DNA of 63,098 nucleotides, the filler included, from Sphacelaria rigidula (Eukaryota): assembly GCA_964200075.2 (NCBI GenBank). It is 4 parts of 4 records of this genome, joined end to end, with 100 filler letters (N's around TTAATTAATTAA, not from the genome) between each part and the next. Parts side by side here need not be neighbours in the genome. Positions count along the whole stretch, not along the records: positions 47,401 to 63,098 come from CAXNAA020001639.1; 3 more parts are not named here. One strand, 5' to 3'. Below, one piece after another: positions 1 to 63,098 of this stretch; within the stretch, counting starts at the first letter, position 1; each line of letters starts with the position of its first letter. The notes beneath the pieces were generated by a model. The model saw only the letters and a list, made by a program, of their open reading frames with translations. It was not told the DNA's origin and did no database searches. A program made the translations under genes and the position numbers.

Positions 1-1384
1 CTAGAAAGAAACAGTACGTTGTCCGCCCGGTGTCTTTCCTACCCTGAATAATCTTACTTAGTGTGGGATTGGGGAGGGGGGATTGGAATTGAGTATCAGA
101 CTGTGCATCGTTGGGACAAAACGAATCTCATTCGGAAACCACATTCAAAAATCAAATTTCGAAGATGTGATTCTGCAGAAGAGCGACCGGCTTTTAACCT
201 CATCACCAGAAATCCCACATACAGCAGAAAGCTCAACTACAGGAAACACCTAACACAATTAGTCACGATGAGTCACGCTCCGAAGAGGAACGCGGCGGGA
301 TGACCACCAAATACATCCGACGGGCTTGACACCAGTACACTTACAGCCCACTGCAATTTGTCTCGTCGGAATAATGGGCCCGTCCCGGAGCTCCGACACC
401 AGGCCTTCAACGCAACGACAGGTGTCAACAATATTAAGGCAGCAGGGGCGGCAGGCGTAAATACTGCACTGAGCACCATTCATACACCCTCCATCTTGCA
501 TTTCATGCCCCTCTTTCACTTCTCCGCCACGGTGTCACCCCAGATCCACAGTGTCATTAGACACGACATCGGCCGGTTCTAATCAACGACAGTGGTGGCT
601 TATACATACTTCACCCTTATTCCCCAAGTAACAGGATGTGGTGCGTGTAATGGGGGCGTCAGTACAGCGATCGCGCCGCACTTCGATTTTACCCTACGAG
701 GGATACGATTTCCTAACTACCCGAATGACTCCGAAGAAGTTCGAGAAGACCTCTCAGAAATCACCTCTCCGCAGTGTAACCCATGGCTGTCTCTAGAAGT
801 GGCGATCCCGGAAAATGAAGAAAACTCATCAGAGGCTGCCATCCAAATACAAGAATATCAGTACGACGTTGAGGGCCAAAAAAGCTTAGCAGGATGTAGA
901 TCACACCGCATGCGACGCGCCGACCATATCCCAGCGATTTGTGCTAGTTGATTGATTGCAAGCCTGGTCCGGCGAAAACCCGGCGTGCTCCGTCCCGTCT
1001 TTGTAGGGGTGCAAGGTCAATGGTCGCATGACTACGGCATGCAAGATCATGAGTACATCCCCCCACACACTCCCCCCCACCCCATGTGCGGGGATCATTT
1101 TGGGCCAAACATGCATCCATTGTAGTTGTTTCCAAGCCAAACACAAATTCTCGTCGCCCAGACAGCGCCCATGCATCATACATATATTTTGCAAAGTGCC
1201 AGCATTAAAGCGACAGTGTTCACATAAATTACTACTGTACTACACGTTTTGTGCTTCGCTTTTCTTGACTTTTTCTCGACTGTTTTTCTTCCCTCTTTTT
1301 TTCCATGTCTTAGTCTACTATGTCGTTCTGTTGGACTCTTTTTCTGTTCCTTCTTTTTTATCAACGAGTGTGTCAGTTTTGTTT

Positions 1385-1470
1385 TGTCTTGGGTACGTCT
1401 ATCATGGGACCACGGCTGGATCCCTGGGGGGTCAGTTGATCTCCGACAATCAATCGATCAATCAAAACAA
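1385..1470 (+). mobile_element. Truncated LINE 3' end (same tail as the RTE element)
   Basis: CTTGGGTACGTCTATCATGGGACCACGGCTGGATCCCTGGGGGGTCAGTT followed by a (CAAT)n-like tail. It matches the reverse complement of 3810-3890. Confidence 0.75.
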
Positions 1471-1915
1471 ATACACGTGGAATTCTCCATGATAAGCGGC
1501 TGGCAGGAAGGACGCCCCAGGTGAACATCCAGAAGGTAATCACGACGCGGCTGATAGGGTGATAATCGGTAGTAAAACGCTTGCTCGAACTCTTCCCTCA
1601 CACTCCCGGGTCAGACGCCTCGTCATTTTCAAAACTTGAAAAAAAAGTGGAAGCGCGAACGGAAAACAAAAGGCGCGTAACCATGAGTACGGAGGAAGGG
1701 CAAGGAAAAATATACAAGTACACGTCATACGCATTAAAAAAATGCAGGTCCCGGTGTGGCCGGGTCGGTCTCTTCCAATGAAGACACCTTCCGAGTGAAG
1801 TTTTTTCCAATTGTGTGCGTGCCATTTGTCGTCGTGTAAAACCAAAAATGCGCCGCAAATCTTCAGTTTCAACGTCGTCAGTTCCCTAGTACAACACGTC
1901 ACCTTTGGGAGTGGT

Positions 1916-2146
1916 ACTACGGAAGGGGTGCACAAATATTTCATAAGAATCGAATTGTTAAGAGCCCTCAATCCCATCCAAAAAAGCACTTGTGAAGTAT
2001 CTGCGAGCACGCCACGATTGCCATACCAACGGTCTAGGGGTATCCCGAATGAATTTAAAGACGGAAATGTTTTGAACCATATTCTTGTGTAGCTCTTAAC
2101 TTTAGGGAGAAAGATTTGGGTCCAAATGTGCAACCCCTACCGTAGC
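1916..2146. mobile_element. MITE, TIR family GCYACGGTAGGGGTGCAC
   Basis: ACTACGGAAGGGGTGCACA at 1916 and TGTGCAACCCCTACCGTAGC ending at 2146. The termini match 14468-14596. Confidence 0.6.
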
Positions 2147-2456
2147 ATAACTTTTGTATATTACCCTTAGCGGGGCCACGCTATTATATATACGATGGCA
2201 TACGCTAGAACTATTATCCCAAAACCACGTGCTGTACTCCGTTCCTTTTTCGTTTCATTTTCAGCACCTCCCCTTCTTTGGGATGAGTCCGTAGTCTAAG
2301 GGGAGCCCAGCCCCCACACACGCCTTGCACTTTGGTATCGCGGATTGGACCAGCACTTTTGCACAGCGTCGACTTTTGTCAAGTGACTGTTTTTCTACTG
2401 AAATCTTCACATTTTCACCGACGGCATCGAATACTCCTCGGGGAAAAAACCCCAAA

Positions 2457-2533
2457 CGCACCTTTCGGGACACGAACCCGCATCTGCCGATCTAATGGCT
2501 TCTCAGCTGTACCATGAGATCACCAGGGCGCGA
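2457..2533 (-). mobile_element. tRNA-derived SINE head (degenerate A/B boxes)
   Basis: Reverse complement CGCGCCCTGGTGATCTCATGGTACAGCTGAG...GCGGGTTCGTGTCCCG. No intact cloverleaf. Confidence 0.55.
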
Positions 2534-3809
2534 CGACGGCAATACTGTGCTGAATAACGCGCACTAAGCACTCTCATTTTGTACACGCTTCGACGGCCTT
2601 TCGTCACGTGTAAATGAGTCTCTACGGGCTGCGTTATATTCTCTTTTTTTCACTCGCAGTAGCATCATCCCAGTCAAGAACCATTTTCAGGTGACAGAAT
2701 AGCCATGCTTTTTTCGTCCATCGAAACCAAAACGCTACGCATGCTGCGAGTCGTGTGAATCTTTGCACGTCAATCTTCTATTTGCTGATAGAGATCCTGG
2801 GTTTTAACGGCGGGTACAGTAGTTCTGGGCCATATAATTTCACAGGCACGCCCGTGCTGTTGGTTAAGTCGCCCTTTGCCTTGTCCGTGCAGAGATGGAG
2901 GAGCAGTCCACGGTATGGCAAAACCAAGCGAGCAAAGTGAATCTGTACAAAAAGGCAGGATGCACCTGTCGAAGCAAAATTAGATGTAGATCAGCTCACG
3001 CCTGCAGTACATATGACTGAAACACAGGGCAGCAAAGCACCCCCACTGATGCAGTGCTGTAGGTTGTGTTCATTGCTACTGCTGTACAGCGCGTGTAGCG
3101 CTAATGCTGGGTGCTCATGATTGTGAGTGTACGCCCGGCGGACATTACTGAGTAATGGCGGACTACTTGCTACTTTGTCTTTGCGCGACTGTCTGTACTG
3201 ACCTTCGCACGTGTGCGCATATACCAAGAGGACAGCGAAGTGATCAATCACGCGTGCCCTTTTTCGAATCATCCACGGGTATGTACGTCTGATAGTCCCG
3301 AATCTCGACGGAAGCATCGGATAAAAAACAGTGATGTACCAATATGACTCGAATGGGAATCCATCAGTCCGAATTCGTCGGCCCAGAGGTATCCAGTTCC
3401 AAAATGGTTAACCAGCAATACTGCACAAACGTCAACCAGGCTTGATCCTTTTGCAGCATATTTTTGGATCGATTTCATCCAAGTATTCATTATATGTTCT
3501 GGCAAGATATGGATATTTCAAAGTTGTTTACAGGGCTTATAACAGGGGAAAATCGCACGGGCGATCACACGGCAAGAAGATTCCCGTCTCGTCCTGTCCC
3601 GTGTATTTTTTGGCAGAAGCGAAACGTTCCCGTCCCGTTGTTTCTTTCGCAGTTATTGTGCTTTAGGCGACAGGAATGCGTTCCGGTCCCGTCCCGTCGT
3701 CACGCGAAAACCTGCGATATTTCTCACAGAGAACCCGTCAGGTTGGATGGGAGTTTCCGTCAACAAACCCGGAATTCCCGTCCAATCTGACGGCAACTTG
3801 ACTACTATT

Positions 3810-6650
3810 TCGACTTTTGATGTTGACTGTCACACATTAACTGACCTCCGAGGGACCCAGACGTGGTCACAAGATAGACGTACCCAAAGTGAAAAAGAAG
3901 AAAATGGTCGCGAAAAACTACAGTAGGTGAGACGACAACATCGAGCAAACGAAATAAAGTGAGAAACGAAAAACAAAACAAGGACAGGAAAGGAGAAGTA
4001 AAACTCACAATAAGTCCCGGTGAATTTAAATAAAGATAAGAAATGAATGACGAAATAAAGCTAGAAATTGCCAGTCCCCGCAGCACGGCTTCGGGTATAG
4101 CAACAAGGCCGTGCGCAAAAAACACGCATGCACCTATACACAAAACACGCATGCAAAAGGTCGTTGGAGCAGATTGCGGCTCAGCTATTTCGGACCATAC
4201 TATTTGGGCATGAGCTCCCTCCCATAATCCTACGCAGAGAGGAAAGGATCTGCGAAATATAGAGAGACGGAGAGAGAAGAAAGTGCAGACAGGAAGAATA
4301 ATACGGAAGCGATGAAAGCCAAGGACAGAGAAAAATATGTACGGGGGCAAACTCAGGGACACCACAAGGTCACAAGCCAAGGATAAGTCAACAACCGATA
4401 ATAGAAGACAGGGGTATGTCGGTTTCCGTTTTTAACCCTGCTTCCCCCCCCGATCCCCACTCATCTCCAATCGGGTACAAAGGAGGCCCCTCTCTCGATC
4501 ACTTTTGTCCTAGATTCCTCGCGAGCCGTTGCCGTTGTTGTGTCAGTGATCGAGGCTCTTCAATTGGCTCTCGCCGCGGCAGCCTTTCGTTCATAGCGGA
4601 CGTCCGACTCGTGTGTGTCCTCGCGTCGCCACGTCTCTTCGAAGTCTTCCGCCCCATTCTCGGCGCCAATATGTCATTTGCTCGTATTCTTCGCCGCCGT
4701 GACTCAATCGTGTGCACCTTTGACCTCCACATCGTGGATGGTTCAATCCCATCGTTCTCCTTACTGTGGAAGAGTCCCTAGTGCGCGCAAGTTCTCCTGG
4801 AGGCGATCTTCCCAGTGTGTGGCGAGCCGGCCCTCCTTGAGCCCTCACCTAGCTAACCGTCCCAGTAGGATGCGCTTGCAAAGACGCGTTTCGTTCTGCC
4901 GAAAAAGGGTTCCCGCGAACCACAGCTGACGCTCGAGGTTGTTCGTCTCAGTAGGTTCGATAGGTTCGCAGTCGGTCATCTCGAGCACGTCGCTGTGCGA
5001 AAGAGTCTTGTGGCCCATCTGCTCTTCCCTGCGGAATCGAATCACTCGTAGTGAAGGCTTGTGGTGGGCAGCACGCAAACCGTCAAAGTTCCTCGGAGCG
5101 TGGTGACCATGTACCACATCCGTACAGCATAGCTTTCCCCATCTCCGCTTTAAGCAGCCGGATTCTCAGAGGTGATAGCTGGGCGTTGTATCGATCGTGA
5201 AGTTGGGAACTATACTTTCGGAAGCGTACCTACGCAGCGCTGATTGTGCAGTTGATTTCGACAAAGAGAGGTGGTGCAATAGTTTCAATACTCGATATGC
5301 TCGATACCTTACGGGGCACACTGTGATCCGATTCCAACTATTGTAGCAACTTTCGCTCGAGGGGTGAAATACTTGCATCTGCGCTGACAGCACCACGAAG
5401 GAAGACAAACCCGGCCTGCTCCTTATACCGTTGGCCTGCCCGCCTGTACCGCGGAGCTGGGTACTAACCACGGGCGCATGGACTTTGTCTTGCTCTCCGA
5501 TACCGTCAATCTGAACACCTGGCAATAACTCACCATCACGATCATTATTCTAGCAAGCCCGTCTTGGGATCTCGAGACTATGCCTACGTCGTTCGCATAT
5601 GGCGTTCCCCACACCGCGCGTTGCATCTTCTCCAGCGGCGTCTTTTCCAGGGGGTCACCAACCACACCTTTTGGCGCATCATGTAGACATGCCAAGTGTG
5701 AGATGATGGCTGGGTCTGCCGCGAACCGCTGTAAGATGACCTCGACCAAGGCAGCCGCGTCGAAGATATTGAACAATAGTGGGGACGAAAGGCATCCTTG
5801 TCGGAGTCCCTGACGGATGTGGAATCACGTTGATATCACGCCATCATTCAGCAGTACCCGAGTTTGCATGCCATAGAGAAACAAACGGAGGGCTTGATTA
5901 TCCGTAGGCGGGGCTCCAAACCGAGAAACACTTCCCACAGGAGCATGCAGTCTCTGGCGGTCTACGGAGTCGTAGGCCTCCTGCGGGTCGATGACGCATA
6001 TATTTAGAGGGACGTCGCTCGCCCATCCCAACTCCAGTAGTCAGCGTACCACGAACATCATGTCGCCGGTCGATCGCTGGCGCCGGAATCCGCGCTGTTC
6101 TTCCGGGAAGATCTGTGCTTCCTCGCAGAAACTACCGAGCCTGTCGGCTATGATTTTGGGGAAAAGTTTATTAGCATGTGCAACGACGGAGATGCCCCTG
6201 TACTTACCACACTCGGTCCTATGCTTCTCCTCGTGTAGCACTTTGGTAGTAGCGTTTTTCCCCTCCTGCGGCACCTCGCCCGATATTCAAACAGCAGCGA
6301 CAATGCTGTGGAAATGGTGCAGAATCTCCGAAGGCTCCGCGGTCAACCCAGGCTTGGGGTGTTCAGCACGTAGCCCATCCGGGCTCGTCACTTTGCCGTT
6401 GGCCATAGCTCTTAGGGCCTCTTCAGTTTCAGTTGGGCTCGGCGGGACTCCAAGTCACAACGCTATCGGTCGTTGTGCGATGTTTGCGATGACGGTTCGG
6501 TCGATAGTTACCGATATGGCATTAAGCAAGGTGGAGAAGTACCGTTCCAATCTCTCACGGATTGAACCTGTGTCCCGCAGTAAGATCCCGTCCTCATCTC
6601 TAATTTAGTGCTCGCTCTCTACTTTTCGTCCCGCTAGACACCACCCTACT
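3810..6650 (-). mobile_element. Decayed, 5'-truncated RTE-like LINE (non-LTR retrotransposon) with reverse transcriptase remnant and 3' tail
   Basis: Minus-strand fragments read IRDEDGILLRD..IRERLERYFSTLLN, MANGKVTSPDG, CGKYRGISVVAHANKLFPKIIADRL..PEEQRGFRRQRSTGDMMFVVR, IDPQEAYDSVDR, GLRQGCLSSPLLFNIF, YANDVGIVSRS (YADD-equivalent) and LTVSESKTKSM, followed by a C-terminal HHK..LRVI..SDVLEMTDCEPIE segment. They are broken by stops and frameshifts. The element ends near 3810 in the same tail seen in several other places. Confidence 0.9.
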
Positions 6651-7275
6651 GTCAGGTGTCTTTGTCATCCTCAGATCTCCCCGATTCCAATATACTCCGC
6701 CCGTTCCTTCGCATACGCATCTATGTACCTGTCCACCTAAGCTTGGATCACCTCTTGGAGTTCCCTACACAGTGCTCGCGAATTGCGCCGTGCAGGGTCT
6801 CCTCTCGGTTCTGCTCGCATCGTCAACCTCCCCCTTCATCTCTCAGTCGGGCGGCAGTAGAACTTTATATCTTCGCACATGTGGAATGTGGAAAGGTGAT
6901 GTTTTTATTTTCAGGCTCAGGGCCCTTTCACACTTCATTCTTACATTTTACATGGAGGATAAATGGTCACGAACATCGTAACCAGGGCTTGTCACGGGAC
7001 TTCGAGACGGAATAGGATCCCATGACTAGCATGAGTCCATTCAACTGCCGCTGTCGGATGTTTGATCTCAGCACCGGGGATGGTTCTTCGTGAAGCTATT
7101 CAAGCGTTGCATTACATAATGGTCCTATCTCGCTTGTTGTGGCAGGGTCATGTTTCGGCGTAACGGAACGGGATATTGTAGCTCAACATCGGAGATTATT
7201 CCTTAGTGAAGCTATTCAAGCGCTTCATTGAAGTATGGTGTGTCGTGCTTGTTTTGGCGGGGTTATATACTTCCG

Positions 7276-7362
7276 CGGAACGGGACGGACCGGACGGAAC
7301 GGAACGGAACGGAACGGAACGGAACGGAACGGAACGGAACGGAATGGGATGGAACAGAACGG
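7276..7362. repeat. (GGAAC)n microsatellite within a degenerate GGGAC/GTCCC-rich repeat family
   Basis: About 10 perfect CGGAA units with degenerate flanks. Related CCCGTCCCGT motifs occur at 3580-3790 and 8740-8895. Confidence 0.85.
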
Positions 7363-9871
7363 AAATTCCCGTCCTGTCATGTTTTTATGGCGACGGGGGA
7401 CCGTTTCCGTTTGGGCTGTGAACTGGACCACCAGTTTATACTGTTTATACTTTCGTTTAAACTGGAACTGAGATCAAACCGGAACTGGCGATGAGGGCGC
7501 CAGTTGTCCAGTATACTTGAGGTTTGCCGTTACGGGCTATTTTTTAAAACAATGTTAGTATGGGGTAGTTCCATGCCATTCTATGCCACGTTTCTGAATG
7601 TTTTAGTTCAATACATGAGGGAACTCATTGGGGGCCAAAACGTTGACAGATGGGGCATAATAGTGTATCAACAATATTGATGAAGTCCGATTTGGGTGGG
7701 GGGTGCATGATGGCGCAGGGGACAAGAAAATGGTCGTCGCCGGGGGTACTTTCTACCGTGAATTTCGGAGTGGTATCCACCGCTTTGGCCTGTATACCGT
7801 GCGAATGGCAATGCGTTTGAATGACGTGAAAGTGTTTTCGTGATACTTGAGATGTGGAAGTGGTGACATGCATCAAATCTTCTTTTTCCGGAGATCTAAC
7901 ATACGTATCCCCCCAAATAAATGCTACGTCTCGAAAGGGATGCGTGGTCAATGGTCGAACGACTAAGGCAAGCAACAAATGAGTACGCCCCCCCCTCCTC
8001 CCACATAAATTGTCATTCGTGTGGTTTCCACCGGTTTGGCCTGTTATACACGAATGACTATGCATCTGAACACAGCTCCGATAAGACGTGTTAGCAATTG
8101 AAAAAATGACCCCGACCCCCCATTCCTCCCCACCCAAGGACGAAATCGCTATTTCCCCTCTCCAGGCACGATGGAAGGTGCCACCTACCGTTTTCGCAGA
8201 TGCATATGCATTTACACACGAATGGCGATGCCCCCAAACACGCAGGGGGGCATCGTTAGAACTCATCTACCACACGATATTCCCTCGTGACCCTCTTCTG
8301 CTCACATGATTTTCCCCAGGGATAAAATAAACGAATTCCCTCTCTGAACAATCTCAGCGAAAATGAGGGGGGTGTTATCAGACGTTTGATCATTTTGCGG
8401 CCGGGCGGCGATGAATCTGAACTCGTGGCCGGTGCCAACAGAAGAAACCGTACAGTGTATGCCCTAACTAGTGATGCATGCCGCTTTTCTTGACAGTGTT
8501 ACAGACACCACTGGGAATATTTTATCAGGGAAAAGAAGCCAAATACCACGTTTTTGTTACCTCCGGCGGCGCTCCCGTGGGCTCCTCGCGAGGTCCCCTT
8601 ACCAGTCGAGGGGGGGTTTGGGTGGCGACTTCGCGGCCCGCCGTCGATGTTACCCAGTTAAGTGGGGAAACATCAATTTACTGGCCGCTGGCGCGACCAG
8701 TTGAAACCCAACTGGCTAGAGCCGCCACTTCACAGCCTTCGTTTCCGTCCTGTCCCGGGTTTTTTTTGCGACGGAAAAACAGTCCCGCTCGGTCCTGCTG
8801 ATTTTTGGTGACTGCCGTTCCGTCCCGTGGCCTTCGGTGGGACGAGATTCCCCCCGTCCCGTTCCGTCTTGTCCCCAGTTCAATGACAAGCCCGATAACA
8901 GTGAAACCAATCAATCAATCAATCAATCAATCAAAATCCATGCTGATGCACCTTTCTCACAGCCCAGGCATGACTATTATATATCTTTCAACTATTGCAA
9001 TGAACAATAATGAGTTGGGACAGCAATGGGGTGGTGGGAAATGGCACAGTATGATAATATGCAGCACCCCCATCCCCGCCCCGGCCTCCCTTTCCCTTCT
9101 TTCCCCCGATTTTGGAGCCTTTTCGGGCTGTGGCTCCAAAATCGGGCCCCATTGGTTCGAGATGGAGTATGTCAGCGACCTATGAATTGTGACGAGAATG
9201 ATTCATGTTTCTCGACTGAGGATGTCTGTGAGACACTGTGTGCTCCTGGTGTGTTTGGCGAAGGATGGCTGCATGTGCACGACAGTACATCGATATACTG
9301 ACTCACTGCGGAAGAGCAAAGCTAGGGTTGATCCTGTATGGCAACGATGTCAAGTCCTCTGATGGGCAAGAGGCGATCCGCCCAGGACGCGTTATGATTT
9401 GAGCTCATGAACGCACCACTTCTCGAAAAAACAACAGTCATCTACCTGGATACATCTGCTGGACTCATTCATTCCGTGCTGTCCGTCTGTGTGTACACTG
9501 TCCGAACAAAACACATGGAACGGCATAAACGGAGACACAACCATCCGTTCGTGCTACCCGCCCAACGCTACGGTTGCAGCACATGAAAACAAACGAGCGT
9601 CGCAGCGCACGAAGATGCCGGCTTCATGCGCTGTTGAGTTTCCTCTATCTCCAAGATTGGCGCAGACGAACTCGTCCACCGAAATGTGAGACGGTGAAGG
9701 AGGGCGTTTGGCGGGAAGGAGCCCGCGGTTAGGTACCCATCTCGCGTCAAGGCACACGAAAGCCAAGGGTTTTGCGTTGTGCGAGCGACTAAAAGTTTCG
9801 CACAACGTTTCACGCGCACCACTCACCGTAAAGTAGGGTAGACCCCTCAGAAGTTACTGCATGCAATCGAT

Positions 9872-9937
9872 GTCGCTGCTGCTGCCGTCGCTGCTGCCGC
9901 TGCCACTGCCGCTGCCGCTGCCGCTGCCGCTGAAGCT
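9872..9937. repeat. (GCTGCC)n simple repeat
   Basis: GTCGCTGCTGCTGCCGTCGCTGCTGCCGCTGCCACTGCCGCTGCCGCTGCCGCTGCCGCTG. Confidence 0.85.
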
Positions 9938-11225
9938 GTATCGTACTGAGGAGATCGATTTGGTAGGGGCCTTAACGGGCTGGAAAACATTCAGGGAGAG
10001 AAAAGAGCGCCCAAAACCTGCATGGTGATTGGCTGCCGCGTCATCAGGCGAGGGGATGGCCAATCAACATGTTTTTCGGCGCTTATTGCTTTTCGCTGCT
10101 ATAAGTTATTTTTCAGCGCGGTACACGGGCTGGATATAGTGTCACTTTGTTTACCATTGCCTGATATAGACATGTGGTAAAGTTCATAGGCTGCATACAG
10201 CGACTCATCACTGTTTCCAGCTCAGAGTTCATACAGTATATCTAAATCTGCACTTTCAGAAAATAACTACAGGATAGTTCCCCTATTACACTGCACAACG
10301 CACAAACAAGCGATTCCAATCCGAACTCATGCGGCAGTAGCATGAGTTGTACGATCTTGAAGGTCATTTTCCAACGAACGCAGTCGAACTGACGGGCGAA
10401 CCGCGGTGATGGCACAACTCAGATTACACCCCAACATGAAGAATGATATGTTTTTCAACATTATGCGCCCAAAAGCACGAAGGAGCACATTTCCCCCCAG
10501 AGAGTATTTCGTTTCCAGTTGGACCGTCAAACAACTTCGACAACGGCTCTGACTGTTGATACTGAGGGAAATATGACGCCGAGAATCCAAGTCCAGGATC
10601 ATGGAGCAGCTGGTAGCCAGCTGGTTGCCTCGTGTAAGAGAGAACGGAGCATACTGCTGGAGGTTGCGGTGAGTTCATCAAATAATCATTCAGAGATTCT
10701 CGATATGGTCGATTTGCCCAAACCATGGTTTGCAATAACTCAGCCGTAGGAAAAGCAATTTCGAAACGTGCACGTTGGTCCTGTACTACTGTAGGCTGTA
10801 GGTGACGGGTTTGCGTCTCTGTTTGACAGTGTTTCACTGTCGATCTTTATTATTCCACGAATGTCACGACAGTAAAACCCCTTTTTTCGAGAATAAGTTC
10901 GCTGGAGTTCTGCGATGTGATCCTAAATCCCAAGAGTAGGAGGTCGCTACTCTCGAGAAAATCGAATGATCATCAGGGGTGGTATACTCCGTCACCAGAG
11001 ATGTCTGCACAACTAGAGAAGCACCCTAAGCCCCCCCAGCGGCGCAGAACGGCAGAGGCACTAGTGTACTGTGCATGCTTCTGCTCTCTACCACCAAAGA
11101 AGCGGGCTTATACATGTGTTGCATCTAAATGTAAAGCCGTAACTTCGGGTCGTTGTGCTGCTTTGTCGCTGCGCCCAAATCATGACACGGTCCGTTGTAC
11201 CTGGTTGCTAAGGCTCCCAGTTCAA

Positions 11226-11364
11226 CCCTTTGGGGATTAGACCCCCAGGGAGTGCTGATATGTGTTTTTGTGAATCGACATCATATTCATTCATTTTCAA
11301 GCCAAAATGATGCCGATTCACAAAGATTCACAAAACAAACATCAGCACTTTAGTTCCCAAAGGC
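11226..11364. mobile_element. Small palindromic MITE with piggyBac-like ends
   Basis: TCAA|CCCTTTGGGGA ... TCCCAAAGGC|TTAA, with inner inverted arms AGTGCTGAT..TTTGTGAATCGACATCAT / ATGATGCCGATTCACAAA..ATCAGCACT. Confidence 0.55.
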
Positions 11365-11979
11365 TTAATTAAGTGCTATGTGTTGCACGCTCACATGTAC
11401 GCGGCCCCCTTTCATTTTCACAGCAGACCTCTGCAGGAATGGCATTCCTTATTGGGTCATTTTGAACGACGCCAAGGCAGTATTTCAGGTATCGTCGCTC
11501 CTTGTAATAAGATGCAGAAAATGTCCCTAGGCTTGAGACCGCTGGAAGTCACCGGCAAAGGTGCACCGTAACTGTTACAGTACACATGAGGCGCCTTCCT
11601 CGCATCGATGCTGTAGAACAGCCTGTTTGTTTCTTCACCTACAATGGGGCACCGCAAATACTGCTGCCCGGCAATAGAATCCCTTGCACCCGTATGTGTA
11701 CATAATTTTCGCACCTAAACTCTATAATGTTTACACACTGACCACAGCAGCATGCGTACCGCGAACCACGGGCGGGCGTCGGTCATCACACAGTCTACTC
11801 CGGAAGACCATATGAATGATTTCCCACGAGCACCTCACATCCAAAACGGCACCTTGACGCCGGATCTCCCGTTTGTGGACTTGAGACCCGTGTCTCAGCT
11901 ATGCTCCTCCGTGTTGCCCGTCTGGTTATTATCTCTAATTCGGCAACAGCGGCCCCTCGACGACATCGGCGTGGCCGCA

Positions 11980-13107
11980 ATGATTGCCCGCTGCTACGTC
12001 GCGAGCGCCATCGCACGACGGACCCACACCGCACGCCAATTCTCACGCGAGCTTGCGACTGCAGTCCCTGCTCTTCAGTGGCGACCAGGCCTCCCACCCA
12101 GACGCTCAGTTCCGCACGTGTCGTTCGTTGGTTCATCAGATCTCCGGGAAGCCGTCGCGCAAACAAATATCTCGAGCGACAGCACAGGGATTCCGCGGCG
12201 ATCCGCTAGGCCAGTTCCTGACGGTTGCACAGTAAAACACACTCGACCACCGCCTATATCTTCGAGGAGCTTGGCCACCGTTGCTGATCCTACGCAACAC
12301 CCGTGGGCGCTAGCGCGTGGGGACAAGAAGGAAGACGGTGGAGCGACGGAAAGTGGAGTATCGACAAGCCGCGCGCCAAAAAATCAAATGGCTCTGCTGG
12401 TGAGGCGTCTGAAAGCCGCCGGTGCCGAGAGAAATTGGCGGGAAATGGAGCGTGCGATGGAGACCGCGCTTGCTGATCCCGACGTATTGCCTTTGCGCGT
12501 TTACAATAGCGCCATGAAGGCCTTCATCAAAAGCGGTAGGTGGTTCAAGGCTGCCGATCTGTTCGACGAGATGCAGGCGCGAGGAGTCACTCCGGACGTG
12601 ATGAGCTATAGCGCAATAATGCAGGCTTACGGACAGGGTGGGAAGTGGGGAAAATGTGTGGATCTTATGGCCGAGATGGAACAACACAGTTTGAGTCCAG
12701 ATGCACTAAGTTACAGTGTGGCCATTAAGGCCTGCGGAGATAGCGGGCAGTGGGAAAAGGCTTTGGATCTGTTAGCGGAGATGCCTGCGAAGGGCGTTGC
12801 TCCGAATGCAATGTCTTACAACACGGCGATCATGGCGTGCAGAGTTTCTGGGCAGTGGAAACGAAGTGTGGATCTGTTGAGCGAGATGTCGGCAAATAGT
12901 GTTACGCCCGACCTCATCAGCTACAACACGGTCATGAAAGGGTGCGAAGAATGTGGGCAATGGGAAACTGTGTTGGATCTATTCGCCGAGATGCGGGCGA
13001 ATGGTCCCACCCCTGACGCGAGTATTTACTCATTGGCAGCGACGGCGTGTTCCGAGCTGTCGAGGGAAGCACGAGAAGGGAAACGGATACCTAGGTTGTT
13101 GGAGTAG
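11980..13107 (+). CDS. Pentatricopeptide repeat (PPR) protein, P-type, probably organelle-targeted, intronless
   Basis: Five complete 35-aa PPR motifs (e.g. LRVYNSAMKAFIKSGRWFKAADLFDEMQARGVTPD, AMSYNTAIMACRVSGQWKRSVDLLSEMSANSVTPD) plus a partial sixth. The ORF is open from 11752. ATG 11980 begins an R/S/A/T-rich, acid-poor N-terminus (MIARCYVASAIARRTHTARQFS) resembling a mitochondrial presequence. The start choice is inferred. Confidence 0.88.
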   Translation: MIARCYVASAIARRTHTARQFSRELATAVPALQWRPGLPPRRSVPHVSFVGSSDLREAVAQTNISSDSTGIPRRSARPVPDGCTVKHTRPPPISSRSLATVADPTQHPWALARGDKKEDGGATESGVSTSRAPKNQMALLVRRLKAAGAERNWREMERAMETALADPDVLPLRVYNSAMKAFIKSGRWFKAADLFDEMQARGVTPDVMSYSAIMQAYGQGGKWGKCVDLMAEMEQHSLSPDALSYSVAIKACGDSGQWEKALDLLAEMPAKGVAPNAMSYNTAIMACRVSGQWKRSVDLLSEMSANSVTPDLISYNTVMKGCEECGQWETVLDLFAEMRANGPTPDASIYSLAATACSELSREAREGKRIPRLLE

Positions 13108-14467
13108 TTTAGATACAGTTTTGAGTACCGGTCGTCTTGGGAACATGGTTATCCTTATATCGTTGATAAGCAAATGTGCACAACGCTGAGCGTGAGCAGA
13201 GCTGGATGGCCTTTGTGCCTGGCATCACATCGAGACGTGGATTATGTAGGCTATTTCGGGAGAAGCTATTTATCGCCAGCTATTGATGCTGACATTCTAC
13301 GATTGTAGTGCTGTGAAATCACTCCTGTGGTTGCGCATTCTGCTAGATGTGCCTGCTTATATCTTGGGCTGTTTGTACCTACTGCGGAATCAAGGCCTTT
13401 TATTGTCTCGGCCACTCTGGACAGGTATTCCACACCCTCGTGGTACTGCGTGCCACGGTCAGGCAGGCAAGCATACCAAAACATGAACCACACCCTGAGC
13501 TCAACTTGCTTTTCGCCACGGTCGATCTTCCCGGCTTGCGAGGCCACGCGTTTCGAGCGTTAGTCGGACGGGATGGCGTGGTGGACACACGGGATACGTG
13601 TGTAGAGAGAGTACCAAGCAGCGAACAAAGTGTGGCGGATGATATTGGGTAGGTAACAGCCCGTTTCGAGCGTGGGAGCTCATCTCTTCCTTGGCCCAAC
13701 ACTGTATATCGCCGAAAGGATGCACGCAATGTTGTAAGCTGATGGGCAACGTCGTAACAGCAGCACCTACCGTGTCCGCTGCTAGAGCAGTTGAAACGTA
13801 TCGGAGCAATGGGCGCCGTAGAATGTACAGTAGCTGTTTTTTTCGCGAAAAATTTGCCAGCATGGCGGTTGAGCCACTTTTTCTAAACTCGACAAACGCC
13901 TTCCACCACAGATGACCCAAACGTAACCCAGGCCGTTGTCCAAAATAAAAAGGACGTTTCGTCCCCCACCATTTACACTCCCCTCGTTATACCCGTATAG
14001 ATGCGTATGCAATTTACCATTTCTCACCTTCGATAGCAGTGATGCAGGTTTTTCCCATGTTCGAAACGCAATGATATATTTTGTAAGAAATCAATATGCA
14101 GACATGAATGTAGGTAGTCGTTTCGACCGCTTGGGCGAAGAAAGTACCATCGCCGAACTTTGATGAGCGTATGTTTCGCTAGGGCCGCCGTGTTGCCCCG
14201 GATTCGTCCCTTCCATGATTTCGATGTCTTCCCTTCACCCACCAGGAAGTAACTTGGAACAGTGGCGGTACAAATGCTTTGCGGAATTTTAACACCATTT
14301 ATCCTTCACCATACACCATTTAGCCTCACGTGATAATGCCGGGTCGAACAAGAGAGCACCGAGGAGAGGGGGCACGCAAGAGATAACGGGGGGGGGGGGA
14401 TTTTCGGCCATTTCTCGCCCGAAATTTTATCTCGAATCGTCATTGAAAGCAGCAACGTTCGAGTATT

Positions 14468-14596
14468 GCCACGGTAGGGGGTGCACTTTTCAGTTCAAAA
14501 GTCTTCTGAGGCTGTACACGACGGCCCAGATATCTGCCATCGATAGGCTCCTACAGTAAATAGCCTCAGGAACCAAAAGTGCACCCCTACCGTGGC
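14468..14596. mobile_element. 129-bp MITE with about 22-bp TIRs and 3-bp ATT target-site duplication
   Basis: ATT|GCCACGGTAGGGGGTGCACTTTT ... AAAAGTGCACCCCTACCGTGGC|ATT. Confidence 0.75.
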
Positions 14597-15701
14597 ATTG
14601 CTCGTTCCTTCGAACGCGCGTGTTACCAAGGGGCATGTTCATTCGTACCACCTGACTCCGTTTTCACGCAAAAACGAACGCACCACGGATAGTTGGGTTG
14701 TCCGACACGCCTGTGAGCCCCTGTCTTTCACGAAATCAAACACTCGCCCGCCCTTTATCGTAGCATCACCAAAGTCACGCGCTCCGCTGAGGTTGTGAAA
14801 GTTTGTATCAGGTGTGCTATAGAGGTTATTGTGCCCACATTTGAAACGTTCATGACCTCGTCCTGGCACGATGTACATGAACGTTCATAACCCCCGTCAA
14901 ACGAAAGCATGGCACGCAGCGACATGCGCCTCAAGGTACATACCCCTCAGGCCATGTGAGAGATACGATCACAGCACAATGGGTTCAATCCACTGACCAG
15001 AAATGCAACCCTTAGTTTCAGCGTTGGCCAGCCTTCCATAACTCGTACGAAGGGTCCAAAGAGGAAAGAGTCACGGAGTGATGCTGCGGTAGGGGTGCAC
15101 CAAGGGTCTGCTGGGAGAAACATTCTGGACACGTAGGCCCGAAGAACGAAATATTGAGTTTTCCAGGGGAGAGGGAGAGGGGGGGGGGGGGTACACCAAG
15201 CCTTTTATACCCTAGTCTATAGCCGAGGCGTTGGCGGATGCGGTCAGCTGCTACGTACGCAGCAGATTCTTGGCATGAAGACCACTGAGAGGGCGGACAC
15301 GCCGCACCCCTTGAGCTCATCTTCAGTAGCTCCCTCTAGTAGTGAAGACCCCGATGAATCTTCTGAAGCGGCCGTTGCCCCAAGTTTGGCAAGGCGTGAG
15401 AGACACTTTCTACGATACCCCCCCAGAAAAACCAGCCCAAAAGCGTCACGAAAAAAATGGATATTTAGCTCCTGATGTTTGGATTCAGACTGCATGAAGC
15501 GCCTTATATGGGCGACATTGGCGGGAACGAACACAAGCGATGGAATTCCCAGCTGCTCGGTGTGCTTGGCTTTTCACATTTCGATTTACGTGAAGATTTT
15601 GCCTCCCCAAACCAGGCACCTTGGGGGGGGGGGGGGGGGGGCGTTCGTAAAAAGTGGCGGGAACATGTTTATTTTTTTGCTAACGGTTTCCCTACCAGGG
15701 G

Positions 15702-15801
15702 NNNNNNNNNNNNNNNNNNNNNNNNNNNNNNNNNNNNNNNNNNNNTTAATTAATTAANNNNNNNNNNNNNNNNNNNNNNNNNNNNNNNNNNNNNNNNNNN
15801 N
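15702..15801. other. Artificial scaffold linker (N44-TTAATTAATTAA-N44)
   Basis: The same 100-nt construct appears three times, and TTAATTAATTAA has stops in all six frames. Confidence 0.95.
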
Positions 15802-15821
15802 TTCTGACCCTGTCACTTAAC

Positions 15822-16086
15822 GGCCCATTATACGGCCTATACTTGGAGTTGGACCCTGAAATTTGGTATGGACAATGAGTAGGGCATAATAAAAAAATTA
15901 CTGGCGTACACAAAGGTTTTTTTCTTCATGAGTTGAGGGCAATAATCAGTTTTCAGATATCGGTAAAATGCCTCTAATTCATGAAAAAAAAAACTTGTGT
16001 ACGCCAGTATTTTTTTTATTATGCCCTACTTATTATCCATACCAAATTTCAGGATCCAACTCCAAGTATTGGCCGTAAAATGGGCC
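15822..16086. mobile_element. Foldback element / MITE forming a near-complete 265-nt hairpin
   Basis: GGCCCATTATACGGCCTATACTTGGAGTTGGACCCTGAAATTTGGTATGGA... pairs with ...TCCATACCAAATTTCAGGATCCAACTCCAAGTATTGGCCGTAAAATGGGCC. Arms are about 120 bp with a short central loop. Confidence 0.85.
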
Positions 16087-18594
16087 TGCAAACTGCAGCA
16101 TCGCTTCTCGGCTGGCCCAGCTCGTACCAAGTGCAAGTAATACCATGAAAACAAGCTGCTACCACCCTGCACTTGAAAACCTGAGGAGGCTTCTCTGGGT
16201 CAGGTATAGGGCCCCCACATGATCTTTGCAGCGGCATCACACTCGACAACAATCTCCGCGCTGGTCTTTCGGGTCTGGTCGATAAATTTCGTCTCGCCGT
16301 GATCGGGCAGGTCGCTCGAAGACTGATCTTTCATTATTCCACTAACACAGTAACACAGGATCAACCCCGTGTTAGTGAGGGTCCGGTCCCAAAAGGATGA
16401 AGTTACGCTCAATTAACAGAGATGGAGACCCACGCTGGAGGTATATGGGTCAAACCTACACCCTGAAATAGTCGTGTGTCCCGTTCGGTGTATCGCAACT
16501 GTGAGAAGTTCTCGTTGCCCACGTGGCGGTACTTGCCACCAAAGCACACCGGCGGTCCTGAACAACAAATAACTCTCCTACCGTAAGCAGATAAAACCCC
16601 ATCATCAAACCGACGAAGGGCTTTGGGTAAATGCTGAGCACAAATCTAGCTTTTGGGGCGACTCCTGCAACGGCGAATAAGCCCTCTCCCACTAAAAAGC
16701 CGCGTATCAACGACGCCAGTGTGGGGTTTGTATGCGGCCATGTACAACCAGCACATGGAATTGTCATGTGCGGTGAATCCCCATCGCTCGAGGGGGCTCC
16801 GTACAGGGAATGATGCACCAAGAAAAACCGCAAATGGGCTCCAACAACCTTCGTGAGAGGAAGCATCGAAATTAGCGAGAACGTATCGCACTTACTAGGA
16901 TAACCACAAGGGCGATCAACGCCTGAAGACTGCGAAAACAAACAAGCGAGGGATTTCAAATGAAATCTCTGCAACTACAAGGCCACCTACCACTCATGCA
17001 CCTTACTTTACCGTTGATTTGACAGCAGTCGGTCACAGACGGCGACTTCCCGCGAGAATGTCCGAGGTTTACTATGCGGCAGCCATCATCTGAAATTGCG
17101 CTTCTCGTCACCGCCGACCGTAGCACCGGCTCGGAACAATCGTGCGTCCATTTCATCTAGCCAGTCTTGTGCGGTCACCTCTGTCTCCACCAGGTTCAAG
17201 CCCCTATCAAAATATTTTTCCCAGCTATGCGTGGCTTGACGTTCATGCGGACCAGCCGCCCATGCTCCCGGGGCCTCGATGGAAAAGGCGCCAAGGGCAA
17301 AATTATCGTTCGATACCAGCAATGACCTTGATATCGCGTATGAATCTGTGTCAGTAGTCGTCCTGCTCAAACGAGACGCAAAATCGTGATCCGATACCTT
17401 GGCAGCAAAAGCCGCTTTGGTCAACGGCGCTATGCCAACGGTACCAGGCATTGATCCCGGGTCGGTATACGTGCGGGAGCAACGGCCATAATCCGCACTA
17501 TCCGAAGCTATCTGTGCGGGTGCTTGCTGCGCTGGCGCACCTGGTCGCAATTCCCTGTTTATCTCGGAACGTAGACTCGCCGAGTCCTCTGAAGCGGGTG
17601 TGGTCGGCGGCGTGCCCCGATGACACACGTTGGGTGTCACCTCTATCAATGTCTCGCAGCACACTTCGCGAGAGCGAGCTAGCTGAGAAATTTCACTCTC
17701 TCTTGTTCGTAGCTCGATATCTGCCGCTGCTGCACTCAGACTCGAGGGTGCGCTTTCGTTCGCGCTCACCTTTCCTGCTGCCATTTGGTTGCAGCAGAAG
17801 TCCTGGGAATGGGACAGCTCAGGAGATACACTTTAAACTGCGGAGAGCTTGGAATGTGTCGCTGCCACGATCGCAGGTGCTGTTGAGGCACCATCCACTA
17901 TCAACTGGTCCGCTGCCGAGGTTGGAACACAGCAAGTCAACCCCTGAGGGACAACTGGCTGACAACACCCGTAACTCGGGTGCGTTGTATCTATCGCAAA
18001 TGTGTGCGCGAATGCTTTCGAAGCTGCGTTCGTATTAATCCGTTCTAACTCCCACGCTGCATCGGAGCGCGACCCTCCTTGTAAACTGCCCAGCTGACAC
18101 GTCCCCGTTGTGAGGAGCTTGGAATCTAACGCCATATCATCGTAGTCTTGTACGTCACCCCTGCAGCCACCTCTGGTGTAACATCCACAGCACCGTTCGT
18201 TATGCTCGTCTTGTACACCAAAAACGGTGGAAATGCACGTGGAAGCGATCCTTGCTGACGAGGAGGCAGAAATGCCGCCGGCACGACAACACGCCGGCAT
18301 GATGGTGTCATTGCTGTCAAAGTGACGCCGGGAGGTAAAGGAGTAAACGTCAAGCGTTTTGCTCTCGATAAACCGCTGCATCGAACTAGAGAGGACGAGG
18401 ATCGGGTATACAGCGCAAAGAGGACGGGTGGGAAGGCGATCAACGTATTGCCATCCATTTTCGAAATCCAACAGAGTATCGGGAGTGTACAAAGCTGCAC
18501 TTTCGGCGAGGGAGCGCGAGCGAAATTTTCGATCGCAAAGGCGACGGGGGTGCACCGTTCACATGTCGAGAGTCTACGAACGACGCCTCGCAAC

Positions 18595-18660
18595 CGCGCC
18601 CCGCTTATGACGGTACAGCTGAGTATTAGGGTGGGGAGAACGTGGGTTCGATCCCCGCCA
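18595..18660 (+). mobile_element. tRNA-derived SINE head
   Basis: CGCGCCCCGCTTATGACGGTACAGCTGAG...GTGGGTTCGATCCCCGC. It shares GGTACAGCTGAG and the B box with 2457-2533. Confidence 0.5.
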
Positions 18661-21600
18661 GCTGTACAGTACCTGATATCCGTCGTTGGAAGCGTGAGGA
18701 CTTGAATAGCAAAAAGGGTTGACTGAGTTCGACGATAGTCCACGCAGTGCGGGAGTGCTGATCTAATCGGCTTCACAGAAATATACGGCGTGTATCGAGG
18801 GAGTGATAGATAGATCCCCGGAGACCACGAATTAGTCGCGAGGGACGGACGGAAGGCGTAAACAGCGTGACGACAAAAAAAGGAGGATCCAGGACGGAGT
18901 TTTTCAAAAACCCATCCCTTTAAGGCTAGGGCAGGAGAACATCATTACTTTGCCGGCGACACCATGACAGCAGCAGGAGGCTGCAACGTCGTCACGCTAG
19001 AGCACCAGTAGCTTTACTCGACAAGTCATACTCCATGTTATCCAGGATTGGGGTTGATTTTACAATACTCACGTGCAGAATATGTTCTGGCATAGACCGG
19101 TGGCCGAAGTATGCCATTCCTCCATCGGTGGGATGGACGGTGTGCCTGCCGACCGTATTGAGTTGTAGATTGTCTGCAGGTGTTTGTACGTGTCGCCGTC
19201 CTGCGCTATAGCCAGGGCTGATGCCATACAGTGTACACCACGACCCCTTTTGCGATACATACACGGAGGCATCGGCGAGTATCACAAGGGAACGGCACAC
19301 ATGCGCAGACGACGTTGGCAGGCATATAGTCTCAACTAGCATGTATGTCGGAACGCGATGTATGAGTCAGCGATCGTCAACCAGGACGGTTGTAATGAGC
19401 GAGTCCTGTAGGCCAAACCTCTAAATCCCACAGGTGACAAAATTTCACCCGACAGAGCAACACACAGATTTGACGGAATAGTATTTAAACACGCCCTCTG
19501 ACACGCTTCTCCGGCTCAACAACCTCACAACATTTGGCAACCGAGAAAAACCTCGAGACCGTTCGACACAAACAGGATATACGCTGGTTTGTAAACCCAG
19601 CACTCCTTGACCCGCCCAGAATATTTTGGACTCCAAATTTATGAATGTGTACTCGACAGTCGTGCGATTTATCGTGAATGCTGCTCGCACCACGGGAACA
19701 ATCAAATCTAAAGATCAGTTGAGCCTACTGAGATCCAGGAAACATGCCACAGATCGGGCATCTCATCACGGCTTGCGTTCCCCAGCTGCGCACGATACGA
19801 ATGACAGGCACCGAAACACAAACTGTGCGTGCCGTTTTCACCACTTGCAAGGGTTTCGCCTCGAACGTGCAACCGAGTGGATTTGGTGCGCGTCCAACCA
19901 CAGGGCATGTGCGTCTCATTTTCTCACCCCAAAGCAAAGTTGCATAGGCCGGGGTAGCGAGCAAGGACGTCAACGCAACGCTTAGTTCTCTTCAGCGAGC
20001 CTTCCGTGTCATTGATTGCAGCCTTGAACATGGCCAAGGTGCTGGTATCAGGAGGGAGAAAAAAAACAAAAAACAGTGTAAACGAGTACGAAGCTACCGC
20101 GGGAGCTTAGGTCATGTCTGAACAGGGCGGGGGCACGGGGGGGCACGGGGGGGGGGGGGACTTGCAAAAGACATTTTTGGCACACGTTCATTAGCGAACA
20201 ACGAGTTTCCATTGGACACAAGTACAAACAGGTATTGCCATCTGAACGGATGGTCCAAGGACATTGACTGAATCACTCGTGACTGAATCACACGAATACG
20301 TACACAGGAAGGTTCAAGGAAATGCACTGGCACACAAACACGCAGTGCGGCTGTGCTGGCTCTTCGTCATCTACAGAGAGCAGCCCCTGTTCAGCAATTC
20401 GGTCAGGGTTGACGGAGGGGCGGTGGTGCGCCTGCCAAACATCGATGCCAGGACGCAAGTGTTGAGCATTTGTTGGTGTTGCATTGAGGGCATGTCTGAA
20501 GCAAGTCATCGTTTGATATCTTTTGTGAAATGTGAAACATGACACAAACACGTGTTTACTACTCGGATCCTGGCCTTGAGCCTTCAGGACGTCACGATTG
20601 CTCAACCTTTTGACTGACAGGATGGATCATATTTTGAAACGGCATCATTTTCACTTGTAATAAAGAATTCAAGGCTCAGATGCCCCCCCCTGGTGGTGAA
20701 AGGGTCGAAGTCGAGAAACGGTGGGACTAAGTTGCAGCTGTTTGCTGAAATGTCAGATAGTCGAACACTTCTCCAGAAAAACTCGTTCCAAGTCTGCAGC
20801 TTAACAATTGTGGTGCTCGCCTCGCGGTTCATGTGCGGTATCGCTTGATGGAAAAATTCAAAAACTAAGGAAGATACAACAACTTTCCCACCTTGAGAAC
20901 GCCAGGAATGGAACAGTCCCCCACATCACACAAAATCTGCCACAGAGAGTAATAGCAGACACGACTCGACACCAGAGCAATGAGTTTCATCGTAGGTGTT
21001 CATGCCTATCTTCTTCACCCACTGCAAACTGACGCCACACTTTGTTGCATGGGTTTCGATATTGGGCGAGAAAGCGATCACTTCGGTACACCTACAGGGG
21101 AAAATTATAGAACTGCTCTCGATCACGATTATCGGAATATGCTTGCACGGTACGGTACAGATTGAAGGTGCGGTATGGTACGGGGGCGGACGAAGACGGC
21201 ACTCGCCTCCGTGAAGTCCAATAAGCGCGTTCATCGCAGCCCTTGGTATGCCGTACGTGCAGACTGTATTGCATGTGTTCACGTATGTCGATCAACCGAT
21301 CCATCCGGATCCCGATCGCCATCGCCATGTCTAGAGAGGAAATCAGAGTCAATGTAACCCGAACAGCCGGTACGGTGCGACTGATGGCGCTAGTGTGCCG
21401 CCACTTCAAAAGAAAGTACCGGCTTCACCGTAGCATGTATGTCCCAATGTTTGTGTTCAGCTTGAAATTGTGAAGTAATACGATAAACCCTACCCCCCAA
21501 AACGACTGAACGACTAGTCGCACACGAGAAATACAGATTACACTGACAGCTCCTTGTTCCAAAGAATAAGTGGGAAAAGCGCAGGCAACGCCATCCTTGA

Positions 21601-22689
21601 TCTCAGAACCCGTCCAACAACAAAGGAAGAAAACACAAAATGACAGTTGAAACTGAAAAATACGTGGGAGATACGAAAGCACAGCAAAGAACGTAGGAAA
21701 AACACGCCCCAAAAAACACAATCCAAGTAACGCTTCATGAGGACAGGACGTTTGCAAGTGCAAAAAAAAACACTGAACAAAACAAATACAAATATGTCCA
21801 ACTAAAACACGTAAAAAAACCACGCGTCTACCCAGGGGCCGCATATCTCGCAGCAACATGCCTTTGACGTTACAGAGGATCTGCGTGGCCACTATTGCCC
21901 TAGTGTGGTAAGGTACCGCACGGTATCGGTAAATCTGCAGCACAGCGCGGTACGGTACAAGCAACACGCGGTGCGTTTTGCACGGTGCAGTAACCATGAA
22001 GTATGACCTTGCGAGGTGCCAAGGTTGGATGCTGAACAGCACAGTAACAATGAAGTATGACCTCGCCAGATACCAAGGTCGCCCTGCGTTTCTTTTACTG
22101 CTGTAAAATCATCGAGGACAACCCTCGACAACTTACTTCTTGGTGGAAAAGCCCGAGCAGTGCTGGTTCTTTTTTCTCTTCAAATTGGTTCCATCCGCTC
22201 GTGCCGTCATTTTTCGATATCGCTTACTCTAGGGTCTCAAAATGTGAGGATGGAACGGGCATCTTGCACAACAGTCCATTGAATGGGTCTCAATGTTGCG
22301 TGAAACATCGATAGGTCATGCCCAATACGTATCATCTCAGTACAAGGAAGCTGCCCACGCGCTGAGCGATAAGACGTCTGGCTGCAGCATGATTCAGAAA
22401 TGGTTATCACTTCGAACATGAGATCGGGTGTCATCGGCACAGACGACAAGCGCCCCGCGTACCAAGACGTGCTACGACCCTCGCCCAACGTTTGGCATGT
22501 ACTTCATCAAACAGCAAAATGATCCGCCACAATGCCGCCACCAAACACATTACCGTTTTGCGCGAAATGCCACACAGGTGAAACTTCAGCTAGTTCCGAC
22601 TAATGTTGGCCGCGGCTGTTGACGCAGGCGCCTTGAGAACCTGGCACGGACGAAGTGCACTTGGAGAGATGGATAGTCTCACCCTACAT

Positions 22690-22945
22690 AGGTCGGACGG
22701 ATTAATGATTCATCTGGAAATTATTCAATTTTAGTGTAGTTGATTCGTACCGCACGAATCAATCCTTGGGCTTTGTTTTCAGCGTTGCAACCCAGGTACG
22801 CGCAGCCCAGGCACGTGGAATGGCGCAAAACTTGCGTGGGGATGTTCTTGACCAGCGGTCAACTTTTTTTCTCTTTTATGAACGATCAGGCCTGAAAAAT
22901 CGTGGATTTGGTTATTCCAACCGGCGTTGATTCATCCGAACCGTG
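22690..22945 (+). mobile_element. About 260-bp dispersed MITE-like repeat; other copies at about 30030-30252 (+), 31602-31663 (partial) and 37872-38125 (-)
   Basis: Shared core TTGATTCGTACCGCACGAATCAATCC..TTTTCAGCGTTGCAACCCAGGTAC..TGGAATGGCGCAAAA, with GGTYGGAC...GTCCKAAC-like termini. Confidence 0.75.
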
Positions 22946-24041
22946 TTACCTTATGACGTCACGGAATGAGAATACATGCAGCACGACAACTACCGAGTCG
23001 GCTCACCAGTTAATCATGAGCCCACCTACCCCGTTCCGGACTTCCTCGCTGTCGTTGAAAACCATCGGTTGAGCGCCAAGGGAATACATGGACCGAATGG
23101 ACGTGCGAGGGGAACACGGTAGTAAAGGGAGGATGTGTTGCTGTCGGACAGTAGAGGCGAGCATGGCGGCACTTCAACATGACGTTGAATGGCTCACAAA
23201 CATTCCAACATATAGCATTTTGTGGCTGTCACTCGAGCAAGCCGTGCACACCCGAGTCGCGAAGGTTGACGGGGACTTTGACGCTTAAGCTCTTCCAGCA
23301 GCAGGAAACGCAGCGACACCCAAGACAATGACCCGACGCTTAACCGTAGGGTACACATCTTTTGGGTCAGGGGAAATGCAGTCCGTGAGCTGCTTTGCTT
23401 CGTCAAGGTGAGCGAATCTTGATTTTGATCGATCGATTAATGATTGTTGCCCATCGACTGATACGCCCTAAATCAAGCCGTGGTCACGAGATATACATAC
23501 CAAGGATAACGTAGAATGGAACACTCGCTTAGGGAACTCGGGAGCTTCGCGACATAGAAAAGAAAGGGGAGAACAGTCGAGAGTAAAAGAGAGAACTAAA
23601 AATGGTAAGCCCCTATCCTATGGCTTCCGGCAACGAGATTGTACAAAAACAAAAAAAGGAAGAGGCCGTGGAACTCGGTGGTGATCCAGCTCTCTGACGA
23701 CCACAGTATTTCGGCGGGAGCCGTCACCCATGAGCTCTCCAGAAGCGAGACACTAAGGCGATATGGTACAAGTAAACTCAAAACAATGACAACAACAGCA
23801 GCAGCAGCAGCAGCAGCAGTAAAACAAACGCAAAGCAATCAATATATGTATATGGTACGGAGTGACCGCGCGAGTACCTGTCGACAGCACACTCCAATCG
23901 GTCAAATTGCGGCTTCATCTGTACCACACATGTGTGTACGGCACTTCCCGACTCGACCCCTCCGCCTTCTCCATACGTGAACGGCTTCGTCGGCACGACC
24001 GCGTCGTCGCTCGTCGAGCACGCTCCACCGCAGCTGCGTAC

Positions 24042-27000
24042 CTCGGCCGCGGAGTCCATGTCGAGCGACTGTCGACCATCGATGATATCGGTCCCCCTTG
24101 TACGCCCGCGAATGAGGTCGGTGAACATCGCCTGAGTCAAGCGTCGATTGCACCTCACAGCATACCGAAACAAGTCTCCCTGGGTGATCAGGGCCTCGAC
24201 CTACTGGGTTTGAACCCCGACGAGGAAACATGGCAAACCGCAGAGCAGTACGGACGAGAAGATTGGTGTGTAGGTTACGAAGTGGAGAAAGTGAGGTTAG
24301 CCGTACAACCATCCGGGGGTGTCCATCTGTTGAGCCAGCAGCATACCCTGGACTTGCAAATGCCCATCAGCTTCGGGTGTTCATCTGCGGGCGTTCAAGG
24401 CTCCAACTTTTTCGAGAGACATCCAATGTGCACAGCACGACACAAACACCAGTTAGTGCAAGCAGCCGCTGGGACGGATTTATGACGGCTTTCATTCAAC
24501 TCGTAGGCGGTCCACTCTTCACACATCGCATCGAGCAAAAACCGAAAAGGTTCATGATGGGGAGATCCCGGGAGACGGGGGCCTCAGCCATGAACCACGC
24601 TGCCCTTTTAATTTCCTCGTCCATGCTTGGGTACGTCCATCATGAGACCGCGGCTGGACCCCTGGGGGGTCATAAATCAATCAATCAATCGAAAATACTT
24701 GCTCCCAACCGAGTTCGAGAAAATAGGGTGACAAGTCAAAGATTCTTGTCCCCAGTGCGGGCCGCAGATTTCGGCAAAAAACAGGATTGACAGGCGGGGT
24801 GACGTGCGGTGTCCATGACTAGTGACAAGCGTCTGGCGGCAAAAGGATGCTAAATGCGAAATCGCCTGCTAATTGGAACCATCAGTCAAGGTCCTACACC
24901 GTTTGCGCCATCTACTCACCGAAATTCACCTGTAAAGGGTCGCCCGTTTTGGCCCGGCAAAAGGACAGTACTTCATCCGACCCTTCGCTGTTTCCATGGA
25001 CTGCCCTCACTTCGTCGGCGAATGTTACGAGTTCCGCAAAATCCTGCCCGAGAGGAGTTGGCGGAGACTTTACTTCATCGGGATACATTTCCGTCCATCT
25101 TGTCTCATTGCCGACCCACAACAAAAAGCAGAAGTAAATAACGATCGACTTACTTCCGCACCTCAACACAAGTGCTGCGAATCACAAGATTCCTCACAAG
25201 AAACGTTGGCTGGAGTCCCCAGAGTGCCGACCGGGACCCCCAAAAATGGAAAACATGCACACCCTGGACAATATATGGTCAATGGATGCAATAGACGAGA
25301 AGTGTACCGCATAAAGTATAGGTCTATCGCAACTATTGCAGGCCGACAATAGACGCAACAGGCACATACTTCATGCAGTACTTTTTATTGTCTATTGCAA
25401 CTATTGACCATGAATTGTCCAAGGTGTGAAAACATGTCACCATGCCGACTTCCGAACTTCTGGGAGAGGGTGAACAACCTCATTGTTGAGCGGCGAAACG
25501 AAGGACGGTCGGTGCGATGGAGTGAGCAACCAAAAGGGTAAGGTATACCTCGTGAGCTCTAACCATTGCTCTGGCACATTGGTTGGCGAGGTTTTCTCAC
25601 GGAGAATCACGCCTATGTCGGTCCTTGCAGACAGTTTCTTGTAACCTTCATCACGAACAGCCTTCGACGACTTGACGACATCGGGTTGGCGCAGCATAAC
25701 TGCGGCTTCTACTCTACCGCGTCTACAGCATATACATTGATATCCGCTACCATGCCTGCTCGTGCCAATTGCACTGTATCTGTTGGGGTCGAGCAGGGTG
25801 GCATGCGCCGCGTCCGGTGTATAGTTCGCGTGGGGGTGTACTCATGGGGGTGACAAATGTTCACCCTTGACGGAGGGCGCTGGGAAAACCATCTGCAAGC
25901 GCGTTCGCGCATGCTGAGTGTTTCACCAAGGTTCGATGATGCGTGAGCACAGCAGCGTCCATTTTTACGGGGGGGGGGGGGGGGGGGGCTGAAAAAACCA
26001 AGAGCGGGGGGACCCCCTGGGGACAGGAAAAAGGATTCCAGGGGCCAGGCCCGGGTACANNNNNNNNGGGTGGCGCGCTGTAGTGCCAACGCGGCGAGAG
26101 GGGGGGGTGGGGCGGGGGGGAGGTGAGGGGGAGTCTGACATAACCAAGATCGGCGGTACCCGCTGTGGACACGAAACAGGATTCCAGTGGCCAAGCCCAG
26201 GTACAGCAGTAGCCAAGAGCGTAAATTTAGTGGCCCGAAACAGGTGAAACCCACGGAGGAAGACAAGTGTAACTTACGGTTATGAATCGCATCAGCGTGC
26301 ATAGCAGCCTTGCTGGATCACACGAAACTCTGCATATTTGCCCGTCTTCGACCGAGGCATCGTGTGTTCGCGGTAAAGCCAACGAGGAACCGGACTAACG
26401 AGGAATCGAGTCGAATACATTTCTTTTTTGTTCCATGAGCTAACTGTACTGTAATGTAATGAACAATAACAAAGCGCGTCATTTCCTGGCAACTGCAAAA
26501 ACCGAGAATGTTGACCGTTGACTTACATCCTGGACGGCGCCTGAGCCGAGCTGCTGTATGATGGCGTCAGCTCGATAAAGATGCTCGGAGAATTTCACCT
26601 GCGCTGGTACAACATCCGCAAGGGAGGGTCCGAGTTCAGACATGGCAATGCTACGCGTTCCGACTGCCCGAGAGCATGTCCTAGGCGACGCACCAAGCAA
26701 TTTCCTGGTTTTGACATGATGGATACCTGTACCACTGAGTTGAAAGCAGGTGTCGCCCGACGCTGATATACGCACGGCGGCCGCCCGTTGGTGACCCTTT
26801 TGAGGCGGCTTGGTTGGTCACTGGACAGTCGTCAACTCATGGCCCACTCGATATTTAAGCTTGTTTTGTCGGAAGGGTTGTCCAGAGCACACCGAAATCT
26901 CAGCAAAGTTTCGAGAAAATTTGAACCGAAAAGCTTGCTGATGAAGAACACACCTTGTTTCCCGTGAAGCTGCAGACGATGGCCAGCGCTACGTGTGCCC

Positions 27001-27487
27001 TGCACGGACGATAGGGTAGCATCGAGAGACAGACAAAAGACGGACCATACGAGGGTTATAAAGAGTCACCACCCATAAATAACGGCTGGCGTCGCCACAC
27101 AGGCATCGAAAGCTCAACATAGAGCATTGCTTGGAAAACTTGGGCCTGCACTATTCTGGGTGGGCTCCCAGAGACAAACCAGGAACGCCAATCTTTCACG
27201 TGTAGTAGGTGTCGGTGTCCTCTGATGCGGCACGCGCAATGTAAAAACCTGGCGGTGTCTTGATTGGTGGAATCTGGGCATGCCTGCAGCGCCGCTTCAG
27301 CCCTTCGAATGTAGTGAGCCACCTGCGTCAACAATTGACGGGAAAAATAATGTGTCGTTAACAACGAAAAATACATCGACAAACCGCAGCTGGCCACGAC
27401 TTACGACACCCTGTGGTGCCGTTCTAACTCCCGTTCCCACGGCATCAGCTCAACAAGAATTACTCCCGGAAACCGACGCAGCAAACG
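24042..27487 (-). CDS. Spliced gene (or recent pseudogene) of unknown function, internal part, about 290 aa
   Basis: Exons 27487-27405, 27322-27200, 26969-26954, 26598-26527, 25913-25865, 25699-25549, 25098-24920, 24384-24347 and 24200-24042, all bounded by AG/GT, join in phase into 870 nt with no stop: RLLRRFPGVILVELMPWERELERHHRVSWLTTFEGLKRR...VEALITQGDLFRYAVRCNRRLTQAMFTDLIRGR. No domain recognised. Confidence 0.6.
24626..24691 (+). mobile_element. Truncated LINE 3' end, intronic
   Basis: CTTGGGTACGTCCATCATGAGACCGCGGCTGGACCCCTGGGGGGTCA followed by (AATC)n. Confidence 0.75.
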
Positions 27488-29551
27488 CTGGAGGGAGCCT
27501 CACGCCACATCATCATTTTATCGTACTGTGTTTGAGTCTTGTACAACATCATGCGCACATCAGCAGCGTGCAACCATGCCATGCACCCCAACAGGGAAGA
27601 ACATGTGCATCCAAACGAGTAGGCTGAGCATTGTTTGGCCCAGGCTAGGTTTGTCGAAGCCTACTGTCATCTCCGTCCGGGACAAAAAATGTTTTCGACG
27701 TTGGTCAATCGATCGATCAGACCAGCATCAGATTTGAGATTTCCAAACTGGCACCTGTCCTGCGCGCTATCGTACAAAAGTATTGTTCTGTATTGGCTGC
27801 ACTGTCTGTGCCTTGTTGCCAGCAAAGCTTTATACATAATTTTATGTCGAGTGGGCGCAGCGAATTGTCTTTTCCGAGGCCATCACCCTCAGTTCAACAC
27901 TTTGGCCCATAAATCAATTTCGCAGACGCGCTCTGGGATGTAGGTGACTGAGCGGTGCCCAGCGCGAAGACCTTGCGAGCTCTGTCAACGTGGAAGCGGC
28001 AACCCTCTCGTCCAACTTTCCGGTCGAAACAGACCCCAAAAACGCCTACAGATGTGCTGGTGTCGCAAGATAAACATTTGTGCACGGGTATGATGTTCGT
28101 TTTCGCCAAAGCTATCACGCTTACCGCGACACCGTTCCCACGAACCCAATTCACACCAGCCTTCCACAAAATAAAGCAATTTACATTGGCGCTCTACGAT
28201 AGAAGGGACTTCCGTGCTGCTCGGGGCCACGACCTGCCAGCGCAGTCAACGTGGAACCGGTCACCTTAATATGAACATGAGTCGGCGTCTAACTCAGGTC
28301 GGAAACAACACAGCGCACAATAAAGGTGTCCTTCATTCGTGTTGCCAGGATTCAAATTAACCAAGATGTGTAGATTATCATCGCCGGAGCAATCATGTCC
28401 AAGAAAACACCGCAGTTGTCGATGAATCCAATCCATGCCAGCGCTCTAGTATTATAGTAGACCGCTACTGCCAGCACTGTCAACGTGCAAGCTACGGTCT
28501 TGTATAGAGTCTGGTATATAAAAAACGAAACACATAGAGTCACACGAAAAGAATAATCATCTCGAGCCAGACGCCCCGACCTCCGAATTGCCCGAGTACG
28601 AACGACAAAATGAACGTTAGTGCGCTACTTTCAGATATCAACTGCTGCTGCGTCTTCGAAAACATATTCGATATATTTCGACACACCGAGAGGGCTACGG
28701 CTCAATCTTTCAAACTGAATGACTTCGTAGTCATCGACGCGTTTAGAGAGTCGCTCGGTGCGTTGTCTGCAGGTAATTCTTTGACCAGTCCGCTACCTAC
28801 CGCAATTTGGGGGGGGGGGGACGTCCAAGACTTACACTTTGGAGCCGAACATCCGTCAAAAAGCAGTGTTGGACGTGTACCAAAACGTCCTCAAGCAACT
28901 CCACAACGGTGCCACATCAGTGACCGGGACTGACCACCACAGATGCACTAGTGCCACTCTGTAGATGGGGGGCGTCGCCTGTCAGTAGCAACATTAAATA
29001 TCCCCAAGTTCAGTGCACATCATTACGACAACATATTGGCTGGACTCGGGGACTGCCTACATGTTTCGTTTTCTCGAACGTGTAGAACGGTCGAGGGCTA
29101 CAAAATAACGTCAAAGCGCGCGCCGAAAACACCACAAACATCTTCAGCTGACTCTGCCCCGACGTCGAATGTACCATCCGCCGACGCTGTACAGAGGGTG
29201 TCTACGCGCGGGCAGGTGGGAAGTACCAACCCTGTAAACCGTTCACCATACATTGATCCCGCCGAGGATGTAGACTTGCAGTCCACTTGTTCCCTACCCG
29301 ACGCCAGCTTACCTCGGACATCGGCCATCCTTGCACCAGGCCTCCGAGCGCGATAGAACCCCAGAACAGGCATATGGACGCTTGCGTGTTCGCATGTGCG
29401 AATGGATGTCCCGCCCCCGCCTGTTCCTTGGAGTCGTACTCGGAGGACCTATCCCAGGCACTGGGGAGCGCCTCGACGTCTGAGTTGGGCGCGAATATTA
29501 CCCTCACCATGGCTTCGCGAATCGTACTGACGTACAAACGGCGGGGAGGCA

Positions 29552-29661
29552 GAAAAAGAGACAGCGCCCCACGCGTAAAATAAGCCCATGGGCAGTAAGG
29601 GGTCATGAAAAAAGAGACAGCGCCACGCGAAAAATACACCCATGGATAGTAAGGGGTCTTG
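29552..29661. repeat. Two-copy tandem repeat, unit about 55 bp
   Basis: AAAAAGAGACAGCGCC(CC)ACGCG.AAAATA..CCCATGG..AGTAAGGGGTC occurs twice. Confidence 0.8.
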
Positions 29662-31501
29662 ATATGGAAATTAGTTTCAGATTTGTGCGACTCTTGCCGA
29701 TCAATTGAAATTTTTGTCCGACTACTCCAAAGCAAGGAGAGCGGGAGAATAAAACCGACGCTAGGACCTGGGCCAGCCTGGAAACGGATTCAAGCCGTCA
29801 AAGCCGTAAGTCATCGACGCAAACGAATTGGGTCGTGACCCGCACATCCTGGCCATCATCTAATCAATGGTCAGAAGCCATCTACTAAACTAAACGCCAT
29901 GTCGAGTAAATCCTGTGACGTACGAAGATTTCTCGATACTCAAGTCTACACGGAAAACTCTTACAATTAATTCGCGGGTGACGCTGATTGCTGGTGTGAA
30001 CATTCCTCGGGGTATGGGAAAACAATTCAAGGGTCGGACAAATAGTGATTCGTCTGGAAATTACTTGGTTAGAGTATAATTGATTCGAATCGTACGAATC
30101 AATCCCTAGGCATTGTTTTCAGCGTTGCAACCCAGGTACACGCATCCGAGACATGTGGAATGGCGCAAAAGTTGCGTGAATANNNNNNNNGCAATCAGGC
30201 CGAAGAAATGGTGGATTTGGTGATTCGTAGTCGTGATGATTCGTCCTAACAGTGAAACAATTGAAGCCCTCACCGTGACCTTATTCGTCATCAATGGAGA
30301 TGTGTGGCTTCGTTTGTTTTGCATACTGAATTCAACATATTTTCCTGAATATGCACTAAATCGGGATTGTGCAGCTCGGTTCTGAAAGTTGTCTTGTCAA
30401 GTTTGGTATGGAGAACCGCAATAGCATAATGAACGAAGTTACGATGAGACTTTGAGCCTATGCGCTTTCTTCGCAACTTGAGGTCGCTGTGCAAGGCTGA
30501 CCGCGAACATCACGGATTTCAGGTTTCTTACCGTAGCCAGCCCTGCAGCCATAGGCAGCTCGTCCTCGGATCAGCGTCTCTCCTTACATTCAATCTCTGT
30601 ATTGTACTGAGGGGTGGGGGGTGTGCTAGACACGACAGCGAGTCGAATTACAGCCACGTGGTGTTAGGCGTTTGATGTCAATTTTTGCCCGGTCGTTTTT
30701 CTAAAATCAAACTCTATGATTTTTTGTCTGGGATCGTTGCTTTTTGGTCTCCAGAAGAAAAACGATATTTTTATCGGACAGGGTTTTCTTTCGATAAAGA
30801 GTGGTCAGACACAAATTCTCAACAAGGAGAGGCGGAAAATGTTCCTGGTAAGTTTTGTTTGCCAAGAGGAGCGGTCCAACCCTGTTTTGATCCATCGAAA
30901 CAAATGCTGAGCATGCTGCCCAAGCACGTTAGGTATGGGGTTGAGGCGCTGAATCGTGTTCTAGAGGTACGCAGCCCGCGTGTACAGGTGCACCCCGAAC
31001 CGAAAAATGCGCTACTCTTCTGTGTTACTAAAACCTCGGGGGCAAACCCTATTTCATCTATTCCCCTTTTGCTCATGCTCTCGAGATTGTCCCCATAAAT
31101 TTCGAAGCAACACTCTCAAAACCGAGCTCTTCAATCACCTGCAACGCTCAACTTCACTTCTAGGTCGGCTCAGATCGCGGAGTTCAGAGGCATGTTTCAT
31201 CAGTTTTGAACGCGTCTATTACCTGACCTGGATGACAACTCTGCACCCATATTTTTCGAAGATTTTGAATTCCCTGAAACCGTCGAAGAAGTCATGGGGG
31301 GGGGGGAAAGCGTACTCATTCGTTGCTTGCTTGAGTCGTTTGATCATTGACCACGCATCTCTTTCGAGACGGAGCACCGTTCCAATGTCATGGGGTGTAC
31401 TCATAATGATGCATGCATGCATGCATGTCATGGGGGTGGGGGGGGCGTACGCATTTGTTGCTTGCCTTAGTCGTTTGACCATTGACCACGCATCCCTTTC
31501 G

Positions 31502-31601
31502 NNNNNNNNNNNNNNNNNNNNNNNNNNNNNNNNNNNNNNNNNNNNTTAATTAATTAANNNNNNNNNNNNNNNNNNNNNNNNNNNNNNNNNNNNNNNNNNN
31601 N
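31502..31601. other. Artificial scaffold linker
   Basis: N-TTAATTAATTAA-N, 100 nt. Confidence 0.95.
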
Positions 31602-33035
31602 GGGCAATCAGGCCGAAGAAATCGTGGATTTTGTGATTCGTAGTCGTGATGATTCGTCCTAACCATGCATAATAGTGGAAATGGGAGGGTTGCTCAACGG
31701 TGCCGATGACGCACATGAATCACAGTAGTGTTCACTTCTACGCCGTGAAATTCCGAAGAAAGCTCTGAAAATTTTCAATGTTCACCTAGAACTTCTATCA
31801 GGGCGTGTCTTGAAAAAAGTTGAGGCACAAAATAAAATGGCGGAATTGATTCAGAGCAAATTCGTTCGTTTTGAGTGGTTGGGGTCCCAGCAAATTTGCA
31901 ACTTCACAACAAGAAAATGCGGCGGATGTCAGCAACCAACGGTGGATAGCACCCTCTACCTCAAAGCTGTTTTCACAGTGATCACGAGACACACTGCACC
32001 CGATGTAGCGCTCGAGATCTCACGCCGCAATTCTCACTTAGCTCATTGATTGCATGTTCGGCTTGTGTCAATTGGTCACGAGCTGAAGCAGCGTTGTCTG
32101 TTTCTGTACAGATGCGTCACCTCGAATCGATATTTTTCGCAAAAAAGCGCGGCTACTGTAGCGTTCGCGCAAATAGCCGCTGCTCGGCGAATATCTGAAC
32201 AATGTCACCTGGAAAAAGTGTGTCGTACTACGTGGACTGTGGCTTTTGTACCTGGAAAGGTGCGAGGCTTCGAGCCGGAATGTCTGTAGGTGCTGGGGCA
32301 TGCTTTGAAATTTCGAGCACACGCTTCCATCGGTGGCATATCACAACAATTGGACTTTCATCTGATTGGTATTATGGCAGTTTTTTGCGCCGCACTTTCG
32401 CCCGAAAAAACGGAGATTAGGGCTTTGGGGATCTTCGGTAAAAAACGCAGGAACGAGAACAATGAAATAAAGCATTTGAGAACATAAATGACGTGGACCG
32501 ATTAGATCGGGATTTCTCAACGCCGCCTCTCCTCCTTGCTGCCGGAATTTTTGAGAGGACAAGCTCTCACAGTCAGGGGTATTAGCACTACTCTGCAACA
32601 GGCTAAAATGGTTGATTCTGCCCCACTGATACTGTAGATACCACCCCCGGGGACAGCAACAAATTTCCAGCACTCCAGAGCACACACGATGCTCGCTCCA
32701 TCCCTCATGTATTATATTCCAGTTCTCCACGGGTTTTGGGACGTGTTGAACCCGCAAAAAAAAGAGAACAGGTGGTCGAGTGACTGTGTGCTAATCCCAA
32801 CAGCAAGTACTCGTACTACACCAGTACCATACTACTGTAGTATATGTTCATGAGGTTTCAAAAACGGGTACAGTACGGTCCATCCATTATACCTACTATA
32901 CCCCTACAGAAGGTCAACAATGAAGTTTTGAAAACGGGTACACGAAGAGTAGAGGTGCGCAGCAGCTCCACACGCCACCAATACCAATCTAGTATGTGAA
33001 CACAACAAAGAGCGAACGGACGCGAATCCTGGCAC

Positions 33036-33233
33036 CTGATGGAGGTTGTCAATGGACTCCCAGATGTCAGCGAAGAGTTGATACCGCATGCAGTCCTCGT
33101 CGCTGCTTGTAACTGTGCCTTGACCCTCGCGGAGGAATGGCAGCTGTGAGGGATCGATGGCAAGAAAGTCTTCCAGGCTCGGTCCATCACCCCCTGCGCT
33201 TCCGAACCAACTATTATGCCCATTCGACTCCAT
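33036..33233 (-). CDS. Candidate isolated first exon of an unknown gene
   Basis: ATG-initiated 66 codons (MESNGHNSWFGSAGGDGPSLEDFLAIDPSQLPFLREGQ...IWESIDNLHQ) ending at a CAG|GTGCCA donor. Downstream exons were not resolved. Confidence 0.3.
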
Positions 33234-35099
33234 GTCGGTCAACAGAGTAGCGCACAGACGGCTGCGCACAGTCAGTAGATTAGACTAGAGCAGAGCACAG
33301 CTAGTACAACGGGAAAGGTGTCGACGCTGTGGTAGGATGTGATGCATTAGTTTCGTGCTCAGACCCGCGGTCACCAGTGGATGAATCGTGATCATTGTAC
33401 TGTACAAAATCAATATTTCCACGGTACTCGTAGATTGGATACAATATACCAATCCATTACGGTGTTTGCAGCGTCATGATCAGAGAAGGCGGCATACAGA
33501 GTTCTCTGACCGGCTGCTGCTGTGTAAGGAGCTACCTGGGGATACGGCGATGCTTTACCTCATCGTCGAGCAGGACACGTACTGTGTACCCATCGGTGAT
33601 CTACGATAATAGCAGCAATGGCGCGACGCTCACAATTTTCATCGTGCGCCATTAGAAAAACGTGCTGGTGGACGTCGTATGCCTGTCGCACGTATGCAAG
33701 ACCGCAGCATATTTGACACCTGCTTTCTGCTCAGTTCAGCTGTGAAAAACTGCATCTCAATGGAGGCTGGTGTACGTTATTTTCAATGCAACGCACACTA
33801 CTACAGGAAGTCCCGCGTCAGCATGGGTTGTCGACAACTTGCGCACTACGAGGCGAAAAACAGTGCAACAGCGCACATATGCTTCAAGACCTGGCTCCAC
33901 GTTGTGCTCATGGTGCAAACCTGCCAATCTGGTCGTCAGGAACTGTGGGTTGCGCAGGGCAACATGTAAGTATGTGGTAGAACCCCCCTCTGATGAAGTA
34001 CTGAGAGGATGTTCCTTGGGCAAGACTTTCAATCCCATTGGTGACCGCCAGGGTTCATGTACCGGTGTCTCACGGTCGTTTATAAACAGAAAATGGGGGC
34101 GATTCACCATTTGACACACTCCGGCGGTCAAAGAGTTGAGTTGCCCATGCCGCTCTGGCTCCCTGTCCACCGACGACAAATATGGATAAACACTCAAGAG
34201 GAAGTAGCTCGCTGTTTTTGTCAGTATTGCCGCGCGCTTGGGTATTGAGGCAAGGTGCACGGGAGCAAGGTATGTTGGATCGCACTGTCATGCAAACTCC
34301 ACACAAGTTGGAAGCATCTGCTCAACAATACGACTATAACACAACAAGTGTGCACGTTTCCAACATCCAACACTGTCTGGAGCTAGCCATTTCTCTAAGC
34401 GTGCAAGACTAAACTGCTGGAGCGTACGAAAGGTAGCACGCATGTTCTTTTAACTTTTTACAAGGGGCCATGAGGCGTGACGGGTCGCTGAGGATCAAAA
34501 TACGCCCAGGCTGATTAGCTCACACTTTGAAGTGGAACGAGCGACAGAGGTCACAGGACGTTGCCACCCTGGGGGAGAATGGTCGGTAGCACGCTGATGT
34601 ACTTACTTTGCCGTCCGGACCATCCTCCCCCCCTCGTTCACCGCTGGACTGGTTACTTTTCAGATGATAAGTGTCGCTTCCCTCTCTGTCCGACTAAAAT
34701 TTAGCGACTGAACGCAGACCCCCGCCCACGTCCCACCCCGTTTCCAAGAAACTCGCAAAATCTGACAAAAAGTTCGCGGACACACTACAAACAAAAACAC
34801 ATCTCGCTTGATTGGACGGTACTGTACACTGCACTATCGACTAAAATATCCAGCAGAAATAGGGAGATACTCCCTCTTACACACCGTTAAACCGACGGTG
34901 CTGAAAATGGAAGGAATGCAACCCTTCTTCCAACATACACACCAACCCATCGTAAAACTACTCGCGTGTCTGCTGGTACAATATTTACTAATACTTGATC
35001 CAGAGGAAAGAGCCTCTCTAATAAAATCCAGCTACAGAAGCAATAACACAAAAGTCACCGTTTTGGGGTGCGTGTGGTTAAAAGTAGAAGATATGTTAC

Positions 35100-35149
<50 letters not shown>

Positions 35150-35576
35150 ACCCCAAACACACCCCACCCCCCCTCCGCCCCCCCCNNNNNNNNNNAAAAA
35201 CCAGCAACAAAAGCAAAAACACCAAAGTTACCGTTTTGGGGTGGGTGTGGTTAAAAGTAGAAGATATTTTACCCCCCCCCCCCCCCCCTCCCCCCCCGGC
35301 CCCTCCTTGCCCACGATGGAAACAAAGCAATCAACCAATGCACTGTGCCTATCCGCCGCAGTTTCAAGTTCGTGAGTATGGGCGGAATAACCCGCTGGTA
35401 CACTCGCCCATACGCAGGCTTATGGCGGCATATGCCGCCCTCTAGCTGCTCAGCCTATGTACGCCTCGAGGTTGCCAAGGCCGGCTTCTATCGCCGCTGC
35501 CACCGCCGCTGCCTCTGATAACACAATCCTCCCAACAGCTGCTGGGAGTTCATCAAATATATCGACTGGGCACCCC

Positions 35577-38500
35577 TCACATGACGGTACAATTACAACT
35601 CCCAGAGTGCGCTCGTGCTGCATCCTCCATCTTTAGTAGCTGCACGACCGTTAGGGTGGAGTGGAGAGAGGGGAGACGTGGGACGGAAATATTACAAAAC
35701 ACCATCAAGCGCTACGGATGATGGCATTAGCATTAGTCACGTATTGTCACCGAGCCGTGCTCCTGCGAGGCCCAATTGACCGCTGGGTCGCCACAAAGCA
35801 GCGTCATCAGTATGGATGACTTCTCACACAAACCCAAAACCACAACCGGCGCAATACTGGCAACTCGCATGAAGCGGAAAGGATAGTCAGGGTGCTTGAA
35901 CCCGCAAAACCCTACTTGATTGACATTGCGCACCCGTTCCATGATGTCGCGCGTTTCGATGTCTTTTTCGTCCAGTCGCTCCCTCAAATTTCTCCCCGCT
36001 TTACGAAGAGTGTCCAAGTCCGCCTCTCTGTCTTGCATTTCGTTTCGAATATCCCGCAACTCCTTGTCCTGCGTAAGGAAGCGCAAGCATGGCAAGTGCG
36101 GGAGGAACGTCAAGCTGCGCGGGAAAATCACGTACATGCATTGTACATAGAGCTAATGCTACCTTTTTCACCTCCAGCTACGCAGCCCCCTTCGAAAAAA
36201 GCCCAGAGCAAACACTGAAATGAGGACTTGGGAACACAGCGCAAATGCAAAATCATCCCACCTTCAACGCGATCGCCTGCCTCAGCTCCCCAACCTCCTC
36301 CTCAGTCGCGAACGACCCCCCTGCAGCCGTCTTGCCCGGCCAGTCGGACATGTGGCTCGTCGTGGTCCCACCCAAGGCTGGAGGCGCTGGTGGATCCACG
36401 GCTACCGTGCGGTCCAAGCCATTGTTGGCCCGTTTCGCCTCGAAGTCTCTATTGATTGTCAACTTCTTCATCTAATGGGCCAGGAACGAAATCAATATTA
36501 AGGTGGAAAGAGGGTGGTAGTTACGAGCTGGGTCACCCTAGAAGCCACCAGGAATGTTGAAACGCATCTTCTTCGCTCAATTTTGGATCCTTTTCCATGA
36601 TATTTCGACACTATGTACAGGACGTGTGAGCGAATGTCGAACCTGTCCCCCCCTATGTTGTTGTCATTTTTCTTCGTGAGTTGTTGGAAGTTTTGTTCCG
36701 AAAAACTGTTCTAAAATATTCCGTCGTCAATAACTCACGTAGGAAAAAAAAAACATGGGGGGGAAAGGTTCTTTATTCGCACATACGTCCTTACATCGTG
36801 TCAAAATTTCATCGAAAACGATCCAAAATTGAGCGAAGAAAATGCTTTATTCCGTCGACAACCGGTTACTACAGTATATGGTGGTGGACCAGTTACGAAT
36901 GATTCAAACGCATTTCTGCTGTTCAATTTTAAGCTGTTTTTGATGAAATTTTGACACCATGTACATGACGTATGTGCGAAGGCCGAATCTTTCCTCCTGT
37001 TTTTTCTTCTTCTTCGTGAATTATCAGCAATTTCGTTCCGGAAAAACTGTTATGAAATGTTCCGTCACCACAAAAACTCGCGAAGCAAAAAAAAAAAAAA
37101 TTACGGGAGGAATGAAGGAGCGTTTGCACATGCGTCCTGTACATCACGTCAAAATTTCATCAAAAACGACGGAATATTGAGCTCGAGAATTGTGCTACAG
37201 CTTGTGCTCCACCACGCGGCACAAAACTGACTATAACCGAAAATCCAATCTCAGCCGTTTTCTTTTGGCTAATTCTGCCACAGATGGTACCCTCAACCCT
37301 TTTCACTCTCGCTCTTGGCTATAGATTGGTATTTCGTTTGATGAGACCTTGCCGGATCGCAGTGCTGCATGGGTTTGAAGACGCACGCTGATTTGCCGAT
37401 CATCACGATGTGTCATAGTAGGCACAACTCGCGATACATCATCAGTTCAAACGGGCTGAAGGAAAGTGGGCTTCTTAGGCGGCCCAGCCCGTAGTGGTCA
37501 AGACAACAGCCACTTAACACCAAGGGTCTGCACGTAACACAACACTCCTTACGTTCACGTTTCACGTCAAGAATCCTCAAAAGTTAAGCCAGACTGGTAC
37601 CACGGTGAGGGGTTGCGTGGGGAACCCTAGTTTGACTTGACTTTTGAAGAGGTCTCCCCACGTGGTCCCCATCCCCCACCGTAGTACTAGCCTGGCTTGA
37701 CTTTTGACGTAAAAAGTGACACGACGTGACACGTAACGAGTGCAACGTGTAGACCCTTGTTTGAAATTGATCACGCAAAGGTGTGGCTGCTGTATCTACA
37801 AATCAACGGATAGTGACACTTGCAGTGCCATATTTCTGCAACTCTCAACAGACTTTGCACAAGTAGTTCCAAGGGTTGGACAAATCATCGCTGCTTCTAA
37901 TCAACAATTACAGGATATCCGAGGCCTGATCGGTTAAAAAAGAGAAAAGGTTGATCGCATGACAAATCATTCTCCACGCAATTCTTGCGCTCTTCCACAT
38001 GCCTGGGGTGCGTGTACCAGAGGTGATACGCTGAGAACGAAGTACAAGGATTGATTCGTGCGGTACGAATCGATTACATTTAAAGAAAGTAATCTTCAAA
38101 CGAATCATTCTTCGTCCGGCCATTGAACAGTTCGGTTCCCTGTAGTACTCCAGTGCAACTTGGCCTACGACGACTTCACTCACTGCAACGCCTTGTCGTA
38201 CCTTTCGTAAATCCTTCTCTGTTTCGTCGACTCTTTTCAGCACGTTAAGTAGAATATCCTCATTGGTCTTCTGATCAACGTTGAGGTTTTCGACGCGCTC
38301 CTCCAAGTCATCCAAATCCGCGATGATTTGTTCCAATGCCATTTCGTACGCAACTGATGAATGAAGGGGCAGAGACGGACATGCAACGCATTGTTATCAC
38401 GATTGATATCTCCAACGAGGCAGGTCGACATGAGCACATCAACGATGAAACAGGCTTCCCAACTTCGAGTGTTACCCTTCAAGCAAGCGTGCCCGCAACC

Positions 38501-41500
38501 CCGAAATACGGTGTAAAAAGGCAAACATGGCAGCAGCAATCGCCAAAAACCGCGAGAGCCCGGGTCGGACGTGTCTCGGTCATATGCCTGAGGAGCGGAG
38601 GTCCTCTACTAGTCTGGTATGAGTGACTCACCTTCCTCGTTGCTGACCTCCTCCATCTCATCTTTCTCGCTACCCTTCGAAGATCCCCCTGTTACGGATC
38701 CCTGGGGTGACCGTTTTATCCGACTCCCTGGTGTCGGTGCGGTCGTGATTCCCAAGCCCGCGAAATTACTGCCACGGCGCCTGTGTCCCGGAGATGCCTG
38801 ATCATTCCCGGTCGTCTTTCCTCCATCCCCGATGCTGACAACTCCGTCGGCCATCTTGATGTTGATTGCTAAGAGCACAGCGAACACAACGACAAACGAT
38901 ATACCTCAATTGATGCCGTCTTGGAAGGTAACCTCTCATCCACCGGCCGGTACCATCAGTATGTCATCATCACAATCATCAGGCGTGAGACCGACAACAC
39001 ATTTCAGTCATGTTGAGGGGAAACATAGAACCCTGTGGCCTGGTACCTTCTTGGTGCGGGAGTAAGTCAGAGGTGTCGCAAGATATATTATAGATAGCAT
39101 CACATCAACACTACGCATGCGGGATGAGGGAGGCACGGACGGATTGACTCACTTGATTTCTTCTTGCGCTGCTTTTCCGAAGCGCTCAAGTCAAGAGTAG
39201 ACCCCGACATCGCTTCAATTCCCCCCGCCGCTGACCCTGCCTTCGAGCTCGCCCCGCCCCCTGTCCCTGGTGCTTTCCTATCATTCCCCGCGCTCCCTCC
39301 TCCACCCGAGCTGGGAGGCACCGACGGCTTACGAATAGAGCCCGATCCATCCGCCTTCCGTGTTGACTTCCCCTGAGCGGGGGGGTCCCCGTCCACCCTG
39401 CCGTTGGACGCGCTATTTGCGTCATGTTCGTACGAAGGCTCCCCGTTCGTCGCTGGTGGATTATCACCGTTCTCGCTCGGGTCCACCACCGAGGAACTGT
39501 CTGCGGTTGGCAAAGAGTTGCTATCTGTCGCGGGATCCGCGTCAACTGCGACGGAGGGAGAGCTGTGGCTTGCAAGGTTCTTCGCGACCGAAGCTGCGGC
39601 GCCCATAAGCGTACCGCCCGACTCCGGGTGGTATGACCCGTCCAGCCCTATGCACAGGGAATCACAACATAGAGAAGGGACGGTTGAAACATGGGTGATC
39701 ACGGTTGTGTCTACAGCGGGAGACACGGGTCCTGTGGAGCTGTGATACTAGCTCTACTAATGGCATCGGATACGCTGCCCTCATTGCAAATTTCCAAAGC
39801 CTGATCGATGGCCCAACGACGGTCACATCGCTAAAAAGAAGAGACACGAGGAGGAATATCATCGTCACTCTGCTTTCCGTTGATGTCATTTATTCGCATG
39901 GCCCACTCACCCTCATCGTCATCCTCCGGCATCTTGCTCTTGAGGAGCTTGATGATATCGTCGCGCTTTCCGCGATTCTTTTGTGAGGCACTCTGTCCAA
40001 CAAGGTGAAGGGGAAGCTTCCCTTTGTTGTCGATAACCATCACTTCTGCTCCCCACTCGAGTAGTAATTTCGTCTGCCATGTTTCACGCGAGAGATATAA
40101 TGACATTGAACGTGAACGTGAAATGAGCTTTCAGGATGCAACACAAAAAAATTCACAAGCCACGGACGAATAGATTCTCGGTGTTCGATGCGGGCGCACG
40201 GCTAGATCGACAACGTAGCCCTATGCGTGCTATATCGTGTACGGGCCAAGGGTGCATCGCAACATCCTCCAGCGTTGGGCCGCCGCGACGCACTACCGCG
40301 TCATAGGATCGTTGTGCTTCAAGTCAGAGTTGCGGGTCCATGCACTCACCGCATTCATGTGCGACTTGAGGCACGAGTAATGCAGCGGTGTTCGGTTGAT
40401 GTGATCTATGCTCCCGACTGCCGCGTGCTTGAGGATGAGAAAGCGTGCCACCTCCACCTTGTTGTAGTGACATGCCTTTGGGGGGGGGGGGGGGGAGCGG
40501 GGCAACGATTTCGGGTAAGTTTATCCAGCGGCGGGCACTAGGGTGCGATTATTTCTTCCAAGATCCTCGAAGGCTCCGACATTACCAGCTATTTTCGCCT
40601 GGATTCAACGTGAGGCGACAGCGTCACCACCAACGCACCCCCCGTGGGAGTTCAACTACAAGTACAGGTGAGGTATTCCTACCGTACCAGTCATAGCTCA
40701 GAACTTCAGTCCATACCGCTCACCAAGTGCAAGGGGGTCATGTTCTTCACGTTTCGAGAGTCAACCGACCCTCCCGCACCCACGATCAACTTGGCCAGCA
40801 CGGAGAAGCCCTTCTTCGCCGCGTAGTGTAGAGGGGTTCCATCCTGCTCATCACTTTCGTCGAGCGACACCTGGGCATATGAGGGCATATAATGGCATCG
40901 TAACAAGGAGACGATAACACAATATCCTGTTTTCGTGAGATTAAGAGAGAAAAGCGGTCAATTAGTGAATGAATCGTTTCAGTTCCGAAATGCTCCCGAA
41001 CGACGCCCATTATGCTTCTTGTAGTAGCTTGCCACTGGGGCGCTTGATACCCCCGAGTAGGATATCGACGTCGTAGCTGTAAGCACACGACAGTGATGGA
41101 GCCAAAGAAAAGCACACCCTGAACGGAAAATTGGCCAAGTTAAAGCGAACGATCAAATCCACTGTCAATCAGCACTCTACCCTCAATCTCACGAAAACGT
41201 TGTTACAAGCGAAAAATCAACACGCATCGACACTCACTAGTGCTGGTAGCACGTGCAAAGTATCAGGAGGGCTGAAGGCACAACACGTAAATTTTCTGTC
41301 GCCATGTTGTCAGGTGATCAGCGTTAACGTTGTTCACGTTGTGTTCGATGGCCATATGTGCCGTTATCCTCGGGTTACCATTCTGCAATTTATGTACGAG
41401 CGCCTTGATGAGGGAGGGCAACAACAACCCACAGCCTACCTTGTGCTCAAGCAGTAGCTTGACGATTTCGGTGTGGCCTCCCCACGTCGCCCAGTGCATC

Positions 41501-41848
41501 GGGCTGGCATGCTGATGACTGAACGTATCTGGCCTGTGAGACGAAAAAAACAAAAGAGAAGATATAAGGTATTATCAACCGATTGAAAAATCTCAGGAGT
41601 TGTCGTTGGGAATTGGCAATTGCCTCTCATCGTGGACACTCGTTTTAAATCCCTACTTCAAGCTATCCATCGTAGCCGACCACAGCGGGGCGCACATGAA
41701 ACGTCCTGCCCAAAACTCACTTGGCACCCTCGTCCAGGAGGCGCTTCGCGATTTCTATGTGGCCGCCCCAGCACGCCCACATAAGAGGGGTGCAATCTTC
41801 CCTGTCTGGCTTGTTGACATCACCACCCTTGGCGATGTAGTCTTGAAC
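35577..41848 (-). CDS. Ankyrin-repeat protein with low-complexity linker, C-terminal coiled coil and CaaX motif (11 exons, 5' end unresolved)
   Basis: Exons 41848-41721, 41533-41440, 40870-40724, 40475-40350, 40073-39911, 39647-39153, 38868-38632, 38353-38202, 36471-36262, 36068-35916 and 35639-35577 have GT-AG borders (several donors are GTGAGT) and join in phase into 655 aa plus TGA. About six ankyrin motifs (TPLMWACWGGH, SPMHWATWGGH, TPLHYAAKKGF, TPLHLACHYNK, TPLHYSCLKSH, LPLHLVG), heptad-rich E/L/K/R segments, and the end SGSCNCTVM*. Confidence 0.88.
36558..37195. mobile_element. Two adjacent palindromic MITE copies (about 36558-36850 and 36900-37195) in an intron of the ankyrin gene
   Basis: TTCTTCGCTCAATTTTGGATC / GATCCAAAATTGAGCGAAGAA and GTTTTTGATGAAATTTTGAC / GTCAAAATTTCATCAAAAAC inverted arms. 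The two copies resemble each other. Confidence 0.7.
40928..41200. mobile_element. Intronic MITE; related left end at about 59100-59203
   Basis: GTTTTCGTGAGATTAAG ... CTCAATCTCACGAAAAC. The internal AAAAGCGGTCAATTAGTGA..AATCGTTTCAGTTCCGAAAT is shared with 59146-59188. Confidence 0.7.
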
Positions 41849-43818
41849 CTGCACGATACAACCGCGGGAGCCGGCATAGTAAAATGACAAAAGAAATGAG
41901 GTCGTAGGTTGACTACTGTTCAAACAGTTAGGCGGAGAACAGAATGAATGCACAAAACGTGAGCTTCCATGAGCCAAGAGTGTTATGCTTCCAGCATCGA
42001 TTTTTTGAGTGAACTCCGAGGGATGCCCACTACTATCAATTTGATCTTCGATTGCATTCGACATACAACTCTGTTCACTCTCAATTCTGTTGGTTTCGAA
42101 AATGAACAAGTGGTGCCACCCGAGAAAGTAGTTATTTCCCACTGGACGCTCACAGGGGAAATCATATCCTGAACGAAGATTGCATTGTCAAGAAACGTAC
42201 TGTGTACAGTATGGGATCTGTTGTCCATTGCAACAGTCGTAATAATCGATACTGTACGCAGTACACTCTTTGACAACCTAATCTTTTGTCCAGAGTGTTA
42301 GGGATATACAAATTACTCCTTAGTTTGATTGCCCAGTCTTTTTTCATTTCAATGCCTTTTCAAAGGACTACCTATTCCGACAGACGTCGAATGCATTAGA
42401 TTTTGGGGCTGGACTCTCAACACTTGATTGACCCTCACTTCTTCAGCAGAGTAAAGTATAACTCGCGAGCGCAAACGCTTGTGTGACGAAAATGTCAACG
42501 TGTCCGGCGGGTACAGCAAGGATGGCTCCGGTTAACGTTTCGAGGCAACCAAAGTGACAAGCAACCTGGGTCAACGGAATCAGTTTTTTTTTTCTTCGCC
42601 GCAGCAGGCTTTCACCCTCTGCGCAAACTAGTAAATACTGGGAGGGACTGCTGCTCTTGCATTATATCACACCTTTGATAATAGTTGGTGCAATGAACGC
42701 CATGATCACAAATGCATTTAGTGATGTATCGAGCCTCCAGCCCAACAGGCAAAATGATAAAAGCTTTACGCAGTACACTTCTCCCCCTACTGCACCACCC
42801 ATTATCCAAGGGGTGTATTATATTACATTACATCTCATCGAGGCGACGCTCATGAGGTTGAAACCATGCACGTCATAGTGCGAAAGGATCGGCGGGCTCA
42901 TACAAGCCCTGTCACGTGAACACCGCACTTGCAATCCGACAGGGAGTAACAATGTGGCTCATATCTCGAGGTGGATTTCACCTTCAATAACGTCTGAATA
43001 AGGACACCAATTTTCTATGTCAACATGAAGAGTAGATATCTATCGCGCTACGAGATGCATCAAGGCATCGAAGGAATCTACATCATCTGGGGATCATGTG
43101 CGCTTCGTTTCAACTCCTCTTGGTTTGCTGCACAATGCGCCTGTATTTCACACGTCTCCATGCTCCTCATATCTTTTGACTCATGTTGAATGGCCACGAG
43201 GTGGAGATCAACGCGGCGGTGGACAGTCGCTTGACGAGATATTCTACATCGAAGAAGCCTACTACTGTACTATCGGTGCAGCACTAGTATGGTCAGCTAC
43301 TGCTGCCCCTCGCCTACAAGGTTCCTGCATGGAAGCGGAGACCAGGGTAAACGCTCGAGAATTTTTCGCTCATGCACGAGGCGTAAGTAGTTGTACCATC
43401 TCAACACACTGACCGGCGAAGACTACACTTTGTTTTGCTGACTGCAATCCACAAAAAGAACGCCAACCGACACAATGCCGATATCAACAACGTCATCCGC
43501 CTACGCCATTATCACCGATTCACGTCCCTACTGCACCTAGAATATCCAACGGAAGTACAGCTTTCGAGTTTGACAGCTTAAGTCGTGTTCGGCTAAGCCG
43601 ACTCATTTTCATATTCGTGTCATGATGCCCTATATCACCGCATTCCATATCCTGACATGATCCTCCCACAGCCAACGACACCCCACACGCACAGCATCCG
43701 TAAACCATCCCAAACGTTGTCTATAGTAGAGTCGTATATCCACCAGTTCTCGTCCTGACATAATATGCCCTTCCCATGGCAAGGCCGAGACACAGACGAG
43801 CCACAACCAGCGATTATC

Positions 43819-44813
43819 CAAGGTTGTATTCTAAGGGTACAGGTTCTTGCATACCTGTGGGTATTCTCCCGGGTATTACCCGTACCCGACATTTAAAAAA
43901 CTTGTGTAGACTTCCATACCCCTACCCGATAGTTTCGTGAGTTCTGTGCGCCTCGCATATCCTCACCGAGGGCACGGGTATACCGTTCCAAAAACACTCG
44001 GTTGGGGGTGCGGTTTTCTGTGCAACCTTCATACCCTACCCTTTAAGTTCGGTAACTTCTGTACGACTTCCAACCCGGTGCTCGACGGTTGTGTAACTTC
44101 AGGAGGGCTTTCATACCCCTACCTGCGGTGGGGGTGTACACCCTTGTAGAAAAATCCGACGCAGGTACGAGCATTGGTATGTACCCTGGGGAGGTACAGG
44201 TGAAGGTTCAATTTCGACATAATCTGATGACCTGATTGTACCCCAAATCCTTCATCAATCAGACCCCCTCGCTCACTCAACACCACTACACACCCACTCT
44301 TGTTGTAATTTTCGTACATGAGCAGCAATGCAGACGGTCAAGATGGATACCTCCAAGACTTGAGCGGTGGCGGTTCATTCGCGCCACCAGGGAGATCAAG
44401 TAGCAAGGTGCAGATCATCGACATTGATGGTGGTCGTGTCCAAGGTTATGTTCTGCAGGGTACGTTCTTCTTTTGGACCGAGGCATATTTCCGTGTAATA
44501 CTGATACCTGACATTTCTGCGACGTCTGAAGGACTTTCACACCCCTCCCCGATATTTCTGTGAGTTCCATAAACCTTCCATACCCTTTGCCCAATAGATG
44601 TGTAAGTTCTGTACAAAATGTCCACCCTTGCGAAAATATCCGATTGCGGGTTCAGTTTTTTGTGCAACCCTCATACCCTACCCGACAAGTCCTGTGAGTT
44701 CTGTAGGCTTCCAATACTTACCTTGCAGGTTCCAAACTTACATTAGAATTTCATACTGGTACCCGATAGTTCTGTAAGTTCGGGCTCCCCACACCCTACA
44801 TCACACAACCATG
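43819..44813. mobile_element. Non-autonomous hAT-like element with subterminal TACCC(G/C)TACCC motifs
   Basis: CAAGGTTGT ... ACAACCATG termini, flanks CGATTATC / CAATTATA (6 of 8 match), and many CATACCCTACC / AGTTCTGT motifs inside. Confidence 0.5.
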
Positions 44814-46678
44814 CAATTATATTCCCACTTATGGGAGGCTTTGATCGTAATTTTGTTTTTGTTCTCAACGGCTGCAAGCAGGATCTGCTCCGGATGTGCA
44901 GGGACTGCGCTTTTGGTAATGCACGATGAAGATGTGAGCTACTAGGCGTCTGAATGCCGGGAAATGAAAACGACGGTTGGCTTCTATAACAACAGCATTT
45001 GCTGTGCCAACTTCTTCGGTTGACCATCGTCGGTTGTGCTCCATGGTTGATATAACCCAGCCCAACTGTTTTTAGACGACGTAGCAACGGAGATAATCTA
45101 CCGCTGTACTAGTTTCTTTGTGTTTACGTGCTTAACCCTTCGGGAACTGCGATGCCGATTATTGTTTCGTCATCTTTGCGAATCGATATCGTTTCCAGTG
45201 GGGAAAAGCGGGACACCAATTCAGGCGCAAAACTGGCCCCGAGTCACTCTCCACTTATCCTTCGCACGTAGCACACCATGCGCTCACGACGATACGCCGC
45301 CAGGTGGCGACCACGCTGCGTACTCACGTTTCATTCGACATGGATGTGACAGCTGTGTACCCATAGTTTACACAGGAAAAGGTATCATGTCAATTGGTGA
45401 ACCTGCCATGATACACGACACGATTGTCTTGAGGCATGTAGTCCACGAGAAAGTTAGAAATTTGAAAGCTGCAGCATGTTTTCTACGGTTAGTTTTGTAC
45501 GGTACTGACTCCTCTAGTGTGAAAATATAGTGTACCGGTATCATGTCACGATGTTGCCCTCTGATAAAAAAAAAGCGGTGTAGTTCCTGCTGTATCTCGA
45601 GACAATTAATTACGGCGTTTTTCAAGGTTTTACAGAAAATCGCATGTGTGAAGCTCTAGCGCGGTTGCTTACTCACGGCTGAAACTTTGGGCACAACTTC
45701 ACTTCCACACAGGATGTAAACAAAGTGGCGGCGTGGTTGGGTGATCTGCCTGCCTCAATGATCACAGTGATACTGAGTTTCGGGAATTGGGTCAAAACGA
45801 CCTCAACGCGGCTATCCTGCGGACCGAGCTCCGCACACGGTGAGTGACAAGGATATCTAGACGCCGGTACAGCAGCTGCGGGGTCGTGTGCAGTTGAGCA
45901 CGTGTTACAGTGACAAAAAGGTGCTGTACGAAACGAAATGAAGGAGCCCCTTCCCCCACACCCCACGCACCCGGCGGCTTTGAGAAATAACCAAAAGGAT
46001 AACTTTCCTTCCCTCTGTTTCCTCTTTGTTTCTCCACCAGGGTATACACAGGAAATTGGACGATACCTTCACCACCCGGGGTTCGCCTGTGCGTGGGCAG
46101 CCCAAAATCGAGGAGTTTTGGCGTGTGCGTTGTTTTGGGCGGTCGCAGCGGAGTAAATTCACACGTTGGGTGATGATGTTTGAGTCATGCTGGCCATTGG
46201 ATAATGATTTGGGTTAAAATGAATAAACCAAGTACGCGAGTTCAGTATAATTAGGGCAGTTGGGCTACTCCTTACTTTGGAAAAAACAGTGTAAAAAAAC
46301 GCTTTTTCCGATGACAAGCCAGAAACCCACTTCTTATGTGATCAGAAAACGCGTTTCACGATGAGAAATTTTCTGATAACATTTCCGACAGCCCAAAGTT
46401 ATCAGAAAATCGTGATTTTCTGATAACTTTGGGCTATCAAAACATGTTACTGAAAAATCCTTCGGAACACACCCTACCGCCCACGACAGCACCTGTGATG
46501 GCTTGGCTACCATCACTACTGCTGTCGCTGGTGCTTGCGGGTATTCAGCGTGTTGTATCATTGTCTCTATCTCGCCAGTAGCGTCTGGCCCTTCAACCCA
46601 TGAAAGCAGCACAGGGCAGGGTCGATGACGACTACTGTGTAGACAGGACAGTCTATATGTGGTCCGTACAATAATGTA

Positions 46679-47125
46679 GCTCAGTTCAGGTCTACGCCGG
46701 CAGCGTGTTGCGAACAGACGTTGCAATGTTTTACAGACTGACCACGCGCCCAAGCCTTGTAGAGACAGGAGCGGACTGACAGTACACACAAGACTATGAG
46801 ATAGGTAGTGCTTCTACTGAAGTACATCCAATGCATACAATACAGCACTGTCTGTACTGTTGTCCGCCCTGTCCGTACAATCGAGTACTACAGTGCAGCG
46901 AAATTGCAGCTTAGTTCAGGTCTGCTCATGCAGCGTGTTGCGAACAGACGTCGCTATGCAATCAGACTGCCTACGCACCCAAGCCTTGTAGATGCAGGAC
47001 CGTACTGATAGTACACACAAGACTACGAAAAGTGCGACTGTTGTGGTACTACAGCCAATGCATACAATACAGCACTATCTATACTGTTGTCCGCCCTGTC
47101 CGTACAATCGAGTACTACCGTGCAG
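46679..47125. repeat. Diverged tandem duplication, unit about 230 bp
   Basis: AGTTCAGGTCT..GCAGCGTGTTGCGAACAGACGT..CCAAGCCTTGTAGA..TACTGTTGTCCGCCCTGTCCGTACAATCGAGTACTAC occurs twice. Confidence 0.85.
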
Positions 47126-47300
47126 TGAAGAATGACAACCGTCACTTCTAGAGTCAGTTAGTACAGCAAGACAACCGTCACTTCTTTTTCATCATCTTAG
47201 TGTGCGGGTGCCCTTTTTTCGTGTAGATGTTTTGGTTTCTTGCCTTCTTCTGCGGGCTGTTTGGGTTATGGGTGTATTGGTGGTATGCTCCTTGCACTCT

Positions 47301-47400
47301 NNNNNNNNNNNNNNNNNNNNNNNNNNNNNNNNNNNNNNNNNNNNTTAATTAATTAANNNNNNNNNNNNNNNNNNNNNNNNNNNNNNNNNNNNNNNNNNNN
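47301..47400. other. Artificial scaffold linker
   Basis: N-TTAATTAATTAA-N, 100 nt. Confidence 0.95.
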
Positions 47401-47619
47401 GCGTGGGAGAACCTCAACTCCGCACAAGAACCTCAACTCCGCACAATGGGAATGGTCGTACCGCGTAGTTTTTTTATGGTGAGACACCCCATGAGGCAGT
47501 GTAAAAGCTGCGGCTGTCTCTGGAAGTGGCGATACCACAGAATAAAGCAACTCATTGTAGGCTGTCATCTAAGTGCAAGATAATCAGTAGGCTTTGGGCC
47601 GAAGAATCTTAGCAGGATG

Positions 47620-48030
47620 CCGCTCACCCTTCATGCGACTCGCCAAACCCCACGGCGCTTCGCGCCTGGTGATTGAGTGCGAGCCTAGTCAGGCGAGAAC
47701 CCGGCGTGCTCCGTCTCGGCATTGTAGGGATGCGAGGTCAGGTCTCATGACTATGGTAGCGTGATTATGAGAACCCCCCCCCCCCCCCACCCCCCCCCCA
47801 AAAGGGCACCGAAAAAGTGGCCATACCCCCCCCAAATTTTGTGGTTAAGCTGCGAAAAGGGCCCCATATGGGCGATATTGGCGAAAACGAACTCAAGCGT
47901 GAGAATTCATAGCTGCTCGTTGTGCTCGGCTTTTTTCATTCCGATTCACGTGTTGATTCCACCTCTAGAAACCAGCCACTTTTCTGGGGTGCGGGTATCG
48001 TAGAAAGTGTCGGCAATCAATCAAATATAC
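47620..48030 (+). repeat. Dispersed repeat; partial copies at about 945-1055 (+), 15505-15660 (+) and 49741-49836 (-)
   Basis: Shared GGCGARAACCCGGCGTGCTCCGTCYCG and ATATGGGCGAYATTGGCG..AACGAAC.CAAGCG segments. Confidence 0.7.
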
Positions 48031-48121
48031 ATCAGTCGATTTCCGTGCAGTTCGTGCCACTCTTACATGGGGCAACAGAGGCAGTCCATACGATTAAAGC
48101 AGACAGTTGTCAAGGAAGGAC

Positions 48122-48215
48122 CTATTGATTTGATGTGACATGATAGTCGCACTTGGACTGACCCCCCAGGGGTCCAGCCGTGGTCTCATAATAGACGTAC
48201 CAACAAAAACAAAAC
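48122..48215 (-). mobile_element. Truncated LINE 3' end
   Basis: CTGACCCCCCAGGGGTCCAGCCGTGGTCTCATAATAGACGTACCAA is the reverse complement of the same tail. Confidence 0.72.
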
Positions 48216-48320
48216 TGTGACACCCGCTGAAGAACAGAAGGAACACAAAAGGAAACAAGGGAAGTCGGGGAAAAGTCGACCTAGGACGACGACAATGAAC
48301 GGGAAAAAGCCAAAAGCTCA

Positions 48321-49687
48321 TATACCGCCTGCATTTCCGCCGAAGGTCAGTTTAGCTGAATACCCACTTTAGAAATGCTACAAATGCAGCCGCCTGATTC
48401 GCCAAATCACGCCGGCAACGGATTCCAGTAAAAGGAACGCGCGGTGTACCTGTTGTTGACAACTCGATGTGGATTCCACCGGTTTTCGGCGATGATGCCA
48501 CCGGTTTTTGGCGATCGACGTGCCTGACCACAGGCTCCCGGCCAGCCCCGAAACATGTCCACGTCACCATATTCTCCGATACCGTTTGGCGGCTGGCCGC
48601 TAGATACCGGGAGTTTTGTTTCGTCAGCCGGACCACCGCCATCCCAACCCGTGAAGGGCTTTACCCACAATCACGCAGCTGTTCCACAGCTTCGAAGTGG
48701 ACGGGCGAATGAATCACGGCGGAGCGAAAACACAGTTTCTGTACACAGTTACTGTAGCCGAAAAAAAAACGCACCGCCATCCTACCAGGAACATCAACAA
48801 TACGGGTAGAATATCTTGCTGCCCAGGTTGAATGGATGAAACACGCACACAAGCACTCTTTTAGTCCTGGCGGGCGCTGCATGCACAGCCTCCGATCTTT
48901 TCCGCAGCAGACGATGGCCTCAACACGGAAATCTCTACCTCTTCGGGTTCTGCTGTCCTTCGGTTGGGCCTCTGTTGGCCTACACCCGCCCGCTAGCTAC
49001 CCACAAGAAGGAGCCGTGGGCACACGATCGGCAGTTCTCTCAAGCTGCGGGGTCGCTATTACTGCCTGCGTGTGCACTATGCTTGGGCACGTGTCTGTAC
49101 CTTGCCTGGCTGCATACGGACGCGCTTTGACGTCAGCCGTAGATTTGTAAGGTGTATAGTGCTTTTTAGGGGTGACCACACGCCAGCTGCCGCTGCCATC
49201 CCTTTTTTGTTGGTTGGCTCTACACCCCTCTTCAGCCGATGTCAGTCGGTGAGTGACGTGTGCCTTGTATTTCCGACTTGCTGTGTGTTTTTCTCCGTGG
49301 TGAGTTTTTGTCCGGCCACTTCGAAGCTGTGGGACATCCGTATGATTGTTGGTACAGCCCTTCATGAGTGTGTTCATGGGTTGGGATGGTGGTTGGAATG
49401 GCAAAACAAAACTCCCGATAATCGGCTGCCAGCTGCCGCCGAAAGGCAACAGAGAATATGATGACGTGTAAACGTTTTGCCGCTGGCCGGGAAATCTGCG
49501 GTCAGGCACGTCGATCGCCGAAAACCGGTGGAAGCCAATATTAGTTGTCCCTAGCAGGTACATCACGCGTGCCTTTGGCCAAAACCTGTTAGCGGCGTGG
49601 TTTGGCCAATCAGGCAGCTGCATTCGTTAGCATTTCTGAAGTGGGTGTTGAGCTGTAACGGGTTTTGGCGAAAATGCGGGCGGTATA
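48321..49687. mobile_element. Non-autonomous DNA element with diverged TIRs of about 410 bp and TA flanks
   Basis: TA|TACCGCCTGCATTTCCGCC at 48321 and GGCGAAAATGCGGGCGGTA|TA at 49687. Arms 48321-48735 and 49281-49687 align as reverse complements (e.g. CACAGCTTCGAAGTGG / CCACTTCGAAGCTGTG). Confidence 0.8.
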
Positions 49688-52510
49688 CTCATATTTCTGA
49701 ATGCCTCAGTCGTAACACCACTGACTGCGCCCCCCACGAAACCGGGACGGAACACGCCGGGTTTTCGCTGGCAGGCTCGCAATCACCAACCGCGAAGCGC
49801 CGTGATTTATTCCACGAGTCGCATGAAGAGTTAGCCGTTTTCTACAAATATTGTTCCGCCCGTAGTGCAGTAAGAACCTTGAATATCAAAAAGCATGGAA
49901 AACACAGCGTTTCCGGAAGCAAATACGGAGTACTTCTTTTCAAGGCCGCTGCGTCGCTGGCGCAACGTTTTTAGACATCAACCTCTCGTTGCACGTACCG
50001 CGTTCCTCTATTGCGTGTCGGAGTTGTTGCCCCCTCAGTGTGCTGTCCTGGTCGCACGGAATGCGCCGACGATCTCGAGACACTGCTCCTATTTTCGTTG
50101 CATGCAACGAAGAACCCCCCGTAGGAAGAGTCTGGGCCGGACCAATGCACCTGCAGATGCCGTCTCCCGCCACCGTGCATTTGCTGAACCTTTTCCCGCC
50201 GGTACCGATGCATGAACCGTGTTCCTATGGTGTTTCTCGTGTCATACCACATGGTGCCATATAGACCGACTGTGCCTCGACACGATAGTAGCAGGTGTTG
50301 CCGCCGTAATCCTGTAAATTTCAACCCACCGTTTAGTTTCTGTTTCTATTCTGACCTCGGCCACTGCGGTATGTCCTTCAACATTCTGGAGAAAACCATA
50401 AATCTTCGACGAAAGGGCGTAGGCGTTGTAGCGCTGGAACATTGCTGGAACTCCCACGGAGGCCGTGGAGTGATGCTAATAGCACAAAACGTTTCCGGTC
50501 CGGAGGTTCGGGTGTTGCCACAGCTGATTTGATCGAAACATACTCGAGATGGGTCAAGCCTAATGACTGATCGCAGCTGTCACAGCTACATCTCATCGAC
50601 ATACCCGGATTGGGCCGTTATACGCATATGGTATGAATTGTTTGATTGAAGGGAAGATACCCATGTACTTAAAGAGCCTGGGCCGGGTTTTCGTCGTTGA
50701 TTAAAAACTATGTCGGTTAATCCGTAATCCGTAATCCGTATTGTTACAGGCTTCATACCAAAGTCTACACGAAGCCCCAAACGATACGTCGAACGGATGG
50801 TGATGATGTTTCATGCGGGCGTTCCCTGGAGCACGGGCGAGCGATAGGTACTCTCACTTCCACGCGAAAACACCTGCAGGCCTAACCGAATTTTATTTTC
50901 GAGCCTTGTCTTCGTTCAGAGTCTATTGTCGAAACCTCGGAGTCAAGCGAATGTGAAAATCGAGCTAATCTCTCGGTGTGTTGATGCAAAGTTTCCAGAG
51001 ACGTGTGATGGCGATATTCCTTGTTTGTGAGTCAAAACCCGTGTAAATAGTCCAAAACAATACGACCCCAGACGAACGCGAACCGTGAGAAATGGGTCTG
51101 CTCAGTTTCTCAGTCCAAGCTATCAAATTGATCTTCGAAATATAGTACGGAGACTCACAAAGGCATGTCGAAAACAAAACGAACCGAAAATGGCCTTTAC
51201 TTTCATGGTGAGTCAAGGACGTCCTCGTGAAAGCGTGATCCATACTACACTCAAGCGGTTCTCATTTACTCAGAAAAAAAATCTCCCTGTCCCCCTATTT
51301 GGCTATTATTATGCCGTAGCGATTCTTCACACAGACGTTTGAGGCACAAGTACCAAAACGGGGTTGGTAAATAGCCTTCCAAATTCCGTGCCATTTTACG
51401 AGCGACCTGGGCTGTGAATCTGGCATTCTCACCTAATTTCGATACATGAGCTTTCAAATTTCCTATGTAACCCCAAGTGCATACACACACCGTACTTGTA
51501 TGACGTTAAGTTTGATTTGATGATTCAGAGCCGTTTAATTAATGACTAATTTGTTTTTCCACAACTTATCGAGAAACACAAATTTCTTGTCCCCAAATGT
51601 GTATTCCTGCCATGCCCAAGCAGTGCCCCATACCACATTTGAGGATTTCAAGTCTCAAAATTGAGGTGATGGTCGATCTTCCACCTACGAACCCGCTTCC
51701 AGGTTGGCCCAGTTCATCGCACGTCCTTGCTGTTGTGATTCGGATGTCGACCTCTACAGACCCCTTGTTCTGTACCGTCGTTGTTTTGACGGAGTTGGCA
51801 TCACAGATGAGCAACTGCGTCTGCGTAGAGGCTTACAGGGCCACCGTGATAATGCTTGCGGCGCATTAGGTACATGCTCGCTTTTGAGTACATTTGTGCC
51901 CCGTCGAATAGTTCAACATCTCCGTCACCCTTCTCCCAAGCCCTGATACGGCACATGCATTTTTTCTGGCGCTGTTGAACAACAACGCTGCCGCCCCTAC
52001 CCTACACTCGCGTCGAACGTGTACCCGAGTAGACTGCTCATATGATGCTGCATAGTGATAGCTCACTTTGTCGATCATGGTTTCTGACTTTTCATTGTGC
52101 ACAAGAGTTTATAGCTGACTCGTCCTGTGTGACCTGTAACCCTTAGGTTTGTCACTTGGAAGTATATCAGTCTGTCATTCCTCTTTGATACGGTATCCTT
52201 TTAGCATCAGCATTGTGCTTTACATGCACCCTATAAGATTATTGTCCTTGATTGTACTATACTAGTGTTTGATCCGCTTCCGATCCCAACTGCAATAGCG
52301 TGGAGGATGCCCCATTCGCTGAAATCACTTTTGGAGTTGGCGTCAGCTTACATGAAGCGTCGTATGAGTTGAATTCGGCCAGGCCCTTTTTCCTCCGAGT
52401 ATGTGCAGCAATAACGCGAAGTCATTTGTACTGACAACGTTTTAACTCGCTTCGGCCCACGGCTCACGGAGTGTTTCCCGCCGTCGTGGTATTTGTGCTA
52501 CCGTAAGCAG

Positions 52511-55500
52511 TAGGATTCCGAAGGAGCGGCACGGAGGAGCTGACGGCCGACATTGCCAGACGAAGGTACATCAACGAGGGCTGCTCCAAGCTATCCCCGG
52601 GTGGTTTACCGGGCTACAAGGCTGAGTTCTGCTCGAAGATTGCTGGGGCAGGAGTGGTAGATGTGACGAAACGTGTGTGTGGTGACGGAGGCTGCTCGAT
52701 GTGGAAGCCGTCCTATGAAATAGCGGGAAGCAAGGAAGCAGAGTTCTGCTCCAAGTACGCTAGGGCGGGGATGATTGATTTGGTGAGCAAGAAGTGTGGC
52801 TACGAGGGTTGCATCACGCAGCCGTCGTATGGAATAGCGGGAAGCAAGACAGCAGAGTTCTGTTCCGAGCATGCCAGAGTGAGAATGTCAAATGTGGTGC
52901 AGAAGAACTGCGGCTACGAGGGCTGCTCCACGCAGCTGTCAGACGGTGTGGCGGGAAGCACAAAGGCGGAGTTTTGCATTAAGCATGCCAGAGCGGGAAT
53001 GGTGAATGTGAAGAACAAGAAGTGCGGCTACGAGAACTGCTCCGCGTGGCCATCGTATGGTGTAGCTGGAAGCAAGAAGGTGGAGTTCTGTTTCAAGCAT
53101 GCCGGGGCAAAAATGGTGAATGTGGTGAGTCAGAGGTGCGGCCACGAGGACTGCCCCGCGCGGCCGTCGTATGGTGTAGCTGGAAGCGAGAAGGCGGAGT
53201 TCTGTTTCAAGCATGCCAGGGCAGAAATGGTGAGAGTGATGCACAAGAAGAAGTGCAGCGATGAGGGCTGCTCCACGCGTCCGTCGTTTGGTGTAGCAGG
53301 AAGCCGGAAAGCAGAGTTTTGCTGCAAGCATGCCAGGGCGAGAATGGTGAATGTGAAGAATAAGACGTGCAGCTACGAAGGCTGTTCAACGCAGCCGTCG
53401 TATGGTGTGGCGGGAAGCAAAGAGGCGGCGTTTTGCTCCAAGCATGCCAGGGCGGGAATGGTGAGTGTGGTGAAAAGAGCGTGTCTCTACGAGGGCTGCT
53501 CCACGCGTCCGTCGTTCGGTGTGGCGGGGAGTAAGAAGGCGGAGTTCTGCTCCAAGCATGCGAGGGCGGGAATGTTGGATGTGGTGAACAAGAAGTGCAG
53601 CGAAGAGGGCTGCTTCACGCAGCCAAATTATGGTATAGCGGGAAGCAAGAAAGGGGAGTTTTGTTCAAAGCATGCCAGGACGGGAATGGTAAATGTGGTG
53701 CACAAGACGTGCGGCTACGATGTCTGTTCCACGGTGCCGTTGTATGGTGTGGTGGGAAGCAAGAGGGCAGAGTTTTGTTCCAAGCATGCCAGGGCGGGAA
53801 TGGTAAATGTGGTGCACAAGACGTGCGGCTACGATTTCTGTTCCACGGTGCCGTTGTATGGTGTGGTGGGAAGCAAGAGGGCAGAGTTTTGTTCCAAGCA
53901 TGCCAGGGCGGGAATGGTGAATGTGGTGCATAACATGTGCGGCCTCAAGGACTGCTTCACGCGGCCCTCGTACGGTGTAGCGGGAAGCAAAAAGGCGGAG
54001 TTCTGTTCCAAGCATGCCAAGGTGGGAATGGTGAATGTGAGGACCAAGAAATGCGGCTACCAGGGCTGTCTTGCGGTAGTGTCGTACCGTGTGGCGGGAA
54101 GCGAGAAAGCGGAGTTCTGCTCCAAGCATGCGTTGGCGGGAATTGTGGGTGTGGAGAAAAAGACGTGCAGCGAAGAGGGCTGTCCCGCGCCGCCGTTGTA
54201 TGGTGTGGCGGGAAGCAACAAGGCGGAGTTCTGTTCCAAGCATGCCAAGGTGGGAATGGTGAATGTGAAGAACAAGACGTGCGGCTACGAGGGCTGCTCC
54301 ACGCAGCCGTCGTATGGTGTGGCGGGAAGCAACAAGGCGGAGTTCTGTTCCAAGCATGCCAGGGCGGGAATGGTGGATGTGAAGAACAACATGTGCGGCT
54401 ACGAGGGCTGCTCCACGCATCCGTCGTATGGTGTGGCGGGAAGCAAGAAGTCGGAGTTCTGTTCCAAGCATGCCATGGCGGGAATGGTGGATGTGAAGAA
54501 CAACATGTGCGGCTACGAGGGCTGCTCCACGCGACCGTCGTATGGTGTGGCGGGAAGCAAGAAGTCGGAGTTCTGCTCCAAGCATGCCAGGGTAGGAATG
54601 GTGATTGTGAAAAAAACGAAGTGCGGCTACGAGGGCTGCTCCACGCGACCGTCGTATGGTGTGGCGGGAAGCAAGAAGGCGGAGTTCTGTTCCAAGCATG
54701 CCAAGGTGGGAATGGTGAATGTAGTAAACAAGAAATGCGGCTACGAGGGCTGTCTTGCGGTAGTGTCGTACCGTGTGGCGGGAAGCGAGAAGGCGGAGTT
54801 CTGTTCCAAGCATGCCAAGGCGGGAATGGTGAACGTGGTGAAGAAGAGGTGCAGCGAAGAGGGCTGCTCCACGCAGCCATGGTATGGTGAGGCGGGAAGC
54901 AAGAAGTCGGAGTTCTGCTCCAAGTATGCCAGGGCGGGACTGGTAAATGTGAAGAACAAGAAATGCGGCTGCAAGGGCTGCTCCACGCAGCCGTGGTATG
55001 GTGGGGTGGGAAGCAAGAAGGCGGAGTTCTGTTCCATGCATGTCAAGGCGGGAATGGTGAACGTGGTGAAGAAGAGGTGCAGCTATGACGGCTGCTCCAC
55101 GCTAGCGTCAGGTGGTGTGGCGGAAAGCCAGACGTCGGAGTTCTGCTCTGAGCACGCGAGGGTCGGAATGGTGAACGTGGTGGACAAGATGTGCAGCGAC
55201 GAGGGCTGCTTCACGCTCCCGTGGTGTAGTGTATCGGGAAGCAAGAAGGCGGGGTTCTGTTCCAAGCATGCCAAGGCGAGAATGGTGAATATGGTGAACA
55301 AGATGTGCAGCTACGGGGGCTATCCCACGCGGCCGCCGTATTTTGTGCCGGGAAGCCAGAAATCAGAGTTTTGTTCCAACCATGCCAAGGCTGGAATAGC
55401 ATTTGTGATGAATAAAAAGTGCCGCAAGAATGGGTGCTCCAAATCACCCCTCGACAAGGAAGACAACTTTGATAAGGAAACGCTTTGCCGACAGCATGCT

Positions 55501-56094
55501 AGTGCACACAACACCGCTGCGGTGTTCGCCACCACTGAGCTCCACACTGGTAAAGGCAACCCCGACGGCAGAGCAACCGAGGGTAATGAAAGAAGCGTTG
55601 CTGATGTAGGAGGAGTAAAGCGCAAGCGCGCAGCTATGTTGAGTCCTGTCGGAAACGACGGCGTAGATGCTCGCCGTTGTATGAGCGGTGGTTCCAGGGA
55701 GGGGGGGAGGACGCCGTCGCTCTCGGGACATACACTTTTGTTCCCAGGACATCCACCTTCGAGGGCTGATGATGAAGAGTCTCTACAGACAGGAGCAACA
55801 GCAAGAATGAAGGTGGAGCTGGCAGTCGCTTCTCCCACATACGGTAGCGATGACATGAGGGAGTGTCGGGAACAGGCTCCCCCTTCAAGTGGTTGGAGTA
55901 GCGAACGTGGTCGTAGTGAAGTCATCAGCAATGGTGGTGGCGGTACGGGGCGGCTCTATGGTTCCCCGGTAGTCGAACCCGAATGCTTGGACACATCTGA
56001 CGATGTAGCGTTTGATATGGTAAAGGAGGATTCGAACGTGAAGTTGGAGCTAGGAGTATCCAGTCAATCTCTTCGGACGTCCGATGCATGGTAG
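52511..56094 (+). CDS. EsV-1-7-type cysteine-rich tandem repeat protein (about 25 x 38-aa C-X4-C-X16-C-X2-H repeats); large terminal exon
   Basis: The 1146-aa ORF 52654-56094 has 24 canonical units (consensus MVNVKNKKCGYEGCSTQPSYGVAGSKKAEFCSKHARAG) and one degenerate unit. The spacing matches the EsV-1-7 motif known from Ectocarpus virus EsV-1 and the brown algal IMM family. The frame stays open back to TAA 52504-52506, followed by a CAG/TAG acceptor at 52508-52513, so an upstream exon is likely. Confidence 0.9.
52654..55500 (+). repeat. Coding minisatellite, 114-bp unit, about 25 copies
   Basis: GGCGGAGTTCTGTTCCAAGCATGCCAGGGCGGGAATGGTGAATGTG recurs every 114 bp (117 bp in two units). Confidence 0.95.
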
Positions 56095-56384
56095 ATAGCA
56101 CCACTCCTTGTACCGCTCTCGTTACTCGGATGGGCCAGTTGGTTAGTCTGCCGGTGTGTGCTCACGTATGTTGTCAGCGATCTGAAACGAGCGTTGGTCG
56201 CCACAGTGTCTTCCCTTCCACATGCGAAGCAGTTCTTGATTTCGACGGGGTCCTCATGTAACAGGGTTTACCCTGTTGGAGAGTGTAACGTTTGATCAAG
56301 ACTCGGAACCCAAGTAGCAGGGATTCCTAATCAGTTCATTGGCTGATGCTTGTTGAAACTTTTTCACCGATACAGGCAAGGATA

Positions 56385-57901
56385 GGCTCGAATGAATCTT
56401 TTCCCGCTCATTTGCCGTTCACGGACGCCACAATGACCACGCCCCTTTCTCCCCGAAAATAGTCCCCGAATCTTTTCTCATCGACACAACAACTGAACGC
56501 ACAACTTATAGCGCGTTGGTCTATTATGATCCGTCGGGGTGTGTCTCACCGTACTGTTGCGATTTCGGGGCTTGTGTCAGGGTCAAGCCAGGTTCTTCCG
56601 CCACCAACGGGCGGTTGTCGCATCATCGATGGTTGGTCCAAGCAACGGATACAGTACTGACCCGTCACGAATCATACAGAAATAGGGACAACGCAGTAAT
56701 GGCATAAAATCAGCGTGCGTCTTGAAATTGACGTAGCACGGGGATCCGACAAGGTCTAATCACACGAAAAACCAAACTCTAAAGTATTTCTGCCTTTGTT
56801 TGCGGCTTTCAGCCATTCGCACATCTTCTGCGGGCAAAATCCGAACTTCTCGCTGGCCGTTGGTGATTGCTACGCACGGTCCCGATAGATGTGATGGGTG
56901 TGTTGACCGGCGTTGGGCTACACACGTTCATGGTTGACACATTACTTGATTTGAGAGTTTGCAACGAGAATCGGATCTTGAGTAGGGCTGACAGCCCAAT
57001 GTGCTCCTCACGTGCGTAAGACGCGCTTTCATTGAAATCGGCGCCACAGGCGCCAATTTGGGTCTACCAAGGACGCACTTTGCCAAGCGAATGCTATATA
57101 CCGCGCTTGCCCGAGGGTTCTCGGTATGGGTTTGGATAGGGTTGGGGGTAGCGATACTCGTAAAATTATGTCAACCATGGACATTTGTAGCGTTTAGTGT
57201 CTGCGAGTAAAGCTCCCGTGGCCCAATGGATAAGGCGCTTCCCTCATTTGGAGAAGATTGGGGGTTCAAGGCCCGCCGAGGGTAATACGCGTATCCACTG
57301 CTCAGAGCAACTCTTTTTTTGTTTTTCTTGGGTACGTATATCATGAGACCGCGGCTGGAACCCTGGAGGTCAGTTAAAGTGCGACAATGAATCAAGTCAT
57401 CGATCAATCAAACGCCGGTTAACCCGTACACAGCGACGCGGGTATTTGATCTAGATCACACATACTTTTCCCAGTGAAATTGATGCCAATTCAGCAGGCG
57501 CCCTACCCTCGCGGTCTGAAGGTTCACTCGCCTCGTTCCGCGAGTGTTTTTGTAGGGCACACATTACTCTGTACTGTAGCGCTGAACGCTACTACTGCTG
57601 CTCTGTCCTCATTTCTGTATGATGCGTGACGGCCAGTACTTTATCCGTCGCTTGGACCAACCATCGATGATGCGACAACCGCCCGTTTGTGGCGGAAGAA
57701 CCTAGCTTGACCCTGACCCCAGCACCGAGATCGAAACAGTGCAGGGTTTGACAACCCACCGGATCACAAAAGACGAACGCGCTGTGAGTTAGTTGTGAGT
57801 CCAGTTACTGTGCCGATGCAGAGACTCGGGAACAATTCCCAGGGGGGGAGGGGCGTGGTCGTTGTGGCGTCAGTGAACGGCAAATAAGCGGGAAAAGAGC
57901 C
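56385..57901. mobile_element. Non-autonomous element with TIRs of about 310 bp
   Basis: 56397-56700 is the reverse complement of 57590-57898 (e.g. ACGGGCGGTTGTCGCATCATCGATGGTTGGTCCAAGC / GCTTGGACCAACCATCGATGATGCGACAACCGCCCGT). No clear TSD. Confidence 0.8.
57326..57412 (+). mobile_element. Truncated LINE 3' end nested in a TIR element
   Basis: CTTGGGTACGTATATCATGAGACCGCGGCTGGAACCCTGGAGGTCAGTT...CAATCAA. Confidence 0.72.
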
Positions 57902-58849
57902 GAATGTGTGGGCGCCATGGTTGGAGTTGGCGCGTAGACTCCCTTTCGCACCATGTGCCGCATCAGGTACAATGTAGAAAGCGATGGCCTAGCACAGGTA
58001 CGTTCCCAGCCGATCGGTGGCCAAGATAAGGTACGATTGAAAAATAATTTCTCGGTCAGTTATACCTCGCCGAAATTTGGCATAGAAAGGGTGAGTGCTT
58101 TCTGGAGGTGAGACGTCCGTTTTCGCGTGGCGATATCTTGCGAGTAACATATATATCTTTCCGTTTTTGTTTTCGAGGCCCGGGTGCCAAGACCCCCCCC
58201 GAGTGATGTGTGTAAAAGGTTCGAACGAAAACGATCAAACCAACAACGTGATTAGCTGTTTACGCGCTTCAGGCAATTTCTCGTACCTTCCTTGGGCAAA
58301 AAGGAGAAGGTATACCTTTTCTAGGCCATTGCCCTTAATATCACGAGTAAAAACACTTTCTTTCGTTTGCTTGATTCGTTATTGATGCTGTTTCACTGAC
58401 CCCCAGTGTACGTTTCCGAGACAAAACAAAACCGAGAGCATACTAAACGCGAATCTGCACTTCGTGTCTCAGCTTGAAGAGCTGTGCCTGACGTCTGGCA
58501 TGGAGTATCGCAAGGGCAAGCAGACAAAGTTCAGAACGTTTGAATTTGTTTAATGAGTTCAGGGTGTTTTTGCGCAAAATATACATTTTCCTCAGCCCTT
58601 AACTCAGATTCTCGGCTTACCTTTTGGAGTTGTGAGTTGAAATTCAGCATGGAAAATCGTGAAGGCATGTATTTGTGTGTGTTGTCATCCCATCTATTCT
58701 GGACGTCAGCCTAGACCTTTCGGTATACAAATGTGGGTACATCAGCCGGGATCACACAGGAGTTATATATATACAAGGTTCCCCTTCGGGAGGTTGGTAC
58801 TGGCCTCCCGGGGGTGACGCAAGTCGAAAGTATAAGATATACTTTCTAC

Positions 58850-58955
58850 GAGTATGCCTTTTCAGTGCGCTGCAAAAAAAAGCGTGGGAAAAAATACCTT
58901 GCTGGCAGAGAAAACTCGGCAAAAGTGGTGAACGTGTGAAATGATACATGTACAT
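58850..58955 (+). repeat. Direct repeat of about 105 bp, second copy at about 61855-61958
   Basis: CTGCAAAA..AAAGCG..ATACCTTGC..GAAACTCGGCAAAAGTGGTGAA..ATACATGTACAT occurs in both. Confidence 0.75.
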
Positions 58956-59203
58956 AATACACATGGGTTGAATGAAGGGAGAAAAAGCGCGCGAGTCATC
59001 GCTTCGTCCGCTTCAATCGAGCAAGTATATATTGCCCTCCGCCAAAAATAAACAGACGCGGACAAACACAACTGATGAGGGAGCCTCCGATTACATAAAA
59101 CGATGTTTTTCGTGAGATTGAGAGTAGAGGATACGGTTGAGAAGGAAAAGCGGTCAATTAGTGATTTAATCGTTTCAGTTCCGAAATATCCCTCCACGAC
59201 GCC

Positions 59204-60535
59204 AGTGTTGCAGGTTAAGGGCAACGCCCGGTTAAGGGCAACTTTCCGCTGAAGGGCAAGCGGTCCGGATTAAGGGCAAGCGCCCCTGACTATGGGGAAG
59301 CGCCCGTGGTTAGGGGGAAACGCTCTCGGGTAGGGGGAAGCGCCCCTGGGTAGGGGGAAGCGCTCCTGGGTTGGGGGAAGACCACCTGGATAGGGGGAAG
59401 TGCACCTGGATAGGGGGAAGCGCATCCGAGTGAGGGGAAGCGCACCTGGGTAGGGGAGAGCGCACCTGAATACGGACAAGCGCCCCTCCCTACGGGCAAG
59501 CGCACCTGGGTATGGGCAGGCGCCCCTGGTTATTGGCATCTGCCCCTGGCGATGGAGGAGCGATACACGTATTGTCAACATATTCCCGAATCAGCCGAAG
59601 AATGACAAACCGTCAAGCGCGTGCTAAAAACCCACGATACGGGTGTCTCTGGCTCGTGGACTCGCGATACAGGTGTCTCGTGGGCACACGATACAGGTGT
59701 CTCTGACTGGTGGGCACGCGATACAGGTGTCACTGGCTCCTGGACACGATACAGGTGTCTCTGGCTTCTGGGCACGCGATACAGGTGCCAACGCGTTGCC
59801 ATTACCACGATACAAATGCCACTGGCTTGTGGGCACGCAATACAGGTGTCCACGCGTCATCCATAAGATGATACGGGTGTCACTATCTTATCGGCACACG
59901 ATACAGGTGTCTCTGACATGTGGGCGTTGCCCATAACACGATACGGGTGTCTCTGGCTTGTGGGCACGCGATACAGGTGTCTCTGGCTTCACGGGTGGCC
60001 ACCGGGGTGCCTGAAACCTCACATGTGAACGTTACAGACGTTGCACAAGGTCTGTAACGTTCAAATTTGAGGTAGCAGGCACCCCAGTGGCCACCCTTGT
60101 TGTGGGCGTTGCCCACAAAACGGTAAGGGTGGCTCTGGCTTGTGGGCACGCGATACAGGTGTCTCCGGCTTGTAGTCACGCGACACAGGTGTCTCTTGCT
60201 GGCGGTCACGCGATACAGGTGTCTCTGACTGGTGGGCACGCGATACAGGTGTCACTGGCTAGTGGACACAATACAGGTGTCCCTGGCTATCCAGGTGCGC
60301 TTCCCCCTACCCAGGTGCGCTTCCTATTACCCAGGTGCGCTCCCCCGTACCCAGGTGCGCTTCCTCGTACCCAGGGGTGCTTCCCCATAGTCAGGGGCGC
60401 TTGCCCCTAATCCAGACCGCTTTCCCCTAACCACGGGCGCTTCCCCAAAGTCAGGGGCGCTTGACCTTAATCCGGACCGCTTGCCCTTAAGCGAGAAGTT
60501 GCCCTTAACCGGGCGTTGCCCTTAACCTGCAACAG
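59204..60535. mobile_element. Foldback-type element: TIRs built from 20-bp tandem units around an internal 30-bp minisatellite
   Basis: TGTTGCAGGTTAAGGGCAACGCCCGGTTAAGGGCAACTT at 59206 is mirrored exactly by AAGTTGCCCTTAACCGGGCGTTGCCCTTAACCTGCAACA ending at 60534. 20-bp GGGTAGGGGGAAGCGCACCT-like units lie at 59215-59530 and inverted at 60288-60530. 30-bp CACGCGATACAGGTGTCTCTGGCTTGTGGG units lie at 59632-59990 and 60120-60287. Confidence 0.85.
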
Positions 60536-62120
60536 GCCCTTACCGAAGCAGCGGGCTAACTCACAGTCATTAACCTGCGAAGCATCGGCACAGAGATTAT
60601 CCTGTGAAGTCAGTGTTGAGCCAAAAGCAAAAAAACAAAATCGGATCAAAATCTTACCGTCTTGCCCTCTAGTACGCACTGCTGCAGCGCACAGCACCAG
60701 ATATAGCGACTTGAAACTGTTGACTGTGGTTTTCAAAGCCTATGAGCGATGTTTCAGCGCCTCGCAGCGGCTGCAGCGCGCTTAGAGCCGTGCGCCATGA
60801 AGTGCGCAGCTCAACAGAGTGTACGCCGATCGGTGCACTACAGATGGCCATGATCCAGAAAGGACCGCAGTAAAGACCGGTGCCAGTTTTCTACCGCGTC
60901 GGCCGTCCAGTCGCTCAACATGTCTAAGTGTATGCATCTGCGCATGCATATATGCATTCGCCTGTAGTGCTTCACTGGTAGATCTAAAGAAATGTACATG
61001 AACAACGATTGGTACTCGATTTGAGTTGGTTTCAGACTAAAGAAAGTTCTGGGAAAAATCATCATTTGGGGCAAGTGAGCAGTGGTGAGCAGTAGAACCA
61101 GGTCGTCCAGAACGTGTTTTGGTCGAAAATCGGCTCAAAGACGTCGATTTGAGCTCTCGAGAGGCGTTGATTCGAGTTGTCGTAACGCACGCTTTAGCTA
61201 CGAAACTGCACTCCCCTTGCCCGAAAGTTCTCGGTATGCCTTGGTCGATGTCAGTGCTAGGGTTAGCGTTACGGTTGGTCGCATCTCCACAGCACCAACC
61301 ATTGTTTACGTACATTTATTCAAGCCCCCTCGGTGAAGTACGTGTGCAGGGATGCATCCTTGTCACAAGGATATTCTTGCGCCGGTATTTCACACAGGTG
61401 CATCCTTTGAGGGAACTATCTGTTACGGGTTGCATGACCACAGGGATTTTGTGACCCCCCTGCGCTTGTCGAGCACAGCTGATGGACAGTGAGGACGTTT
61501 GCCACGTGTGTGCCTTGTTCAACTCGCCAACAGCTCATTGCACGGTCTTGGTTTTGCTGCCGACTAAAACGAAGGCAATGTTCAATTATTTTCAATAGCT
61601 TTGCTTTCATGTTCTTGTGACATTCGCTACACAACCGCTGTCTTCGTACTCCCGAATCAACGAGAACGCAAAGAAATACCCCGCCATGGACAGGCTTTTG
61701 TGGTTCGGGTTCTTGTTTGAAGTTTTCTATGATGAGGCTTTTGTGGTTCGGGATCGACACCCCGCAAAAAAGAGGCAGTGTGGGCGACTTTCGATGGCCA
61801 GAACACGCGCCACAGGTATCAGATGACACCCAAACCTAAAAGGTAATGTACCGATGCGCCTTCTTCGTGCACTGCAAAAGAAAGCGCGTGATAACATACC
61901 TTGCCGCTTGAGGAAACTCGGCAAAAGTGGTGAAAAAAGGGAAATTATACATGTACATCTATATATAGTATTTTACACTCCTTCTGCGGTGATTGTCTTG
62001 ATGTTATCTCGACAGGGCAGCGGCGCCGTTCCCTCGTCGACCGTGAAGTCGAGTGTCGTGTACCCACGACATAGTGGCTCTCCCCTCTTGGGCATGGTGT
62101 GAAAGAACATCCCAGATCAT

Positions 62121-62194
62121 GTGACTTCACCGGGATTCGAACCCACGACCCACCCGTCAGCAGGTTTCGAGGTTACTGAACCACTAGGCCGACC
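62121..62194 (-). mobile_element. tRNA-derived SINE head
   Basis: Reverse complement GGTCGGCCTAGTGGTTCAGTAACCTCGAAACCTGCTGACGGGTGGGTCGTGGGTTCGAATCCCGGTGAAGTCAC has a perfect B box GGTTCGAATCC, but the D and anticodon arms are broken. Confidence 0.65.
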
Positions 62195-62365
62195 TGCTCT
62201 AAGGGCACACTGCAAACAAACAAAGGGGGCCTACAATTGTTTCGTGGGTAACATGCGCTCTCGTGAAACATTAGTCCCTACGCTGTCTCCCACGTTTGGT
62301 CTTATCCTTCTTGGGGTTGTATCTTCCACTTGTGGAATATTTGACGCCTTGTTTTGCACCTTAAC

Positions 62366-62546
62366 AGGAACTATCGCCATCACACGTCTTTGTGGAGTCT
62401 ATGTCGACACTAGTTTCCTTCTCAGCCGAATTTTGACCCGGAGACCGATCTCTGAGACGTCCGAGCCAAGCGAATCTGAAACGTGGGCTGCATTCCTCTC
62501 GATGGGGCGATGCGAAATGTCCGACACGTGTGATGGCGACATTCCC
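62366..62546. mobile_element. About 180-bp MITE; related end at about 50980-51021
   Basis: AGGAACTATCGCCATCACACGTCT ... GACACGTGTGATGGCGACATTCCC. Confidence 0.6.
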
Positions 62547-63098
62547 TGCTTGGAGACCTAGAAACATGTCATGTGTCCCAACACTTCGCCCCTCCCCGAA
62601 ACGAAAACCGTGCAAAACGGTCTCACCTTACTCAAATGCCCCTTCATCTTGAAAACAAAACATCACCATCCCCCCCCCCCCCTCTTCATGCCTCCAAGAG
62701 ATTGATTCTCCACACACAAAATGCCCACGCATAATACCTTTGTTCCTCGCGGTTTGTATTTCCCGGTCATATTTTTGCTTGGCGTCTTCACAGAAGACTG
62801 GAAGTCACAGTGCAAACTGTCAGTAACGGTGTACGAGGAAAAAATACACCGATATATGACCTGCAAAATGCTGCAATAACAGCGGGTCCTGGAAAATGGG
62901 GTCCATCTCGAAAATGAGGTTCAAGTGACATTTCCCGTCGGCAGGGATGATGCCATACACTCACAACCGAGCCAAGCCACCTTCCCCCCCAAATCTCCGT
63001 AGCAGTGAAGCAGCTGTGGCTAGGTGCACCGAACGAATGCGATGTACACGCGTGCCGATGACGATATCACCAGAGAGAGAAGCAACGACAGAGAGGAA

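Follow-up and report, generated by a model that had tools for sequence, protein, structure and literature searches.

The array of tandem EsV-1-7 units in this stretch of the Sphacelaria rigidula genome raises the question of whether a nearly constant zinc-finger-like scaffold carrying a set of variable positions constitutes a modular, code-based binding protein parallel to PRDM9 and TALE arrays, as the original prediction held, or whether the same pattern can arise in a less specialised protein. The window analysed here is the whole stretch of 63,098 nucleotides. The evidence gathered below makes it likely that the gene is an unusually long and otherwise ordinary EsV-1-7 member whose variable positions are neutral, a judgement that covers the identity of the gene and the neutral reading of its variation and excludes its ligand.

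The presence of some 25 tandem units of 38 residues was borne out by the open frame, by TRF, by Pfam and by the register of the units. TRF delimited positions 52723–55397 (period 114, 23.4 copies, 79% matches, score 2844), and Pfam placed the product in PF19114 (EsV_1_7_cys) at 1028.7 bits (cut-off 25) with 24 matched stretches, which confirmed the family assignment. Additional Pfam rows on the array (Phe_ZIP, DUF1490 and Plug_translocon) had 0 matched stretches and were taken as summed repeat noise. One extra codon is found in each of units 1 and 6, and unit 25 is degenerate. All four ligands are placed at the canonical C-x4-C-x16-C-x2-H spacing in 22 of the 25 units (23 anchors were found), the exceptions being unit 1 (x17, and Tyr for His34), unit 20 (Tyr for His34) and unit 24 (Tyr for Cys14), and erosion is seen in the terminal units 22–25. 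The scaffold was confirmed to be nearly constant, with Cys9, Ser25, Phe30 and Cys31 invariant across the array and seven further residues (Met1, Val4, Cys14, Gly24, Glu29, His34 and Ala35) kept in at least 90% of units. Each unit carries a net charge of +3, and the array has a pI of 9.3. The identity between units at the DNA level averages 77.9% (range 67.5–99.1%, the highest value being that of units 10 and 11) with a pS of 0.318; some duplications, those of units 10/11, 16/17 and 13/19, are recent, and no higher-order period was seen in the array. Other frames are open across it too, for example one of 458 aa on the minus strand.

On the plus strand the large frame is open from 52507 to 56094 (1195 codons), just downstream of an in-frame TAA at 52504–52506, and contains an ORF at 52654..56094 (1146 aa). 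From position 52507 the frame aligns with the N-terminus of P0114, a paralogue from the same species (51.6% over 64 aa, E 1e-14), and the aligned lead includes a degenerate unit 0 (approximately 52543–52653) that has lost Cys9 and His34. The contigs of two sequencing sets (X5 and X6), whose RNA nature is a guess backed by the depth contrast and by a break at 52509, showed depths of 36–45 over the ORF and of 2–5 on the flanks (about tenfold), whereas the depth of the DNA run X1 was 58–85 in both. Upstream of 52509, where their match to the genome starts, these contigs have another 28 letters that do not match, while the DNA contigs of X1 and of X9, another individual, run uninterrupted across 51400–53032. 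The depth over the ORF and the break at 52509 make it probable that the gene is expressed and has an upstream exon; a missing transcript, which had been named in advance as telling against a code, does not apply to a gene that is very probably transcribed. Past the stop codon, the contigs cover 56047–56389 in X5 (depth 19.8) and 56029–56426 in X6 (depth 19.6). The large exon probably begins at about 52511, in phase 1, and extends to 56094 plus the 3' UTR. The array was thus found where it had been proposed, at 52654..55500, but the exon that holds it is longer. A tblastn search with paralogue N-termini for start-codon exon(s) upstream of 52507 gave nothing significant. Joints inside the array (e.g. 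53354>54844) were considered as introns or shorter alleles and rejected as assembly-graph artefacts, since their sides are only 19–23 letters long and they also appear in the DNA run X1.

Table 1. Features of the array gene, in positions of the 63,098-nucleotide window.
Feature	Position	Strand	Basis or remark
Probable splice acceptor, AG after pyrimidine-rich tract	52509..52510	+	Contig break and sequence
N-terminal lead in the large exon, with unit 0	52511..52653	+	P0114 alignment
Array, 25 tandem EsV-1-7 units (38 aa / 114 bp)	52654..55509	+	TRF, Pfam, register
Non-repeat C-terminal tail (194 aa, pI 5.05, Gly/Ser-rich)	55510..56091	+	Common to the Sphacelaria rigidula subfamily
Conserved basic motif SVADV..G.KRKRA	55594..55632	+	Alignment of 9 tails
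Conserved [IMV]K[VAM]E[LMT] motif	55807..55821	+	Alignment of 9 tails
C-terminal conserved SNVKLELGV, second psi-K-x-E	56035..56058	+	Alignment of 9 tails
Stop codon TAG	56092..56094	+	
3' UTR, minimum extent	56095..56426	+	Reach of probable-RNA contigs

High-copy repeats flank the gene, and a PPR gene lies elsewhere in the window (11728–13104). No further EsV-1-7 motif was found outside the array within the 63 kb; the array gene therefore stands alone in its window, whereas brown-algal EsV-1-7 genes are reported as clustered in tandem.

The closest named relatives of the array gene are all from Sphacelaria rigidula. Eight paralogues (P0114, P0195, P0053, P0054, P0056–P0058 and P0069) have the same type of repeat, a degenerate last unit (C-R-Q-H) and the same tail with its three conserved motifs, at a tail identity of 33–61%, and P0114 additionally has the N-terminal lead. 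The conservation of an acidic tail (KRKR and two psi-KxE) with these paralogues is new, and so is the length of the array, since 25 repeats exceed any relative examined (15 at most). The paralogue gene models hold 2–7 canonical repeats, values that are lower bounds because most models begin inside a repeat on contigs of 5.6–15.7 kb. No Pfam family matched the tail, which is probably disordered. Its KRKR motif looks like a nuclear localisation signal, and the [IMV]K[VAM]E[LMT] motif would fit the psi-K-x-E consensus for SUMO attachment.

Beyond this subfamily, named matches came from Scytosiphon, Ectocarpus, Pylaiella and Nannochloropsis as well as Sphacelaria, together with giant-virus contigs and EsV-1 proteins. 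The spacing of 16 residues between the second and third cysteines occurs in 233 of 392 motifs from 52 homologues, and RdRP and a helicase-associated domain are among the Pfam families precomputed for homologues. The EsV-1-7 protein of Ectocarpus siliculosus virus 1 (Q8QNQ2) shares the motif and the predicted fold (BFVD Foldseek E 3.9e-23, 45% identity over 223 columns) and is one of a wider viral set, with 29 viral structural matches in BFVD at E≤0.001 and arrays up to 50% identical on IMG/VR giant-virus contigs. Four of the 29 bear the UniProt name 'Endonuclease' and one 'DNA primase', which are database labels of unchecked domain content. In the 16 viral ORFs scanned (of 25), 5–11 Pfam EsV-1-7 stretches were matched and no stretch matched a second Pfam domain, the extra rows being repeat noise. 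The viral proteins differ from the array gene in being shorter (EsV-1-7 has 378 aa, and no ORF in the 26 loci exceeds 12 motifs) and in lacking the acidic KRKR/psi-KxE tail, whereas the array gene has a cellular context and, probably, an intron.

According to published sources, the family comprises 2018 proteins in 31 genomes and is expanded in brown algae (10.1101/2024.02.19.579948), the repeat is presented as potentially a new type of zinc finger, of unknown biochemical function, and the IMM-type members as developmental regulators without known function (10.1101/2024.02.19.579948; PMC7457493), and an Ectocarpus Tc1/mariner transposase bears an N-terminal EsV-1-7 domain (PMC12477816). Table S17 of the first of these lists EsV-1-7 genes and may already include the array gene or longer arrays. 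IMMEDIATE UPRIGHT (IMM) of Ectocarpus belongs to the same domain family; by its description, which is the form in which it was compared, it combines five repeats with an N-terminal domain of its own, in contrast with the 25 repeats and different tail found here. As had been stated beforehand, the literature searched reports no ligand for any EsV-1-7 protein.

An AF2 model of units 14–19 (pLDDT 85.3, no metal modelled) consists, according to DSSP, of short strands almost without helix, and each module is predicted to be a small helix-free unit made up of a knuckle and a short strand. This fold is neither C2H2 nor helical. TALE, PPR and PUF proteins form a helical solenoid; the model lacks one, and Pfam gave no match to those families. 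A sequence search of the PDB returned 0 matches and Foldseek against the PDB nothing at E≤0.001 (best E 2.4), while the VIA structure search found 7 chains at Z≥2 and none at Z≥5, the best (Z 3.1) being a RING-type Zn module matched over one unit only. A protein atlas search gave no usable match.

A closer inspection of the variation among units confirmed some of the observations from which the idea of a code had been drawn. The string of residues at position 17 in units 2–24 was reproduced letter for letter. The changes had been said to cluster at positions 5–8, 15–19 and 36–37, and entropy is indeed higher there than at the other non-ligand positions (1.59 vs 0.92 bits, one-sided MWU p=0.003); nevertheless positions 7, 16 and 18 are constrained despite lying inside these clusters, and positions 3, 10, 11, 20, 26 and 38 are equally variable outside them. 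Site models gave an omega of 0.518 for M0 (lnL -1349.73) and a lnL of -1329.07 for M1a, with w0 0.248 and p0 0.567. The LRT of 41 between them indicates that variation is uneven over positions, and an even spread, which would have spoken against specificity residues, was not seen. The relaxed class takes in about 16 of the 38 positions. The comparison of M2a with M1a was not significant (LRT 2.99, p=0.22). Position 17 (omega 2.75, p=0.005 uncorrected, NEB 0.92) and position 11 (omega 2.11, p=0.031 uncorrected) show a nominal excess, and none of the 38 positions passes the Bonferroni threshold (0.0013) for omega>1 in these tests, which have low power (23 paralogous units of 38 codons) and ignore recombination. 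The nonsynonymous excess in the 12 closest unit pairs was likewise not significant (simulation P=0.19). Synonymous differences are abundant at conserved codons (pS 1.33 at Phe30 and 1.42 at Cys31), and because these codons differ synonymously the conservation of the scaffold is attributable to selection and not to recent homogenisation. The 'hypervariable' positions, judged from the sequences, look neutral, being the least constrained of the family and mostly polar. To call all of them neutral is perhaps slightly too strong, given the nominal excess at positions 17 and 11.

The comparison with other repeat proteins and with the rest of the family points the same way. PRDM9 and KRAB C2H2 arrays and TALE repeats are also tandem coding repeats of about 30–40 aa in which some positions vary on a constant scaffold, and the array gene resembles them in that a repeat is closer to others of its own gene than to those of other genes (35.9 of 61 repeats have their nearest neighbour in the same protein, vs 10.8 expected). 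In PRDM9 and TALE the units are near-identical and differ at just a few contact codons. The array departs from this arrangement: with units far from identical and synonymous sites diverged, it is not a homogenised minisatellite differing at few codons. Its relaxed positions are many and its omega>1 class is not significant. The proposed parallel also gave way at the level of the family, where the same positions vary. Positional variability in the array correlates with that of 233 repeats from 52 homologues (rho 0.57, or 0.65 within 9 proteins), of 87 viral repeats (rho 0.57, where the entropy at positions 1–8 is underestimated, since peptide patterns of that segment served as seeds for finding the loci) and of 43 Sphacelaria-subfamily repeats (rho 0.83). 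Across the family, Arg and Gln are the leading residues at position 17 (98/233) and His, Phe and Tyr at position 11 (105/233), and the mean charge per unit is +2.8. Within paralogue arrays, position 17 reads K,K,K,H,K in P0053 and Gln in 5/5 listed repeats of P0195.

Diversification of alleles at the proposed specificity positions did not emerge from the individual compared (X9), in a comparison that covered the ends of the array, as short-read contigs fragment across 53033–55053. Relative to the genome, 13/1369 and 10/1657–1659 bases differ in the flanks and 2/1000 in 55054–56053. Five differences lie in the array, 0 of them at positions 5–8, 17 or 19. X9 also carries Cys9Tyr in unit 23 at about half depth. 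Its difference at 53836 (Phe13Val, unit 11) equalises units 11 and 10 and may stem from a misplaced unit-10 contig.

These results can be set against the other readings of the locus. A modular reader, in which each unit would contact a set number of bases with positions 11 and 17, and perhaps 5–8 and 19, setting the specificity, would make of 25 units a reader of a long target. It would draw on the concentration of variation beside the C-x4-C knuckle, on the nominal omega values, on the basic charge of the units and on the residues preferred at positions 17 and 11, since Arg, Gln, His, Phe and Tyr are often used for base contacts; the arrays accompany, moreover, giant-virus proteins labelled endonuclease or primase and the Ectocarpus transposase. 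This reading is nonetheless improbable, because M2a brought no significant gain and no site survived correction, because the relaxed positions number about 16 and not 2–3 among units that are 78% identical, and because no solenoid of the TALE/PPR/PUF kind is predicted; in addition, the frequent uniformity of position 17 within paralogue arrays is unexpected for a residue reading a varied target. None of the tests speaks for a code. The chance is equally slim that EsV-1-7 repeats are a third independent modular nucleic-acid reader, after C2H2 and TALE/PPR/PUF, in which every Zn-knuckle module would take a constant step along DNA or RNA while residues within or directly behind the knuckle (positions 11 and 17, alone in showing nominal omega>1) would choose the base. 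Alternatively, the Zn modules could act as LIM, RING and B-box arrays do, binding proteins and not nucleic acids. Weak structural likeness was found exclusively to Zn modules of those types, the IMM-type members are described only as developmental regulators, and the conserved tail motifs suggest regulated interactions, but the structural matches do not rise above noise (Z≤3.1, E≥2.4) and the charge per unit, together with the reported or labelled fusions to DNA-acting enzymes, better fits nucleic acid, so that a protein scaffold is unlikely.

Far less credit attaches to a diversifying anti-viral or anti-transposon recogniser, engaged in an arms race like that of KRAB zinc-finger or immune-receptor arrays. 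The family is indeed common to phaeoviruses and other giant viruses, reportedly hugely expanded in a lineage-specific manner (with eight named Sphacelaria paralogues), and high-copy repeats lie on the flanks of the gene; this reading is very improbable all the same, given the lack of significant positive selection, the age of the units (pS 0.32) and an individual that differs less in 55054–56053 than in the flanks, with none of its five array differences at positions 5–8, 17 or 19. A decaying or non-functional expansion, kept open merely through its periodic composition, could be imagined from the erosion of the terminal units, the Tyr substitutions at Cys14 and His34, the half-depth Cys9Tyr of X9 and the other open frames of the array. 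It is scarcely credible, as the 1195-codon frame has no interruption, omega averages 0.52 and falls to 0.25 for 57% of sites, the codons of the ligands do not change although their synonymous sites do, the tail is conserved in paralogues and the gene is probably transcribed and spliced.

The long, ordinary EsV-1-7 member favoured here would then be a cellular, spliced and expressed brown-algal gene of a greatly expanded family. Each module would hold one Zn through Cys9, Cys14, Cys31 and His34, and the array would have grown by tandem duplication of units followed by divergence, purifying selection now acting on about 57% of positions and neutral drift on about 40%. In the likeliest mode of action, for which the chances appear about even, the product would be a nuclear protein whose basic Zn modules make multivalent contact with DNA, RNA or chromatin and whose tail recruits or regulates partners. 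Hints of nucleic-acid binding are given by the Ectocarpus transposase fusion, the viral 'Endonuclease' and 'DNA primase' labels and the RdRP and helicase-associated Pfam families on homologues. On the opposite side, no solved structure resembles the model, and proteins are the usual partners of LIM, RING and similar Zn modules in tandem, which counts against nucleic-acid binding.

Among brown-algal gene families EsV-1-7 is one of the largest, and a developmental regulator belongs to it. The array gene offers a convenient natural substrate for asking what the repeat binds, with 25 regular units, probable expression and a subfamily tail bearing localisation- and modification-type motifs, and the per-position map now separates constrained from free residues. 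A pattern like that of PRDM9 or TALE is the outcome expected from neutral drift on the surface positions of an old array; therefore any ligand should be shown before tests of a 'code'. If a modular reader were true after all, giant viruses would aim nucleases and primases with such arrays, and no natural reader of this type among those searched would be longer than the 25-unit gene of Sphacelaria rigidula.

The gene carrying the tandem array belongs, as assigned in the original prediction, to the known EsV-1-7 family, to which it adds a new and very long member; Pfam places its protein in EsV_1_7_cys (PF19114) through 24 matched stretches, scoring 1028.7 bits (cut-off 25). The array itself is real: 25 units lie in register, and Tandem Repeats Finder returned a single array at 52723-55397 (period 114, 23.4 copies, 79% matches, score 2844). 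The full set of four ligands at the C-x4-C-x16-C-x2-H spacing is seen in 22 of the 25 units, unit 25 being degenerate, and both the predicted scaffold and the predicted string of residues at position 17 were reproduced exactly on recomputation. The GC skew of the coding strand at 52001-56000 lies between +0.23 and +0.25, versus about 0 in the rest of the window. Other-frame ORFs of 458 aa (53665-55041, minus strand), 317 aa (53937-54890, plus strand) and 307 aa (53957-54880, minus strand) run over the array; nothing supports them as genes and they were read as periodic by-products of the 114-bp repeat.

Coordinates of the array gene, its irregular units and the pentatricopeptide-repeat gene
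Feature	Position	Strand	Remarks
ORF	52654-56094	+	1146 aa
Unit 0, degenerate	upstream of unit 1, ~52543	+	
Unit 1	starts 52654	+	one extra codon
Unit 6	starts 53227	+	one extra codon
PPR gene	11728-13104	+	459-aa open frame; PPR_2, E 9.5e-43, five stretches; different record from the array

Contigs from four sequencing runs were compared with positions 47500-60000. In X5 and X6, taken as RNA by the tool's guess only, the depth was 36-45 for contigs of the ORF, about 20 for those of the 3' UTR and 2-5 for those of the flanks; in the DNA run X1 it was 58-85 for all three alike. The 3' UTR extends at least to 56389-56426. At the other end, the X5 and X6 contigs match only from 52509 on, with 28 unmatched letters upstream, where contigs of the DNA runs X1 and X9 continue through 51400-53032. 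Because this break coincides with an AG at 52509-52510 preceded, as read from the sequence, by a pyrimidine-rich tract, and an in-frame TAA stands at 52504-52506, we conclude that a splice acceptor is present, that about 52511 marks the start of the large exon (the frame is open already from 52507, over 1195 codons) and that the start codon lies in at least one upstream exon. A search for an exon upstream of the large one did not find it.

The array had been proposed to work as a modular code in the manner of PRDM9 or TALE arrays, with variation clustered at positions 5-8, 15-19 and 36-37. All tests of variation and selection were restricted to units 2-24, where the overall rates were pS 0.318 and pN 0.195. 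The clustering held in part: entropy is higher at these positions (1.59 bits, versus 0.92 at other non-ligand positions; p=0.003), but positions 7, 16 and 18 are constrained, and positions 3, 10, 11, 20, 26 and 38, outside the clusters, are equally free. Codon models were fitted on an IQ-TREE codon tree with our own implementation, which reproduces its likelihood. M0 gave an omega of 0.518, and M1a was much better (LRT 41.3), placing 57% of the sites in a class of omega 0.25 and the other 43% in one of omega 1. The positive-selection class of M2a (5% of the sites at omega 2.45) brought no significant improvement over M1a in units 2-24 (LRT 2.99, p=0.22), a comparison of low power between paralogous units on a weak tree that ignores recombination. 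In the per-site tests, omega was 2.75 for position 17 (p=0.005) and 2.11 for position 11 (p=0.031), neither p value reaching the Bonferroni threshold of 0.0013, and omega was indistinguishable from 1 at positions 3, 5, 6, 8, 10, 15, 19, 20, 36, 37 and 38. The closest pairs of units appear rich in nonsynonymous changes (u15-u16, for instance, differ by 7 of them and by no synonymous change); the nonsynonymous fraction in the 12 closest pairs, 0.777, lies inside the M1a simulation (0.701 +/- 0.079, P=0.19). The PRDM9/TALE-like reading is not supported by the tests run, all of which share the limits given for the M2a comparison.

Differences in run X9, from a different individual or population, amount to 13 of 1369 and 10 of 1657-1659 bases in the flanks and to only 2 of 1000 bases at 55054-56053. 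Five fall inside the array, one synonymous and the others M16I (unit 1), F13V (unit 11, possibly from a contig placed on the wrong unit), C9Y (unit 23) and A35P (unit 25); none of the five is at positions 5-8, 17 or 19. C9Y, a G>A change at 55193 carried at about half depth (23.8/50.2), replaces the first zinc ligand Cys9 by Tyr and fits a relaxed constraint in the array's last units.

The array is not a homogenised minisatellite: the mean pairwise DNA identity of its units is 0.779 (range 0.675-0.991), and no higher-order period was found at unit offsets 1-11. Synonymous differences are numerous at conserved codons (F30 and C31, for example), so the constancy of these codons reflects selection and not recent conversion. 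Unit duplication has nevertheless occurred within the array, units 10/11, 16/17 and 13/19 being 99.1%, 94.7% and 90.4% identical in DNA. Across the subfamily, 35.9 of 61 repeats have their nearest neighbour inside the protein they belong to, versus 10.8 expected. Private residues common to the repeats of single Sphacelaria rigidula paralogues could also be seen (C-P-S-Q-A and G-S-T-K in P0195, C-L-K in P0056). From such residues in P0053, P0056 and P0195 it follows that the array of each gene expanded or was homogenised independently.

The 194-aa tail that follows the array has no Pfam match. It is common to 10 of the 194 proteins compared and also to the paralogue P0195, in which 99% of the tail aligns at 57% identity, and all eight relatives with a source name come from Sphacelaria rigidula. 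Three motifs are conserved in its alignment: SVADV.G.KRKRA, [IMV]K[VAM]E and SNVKLELGV. With a pI of 9.27 and +3 per unit (family mean +2.8 per repeat), the array is basic, and the tail, at pI 5.05, is acidic. Another paralogue, P0114, has the N-terminal lead in common with the array protein, yet only three repeats, and its model may be incomplete.

The AlphaFold2 model of units 14-19, computed from a 34-row alignment with invariant Cys and His columns, reached a pLDDT of 85.3 and a pTM of 0.46. Each unit shows short strands at Y20-V22 and M1-N3 and almost no helix. No clear match to the array sequence or model was seen in the PDB, the weak rows all being small Zn modules. Viral predicted structures in BFVD match the model strongly, EsV-1-7 itself among them; several are named 'Endonuclease' or 'DNA primase', which are database labels only.

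The whole 63-kb window holds no other EsV-1-7 motif, and the pentatricopeptide-repeat gene, an ordinary cellular gene, supports a host over a viral context; the context of the array is therefore read as cellular and not as a viral insert. The summed contig depth of the DNA runs X1 and X9 rises to hundreds to thousands of times single-copy at 47500-48333, 49585-50001 and 56257-59600, with a peak of about 1.2 million versus about 65 for single-copy sequence, so high-copy repeats or transposable elements lie on either side of the gene. The N-runs at 15702-15801, 31502-31601 and 47301-47400 each consist of 2 x 44 N around 12 bases; lying 15,800 and 15,799 bases apart, they look like masking or an artefact of window preparation, unlike assembly gaps.

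The EsV-1-7 motif is presented as a possible novel zinc finger in two reports (10.1101/2024.02.19.579948; PMC7457493), the former describing an expansion to 2018 proteins across 31 genomes. It occurs in giant viruses too and in IMM, and a Tc1/mariner transposase carries it N-terminally (PMC12477816); the literature searched reports no ligand. IMG/VR giant-virus contigs (L001-L014, L026) encode arrays of 5-11 Pfam stretches that share at most 50% identity with the present units; behind each array come 100-250 aa that match no Pfam family, and no second Pfam domain was found in the 16 viral ORFs scanned. A word-based search gave 52 homologues (the best with 45% identity across 37% of the query), and the unit profile, run as a full HMM scan, gave 3250 representatives at E<=0.001. 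The motif count reaches at most 15 repeats among the 52 homologues and 12 among 26 giant-virus loci, and every one of the best 150 of the 3250 representatives has 15 matched stretches or fewer. The repeat count here exceeds that of every relative examined, a statement about these relatives rather than all brown algae. In its entropy profile the array correlates with 233 repeats of the 52 homologues (rho 0.57), with 87 viral repeats (rho 0.57), with the within-protein mean of nine proteins (rho 0.65) and with 43 repeats of the closest subfamily (rho 0.83). Which positions vary is therefore a family trait.
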